A stretch of DNA of 20,000 bases from Dehalococcoidia bacterium (GTDB taxonomy: Bacteria > Chloroflexota > Dehalococcoidia > DSTF01 > RBG-16-68-14). The DNA is taken from positions 44,835 through 64,834 of the forward strand of contig JBBEBM010000067.1 in assembly GCA_040882355.1 (NCBI GenBank), given 5' to 3'. The translations under genes were made by a program, and so were the position numbers. Position 1 is the first letter of the stretch, and every line of letters starts with the position of its first letter. This document shows positions 1 to 20,000 of this stretch, piece after piece. The notes beneath the pieces are model-generated. The model had not been told where the DNA came from, ran no database searches, and saw only the letters and a program-made list of their open reading frames with translations.

Positions 1-2
1 CG

Positions 3-341
3 CGCGCCGCCAACCTCGTCGCGCTCGACACACCGTGGACCGACATCGCGGACCTCGGCCGCCTGGAGGCGGACGCGAAGCGCGCGCGGTCGATCGGCTT
101 CAGCGGCAAGTACGTGATCCACCCGACCCACATCGAGGCCGTGCACGCCGCCTTCAGCCCGCGCGCCGACGAAATCGCCGGCGCGCGCAAGGTGCTCGCC
201 GCGTGGGACGACGCGCAGGCGAAGGGCCTGGGCGCCATCCAGCTCGACGGTCGCATGGTCGACCGCCCCATCGCCGAGCGCGCCCGCCACGTGATCGAGA
301 TGGCGGAGGCGATCGCGGCGCACCCTAATAAGACGCCCTAG
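3..341 (+). CDS. CitE/HpcH-HpaI family CoA ester lyase, C-terminal part (5' truncated by window edge)
   Basis: Frame 3 reads RAANLVALDTPWTDIADLGRLEADAKRARSIGFSGKYVIHP...F-SP...GAIQLDGRMVDRP. These match the GFxGKxxIHP and GxMVDxP motifs of citrate lyase beta-like proteins. Confidence 0.88.
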   Translation, partial: RAANLVALDTPWTDIADLGRLEADAKRARSIGFSGKYVIHPTHIEAVHAAFSPRADEIAGARKVLAAWDDAQAKGLGAIQLDGRMVDRPIAERARHVIEMAEAIAAHPNKTP

Positions 342-657
342 CCGGAGGGCTCGAGGCGGGAGGCTGGAGCCCCGCGCCACCCCTCCACCCACAAGCCGCG
401 CGTTTTGTGTCATTACGTTTCGCAAAATCGCCTCTTTCGGGCAGCGCACCTCAGAACTCCTCCCGAGGACGAGTCTGCCGCACTGACGCTCAGCGCCGCA
501 TGCCGTCTCGGTGTTGTCGAGTGTGAGGATAAGAGCGCGGCCGGTTAGCGCGAAGTGCGGAGTGGCACGGGTTTGGAGCTGCGGCGCGACCAACAGCGGA
601 CGAAGGAGCGAAGCGCCGGGGGCAGACACCGCCTTTTCACGGGAGCAGTTCACAATC

Positions 658-677
658 ATCCTGAGCTGGTCGAAGGG
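658..677. repeat. REP-like dispersed repeat unit (CCTGAGC-N5-7-CGAAGG family)
   Basis: ATCCTGAGCTGGTCGAAGGG matches intergenic copies at 4482-4502 (reverse) and 4624-4644. Confidence 0.55.
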
Positions 678-763
678 CGTGCGGCACACATCCTCGCGTC
701 GTGGAGACGGCGCGCCGGTGTCAAGGGCAGGCCCTCCATACCCCCTGTCCCCTAGACTCGTTG

Positions 764-772
764 TGCTAGAAT
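764..772 (+). promoter_or_regulatory. Extended -10 promoter for the 801 ORF
   Basis: TGcTAGAAT followed by a GAGGAGGT Shine-Dalgarno (SD) sequence and ATG at 801. Confidence 0.5.
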
Positions 773-800
773 CCGCTCAACCGCGGCGAGGAGGTGGCTT

Positions 801-1238
801 ATGGGCCTATTCCGCAAGAAGGTCAGCGACGACGCGTGGAAGCAGGCGGTCTCCATCACGGCAGATGCAATCCGCGAGATTGGCGATGTCTTTGAGGCGA
901 CGGGTGGCGCTGTCGGGAATGATCCGTTGTTGGGATGGGCGACCGTAGCTGACGACCTCGCATGGCTCGATGGACTCGAGGCGCAGTTCAAGGCGGCAAA
1001 GGGCGCCTACGACAACGCGGGCGAGCCCGTCGCCGAGGACGAGGACCTCTTTGGGACAGCCGTCCAGCTCGCGCGGCGCATCTGCGACGAAGCGCGGTCG
1101 GGCGAGATCCTCGCCTCGAACGTCGTGCGAGAGCTGGCCGCTGGTAAGGGCTTCCTCTTCGCCGACCGGGGCGCTTCGGCGCTCAAAGGATTCGAGGACC
1201 CGGTACGGCTCTACGAGGTGCGGTGGCCGGAACCTTAG
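801..1238 (+). CDS. Chimeric ORF: unrelated N-terminus joined to the C-terminal half of a class III adenylate/guanylate cyclase domain
   Basis: From NAGEPVAEDEDLFGTAVQLARRIC...GEILASNVV...LKGFEDPVRLYEV the sequence matches the second half of class III cyclases. The first ~70 aa lack the FxDxxxxT and GD metal-binding motifs. Confidence 0.65.
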   Translation: MGLFRKKVSDDAWKQAVSITADAIREIGDVFEATGGAVGNDPLLGWATVADDLAWLDGLEAQFKAAKGAYDNAGEPVAEDEDLFGTAVQLARRICDEARSGEILASNVVRELAAGKGFLFADRGASALKGFEDPVRLYEVRWPEP

Positions 1239-1356
1239 GTCCCACGGGGCTCGATCCCTCGCTTCCATCGGTTGGCACGAACCGCGCGATTTTTAGGAGC
1301 ATCCAACCATCCAACACGGTGTCTTCAAGCTCGACGCATCGCACACCGACGAAGCC

Positions 1357-1923
1357 GTGGCGCTGCTCACGCGCGCCTTCTTCAAATCTCCGGTATGGAC
1401 CTGGGTAGTCCCGGACGAAGCGCAGCGCCGCGCGGTCCTGCCGCTGGGGATGCGCGCATCGGTCGACGCGGGGCTCATCCTCGACAGCGCGTACGGCATT
1501 GGGAAGCCGCTGCGTGGCGTGGCGATCTGGGCGCCGCCCCGCATGGCGGACGTCGATGTCGATCCTGACGGCACGCAGGCCGGTTGGGACGCCGTCCTCG
1601 CGGCCGTCGGCCCCGATGGCAGGCGGCGGTTCGACAGCATGGGCGAGGTGGAGAAGCATCGCGAAAACTGCATCGCTGCCGAGGGCTGGTACCTGTCCTT
1701 GCTGGGCGTCGAGCCGGAGGCGCAGCGCACTGGCGTCGGGACGGCGTTGCTCCGCGCGATGTGGGCGCGCCTCGATGCGATCCGCGCCGCGACCTACACG
1801 GACACCGAGAACGAGGCGAACGTCGCGTACTACCTGAAGCATGGTTACGCCCTCGTGCAGCAGGGCGGCCTCCCCGACAACGGCCCGCCATACTTCTGCT
1901 TCCTGCGCACACCCCCGCGCTAG
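1357..1923 (+). CDS. GNAT family N-acetyltransferase (true start possibly 1309)
   Basis: WYLSLLGVEPEAQRTGVGTALL is the acetyl-CoA binding motif, followed by NVAYYLKHGY. Confidence 0.85.
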   Translation: MALLTRAFFKSPVWTWVVPDEAQRRAVLPLGMRASVDAGLILDSAYGIGKPLRGVAIWAPPRMADVDVDPDGTQAGWDAVLAAVGPDGRRRFDSMGEVEKHRENCIAAEGWYLSLLGVEPEAQRTGVGTALLRAMWARLDAIRAATYTDTENEANVAYYLKHGYALVQQGGLPDNGPPYFCFLRTPPR

Positions 1924-2067
1924 CGCGACCATCAGGGGCTTGTCGATCTTGACACGACCGTAGGCTACTAAGGTCGGCCGTCGCTATGGCGAGATAGCGT
2001 CAGGCGCCCGTAGCGCTGCGCTTCTGATCCGCCGCCTCCCGCACAGCGCTTCCCGCCTCCACGGCCG

Positions 2068-2076
2068 TGCTAGACT
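2068..2076 (+). promoter_or_regulatory. Extended -10 promoter, near-leaderless, for the sulfatase
   Basis: TGcTAGACT ends 9 nt before ATG 2086, and no clear SD is present. Confidence 0.45.
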
Positions 2077-2085
2077 AGGCGCGCA

Positions 2086-3621
2086 ATGATCGAAGACGCC
2101 CCTCCCCTTCCGCCTGCGCCAGCGTCACCCAAGAACGCCATCGTCGTGCTGCTCGATTCGCTCAACCGGCACATGCTGGGCGCGTACGGCGGCGACGAGT
2201 TCGCGACGCCCAACCTCGACGCGTTCGCCGCGCGGTCGCTTCGCTTCGAGCGGCACTACGCGGGCTCGCTGCCCTGCATCCCCGCCCGCCACGACCTGCT
2301 CTGCGGCGCGCTCGACTTCCTCTGGCGGCCCTGGGGCTCGATCGAGGTCTGGGAGCGCTCGCTGACGGCGGAGCTGCGCCGCGCCGGCGTGACGACGATG
2401 CTCATCTCCGACCATCCGCACCTCTTCGAGACGGGCGGCGAGAACTACCACACGGACTTCGACGGCTGGGACTACGAACGCGGCCACGAGGGCGACCCGT
2501 GGAAGACGCGGCCCGACCCGAGCTGGATCGGCGCGCCGATGTTCGGGCGGCAATTCATGCCCTACGACAACTCTCGCGGCCACTTCCGCGACGAGAACGA
2601 CTTCCCCGGGCCGCGCACGATGGCCGCCGCCGCTCGCTGGCTGGACTCGAACGCCGGCTACCACGACCGCTTCTTCCTGTTCATCGACGAGTTCGACCCG
2701 CACGAGCCGTTCGACACGCCGGAGCCTTACGCCTCGATGTACGACGACTCGTGGGAGGGCCCGCACCTGATCTGGCCGCCATACATTCGAGGCGCGCTCC
2801 AGCAGGGCGTGCTCGACGAGCGTCAGGCGCGCCAGCTCCGCGCCTGCTACGGCGGCAAGCTGACGATGATCGACGCCTGGTTCGGCAAGATCATCGACGC
2901 GGTCGAGCGCCACCAGCTCTGGGACGACACGGCGGTCATCGTCTGCACGGACCACGGCCACTACCTGGGCGAGAAGGACATCTGGGGCAAGCCGGGCGTT
3001 CCCGCCTACGAGCCGCTCGGCCACATCCCGCTCATGATCTCGTGGCCGGGCGCTGCGCCGGGCGCCGTCAACGCCCTCACGACAACCGCCGACATCAACG
3101 CGACGCTCGCCGACGTGTTCGGCGTCGAGGCGAAGCATCGCGCGCACGGCGTCTCGCTGCTGCCGCTCGTGCGCGGCGAGGCGCAGTCGGTGCGCGAGTA
3201 CGCGCTCTCGGGCGTCTGGGGCCGCGAGGTGCACCTGATCGACGGGCGGCACAAGTACGCGCGGGCGCCCTCAGGCGCGAACGCGCCGCTCTCGCTCTGG
3301 TCGAACCGCTGGTCGACGATGCCGATACCGTCCCGGCCGGGGCTACGGCTGCCCGCGCCCGACGACCGCGCCGTCCTCGACCGCATGCCAGGCTCGCGCG
3401 TGCCGGTGATCCGCCAGCCCTTCGTCGAAGGCGACCTGCTGCCCTACTGGGCGATCGGGCCGTTCAGCGGCAACCACCTCTACGATCTGGCGAACGACCC
3501 GTCGGAGGACGAGAACCTGGCGGGCTCACGCAGGGAGCGCGACATGGCGGACGCGCTTCGCGAGGCGCTCAAGCAGGTCGAGGCTCCGGACGATCAGTTC
3601 GTGCGGCTGGGGATGGAGTAG
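2086..3621 (+). CDS. Cys-type formylglycine-dependent sulfatase
   Basis: Motifs LLDSLN, CIPAR (CxPxR), DPHEP, TDHG and LYDLxxDPxE; no signal peptide. Confidence 0.92.
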   Translation: MIEDAPPLPPAPASPKNAIVVLLDSLNRHMLGAYGGDEFATPNLDAFAARSLRFERHYAGSLPCIPARHDLLCGALDFLWRPWGSIEVWERSLTAELRRAGVTTMLISDHPHLFETGGENYHTDFDGWDYERGHEGDPWKTRPDPSWIGAPMFGRQFMPYDNSRGHFRDENDFPGPRTMAAAARWLDSNAGYHDRFFLFIDEFDPHEPFDTPEPYASMYDDSWEGPHLIWPPYIRGALQQGVLDERQARQLRACYGGKLTMIDAWFGKIIDAVERHQLWDDTAVIVCTDHGHYLGEKDIWGKPGVPAYEPLGHIPLMISWPGAAPGAVNALTTTADINATLADVFGVEAKHRAHGVSLLPLVRGEAQSVREYALSGVWGREVHLIDGRHKYARAPSGANAPLSLWSNRWSTMPIPSRPGLRLPAPDDRAVLDRMPGSRVPVIRQPFVEGDLLPYWAIGPFSGNHLYDLANDPSEDENLAGSRRERDMADALREALKQVEAPDDQFVRLGME

Positions 3622-3647
3622 CGGGATTCCCGGAAGGAGGTCGGCAG

Positions 3648-4358
3648 ATGTCAGGGCGGACGTTTTTCATCGTCGCCGTCGGGACGGCGGTTCTCGCGTT
3701 CGGCGTCTTCTTGTTCGCGTTCATCTACCTCTTACCGGCAGTGATTGTCGCCACTTTCGGAGACGAATTCGAAGAGGCCGTGCCTACGATCCAGGCATAC
3801 CTTGCGACCACCCAGGCGGAGGCAACCGCCTCCGCCGAAGCGCGGACGCCGCCGCCTCCTCTAACGAGCACGCCTACTCCCCCGGCTGTCGATGTCAGGA
3901 ACGGGTGCGGACCTCCGCTGCCCGACGTGTACTGTGAGAACTGGTACCGTCCACCGCCGTCCGACTGTCCGGTGAGCACCTTCGAGGTCATTCGCCCCGA
4001 CGGGCTCTCCGGGATCGGCTCGAACCCCTTCTGGATGGTCGGCTACCCCGTGCAGCCTCTAGAGCCGGAGCCGCGCAGCAAGAGAATATGGATCATTGCA
4101 GACGGCGTTGTCGGAGAGGTTACGCTCACTGGCAAGAACCTGGATGGGCCTGGCACCATCACCTTCCCGAGCTATGAAAGGGATGCAAGCTTCAGCGAGG
4201 AGACGCCAGATAAAACCGCCCTCGTCCTCATGCCTCCTCACGGCATCGAGGAAGACCACCGTACCGCAATCGTCTACCCGAGCGCCGGGTGCTGGGAGTT
4301 CACCGCGGAACTGGGCGGTGAGACTGCGCGGATCGTGCAGTACGTCTACGAGGAGTAG
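3648..4358 (+). CDS. Hypothetical membrane-anchored/exported protein (236 aa)
   Basis: AAGGAGG SD before ATG 3648. N-terminal hydrophobic segment, Pro/Thr linker, and a Cys-containing C-terminal domain ending YPSAGCWEFTA. Confidence 0.75.
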   Translation: MSGRTFFIVAVGTAVLAFGVFLFAFIYLLPAVIVATFGDEFEEAVPTIQAYLATTQAEATASAEARTPPPPLTSTPTPPAVDVRNGCGPPLPDVYCENWYRPPPSDCPVSTFEVIRPDGLSGIGSNPFWMVGYPVQPLEPEPRSKRIWIIADGVVGEVTLTGKNLDGPGTITFPSYERDASFSEETPDKTALVLMPPHGIEEDHRTAIVYPSAGCWEFTAELGGETARIVQYVYEE

Positions 4359-4481
4359 GGGGCGGAGCCAGACGCTTCGGTGCCGCGCGGGGCCGACATC
4401 GCCCTCAAGTCGGATGCCCAGAAGGTAAGGGGTTCTACCCGCCCTCCCGCCCCAGGAGCCTCTTTCCGAGGAGCTCCGCCC

Positions 4482-4655
4482 TCCTTCGGCTTCGCTCAGG
4501 ACAAGCCTCGGGCTCCCCGAGATCCACGGTTGGCTTGCGCGAGATCGCGCGGCTAGCGGCCCCATCGTTGGTCCGGGGCCTGATGCTTCGCTGCCGCGAG
4601 GGGCGAGACCCTTCGCGGAGTCTATCCTGAGCTGAAACGAAGGGCTCAGGGTGAC
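4482..4655. repeat. Cluster of REP-like repeats between convergent genes
   Basis: TCCTTCGGCTTCGCTCAGGAC at 4482-4502, and a nested unit CCCTTCG..[ATCCTGAGCTGAAACGAAGGG]CTCAGGGTGAC at 4609-4655. Confidence 0.55.
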
Positions 4656-4659
4656 CGGG

Positions 4660-5022
4660 CTACATCTGAACGAGGCCGACGAGGTTGCCTTCGGGGTCCT
4701 CGACGTGGGCGATGGTGGGGCGGCCGGGGACGTCCATGGGCTCGGTGAGGGCTTTGCCGCCCAGCTCCTCGGCCTTCTTCAGCGACGCGCGGAGATCGGC
4801 GACCTGGATGTAGACGGCGACGGCGGGCGCGCGGTCGCTTTGGAGGATGGTGCCGCCGACGCCCTCCACAGGCGGGCCCTTGCCCGGCGGGATCGTCGCG
4901 ATGGGCGCGCCCTCCGGAGCGGTGATGTCCCAATCGAACATCTCGCGATAGAACGCTTCGATCGTGGCGCGGTCCTTCGCGAGGATCTGGAAGTGAACGA
5001 CGGGGCGCGGCCAGTCAGACAT
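4660..5022 (-). CDS. VOC/glyoxalase family protein
   Basis: MSDWPRPVVHFQI...FYREMFDW...YIQVADL...AEELGG...DPEGNLVGL; AAGGAG SD upstream. Confidence 0.88.
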   Translation of the reverse strand: MSDWPRPVVHFQILAKDRATIEAFYREMFDWDITAPEGAPIATIPPGKGPPVEGVGGTILQSDRAPAVAVYIQVADLRASLKKAEELGGKALTEPMDVPGRPTIAHVEDPEGNLVGLVQM

Positions 5023-5036
5023 CGTGTCGCTCCTTG

Positions 5037-6167
5037 CTACGTCCAGCCCATCTCGCGTTCGATGGTGGCGAGATCGGGCGGAAGGGGTCGTAGCTCGGGC
5101 GCGAACTCGGCGAGCGCGCGCTCCGGGTCCTTCAGCCCGCTGCCGGTGATGATGCAGACGACAGTTTTGCCTGCGAGGTCCGCCCCCGTGAGGGCTCCCT
5201 CGCCGGCGGACTTGAGGAGGCCGGCGACGCCCGCCGCCGAGGCGGGCTCGCAGAAGATGCCCTCCTCCTGCGCCATGCGCCGGTAGGCGTCGAGGATCTC
5301 GTCGTCGGTGACGGCGCTGATCGCGCCGTTCGATTCGTCGCGGGCCGTGACGGCGCCCTGCCAGCTCGCGGGGTTGCCGATGCGGATAGCCGAGGCGACG
5401 GTCTGCGGCTCGGCGACGGGCGCGCCCTGCACGAGGGGCGCCGCACCGGCGGCCTGAAAGCCCCACATGCGCGGCTTCCGGCTCGCCGCCTCGCGCTGGT
5501 AGTACTCGACGAAGCCCTGCCAGTAGGCCGTGATGTTGCCGGCATTGCCAACCGGCAGGCAGAGCACGTCGGGCGCGTCGCCGAGCGCATCGACGATCTC
5601 GAACGCGGCCGTCTTTTGGCCTTCGATGCGCTCCGGGTTCACCGAGTTCACGAGGGCGATCGGGTGGCGCCGCGTGATCTCGCGGGCGAGGCGAAGCGCG
5701 TCGTCGAAGTTGCCCTCGATGGCGATGATGCGCGCGCCGTGGGCGGCGGTCTGCGCCAGCTTTCCTTCGGCGATGCGCCCGTGCGGCACGACGATGTACG
5801 CCTCCAGCCCGCAGTGGGCGGCGTACGCCGCCGCTGAGGCGCTCGTGTTGCCCGTCGAGGCGCAGAGGATGGCGCGCTCGCCGCGCTCCACCGCCTTCGC
5901 AACGGCGACGACCATGCCCCGGTCTTTGAAGGAGCCGCTGGGGTTGCAGCTCTCCAGCTTGAAGTAGAGCGCCTCGCAGCCGACGTCGCCTTCGAGGCGC
6001 ACGGAGCGGACGAGGGGCGTGTCACCCTCGCCGATGGTGATCAGCGGCGTCGCGTCCGTGATGGGCAGCAGGTGGCGGTAGCGGCGCAGCACGCCCAGGC
6101 CGCGCCCGGGCGGGTCCGGCGAGGCGGCCTCGGCGCCGCGGTCACTCTTCGCTGAGCGTAACGACAT
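5037..6167 (-). CDS. thrC: Threonine synthase
   Basis: NPSGSFKDRG (PLP lysine), CASTGNTSASAAAY, PVGNAGNI and IRIGNPASW motifs. Confidence 0.96.
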   Translation of the reverse strand: MSLRSAKSDRGAEAASPDPPGRGLGVLRRYRHLLPITDATPLITIGEGDTPLVRSVRLEGDVGCEALYFKLESCNPSGSFKDRGMVVAVAKAVERGERAILCASTGNTSASAAAYAAHCGLEAYIVVPHGRIAEGKLAQTAAHGARIIAIEGNFDDALRLAREITRRHPIALVNSVNPERIEGQKTAAFEIVDALGDAPDVLCLPVGNAGNITAYWQGFVEYYQREAASRKPRMWGFQAAGAAPLVQGAPVAEPQTVASAIRIGNPASWQGAVTARDESNGAISAVTDDEILDAYRRMAQEEGIFCEPASAAGVAGLLKSAGEGALTGADLAGKTVVCIITGSGLKDPERALAEFAPELRPLPPDLATIEREMGWT

Positions 6168-7152
6168 GCTTTCTCATCTCGCGCACTTCGCGCTCCAGCT
6201 CCTGGATCTGACGCCGCTTGGTGCGCTCCTGCGAGCTGATCAGTTTGCGCATCTGGTCGGTCAGCGTGGCCTTCTCCTGCTCGAGCTGCTCCTGGAGCGC
6301 ATCGAGTCGTGAGCCGAGCGTCTGCTGGTGTGTGCGAAGCAGGCCTTGCTGCTGGTCATGCTGCTCGCCGCGCTCGCGCACGGCGTTCATTCCCTCTTCG
6401 AGATGCATCGCCCGCTCTTCCAGCCGTTGCCGTTCGGCGCGGTGCAACTCAATGCGGTCGGCGAGCATCTCGAGGCGCTGCAGCTCCTGCAGGCTCTGGT
6501 TGATCGTGCCCTCGAGTCGATGGGCGACGTCGCCCGCGACCTTCGCGCGCTCGCCGATGGCCGCGTCCTCGCGCTGGAGAGCGAGGATGGTCGCCTCGAC
6601 CTGCGTCAGCGTGTGCTCGGCGCGCGTCGCTCCCTCCAGGCCACGCGCCGCCTTGCTCTCCGTTGCTTCCAGCCGGCGCTCGATCTGGCCGAGCTGCAGG
6701 TGGATCTGGGAGACCTCCTCCTGAAAGTGCCTGCCGACCTCGTCGACGGCGGCCTGGCGGTCGTGCCACTGGTCGACCTGCCGTTCCACCTGGTCGATAC
6801 GGCGGGCCAGTTCGGTCCATTCCTGCTGGTCGCGGTTCTCGTCGTCGTGGCGGCGCCTCGTGACGGTGCTAAGCTGCTCTTTCGCCGCCGCCTGTTCGTC
6901 CTGGAGCTGGAGGATCAACGCTGCAGCCTGGTTGATCTCCTCCTGGAGCCGCGGCACGTGCGCGGCCTCTCGCGCAGCCTCTTGAAGCGAACCGTGGAGC
7001 GCCCGCGAGTTGTCGCTCAGCTCGGAGGCCGTTGCGCGCAGGTGCTCGAGCTGCTGCTCGAGCTGCGCGACCTGGCCCTTCAGCTCGTAGACCTGGTCCT
7101 GCAGCCAGCCCACCGGGCCGACGGCGGTCTCCTGACGCGCCTCCTGTGTCAC
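6142..7152 (-). CDS. Long coiled-coil hypothetical protein (336 aa)
   Basis: E/Q/R/L-rich heptad pattern throughout. GTG directly follows the hom stop, and the end overlaps the thrC start. Confidence 0.8.
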   Translation of the reverse strand: MTQEARQETAVGPVGWLQDQVYELKGQVAQLEQQLEHLRATASELSDNSRALHGSLQEAAREAAHVPRLQEEINQAAALILQLQDEQAAAKEQLSTVTRRRHDDENRDQQEWTELARRIDQVERQVDQWHDRQAAVDEVGRHFQEEVSQIHLQLGQIERRLEATESKAARGLEGATRAEHTLTQVEATILALQREDAAIGERAKVAGDVAHRLEGTINQSLQELQRLEMLADRIELHRAERQRLEERAMHLEEGMNAVRERGEQHDQQQGLLRTHQQTLGSRLDALQEQLEQEKATLTDQMRKLISSQERTKRRQIQELEREVREMRKHVVTLSEE

Positions 7153-8457
7153 CTAACCCTCCACCCGCAAGAACGTGCCGATCGCCGTGACGACCGGCAG
7201 CGCTTCCACCAGGCGCAGCGCCTCCTGCATCGACGCTTCCTTTGATTCGTGGGTCATGATCACCAGCTCGGCCGTGCGCGCCTCTTCGTCCGCCTCCTTC
7301 TGGAGCACGGAGGCGATGCTGATCTCGGCGTCGCCGAGCACGCGAGCGATCTGCGCCAGCACGCCTGGCTGGTCCGTGATGGTAAGGCGCAGGTAGTACT
7401 TGGTGCGCAGCTCGCCCATCGGCGCCACGCGCAGGGGGACTTCGCCGCTCCAGGAGAGCCGCTCGCGCACGCCGGTGACGACGCTATGGGCGGCGTCCAG
7501 CAGGTCGGCGACGACGGCGCTGGTGGTAGGCAGCGAGCCGGCGCCCTGCCCTTCGAACAGCGTGCGGCCGAGGAGGTCGCCCTCGACCTGGACCGCGTTC
7601 AGCACACCGTCTACCTTCGCCAGCGGCTCGTCGTCCGGCAGCATGGCCGGGTGTACGCGCATCTGCACGCCCGAATTGTCCGGCAGCCGCCGCGCGATGG
7701 CGAGGAGCTTGATCGCGTAGCCGAGCTCCCGGGCGTAACGAAAGTCTCGCGCCGCCAGACGAGTGATGCCTTCTCGATAGACCTGCTCCGGCCGAACCTC
7801 GCCGTGGAAGGCGAGACTGGCCAGAATGGCGAGCTTGTACGCGGCGTCGACGCCCTCCACGTCGTTCGCCGGGTCCGGTTCCGCATAGCCTAGCGCCTGC
7901 GCCTGCGAAAGCGCCTCGGCGAAGTCGCGGCCTTCGCGGCTCATGGCGGTGAGGATGTAGTTCGTCGTGCCGTTGATGATCGCGGAGATGGCGACGATGT
8001 CGTTCGCGAGGAGGTCGCGCTTGAGCGGGGCGATGATCGGGATGCCGCCGCCCACGCTCGCCTCGTACAGCACGTCGACGCCGCGCTCCCGCGCCAGCGC
8101 TAGCAGGGCGGCGCCGTGCTTCGCCATGACCTCCTTGTTGCCGGTGACCACGTACTTGCCCGCCTGCAGCGCCTCGCGCGCGTAGCGGAAGGCCGGCTCC
8201 TCGCCGCCCATCACCTCGATGATAACGTCGATCTCAGGATCGTCGAGCACCGCGCCGGCGTCGGTCGTGAAGAGCGCGGGGTCGATGGCAACGGAACGTT
8301 CCTTTTCGGGGTCGCGCACCAGCACGCGGGCGAGCTCGAGGGGGCACCCCAATTCGGCAGCGTAGCGGTCGCGCTTCTCCGCCAGGATGCGGGCGACGCC
8401 GCCGCCGACGACTCCGAGACCCAGGAGGCCCACCTTCACGCTACGTCGTGCGCTCAT
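7153..8457 (-). CDS. hom: Homoserine dehydrogenase with C-terminal ACT domain
   Basis: GLGVVG, YEASVGGGIP, INGTTNYIL, GYAEPDPxxDVEG and DQPGVLA (ACT) motifs. Confidence 0.96.
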   Translation of the reverse strand: MSARRSVKVGLLGLGVVGGGVARILAEKRDRYAAELGCPLELARVLVRDPEKERSVAIDPALFTTDAGAVLDDPEIDVIIEVMGGEEPAFRYAREALQAGKYVVTGNKEVMAKHGAALLALARERGVDVLYEASVGGGIPIIAPLKRDLLANDIVAISAIINGTTNYILTAMSREGRDFAEALSQAQALGYAEPDPANDVEGVDAAYKLAILASLAFHGEVRPEQVYREGITRLAARDFRYARELGYAIKLLAIARRLPDNSGVQMRVHPAMLPDDEPLAKVDGVLNAVQVEGDLLGRTLFEGQGAGSLPTTSAVVADLLDAAHSVVTGVRERLSWSGEVPLRVAPMGELRTKYYLRLTITDQPGVLAQIARVLGDAEISIASVLQKEADEEARTAELVIMTHESKEASMQEALRLVEALPVVTAIGTFLRVEG

Positions 8458-8469
8458 GGGCTGTCAGCG

Positions 8470-9459
8470 TTAGTAGACGTCGTTGATGACGCGGTTTGTG
8501 TCTTCGGCCGAAAGATGGCGTTCGATCGTGAGCTCGTCGTCCTGCGCTTTGAACCAGTCCTCGAGCTCGCGATCGGCAACGAGCTGCTTCTGTGTGTCGT
8601 CCAGCGCGCGGCTGTCGGCCCGCTCAATCAGCTCGACGATGTAGGCGCCGACGCTGGTGTCGATCACCTCGCTGCGGTCGCCGGGCTGGGCGTCAGCGAA
8701 GAGGAAGTCTTCGACCTTGTCGTCGGGGAACGCCCCCCGTGTGGTCCAGTCCATCTCGCCGCCCTTTTCGGCGCTGGTCGTGTCCTGCGAGACTTCGCGC
8801 GCGACCGTGGCGAAGTCCTCGCCCGCGTCCAGGCGCTCCAGCACCTGCCTGCCTTCGTTACGGTCCGCCACGAGAATCACGCGAGCGCGCACCTGCGGTT
8901 CTTCAGCCGGGGAAAGGTACAGGTAGTAGTTGCGCAGCTTCTGCTCGAGCAAGTCAGCCCGGATCTTCTGGCGAAACTCATCGCGATGGAGGCCGCTTGC
9001 CGCAAGCTGCTTGCCGAACTCGGCGGCAAAGGCGCCCGGGTCGGCGTCCGCGGCCAGGGCGCCGGTCTCCTTGATCTTGGCATCGATCTCGTCTTCCGTC
9101 ACCGTGATGTCGTTGAGCGTGTTCGCCCGCTCGATCAGCTTGGCCTCGCGTTCGAGCTGGAGCATGACGGTTTCGGGCAGGGCTTGAGCGTACTGCGGCT
9201 GCTGGAAGATGGTGTTCTCGTTGACCGTCAGCTTGGCGCGGCGCGTCAGGGCGTTCAAGCTGTACTCTTGCTTACCCACCTGGAGGACGGTCTTGCCGCC
9301 GGGCTTGATCTCCGTCTGGTACCAGCCGAACGCGATCACGCCCGCGGCGATGAGAAGGACCGCCGCAACGCCGCCCACGAGCAGGATGCGGCTCATCTGC
9401 TCCGGATCGGTCCGGCGAGAGGCCCTGGGCCGTCCGGACTGTGTCTTCGCCTTTGCCAT
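8470..9459 (-). CDS. Membrane-anchored parvulin-type peptidylprolyl isomerase (PrsA/SurA-like)
   Basis: N-terminal TM helix; rotamase motif ARVILV...GEDFATVAREVSQD...GGEMDW. Confidence 0.85.
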   Translation of the reverse strand: MAKAKTQSGRPRASRRTDPEQMSRILLVGGVAAVLLIAAGVIAFGWYQTEIKPGGKTVLQVGKQEYSLNALTRRAKLTVNENTIFQQPQYAQALPETVMLQLEREAKLIERANTLNDITVTEDEIDAKIKETGALAADADPGAFAAEFGKQLAASGLHRDEFRQKIRADLLEQKLRNYYLYLSPAEEPQVRARVILVADRNEGRQVLERLDAGEDFATVAREVSQDTTSAEKGGEMDWTTRGAFPDDKVEDFLFADAQPGDRSEVIDTSVGAYIVELIERADSRALDDTQKQLVADRELEDWFKAQDDELTIERHLSAEDTNRVINDVY

Positions 9460-9540
9460 GCTCGATTCGCCTCTGCTAGCCCTGAAGATGCAACGAGGGC
9501 GCTCCGCCGCCGTCGCTCCCTCGGCCGCGCGTCCGGCGCG

Positions 9541-10203
9541 CTACTTCCGCGAAGGGAAGACGCCGGTTACGCGAACGTGCTCCGGTGTGTACGGCAGCAA
9601 CGCCAGGTGACGCGCGCGCTTCAGTGCCACGCTCAGCCAGCGCTGGTGCTTCGCGCAGGTGCCGGTCTTCCGCCTGGGCTCGATGCGGGCGCGGTCGGAC
9701 AGATACCGGCGCAGCTTGACGGGGTCCTTGTAATCGACGGCCTTGGCCTTTTCGACGCAGAAGCCACAGACCTTGCGCCGTCCGAAGCGACCTCCGCCAC
9801 CGCCGCCCCTGCGACGATCACCGTCGCGGCCCGGCCGCTCGGGCCGTCCTCCGCCTGACGGGCGCCCGCGGGGTCGCTCACCTACGGGGGGCGCGGTCCC
9901 TTCAACGGGAGCCCGGCTTTCCGTAGACGGAGCCTCCGCCGGCGTTGCCGGCCCGGCAGCGGGCGAAGCCTCCGCAGCGGCAGAGGGAGTCTCCTCCGCA
10001 ACCGGCGCTTCGGCGACCGGCGGAGGCGCGCCTTCCGCGGCTACAGGTTCGGCCCCTGCCGGCGGAGCAGGCTGCTCCGCATCCGTTGGCCCGGCCTCAG
10101 GCGCCGGTGGCGCGCTGTCGGCGGGAGGCGGGGCGGCGGGCTCGGCGTTTGGCACGCCTTCTGTCTCGGTGTCCTTCTGCGTTTCGTCTTCCTCTGGGAT
10201 CAA
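9541..10203 (-). CDS. rpsR: 30S ribosomal protein bS18 with long N-terminal extension
   Basis: Core [35 protein letters not shown], located after rpsF-ssb. TTG start preceded by a GAGGTG SD. Confidence 0.92.
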
Positions 10204-10221
10204 ACGGTTCTCACCTCGCGC

Positions 10222-10626
10222 TTATTGCCCTTGATCGAACGGGATCTCTTCGGGCTCCACAGCTCCGCCGCCCTCTTCTGGCATCGGTGCGGCCTGGGGC
10301 CTATCGAGGAAGAGCACCGTGTTGGCGATGACTTCCGTGCGGTAGCGGCGCTGGCCGTCGGGGCCCTCCCACGATCGGGTCTGCAACCGTCCCTCAACGT
10401 AGGCGCGCCGGCCCTTCTGCAGGAACTGGCTGCACGTCTCAGCCAGCTTGTTCCAGGCGACGACGCTGAACCACTCGGTCTCTTCCTTCCGCTCGCCGTC
10501 CGGGCCTGTGTAGGTCCTGCTGCTGGCGATGCGGAACGAGGTGACGGCGCTCCCGTTCGCGGTATAGCGCATCTCCGGGTCAGACCCGAGGTTGCCGATG
10601 ATCATGACTTTGTTAAGTCCCGCCAT
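10222..10626 (-). CDS. ssb: Single-stranded DNA-binding protein
   Basis: LNKVMIIGNLGSDPEMRYT, ETEWF and VEGRLQTRSW motifs; acidic tail EEIPF followed by DQGQ. Alternative GTG start at 10635. Confidence 0.96.
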   Translation of the reverse strand: MAGLNKVMIIGNLGSDPEMRYTANGSAVTSFRIASSRTYTGPDGERKEETEWFSVVAWNKLAETCSQFLQKGRRAYVEGRLQTRSWEGPDGQRRYRTEVIANTVLFLDRPQAAPMPEEGGGAVEPEEIPFDQGQ

Positions 10627-10696
10627 CGCTGGCACTCTCCTCTCTCCCTGAGCCAGCCTCCCGCCGCCTCGCTGACGGCGGTCAAACGGCTGCCCG

Positions 10697-10987
10697 CTAC
10701 TCGTCCAGGCGGATGAGAAGGTGTCGGATCACCTCCTCAGACAGTAGGAGGCCCTGCTCCAGCTCTTTCATCTGGAGCGGGGCGAGTCGCAACTGAGTCA
10801 CGACGTAGTTGCCTTCGAGCTGCCGCTTGATGGGGTAGGCCAGCTTGCGCCGGCCCCACACGTTCACGTCATCGATCTCGCCACCGCGAGTCTCGATCGG
10901 GCGGCGGACAAGCCGATCGATGGCGCCCGGGACGTCGTCCTCGGCCACCTCTGGGCTGATGATCACTACCAGTTCATACCGCCGCAA
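10697..10987 (-). CDS. rpsF: 30S ribosomal protein bS6
   Basis: MRRYELVVII..WGRRKLAYPIK..GNY..VIRHL; AGGAGGT SD and TTG start. Confidence 0.96.
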   Translation of the reverse strand: MRRYELVVIISPEVAEDDVPGAIDRLVRRPIETRGGEIDDVNVWGRRKLAYPIKRQLEGNYVVTQLRLAPLQMKELEQGLLLSEEVIRHLLIRLDE

Positions 10988-11075
10988 CCGTTACCTCCTG
11001 CGACACAAATGGAAACGAACCCGGCTCGTTCCTCCCTGCCGGGCTCGGGCGCTGTTTCCCAATTCCAGCGCACTC

Positions 11076-11104
11076 AGTATAGGAACGCCGCCACCTTCCG
11101 TCAA
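11076..11104 (-). promoter_or_regulatory. sigma70-type promoter of rpsF-ssb-rpsR
   Basis: TTGACG-N17-TATACT on the minus strand. Confidence 0.75.
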
Positions 11105-11105
11105 C

Positions 11106-12374
11106 CTAACGAACGGGTAGCCCCGGCGCCGGGAACGACCCGCAGAGCTCCCGTACTTCCTCCTGCACCCTCCGGGCGACGTCCTCGTCGTTGGGCGCGG
11201 CGATGACTTCGTCCATCCATGCCGCGATCCGGCGCATCTCGCCCTCCTTCATCCCGCGCGACGTGACCGCGGGCGTGCCGAGCCGGATGCCGCTGGGGTT
11301 GAAGGGTTTGCGGGAATCGTTCGGGATCGCGTTCTTGTTGCAGACGATGCCCGCCCGGTCGAGCGCCTCGGCGGCCTTCTTGCCAAAGACGCCCTTGCTG
11401 GTCAGGTCGATCAGGACGAGGTGGTTGTCGGTGCCGCCGGAGATGAGCGCGAAGCCGCGCTCCAGCAGCTCGCCGGCCAGGGCCTTCGCGTTGCGCACCA
11501 CCTGCTGCGCGTACGCGCGGAACTCGTCCGTCGCCGCTTCGTGCAGGGCGACGCCGATGGCCGCTGTGGTGTGGTTGTGAGGCCCGCCCTGGAGCGCGGG
11601 GAACACCGCCCGGTCAACGGCGGCGGCGTGCTCCTCACGGCAGAGGACCATCGCGCCGCGAGGGCCCCGCAGCGTCTTGTGCGTCGTCGTGGTGACGGCG
11701 TCCGCGTGGGGCACCGGGTCCGGATGGACGCCCGCGACGATCAGGCCCGCGATGTGCGAGACGTCGGCGAGCAGATAGGCGTCCACCTCCCGCGCGATCT
11801 CGCCGAACGCCTGAAAGTCGATCTCGCGCGGGTACGCCGTCGCGCCGCACACGATGATCTTCGGGCGCTCCTTGCGCGCGATCTCGCGCATAAGGTCGTA
11901 ATCGATGAGATGCGTCTCCGGATGAACGCCGTACGCGATCGCGCGGTAGAAGCGCGCCGAGAAGTTGACGTTGGCGCCGTGGGTGAGGTGGCCGCCGTCG
12001 GGCAGGCCCATGCCCAGGATCGTCTCGCCGGGCTGGAGGAGCGCGTAGTAGACGGCCATGTTCGCAGGCGAGCCTGAGTACGGCTGGACGTTCGCGTGTT
12101 CCGCGCCGAAGAGCTGCTTCGCCCGTTCCTGCACCAACGTCTCCAGCCGGTCGACGTTGCGCTGACCCTCGTAGTAGCGCTTGCCCGGGTAGCCTTCCGA
12201 GTACTTGTTGGCGAAGACCGAGGCCGTCGCCTGCAGCACAGCAGCCGAAGCGTAGTTCTCCGACGGGATCAGCCGGACCGACTCCGCCTGATAGCGCTCT
12301 TCGTCCTCGATGAGCTGCGCTATCTCCGGGTCGGTCTTCGCCAGGGCCAGCCTGCTCTGCTCAAGCTCCAGCAT
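11106..12374 (-). CDS. glyA: Serine hydroxymethyltransferase
   Basis: LIPSENY, NKYSEGYPGKRYY, GGHLTHG, TTTTHKTLRGPRG and SGIRLGTPA motifs. Confidence 0.98.
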   Translation of the reverse strand: MLELEQSRLALAKTDPEIAQLIEDEERYQAESVRLIPSENYASAAVLQATASVFANKYSEGYPGKRYYEGQRNVDRLETLVQERAKQLFGAEHANVQPYSGSPANMAVYYALLQPGETILGMGLPDGGHLTHGANVNFSARFYRAIAYGVHPETHLIDYDLMREIARKERPKIIVCGATAYPREIDFQAFGEIAREVDAYLLADVSHIAGLIVAGVHPDPVPHADAVTTTTHKTLRGPRGAMVLCREEHAAAVDRAVFPALQGGPHNHTTAAIGVALHEAATDEFRAYAQQVVRNAKALAGELLERGFALISGGTDNHLVLIDLTSKGVFGKKAAEALDRAGIVCNKNAIPNDSRKPFNPSGIRLGTPAVTSRGMKEGEMRRIAAWMDEVIAAPNDEDVARRVQEEVRELCGSFPAPGLPVR

Positions 12375-12396
12375 GGTGCGCTCCTTCCTGCCCTAG

Positions 12397-12433
12397 AATA
12401 ACGAATGAGCCACGTCCCGGGCGGGCGTGGCTC
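12397..12433 (-). terminator. Leader hairpin/attenuator terminator upstream of glyA
   Basis: GAGCCACG-CCC-gccc-GGG-a-CGTGGCTC stem followed by ATTCGTTATT, an imperfect U tail. Confidence 0.55.
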
Positions 12434-12459
12434 GCGATGCGCGCGCAGTCGCTCCGCCC

Positions 12460-12510
12460 TTACTCTGGACGGTACATTCCTCCGATGGCGATGATGCGGA
12501 TACGGTGCAC
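12460..12510 (-). CDS. Putative glyA leader peptide MHRIRIIAIGGMYRPE
   Basis: GAGGTG SD, GTG start, 16 codons and TAA stop; 4 Ile codons and tandem GGA GGA. It lies between the promoter and the terminator hairpin. Confidence 0.55.
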   Translation of the reverse strand: MHRIRIIAIGGMYRPE

Positions 12511-12531
12511 GCGGTCACCTCTTGCGGAGGC

Positions 12532-12561
12532 AGTCTAACGAAGGGCCGAACGCGCTGTCAA
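12532..12561 (-). promoter_or_regulatory. sigma70-type promoter of the glyA leader
   Basis: TTGACA-N18-TAGACT on the minus strand. Confidence 0.65.
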
Positions 12562-12596
12562 TCCGTCTGATCGAGCGGTAGTGGGTCAGTTTGAAG

Positions 12597-12625
12597 TTGA
12601 CGATGCTTGAGCGGCCTGCTACCGT
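12597..12625 (+). promoter_or_regulatory. Leaderless-type promoter for the small basic protein
   Basis: TTGACG-N17-TACCGT, with ATG 12632 six nt downstream. Confidence 0.55.
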
Positions 12626-12631
12626 CGAGGT

Positions 12632-12850
12632 ATGACGAAGCGCTCCAAGAAGCCCGCCGACGTGAATGCGCTGGCCGCGTCCATCGTGGCTGAGGCGACG
12701 GACGAGGCGGAGCCTGAGCCAGTCAGCCAGCATGCAGAGGCGGGGCGGCTAGGCGGGTTGAAAGGCGGCAAGGCCAGGGCTAAGAAGTTGAGCGCGCAGA
12801 GGCGTTCCGAGATCGCGAAGAAGGCCGCTGCGGCCCGCTGGCGGCGTTAG
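12632..12850 (+). CDS. Small basic KGG-motif protein (IS passenger)
   Basis: KPADVNALAASIV...GRLGGLKGGKARAKKLS..RRSEIAKKAAAARW. I recognise this type as commonly adjacent to such transposases. Confidence 0.8.
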   Translation: MTKRSKKPADVNALAASIVAEATDEAEPEPVSQHAEAGRLGGLKGGKARAKKLSAQRRSEIAKKAAAARWRR

Positions 12851-13157
12851 TGATCGTGCTCGATGGGTCCGGACCGAGCGAAATCTCGCCTATATCCCGT
12901 TCGTAGTCTTGAACCTTCTCCGAGAGTATCTTGGCGAGCGCCTTTGCATGCTGCGGCGATAGTTGAATTCTGCAAATCTCGTGCATCTCAGGTGTGCCCT
13001 TGGCACCGATTCCAATCTGCCCAAGAAGCAGCGTCACATCGAACACCGCAGTCAGAATTCGAATCTGATTGGGGGCATAGGTTGGAGCTTCGGGATTCCC
13101 AATCAAGTCTGGCATCTTGAATTCTTCCTGCTGCGCGGCTCCACGACGTGTCGCCAT
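12780..13157 (-). CDS. DUF3467-like protein
   Basis: Strong AAGGAGGT SD. Pattern Y..N.....FD..L.LGQ....CRIQLSPQHAKALAKILSEKVQDYERDIGEI resembles the DUF3467 SPxHAK..L...YE..GEI signature. Confidence 0.7.
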   Translation of the reverse strand: MATRRGAAQQEEFKMPDLIGNPEAPTYAPNQIRILTAVFDVTLLLGQIGIGAKGTPEMHEICRIQLSPQHAKALAKILSEKVQDYERDIGEISLGPDPSSTITNAASGPQRPSSRSRNASARSTS

Positions 13158-13162
13158 TTGCC

Positions 13163-13711
13163 CTACCTCCTTCCAACCGAGGCCATCTTCATTGGCGTCG
13201 GCGGCCTAGTCTCACCGGTCGCACTCGGCGTCCGGCGACTCGCGTAGTCAGCCAGATAAGTCACGTCTGGTTCAAAGCCCTTTCCCAACCGAAGCTGGCC
13301 TTCGGCCGTGGCGCTGCGCTTGGGCGTCGGCCTATCCTCCGCCTGCATTTTCTTCAAAGCGGTGTCACGCTCGTATCGTGGCACCGATATGTCGATAGCG
13401 CTCATGCGGTCATGAAATTCTGCCAGCCTGCTGAACGGTTCAAAGCGAATTGCCAGAGATACGTCGAATGCGTCCGCAAGCCTCTCTAGCGTCGCCACGC
13501 TGTAGTTTGCGTATCCCGCGAGGTACTTCGAGATGAGGGGTTGCTTGAATTCGGCATGGCGTGCAAGGTCAGTCTGAGACCAACCTTCATGCTCCATCAT
13601 GATTCTGAGCTGAGTCGAGACAATATTACCGATGTCGGCGTGTCGTAGCGCTCGACGAAATTCGAGGCTGTCTAGATTCCTGGCAAGCTCGGCCCGCGTA
13701 CTACTCGACAT
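13163..13711 (-). CDS. Xre/HigA-like HTH antitoxin with long C-terminal tail
   Basis: LRIMMEHEGWSQTDLARHAEFKQPLISKYL..YSVATLERLADAFD is an Xre HTH. ATG 13711 overlaps the toxin gene end; a TTG at 13717 is an alternative start. Confidence 0.82.
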   Translation of the reverse strand: MSSSTRAELARNLDSLEFRRALRHADIGNIVSTQLRIMMEHEGWSQTDLARHAEFKQPLISKYLAGYANYSVATLERLADAFDVSLAIRFEPFSRLAEFHDRMSAIDISVPRYERDTALKKMQAEDRPTPKRSATAEGQLRLGKGFEPDVTYLADYASRRTPSATGETRPPTPMKMASVGRR

Positions 13712-14105
13712 GGGCAACCACCTTGGCTTCTCCTGTAACGATTAGCCTCCTCCTTTCAAGGGCAAGCTCCATGCCTTCCTTCATAGGCGCGTCGGTATCA
13801 TGAATCCAGCCAGCGAGGAAGATGTACGTACCCCTTGCCGTCCCCCGGCAGGCACCAAGCCTATACCTGAGTTTCCTCCGGCCGGGACGCGGCGCAAATG
13901 AGACCTTGAATTCGTGAAGCCCGCGATACCTCCCCCGGAGCGCTTGATACCCGGCTTGGTCTCGCCAGCGGCGTATGGCCAGGTTCTCAAGAAGGCTGAG
14001 CAGGGCGACGAACGAACCGCGAACCCCACCTCCCTGCCCCTGAAGCCACTGCTGTACAACGTTGGTGCCGTCAATCTCACAATCCTTGAACGTCGCGTAC
14101 GCCAC
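13701..14105 (-). CDS. RelE/HigB (Gp49-like) family toxin
   Basis: NVVQQWL..., LRGRYRGLHEFKV...YRL...YIFLAG pattern, in the toxin-before-HTH order typical of higBA. Confidence 0.65.
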   Translation of the reverse strand: MAYATFKDCEIDGTNVVQQWLQGQGGGVRGSFVALLSLLENLAIRRWRDQAGYQALRGRYRGLHEFKVSFAPRPGRRKLRYRLGACRGTARGTYIFLAGWIHDTDAPMKEGMELALERRRLIVTGEAKVVAHVE

Positions 14106-14181
14106 AGCCTATCACATTTTCCTTATTCGTGCCCGGCGGTGAGTGCTATAATGTTTTTCTGATATTGGCTCGCCGAAACCC

Positions 14182-14210
14182 TTGACACAAGAGGTGCGGT
14201 CAAGCATAAT
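14182..14210 (+). promoter_or_regulatory. Transposase promoter (leaderless)
   Basis: TTGACA-N17-CATAAT with ATG 14218 seven nt downstream. It overlaps the inverted repeat CTTGAC-N12-GTCAAG. A second TGcTATAAT lies at 14144-14152. Confidence 0.7.
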
Positions 14211-14217
14211 GGACAGT

Positions 14218-15069
14218 ATGAACAGGCTCAGTCCAGAACGTCGGGCACAGGTGATTCGGGCGCTAGTCGAGGGGAATTCGATTCGCTCCACCTGTCGCAT
14301 GACCGGCGCTGCCAAGGGCACCGTCCTCAAGCTCCTAGCCGACATAGGCGAGGTCTGCCGCGCATACCAGGACGCTCACATGAAGAACCTCTACGCTCGC
14401 CGCGTCCAGTGTGACGAAATCTGGAGCTTCTGTCACGCGAAGGCCAAGAACGTGCCTGAGGAGCACACGGGCGAGTTCGGCTATGGCGACGTGTGGACGT
14501 GGACGGCCATCGACGCCGACTCCAAGCTCGTGCTGTCCTGGGCCATCGGCGGGCGGGACAGCTACACGGCCCTGGCCTTCATGCAGGACGTAGCCCGCCG
14601 TCTGGCGCAACGTGTCCAGCTAACGACGGACGGCCACAAGGTCTACCTAGACGCCGTTGAGCGGGCCTTCGGCTCGAACATCGACTACGCCATGCTGGTG
14701 AAGGTCTACGGTGGTGGTGAGGAGCCTGAGAAGCGCTACAGCCCGGCAACGTGCGTGGGTGCGAACCCCCAGCCTATTCAGGGAAACCCGGACCCAAAGC
14801 ACGTCAGCACGAGCTACGTTGAGCGGCAGAACCTCACCATGCGAATGAGCATGCGCCGGTTCACCCGGCTAACCAACGCCTTCTCCAAGAAGGTTCAGAA
14901 CCTTGGCCACGCCGTAGCGCTCCACTTCATGTCCTACAACTTCTGCCGCCGTCACCAGACACTCGGCATGTCGCCCGCGATGGCAGCGGGCATCGAGGAT
15001 CACGAGTGGACGGTCGATGAGCTTGTGGCGCTGCTCGAAGCGAGCGAGAATCAGGACGGGTCAAACTGA
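14218..15069 (+). CDS. IS1-family DDE transposase (283 aa)
   Basis: N-terminal HTH (LVEGNSIRSTCRMTG); catalytic-type motifs QCDEIW, TTDG and TSYVERQNLTMR. The stop codon lies inside the right TIR. Confidence 0.9.
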   Translation: MNRLSPERRAQVIRALVEGNSIRSTCRMTGAAKGTVLKLLADIGEVCRAYQDAHMKNLYARRVQCDEIWSFCHAKAKNVPEEHTGEFGYGDVWTWTAIDADSKLVLSWAIGGRDSYTALAFMQDVARRLAQRVQLTTDGHKVYLDAVERAFGSNIDYAMLVKVYGGGEEPEKRYSPATCVGANPQPIQGNPDPKHVSTSYVERQNLTMRMSMRRFTRLTNAFSKKVQNLGHAVALHFMSYNFCRRHQTLGMSPAMAAGIEDHEWTVDELVALLEASENQDGSN

Positions 15070-15073
15070 CCCA

Positions 15074-16699
15074 CTACCGGTCGAGCGTATCCGTGCGCTC
15101 ATACAGCAGGAAGAGGCCGTTATCGAGCACGGGGGTATACCCGTCCTCGATGAACCCGCTGAGGGCCGGGAAGTCGTCGCGGAGATACTCGTCCGAGGTC
15201 TGGGTCGTGCCGGTGAGCCAGGGCTGGTTGTCACCCCTGGCGACGGCGAAGAAGCGTGGCGGCGTGGCCTCGAGGTCTTCCATCAGCTCGTCGCGCCACG
15301 ACTGCGGCGACCAGGTCGCGCGCAGGCCCGAGTTGACGATGAAGGGGCTGACGAGCGGGCGGTCCAGCCAGAAGTAGGTCTGCGGCCAGACCCCCCAGAC
15401 GAAGAGCAGGTCATCGTCGTCGCCGCGCTCGCGCGCGTAGTCGACGATCTCATGGTTCGGCGCGTAGAGCGGGTAGTAGTGCGCCTCCACGTCGCGGCGG
15501 CTCAGCGATCCGTCCGCGTAGCTGCCCAACGCGCGATAGTCGTCGTAGGTGTCGAGCAGCGGCTGGAAGGCGAGGACGGCCAGGCCGCCGGCCAGCAGCG
15601 CAGCGGCGCCCCATGCCTGCGCGCGCGGCAGCGGCTGGAACAGCGATACGGACTCGTCGATGGCGTAGCCGGCGAGGAGCGCGAGCGGCGGGAGCGTGGC
15701 CAGCCAGTGGTAGTGAAACATCTTCCCCTGCCACCAGACACCCCCCAGCGCCAGCAGCGCGAGCAGCGCGAGCAGGAAGGCGCCTCGCGCTTTCGCGGGG
15801 CGGTAGGCGGCGAAGAAGAGGGCGGCCCCGGCGGGCACGACGATGAACGCCACGTCTCTGGTCCAGGCGGCCGTGCTGACCAGAAGGAACCGTGCGTGCG
15901 ATCCCTCGGCGCCGCCCCAGCGGAACGCGTTGTACGGCCCCGTATAGTTGCGCTGGACATCGATGAAGTCGTCCAGGACACCGCCGCCGGCCATGTAGGC
16001 GAGCAGCGCGACCGGCACGACCAGGAAGCCAGCAGCCGTGATCGCCAGGCGCCGCGCGCGCCCCCGCAGCGTCCAGCCTTCGGCGCGCCAGAGCAGCTCC
16101 GCCGCCGGCAGGCCCAGGACGAAGAGGACGGCCGTGGTCTTCAGGGCAAACGCGACACCGAGCAGGGCCCCCGCCGAGAACGCCCGCAATGCCACGCGGC
16201 CCCCGTCGCCGCTTCGAGGGTAGAGGAAGAAGGCGAACGCGAGCGGCGCCGCCATGAAGCTCTCCGTCTCGCCCAGGTCCGCGGGCGCCGTCCACGCGAG
16301 ATAGGCGAAGGCGTAGATAGCCGCGGCGAAGACGCCTGCGCGTTCAGAGAAGTAGCGCCGGCCCAAGAAGAACACGCCGGCCATCGCGATGGCGACGTTG
16401 ATCAGGTCCATGACGCGCACCGCCTCCATGTGCTCGCCCGCCAGCGCGAATGGAACGGCGTACAGGAGGTAGATCAACGGCGACTTCTGGTCCCAGAAGT
16501 CGCGGTAGAGCTGGTCGCCGTCCAGGATGGTGCGGGCGCCGAGCGCGAACCAGACCTGATCGGTCGCGAAGGGAATGATCAGGGTGGGGAGACCCAACAC
16601 GAGAAGGAGGGCCAGGCCCGAGAGCGCGTAGACGAGCCAGCGCGGCAGCTCGCGCACGCCTTCCGTGGTCGCCGCCCAGGCGCGAGAGAGCGTCCTCAT
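15074..16699 (-). CDS. GT-C (ArnT/PMT-like) polytopic membrane glycosyltransferase
   Basis: Many TM segments; DQ..F...ARTILDG..LYRDFWDQKSP motif in the first loop; ETE, ALKT and FHYH motifs. Confidence 0.78.
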   Translation of the reverse strand: MRTLSRAWAATTEGVRELPRWLVYALSGLALLLVLGLPTLIIPFATDQVWFALGARTILDGDQLYRDFWDQKSPLIYLLYAVPFALAGEHMEAVRVMDLINVAIAMAGVFFLGRRYFSERAGVFAAAIYAFAYLAWTAPADLGETESFMAAPLAFAFFLYPRSGDGGRVALRAFSAGALLGVAFALKTTAVLFVLGLPAAELLWRAEGWTLRGRARRLAITAAGFLVVPVALLAYMAGGGVLDDFIDVQRNYTGPYNAFRWGGAEGSHARFLLVSTAAWTRDVAFIVVPAGAALFFAAYRPAKARGAFLLALLALLALGGVWWQGKMFHYHWLATLPPLALLAGYAIDESVSLFQPLPRAQAWGAAALLAGGLAVLAFQPLLDTYDDYRALGSYADGSLSRRDVEAHYYPLYAPNHEIVDYARERGDDDDLLFVWGVWPQTYFWLDRPLVSPFIVNSGLRATWSPQSWRDELMEDLEATPPRFFAVARGDNQPWLTGTTQTSDEYLRDDFPALSGFIEDGYTPVLDNGLFLLYERTDTLDR

Positions 16700-16774
16700 C
16701 GCCGGAAATCGCCAGACCCGACCGAAAGTGGAGCCCGCATCGCCGCCAGCATAACAGCGGGTCTTGGGGGGGCG

Positions 16775-17911
16775 CTAGGACGGAGCGCTCTGTCCCAACA
16801 CGCGCTGGTCTTCGTCCCGCCAGGCCGCCTCCGTCAGCGCCATCAGGCCCCCGGCGACGAGTGAGTGCCCGCCGAAGGTCACGGGAAGCGGCGCCTCTCG
16901 GGCGGCCTGCGTCAGCTCGCGCAGGAAGGGGTCTTCGATCCGCTCCGGACAACCCAGGTCCGACCAGAAGCGGTCGGCCCGCGACGCCTGCACGCCCAGG
17001 TGCGAGAGCAGCGGTCGGGTATCGATGCAGGCGATGTCGCCCAGCTCCGCCAGCGCTTCGAAGAAGCGGCGGCAGCCCACCTCGCGCAGGTGGAAGGAGA
17101 GGAGCGAACGCGCCAGGCCGGTTTCGTCGCGACCGGCCGCCTGCATGCCGCGCTCTTCCGAGTAGACGCGCAGGCGGCACGCCGTCTCCTTCTCCAGGTG
17201 CGACCACACTTGGCTGCCGACGCGGCCCGACAGCAGCACCTCGGCGTTCGGGTCGACGAGGGAGAGCAGCAGGCGGCGGTACGGCTCGAGATCGGCCTCG
17301 AAGTCATCGAGGAATCGGGTCAGGCCAGGGCCGGCGCCGCCGGTGAGCTTGAGGATTGCCAGGTCGGCCGGCGAATCGATGTTGAACTGGGTCGCGCTGG
17401 AGCGCGGAAGCGGGCTGCTCTCCAGGCCCGCCTGATCGTGCAGCAGGCGCGGCAGGAAGTTGTCGCTCGCCGGGAGCTTGATGCGCTCCAGGGCGTCACC
17501 CGGCGTGAAGGCTACGAGGTCCGCTGAGAAGTAGTTGTTGCTGATGACGACGGCGTCGGCCCCGGCGAGATGGTGCGCGACCGCGGCGATGTCGGAGCCG
17601 CGCAGCAGCGGCACAGCGCCCGCGCCGGCGTAGACCGGCCGAACGAGGGCGCGCTCTCGAACGAGCGCGGCCAGCCGCCGGCCGAAGTGAAACGGCTCGC
17701 GGTCGACGTCGAGGGCCACACCCGCAGGCAGCCGGTCGGCGATCGCGGCGGCGTTGTCCGTAACCAGCACGGCTTCGGCGAACGCGCCGGTGGCGAGGGC
17801 CTCGTCGAGCAGGTCGAGCGCCGCTTCGGCGAGGGCGCGGCCAAGCTGGTCTTCGATGGCGCTGCCGCGCATCCCGCCCAGGAAGACGACGAGTGCGGGC
17901 GCGTCTGGCAC
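16775..17911 (-). CDS. Conserved hypothetical protein with CofC/nucleotidyltransferase-like N-terminal domain
   Basis: Coding-like frame from GTG 17911 (VPDAPALVVFLGG); motifs VLVTD, FHFGRRL and NIDSPADL, the last resembling the CofC DxDxPxDL motif. Confidence 0.6.
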   Translation of the reverse strand: MPDAPALVVFLGGMRGSAIEDQLGRALAEAALDLLDEALATGAFAEAVLVTDNAAAIADRLPAGVALDVDREPFHFGRRLAALVRERALVRPVYAGAGAVPLLRGSDIAAVAHHLAGADAVVISNNYFSADLVAFTPGDALERIKLPASDNFLPRLLHDQAGLESSPLPRSSATQFNIDSPADLAILKLTGGAGPGLTRFLDDFEADLEPYRRLLLSLVDPNAEVLLSGRVGSQVWSHLEKETACRLRVYSEERGMQAAGRDETGLARSLLSFHLREVGCRRFFEALAELGDIACIDTRPLLSHLGVQASRADRFWSDLGCPERIEDPFLRELTQAAREAPLPVTFGGHSLVAGGLMALTEAAWRDEDQRVLGQSAPS

Positions 17912-17936
17912 AGGGGGTATCCTGACGAGGGTCTCG

Positions 17937-18887
17937 TTACGCGTGAACGGGGGCGCGCTCGCGAAGCTGCTCGAGGCGCACCTTGGGGAGCAGGCGCTCC
18001 ACCTCTTCGCGGGTGCAGAGCTGGGTGCCCGGCGAGAGACAAGAGGCGGCGCCGGCGGCGGTGCCCCAACGCAGGCCTTCCTCGAGACTCGCGCCCTCCT
18101 CCAGCTTGAGCAGCATGCCGGCCAGAAGCGCATCGCCGGCGCCGACAGCGCTGGCCACCACCGTCTCCGGCGGCCAGGCCCACCATGCGCCTTCCTTTGA
18201 GACAGCAACGGCGCCGCGGCCGCCAGCGGTGATCACGGCAGCGTCCGCGCCGTCCCGCATCTCCTCGGCGGCCAGCACGACGTCGCTATCCTCGTCCAGG
18301 TCCCGGCCAAGTAGCCGTTCCGCCTCGTGATGGTTCGCCTTCACCAACTCCGGACGCGCGCCGAGGCCCGCTCGAAGCGCGTCGGCATCCGCGTCGACCA
18401 CCGTGTGCGCGCCGAGCTGGCGCCCGAGCTCGACGAGCTGGCCGTACTCGCCGGCCTCGATGGGCGGCGGAATGCTCCCGGCCATGACCAACCAGTCGCC
18501 CTCCGAGAGGTAGCGCCGCAGCCGCGTCTCCAGCGTCTGGACGTGACGCGGGTCGATGGTCGGTCCGCGATAGCTGAGCACGGTGGTCTCGTGGATGCTG
18601 TCGTCGACGACGGTGAGGTTGGTGCGGGTCTGGCCGCGCGTGTGGACGAAGTCGCACAGGATCCCCATGTCGAGCAGCGAGTGCTCGATGAAGCGGCCCA
18701 GGCTGCCGGGCGCGAGTCCGGTCGCAAGGCTCTCGCGGCCCAGCTCGCGGAGCACCCGCGAGACGTTGATCCCCTTACCGCCCGGGTCGATCCTGCTGTC
18801 GCGCACGCGGTTGGTATCGCCGGGCGAGAACCGGTCCAGCACGAGGGTCTGGTCGACGGCGGGGTTGAGCGTGACGGTGACGATCAC
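17937..18887 (-). CDS. 1-phosphofructokinase family (PfkB) sugar kinase
   Basis: VTLNPAVD, GGKGINVS, TRTN, GSIPP and SAVGAGDA motifs. Confidence 0.92.
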   Translation of the reverse strand: MIVTVTLNPAVDQTLVLDRFSPGDTNRVRDSRIDPGGKGINVSRVLRELGRESLATGLAPGSLGRFIEHSLLDMGILCDFVHTRGQTRTNLTVVDDSIHETTVLSYRGPTIDPRHVQTLETRLRRYLSEGDWLVMAGSIPPPIEAGEYGQLVELGRQLGAHTVVDADADALRAGLGARPELVKANHHEAERLLGRDLDEDSDVVLAAEEMRDGADAAVITAGGRGAVAVSKEGAWWAWPPETVVASAVGAGDALLAGMLLKLEEGASLEEGLRWGTAAGAASCLSPGTQLCTREEVERLLPKVRLEQLRERAPVHA

Positions 18888-19450
18888 GAGAGCTCCGGGA
18901 TGATCAGCGTGTAGTCGCCGTCCTGGCGCCGCTGGAGCAAGGCGAACTGGCGGCCGTCGTCCTCCAGAAAGAGGAAGTGGTCTTCGCTCGTGAGGCCCAT
19001 CTGTTCGACCGCCTCGTCGACGGTCATCGGCTTAACCGAAACGTGGCGCACCTCGGCGATCTTGTCGAGCGTTCCTTCCTCCCTGTCGTCGGCGACTGCG
19101 ACGCCTTCCGTCTCCGCCGACGCCTTCGATGCCTGGTTGCGCGCGCGGCCGTAGAGGCGCTCCTTGTGACGTTGCGCCTGGCGCGCGAGCACGTGGGCGG
19201 CCTGGTCGACCGCCGTCTCCAATCGCGAAGCGCGCTCCTCGGCGCGCAGGTGGACGCCATTGCCGCTCACCGCGGCGCGCACGACGTAACGCTGGTCCGG
19301 CTCCTTGGTCGGCTCGTGCCAGACATCGGCCTCTACCATGGCATCGCGGAGCGCCGGCAGGTAGTGGTCGAGCTTGCCCAGTTTTGTACGCGCGCGGTCC
19401 TCGATGTCCGCGGGGACCTCGAAGTGCTTCCCCCTCACCGTGACTTCCAT
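18884..19450 (-). CDS. hpf: Long-form ribosome hibernation promoting factor
   Basis: MEVTVRGKHFEV...LRAEE...AVD...RHKER, plus C-terminal KPMTVDEAVEQM...YTLI domain. Confidence 0.9.
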   Translation of the reverse strand: MEVTVRGKHFEVPADIEDRARTKLGKLDHYLPALRDAMVEADVWHEPTKEPDQRYVVRAAVSGNGVHLRAEERASRLETAVDQAAHVLARQAQRHKERLYGRARNQASKASAETEGVAVADDREEGTLDKIAEVRHVSVKPMTVDEAVEQMGLTSEDHFLFLEDDGRQFALLQRRQDGDYTLIIPELS

Positions 19451-19478
19451 AAACGCCTCTCTGTCGCGTGGTAGCTCG

Positions 19479-19507
19479 ATTGTAGGGTAGCACCAAGGGA
19501 GCGGCAA
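19479..19507 (-). promoter_or_regulatory. Promoter for hpf-pfkB
   Basis: TTGCCG-N17-TACAAT on the minus strand. Confidence 0.6.
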
Positions 19508-19515
19508 ACGCAGGC

Positions 19516-19548
19516 GGGCGAACCCTTCAGAGGATGAAGGGTTCGCCC
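19516..19548. terminator. Perfect 14-bp stem-loop, probable terminator of the LPxTG gene
   Basis: GGGCGAACCCTTCA-gagga-TGAAGGGTTCGCCC; no strong U tract. Confidence 0.55.
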
Positions 19549-19578
19549 TAAAGGACAACGTGGTCTCGTGGTGACCCG

Positions 19579-20000
19579 CTAGCTCGCGCGCCTGCGGCGC
19601 CAGTAGGCCACCGCGACGAGGGCCGCGCCCAGGCCGGCCATCCCCGCCAGCACGTACAGGCTGCCACCCGTTGTCGGGCTACCGTCGCCGGTGGTTGGCA
19701 GGCCGCTCACTTCGCGGAAGCGTGTGGGCGACGGCTCCACCACTGTCGGCTCGACGGTCGAGAACGGCGTCTCGGTCGGAGTGGCCGTCGGCGTGCGCGT
19801 CGGGTCGACGGTCTCCGTCGGCGTGGCTGTCGGGGTGTCGGTCGGCGTGTCCGTCGGCGTGCTGGTGGGCGTGTTCGTCGGCGTACTGGTCGGCGTGTTG
19901 GTCGGCGTACTGGTCGGCGTGTTGGTCGGGGTGCTCGTCGGCGTGTTGGTCGGGGTGGTCGTCGGCGTGTCGGTCGGCGTCGGCGTAGGCGTATAGGTAG
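19579..20000 (-). CDS. C-terminus of a Pro/Thr-repeat surface protein with LPxTG sorting signal (5' truncated)
   Basis: (TPTN/TPTS/TPTD)n...SGLPTTGDG...LYVLAGMAGLGAALVAVAYWRRRRAS*: LPxTG motif, hydrophobic helix and basic tail. Confidence 0.82.
   Translation of the reverse strand, partial: TYTPTPTPTDTPTTTPTNTPTSTPTNTPTSTPTNTPTSTPTNTPTSTPTDTPTDTPTATPTETVDPTRTPTATPTETPFSTVEPTVVEPSPTRFREVSGLPTTGDGSPTTGGSLYVLAGMAGLGAALVAVAYWRRRRAS
19816..19990 (-). repeat. 12-bp tandem coding repeat (TPTx)
   Basis: GTCGGCGTNNNG units repeated about 13 times. Confidence 0.85.

Follow-up and report, generated by a model that had tools for sequence, protein, structure and literature searches.

The question raised by this locus is whether a toxin-antitoxin pair can be accompanied, in the third position, by a protein other than a SecB-like chaperone. 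The first-pass annotation had described three coupled genes on the minus strand of the window, the whole 20,000-nucleotide stretch of DNA analysed, as a toxin, an Xre-type antitoxin and a DUF3467 protein in the order known from toxin-antitoxin-chaperone (TAC) systems. Open reading frames and a base-by-base reading confirmed this layout (Table 1), including the 11-nt overlap, the 5-nt gap and the Shine-Dalgarno sequence that had been claimed. The overlap extends from the antitoxin ATG to the toxin stop codon (TAG, 13703-13701), and becomes 17 nt if the antitoxin is counted from TTG. The antitoxin stop codon (TAG, 13165-13163) is separated from the DUF3467 ATG (13157) by GGCAA, and GGAAGGAGG, including a GGAGG site, is located at 13174-13166, 8 nt 5' of this ATG. 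By a simple sigma-70 scan of the region between the divergent toxin and transposase genes, a promoter on the minus strand was not found; a simple scan for an operon promoter or terminator detected neither, and an Rfam search of 12300-15300 returned 0 families. Palindromes were present at the equivalent position in three related loci (L119, L095 and L093).

Table 1. Features of the trio and of the element that carries it, in window coordinates
Feature	Position	Strand	Remarks
Left terminal inverted repeat	12571..12594		core GGTAGTGGGTCAGTTTGA at 12577-12594
Small basic protein gene	12632..12850	+	72 aa; GGLKGGKARA...ARW motif
DUF3467 (third) gene	12780..13157	-	125 aa
Xre antitoxin gene	13163..13717	-	184 aa from TTG; ATG at 13711
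Antitoxin tail	13166..13363	-	residues 119-184; P/T/R/S-rich, low-complexity, hypervariable
Toxin gene	13701..14105	-	134 aa; GTG start
Toxin/transposase intergenic region	14106..14181		divergent; presumed trio promoter/operator, by position alone
IS1-family transposase gene	14182..15069	+	295 aa from TTG
Right terminal inverted repeat	15061..15084		core at 15061-15078

The window toxin matched no model in Pfam (E<=1), NCBIfam or PADLOC. As it lay below every curated model, the RelE/HigB label needed evidence from family and fold. Among 1.84 billion representative proteins, 11 matches besides the toxin itself were detected at E<=1e-3, 9 of them small and full-length, and 7 of 10 aligned family members matched PF05973 Gp49 (best E 3.4e-6). 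The AF2 model of the toxin (pLDDT 93.2) shows a RelE-type fold with a long helix (residues 105-124) at the C-terminal side. In the Foldseek search with this model, ranks 1-6 were all HigB chains (TM 0.56-0.67, probability 0.99-1.00, E 0.03-0.06), and the best matches were S. pneumoniae HigB (6af4/6af3) and the TAC toxin HigB1 (7nbu/7awk). E66, R68, R77 and K95 have been described as catalytic-pocket residues of HigB1 in one paper (PMC9098466). In a weak profile alignment (E 1.2) they correspond to E65, K67, R82 and H102 of the window protein. E65 and R82 are invariant across the toxin family, whose members have His, Lys or Arg at position 102. When the toxin or DUF3467 was searched directly against PDB sequences, only spurious low-complexity matches came back. 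From family and fold taken together, the toxin is predicted to be a divergent protein of the RelE/ParE superfamily, of the HigB/Gp49-like type.

The antitoxin matched Pfam HTH_31/HTH_3 at residues 35-89 (13451-13615). Its PDB profile matches, HipB and HigA2, were limited to this HTH, and generic HTH models were the only PADLOC matches. The protein continues for about 95 residues past the HTH. Residues 91-118 are kept in relatives as an RFxPFS...VPxY/FxxD/E segment, and are followed by a 66-aa tail, probably disordered, within which FEPDVTYLADY occupies residues 148-158. In the antitoxin tree, the protein is located on a very long branch (2.27).

The third protein scored 32.4 bits against PF11950 DUF3467, above the cut-off of 25, and 32.8 bits when the genome was scanned; this was its single Pfam match at E<=1, with no match to PF02556 (SecB). 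The folded core comprises approximately residues 30-90 (Pfam match 32-93, 12879-13064), and the S/R-rich C-terminal 20 aa are missing from the closest relatives (alignment with P0003-P0005). The AF2 model (mean pLDDT 80.5) consists of three strands and a long helix over about 60 residues. No SecB chain appeared among the Foldseek or VIA-align matches listed, an absence which by itself does not exclude the fold. Judged from the model and its fold matches, DUF3467 is probably not a SecB relative. All fold matches were weak, with COMM, Pur-alpha and PC4 at Z <=4.1, the range that the fold tool rates as common chance arrangements, and at Foldseek E >=0.07. For PC4, the Foldseek probability was 0.96-0.97 and TM by target 0.50-0.51; Sub1 and the phage T5 PC4 homologue were further weak matches. 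The DNA-binding domain of PC4 is basic. The DUF3467 cores linked to toxin-antitoxin genes are mildly acidic, with a median pI of 5.6 and 0 of 23 above 7.1. The labels first given to the three proteins were thus upheld: RelE/HigB-like toxin by the Gp49 matches within the family and the HigB structure matches of the model, Xre-HTH protein with a long P/T/R/S-rich tail carrying FEPDVTYLADY by Pfam and the alignment of relatives, and DUF3467, a non-SecB family, by the PF11950 score above the cut-off.

DUF3467 is present in 70 of 401 sampled Chloroflexota genomes, including 24/24 of one family. In the loci inspected, the canonical gene has ssb on one side and a translin-like gene on the other, or stands 5' of radC, a context that points toward nucleic-acid metabolism. 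It also adjoins other toxin families, namely ParE (L041, weakly L047), PIN (L036) and NYN (L039 and L043). At 50 other Chloroflexota DUF3467 loci, homologues of the window toxin or antitoxin were lacking except for one weak match (L048, E 1.5e-4). The subfamily to which the window DUF3467 belongs has 3 close relatives only, all on short contigs; a scan of genome contigs for subfamily loci gave 61 pattern matches and 0 relatives. Five apparent relatives on metagenome contigs were rejected as off-frame matches within a membrane-channel gene. Neither antitoxin-DUF3467 fusions nor other long DUF3467 forms were detected among 8000 scored candidates, which is weak evidence, and no PADLOC defence-system model matched DUF3467.

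The trio travels as passenger cargo on a transposable element of about 2.5 kb (12571-15084), assigned to the IS1 family, a context that the first-pass annotation had not noted. Its GGTAGTG-type inverted repeat arms of 24 nt are 96% complementary and enclose the transposase gene. The 18-nt cores are flanked by GATCGAGC (12569-12576) and GGTCGAGC (15079-15086), which agree at 7/8 positions and may represent an 8-bp target-site duplication. The transposase, which likely starts near 14209 as judged from its relatives, scored 24.8 bits against Pfam DDE_Tnp_IS1, just over the cut-off of 24.1, and 62.7 bits against NCBIfam transpos_IS1, under the cut-off of 100. It is 55-60% identical to plasmid genes, and three of the four best of these are annotated 'IS1 family transposase'. 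The stop codon of a 541-aa membrane-protein ORF (15074-16699, minus strand) falls within the right inverted repeat. All five ORFs of the element are intact. A second element in the same genome, bounded by the same 17-nt core, carries an Xre-M78 peptidase fusion and a 159-aa protein; a clean target-site duplication was not found for this copy, and plasmid relatives of the element carry similar cargo sets.

The gene for the small basic protein is convergent with the trio and shares 71 nt with the 3' end of the DUF3467 gene. The protein gave no Pfam or NCBIfam match. Homologues were found in the same convergent position at L121, L114, L113, L102/L059 and L088 and in the second element of the same genome, and this gene is a recurrent end-gene of the element family. 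On a Mesorhizobium plasmid, a gene that can be likened to it by position only is annotated 'histone H1'.

Recurrence of the toxin-HTH-DUF3467 triplet had been proposed as a check on the first reading, and a survey of the neighbourhoods of 54 loci, retrieved with the antitoxin as anchor, gave a positive answer. The toxin gene was located upstream in 44 of these loci. DUF3467 followed directly downstream in 19, in the order toxin-antitoxin-DUF3467. All 19 downstream genes matched PF11950 (E 7e-14 to 0.075), and 11 scored above its cut-off. According to record titles, these loci belong to Acidobacteriota (12), Gammaproteobacteria (5), Thermodesulfovibrionales (1) and Spirochaetales (1), so that DUF3467 trios span four phyla besides Chloroflexota. 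An extra trio (L152) was found in genome G401. The trio was absent from all 400 Chloroflexota genomes sampled besides that of the window. Its presence at 19 of 54 independent loci sets the arrangement beyond chance. Transposase homologues are divergent from the toxin in 13/54 loci. Of 9 other loci examined, 5 have the unit enclosed by GGTAGTG-type arms.

Elsewhere among the 54 loci, the third position is taken by a family of about 220 aa (12 loci), a helical family of about 140 aa (8), DUF6941 (2) or a SecB-like protein (1), or is empty (7). The third slot is occupied by at least five unrelated families, one of which is DUF3467, a diversity that the first-pass annotation had not noted. Profile-profile comparison gave no relation of DUF3467 to the ~220-aa and ~140-aa families (probability <=0.3), and an Atlas search with the ~220-aa protein returned no named family. 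The third-gene label switches at least 17 times across the antitoxin tree. In a single clade (SH-aLRT 99), the antitoxin is followed by DUF3467 (L085, L089 and L110), by the ~220-aa family (L092) or by the SecB-like protein (L094). For the third gene of L094, the best PDB sequence match was the SecB-like chaperone Rv1957 (E 0.027), and the Atlas structure search gave TM 0.68/0.72 to a SecB cluster. Since PF02556 gave no match for this protein at E<=0.1, nor at E<=1 in its genome, its SecB likeness is based solely on these sequence and structure matches.

Whether antitoxin tail length correlates with DUF3467 presence had been proposed as a further check. Measured from after the PFS motif, tails had a median of 89 aa where any third gene was present, 42 of these 43 loci reaching at least 65 aa; in the 7 loci that lack one, the median was 52 aa and every tail was 44-59 aa long. 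The difference is significant by one-sided Mann-Whitney test (p = 3e-5), a value uncorrected for kinship, with the 7 loci representing about 4 lineages. Between DUF3467 loci and all others, the difference was not significant (median 95 vs 78, p = 0.08). Longer tails thus accompany a third gene of any kind. Among the tails, no DUF3467-specific motif was found, even those of sister antitoxins being unalignable; similarity within and between classes did not rise above noise (means of 22.9 and 21.0, respectively), and neither charge nor aromatic content followed the third-gene class. In the ~140-aa class, the antitoxins have a common C-terminal ending of E-x-x-[HYF]-A type (with L087 reclassified), a class-specific tail feature seen in this one class. 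Prediction of a complex between two copies of DUF3467 (residues 12-100) and antitoxin residues 91-184 gave a score of 0.00, which without controls yields no verdict and counts neither way.

From these observations, we consider it an even chance that the trio is a toxin-antitoxin module with an accessory third component on an IS1-family element, in which DUF3467 acts on the antitoxin tail in the manner of a SecB chaperone. In such a system, the toxin would be a HigB/Gp49-type mRNA endonuclease, probably ribosome-dependent as judged from its fold and family, and would probably be held by the conserved segment that follows the HTH of the antitoxin. The long hypervariable tail would make the antitoxin dependent on the third protein. 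We infer that DUF3467 binds or shields this tail and thereby stabilizes the antitoxin, keeping the toxin silent, and that loss or diversion of DUF3467, upon element loss, stress or the action of a phage protein, would trigger toxin release. A wider form of this proposal, which we put forward tentatively and regard as somewhat less probable than not, is that DUF3467, the ~220-aa family, the ~140-aa helical family and DUF6941 are interchangeable tail-recognizing partners, tail and partner being exchanged together among IS1-family transposons, with the partner acting as a stabilizer and possibly as an infection sensor.

Alternatively, the third gene might be cargo in its own right, given the very different gene sets that the element family carries in the second copy in the same genome and on plasmids. 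The real system would then be a two-gene HigB-like/Xre pair that stabilizes the element, with a swappable passenger behind it. The multiplicity of unrelated slot families, the loci without a third gene and the repeated label changes on the antitoxin tree are all as expected for a passenger. Against this stand the tight spacing at most loci, where the third gene begins no more than a few bases from the antitoxin stop codon or overlaps it, a tail length that tracks the third gene and, in one class, a tail ending of its own. In addition, no transposase homologue was detected in the flanks fetched for 12 of the 19 DUF3467 trios, so that the trio is maintained apart from the element; DUF3467 is also found with other toxin-antitoxin families. 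We hence judge the passenger explanation unlikely. A low probability is likewise given to DUF3467 being a small nucleic-acid-binding protein of the PC4/Pur-alpha type that does not act on the tail, and serves instead as an operon co-repressor, a modulator or second neutralizer of the RNase toxin, or a transposition helper. The best, albeit weak, fold matches are indeed binders of ssDNA or RNA, and in Chloroflexota the gene is found near ssb, translin-like and radC genes and next to the RNase-type domains NYN and PIN. Against this role, the fold scores are within the chance range, with COMM domains, which are protein-protein modules, scoring equally, and the DUF3467 cores linked to toxin-antitoxin genes are neutral to acidic. 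Nucleic-acid binding would account neither for the link between tail length and third gene nor for the presence of a SecB-like protein in the same slot.

That the module is inactive or decaying, with toxin activity lost, the insertion sequence defunct and the frames kept by recency alone, seems to us quite improbable. The failure of the window toxin to match curated models, His in place of K95 of HigB1, the long antitoxin branch, the lack of a promoter in the simple scan and the single mismatch between the candidate target-site duplication copies might be taken as signs of decay. They are set against five intact ORFs with coupling signals, inverted repeats that remain 96% complementary, a very confident toxin model (pLDDT 93) and the retention of the Glu, Arg and His/Lys/Arg positions across the toxin family.

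For the accessory-component reading, the occurrence of the same trio in distant bacteria suggests that DUF3467 may do the job of a SecB-type chaperone. Within one antitoxin family, the partner is either SecB-like or one of four small, unrelated proteins. If these partners bind the tails, addiction of antitoxin to partner would be a general principle and not a speciality of SecB, and DUF3467, present in 70 of the 401 genomes sampled from this phylum, would gain a testable role. A broader 'toxin-antitoxin-X' class would then be defined, and DUF3467 would gain its first function. The five loci of the single clade noted above constitute a natural swap set for specificity, and carriage by an IS1-family element shows a route by which the module spreads between phyla.

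Insertion sequences of the IS1 family with passenger genes form the ISMhu11 subgroup, or 'transporter IS'. The element described here resembles them in its single-ORF DDE transposase, the GGTAGTG repeats, the possible 8-bp duplication and the presence of two related copies in one genome, and is distinct in carrying a three-gene toxin-antitoxin module together with the small basic protein; among the copies found here, the cargo varies while the ends stay alike. The DUF3467 core follows the secondary-structure order of PC4, Pur-alpha and COMM units, but differs from them by weak scores, the absence of a sequence relation and, in proteins linked to toxin-antitoxin genes, an acidic rather than basic character. 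The toxin agrees with Gp49/HigB toxins (PF05973) in fold, family neighbourhood and the toxin-first order listed for PF_gp49, and departs from them in falling below all curated models and in the His at the position of HigB1 K95.

The closest parallel is with TAC systems such as HigB1-HigA1-Rv1957 of M. tuberculosis and HigBAC and CmdTAC of E. coli, which one preprint presents as phage-defence switches with the chaperone as sensor (10.1101/2024.02.24.581848). In the searched literature, three-part TAC systems were described with SecB-like chaperones only. The trio shares with them the order toxin, antitoxin and third gene, and a Gp49/HigB-type toxin with a long C-terminal helix, as one account describes it for HigB-TAC (PMC9098466). 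The HTH antitoxin likewise has a long, variable and probably disordered C-terminal extension; the ChAD element is characterized in these same terms, and as the most variable part of HigA, in the preprint (10.1101/2024.02.24.581848). The sister element L094 even carries a SecB-like third gene. In contrast, the third protein here is DUF3467, without a PF02556 match or a SecB fold match among those listed, and the trio resides on an IS1-family element, whereas the E. coli systems are prophage-encoded as stated in the preprint (10.1101/2024.02.24.581848). Because the triplet recurs, the tail tracks the third gene and L094 is SecB-like, the analogy with TAC rests on comparative evidence beyond layout. 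The TAC-like interpretation is thus partly supported, by layout, recurrence, tail length with a third gene and the SecB-like protein in the sister slot, and we read the system as TAC-like with a non-SecB third component.

ORF calling identified three minus-strand genes at the positions listed in the table, in agreement with the first-pass annotation, and the claimed spacing was confirmed by reading the sequence. The toxin stop codon (13703-13701) and the antitoxin ATG (13711) give the expected 11-nt overlap, or 17 nt if the antitoxin starts at the upstream TTG. The antitoxin stop codon (13165-13163) is separated by the expected 5-nt gap from the third-gene ATG (13157), and the proposed SD, GGAAGGAGG, is located 8 nt upstream of this ATG. 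Pfam detected the predicted Xre-type HTH in the antitoxin (residues 35-89) and the predicted DUF3467 domain (PF11950) in the third protein at 32.4 bits (cut-off 25). The DUF3467 gene shares its final 71 nt with the gene for the small basic protein, which runs convergent to it, and the S/R-rich C-terminal sequence of about 20 aa in the DUF3467 protein is absent from its three close relatives (109-110 aa).

The window toxin gave zero matches in Pfam, NCBIfam and PADLOC. When 1.84 billion representative proteins were searched exhaustively with HMMER, just 11 hits besides the toxin itself were obtained at E<=1e-3, of which 9 were small full-length proteins of 125-144 aa. PF05973, the family of Gp49/HigB toxins, was matched independently by 7/10 aligned toxin-family sequences (best E 3.4e-6). 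The AlphaFold model (pLDDT 93.2) has a long C-terminal helix, and its top six Foldseek matches were to S. pneumoniae HigB and to the toxin HigB1 from the mycobacterial toxin-antitoxin-chaperone (TAC) system (TM 0.56-0.67, probability 0.99-1.00), although E was only 0.03-0.06. In a weak profile alignment with HigB1 (E 1.2), residues E65, K67, R82 and H102 stand opposite E66, R68, R77 and K95, which form the catalytic pocket of HigB1 according to PMC9098466. Neither E65 nor R82 varies within the toxin family, and His, Lys or Arg occurs at position 102. We read the window toxin as a divergent HigB/Gp49-type protein, probably acting as an RNase; the RelE/HigB-like character proposed for it is upheld as HigB/Gp49 type by the Gp49 matches in its family and the Foldseek matches to HigB.

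Distribution of the trio was then analyzed. PF11950 was found in 70 of 401 sampled genomes of the window's phylum, a tally that covers the window's own genome and the unpublished G038, the latter used for this count only. At 50 fetched Chloroflexota DUF3467 loci, no relatives of the window toxin or antitoxin were detected except for one weak match, and the trio is not recurrent within this phylum as sampled. The toxin profile identified two good relatives in the phylum, one in G363 and one in G105, and in both genomes a homologous antitoxin comes next; the third gene in G105 encodes a different, helical protein of about 140 aa. A wider search of all species-representative genomes, in which the motif conserved among the antitoxins (alignment A5) served as anchor, yielded 54 loci. 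Their ORFs were taken to begin at the first start codon that follows a stop, by which some N-termini are overestimated. The toxin is directly upstream of the antitoxin in 44 of these loci, and a DUF3467 ORF directly downstream in 19. PF11950 was found in all 19 ORFs (E 7e-14 to 0.075), 11 over and 8 under the Pfam cut-off. As judged from record titles, these trios belong to Acidobacteriota (12), Gammaproteobacteria (5), Thermodesulfovibrionales (1) and Spirochaetales (1). An additional trio, L152, was found in a Bryobacteraceae genome (G401). Recurrence of the triplet, on which the first-pass annotation had staked its proposal beforehand, was thus observed. G401 carries two paralogous modules, L152 with DUF3467 and L094 with a SecB-like third gene.

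At the other antitoxin-anchored loci, the third gene belongs to an unnamed family of about 220 aa (12 loci) or an unnamed helical family of about 140 aa (8 loci), both without Pfam match, to DUF6941 (2 loci), or encodes a SecB-like protein of 149 aa (L094). It is absent from 7 loci, and the slot is unassigned in 5 (one contig end and four distant HTH hits). The L094 protein gave the SecB-like chaperone Rv1957 as its top PDB sequence match (E 0.027, over a C-terminal PYIRE motif), and its Atlas model matched a SecB cluster at TM 0.68/0.72; we consider it SecB-like with moderate confidence because the SecB family PF02556 itself gave no Pfam match. Profile-profile comparison detected no relation of DUF3467 to the 220-aa or 140-aa families. 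On the antitoxin-core tree the third-gene labels are scattered, with 17 changes in total and at least five changes of the DUF3467 label forced by well-supported branches. One clade (SH-aLRT 99) contains L085, L089 and L110 with DUF3467, L092 with the 220-aa protein and L094; near-identical toxin-antitoxin pairs therefore hold DUF3467 or a SecB-like gene at the same position. The third slot is interchangeable across loci of one antitoxin family.

The trio is carried on a probable IS1-family element, a mobile-element context overlooked at first pass. G+C content is 55-60% across its low-G+C segment and 65-73% in the flanks. Outside the 18-nt repeat cores, 7 of the adjacent 8 nt are identical between the two ends. 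The insertion may have replaced the final codons of the flanking membrane-protein gene.

Positions of features on the IS1-family element and at related loci
Feature	Position	Strand	Description
Left inverted repeat	12571-12594		24 nt, 96% complementary to right repeat; the pair encloses five genes
Small basic protein	12632-12850	plus	
DUF3467 gene	12780-13157	minus	125 aa; 12780-12850 shared with small basic gene
Low-G+C segment	12850-15100		
Xre antitoxin	13163-13717	minus	184 aa
Toxin	13701-14105	minus	134 aa
Transposase-toxin interval	14106-14181		
Transposase	14182-15069	plus	IS1-family, divergent from trio
Right inverted repeat	15061-15084		24 nt
Membrane-protein ORF	15074-16699	minus	541 aa; stop codon within right repeat (15074-15084)
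Second element, window's genome	L158:300-3648 (G000 contig C42)		
Palindrome	L119:2548-2601		candidate operator
Palindrome	L095:2526-2579		candidate operator
Palindrome	L093:2508-2568		candidate operator
Gap before DUF3467	L105:3339-3531		192 nt

Among the 54 loci, a transposase homologue is divergent from the toxin in 13, and a homologue of the small basic protein is convergent downstream in 5. Of 9 loci examined, 5 have inverted repeats of GGTAGTG type around transposase, toxin, antitoxin and third gene, irrespective of the family of the last (L102 with the 140-aa protein, L110 and L089 with DUF3467, L135 and L095 with the 220-aa protein). The second element in the window's genome has an identical 17-nt repeat core and DNA identities of 75% for the transposase and 70% for the small basic gene; its cargo differs, comprising a fusion of Xre-HTH and M78/IrrE-type peptidase, a 159-aa protein without family and a weak DUF6941-like ORF. 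On Alphaproteobacteria plasmids (CP050295.1, NZ_CP041717.1, NZ_CP011481.1 and NZ_CP136863.1; L141-L144), transposases 55-60% identical to that of the window adjoin similar HTH cargo, a 370-395-aa HTH protein and a hypothetical protein of about 150-160 aa, followed in a Mesorhizobium plasmid by a convergent 'histone H1' gene. One of these copies adjoins a Shedu nuclease gene and another a RES/Xre pair. On this basis, the element family seems to be a conserved frame with exchangeable cargo. The label ISMhu11, or 'transporter IS', may apply to such passenger-carrying IS1-family elements; 'ISMhu11' does not occur in the searchable literature. Palindromes of 18-23 nt between transposase and toxin at three loci may serve the Xre antitoxin as operators; none was reported in the corresponding interval of the window.

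DUF3467 is also found in other contexts. In the fetched Chloroflexota loci it lies mostly between ssb and a translin-like gene, as does canonical DUF3467 in L005-L029, or before radC, which is directly downstream in three loci (L033, L034 and L037), and in one Chloroflexota family the domain is present in 24/24 sampled genomes. These neighbours and this presence suggest that the main DUF3467 branch has a housekeeping function in the metabolism of nucleic acids. Other toxin types adjoin DUF3467 in weaker-scoring Chloroflexota loci: DUF3467 is followed by a 99-aa gene and PIN in L036, by a 96-aa gene and a ParE toxin in L041, and by an 81-aa gene and a weak ParE-like gene in L047, and NYN lies directly upstream with a 4-nt overlap in L039 and L043. 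In both L038 and L040, DUF3467 forms a trio with two proteins without family, one of 129 aa and one of 104-115 aa. In L145 DUF3467 adjoins a long ORF whose start hints at a possible GAF-type adaptor. Literature searches for DUF3467, PF11950 and IPR021857 returned only an unrelated mention of DUF3467; supplementary tables of surveys may list its neighbours.

The AlphaFold model of the window DUF3467 protein (pLDDT 80.5, from 50 sequences) consists of strands 31-36, 41-50 and 56-66 and a long helix 68-89 between disordered termini. Both Foldseek and a Foldseek-independent search gave weak matches throughout (COMM domains, Pur-alpha and PC4/Sub1; Z <=4.1, E >=0.07), with no SecB chains among the matches listed. 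As modelled, DUF3467 cannot be recognised as a relative of SecB, and its function does not follow from fold alone. That it is a PC4-like nucleic-acid binder would be in line with the PC4/Sub1 matches and the ssb and radC neighbours of the main branch; we regard this as improbable. The cores of toxin-antitoxin-linked DUF3467 are mildly acidic (median pI 5.6; 0/23 above 7.1).

All antitoxins of the family share the HTH and a segment of about 30 residues (RFAPFSELVDW...LAVPSFxEE), past which the tails are low-complexity and hypervariable, even sister tails being unalignable. Tail length, counted between the PFS motif and the stop codon, is at least 65 aa in 42 of the 43 loci that have a third gene of any kind (median 89) and 44-59 aa in all 7 loci without one (median 52; one-sided Mann-Whitney p = 3e-5, kinship ignored). 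The latter come from about four lineages, each of which is surrounded in the tree by relatives with long tails. A link of tail length to DUF3467 itself, suggested for checking at first pass, was not significant when DUF3467 loci were compared with all others (p = 0.08); the signal is the presence of a third gene, not of DUF3467. This signal has to be set beside the exchange of families at the slot when the third gene is taken for an unrelated passenger, which we consider unlikely. The exception, L105, is the sole DUF3467 locus with a short tail (33 aa), and this tail and the gap before DUF3467 may result from a frameshift or truncation in the tail. Decay of the window's module is very unlikely in our judgement. 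Antitoxins of the 140-aa class (L087, reclassified, L097, L099, L101, L102, L106, L114 and L120) have in common a C-terminus of the form E-L/F/Y-x-H/Y/F-A, such as KELEHA, KEYSHA, KELVYA and EFAHAA. This was the only class-specific tail feature found, and no equivalent motif was found in DUF3467-class antitoxins.

The best-supported account, which we give an even chance, is a TAC-like tripartite module on an IS1-family element, with DUF3467 in place of the SecB-like partner. DUF3467 would then fill the role of this partner, presumably including binding, stabilisation and any trigger. In the accessible text of the HigBAC preprint, PMC10440598, PMC11980606, PMC9098466, PMC5105189, PMC6377645 and PMC3581621, the third TAC component is described as SecB-like. 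The chaperone-addiction tail of E. coli HigBAC, as described in the preprint (10.1101/2024.02.24.581848), is long and disordered, varies more than any other part of HigA, and is recognised via spaced aromatic residues; the hypervariable tails described here appear to resemble it in variability.
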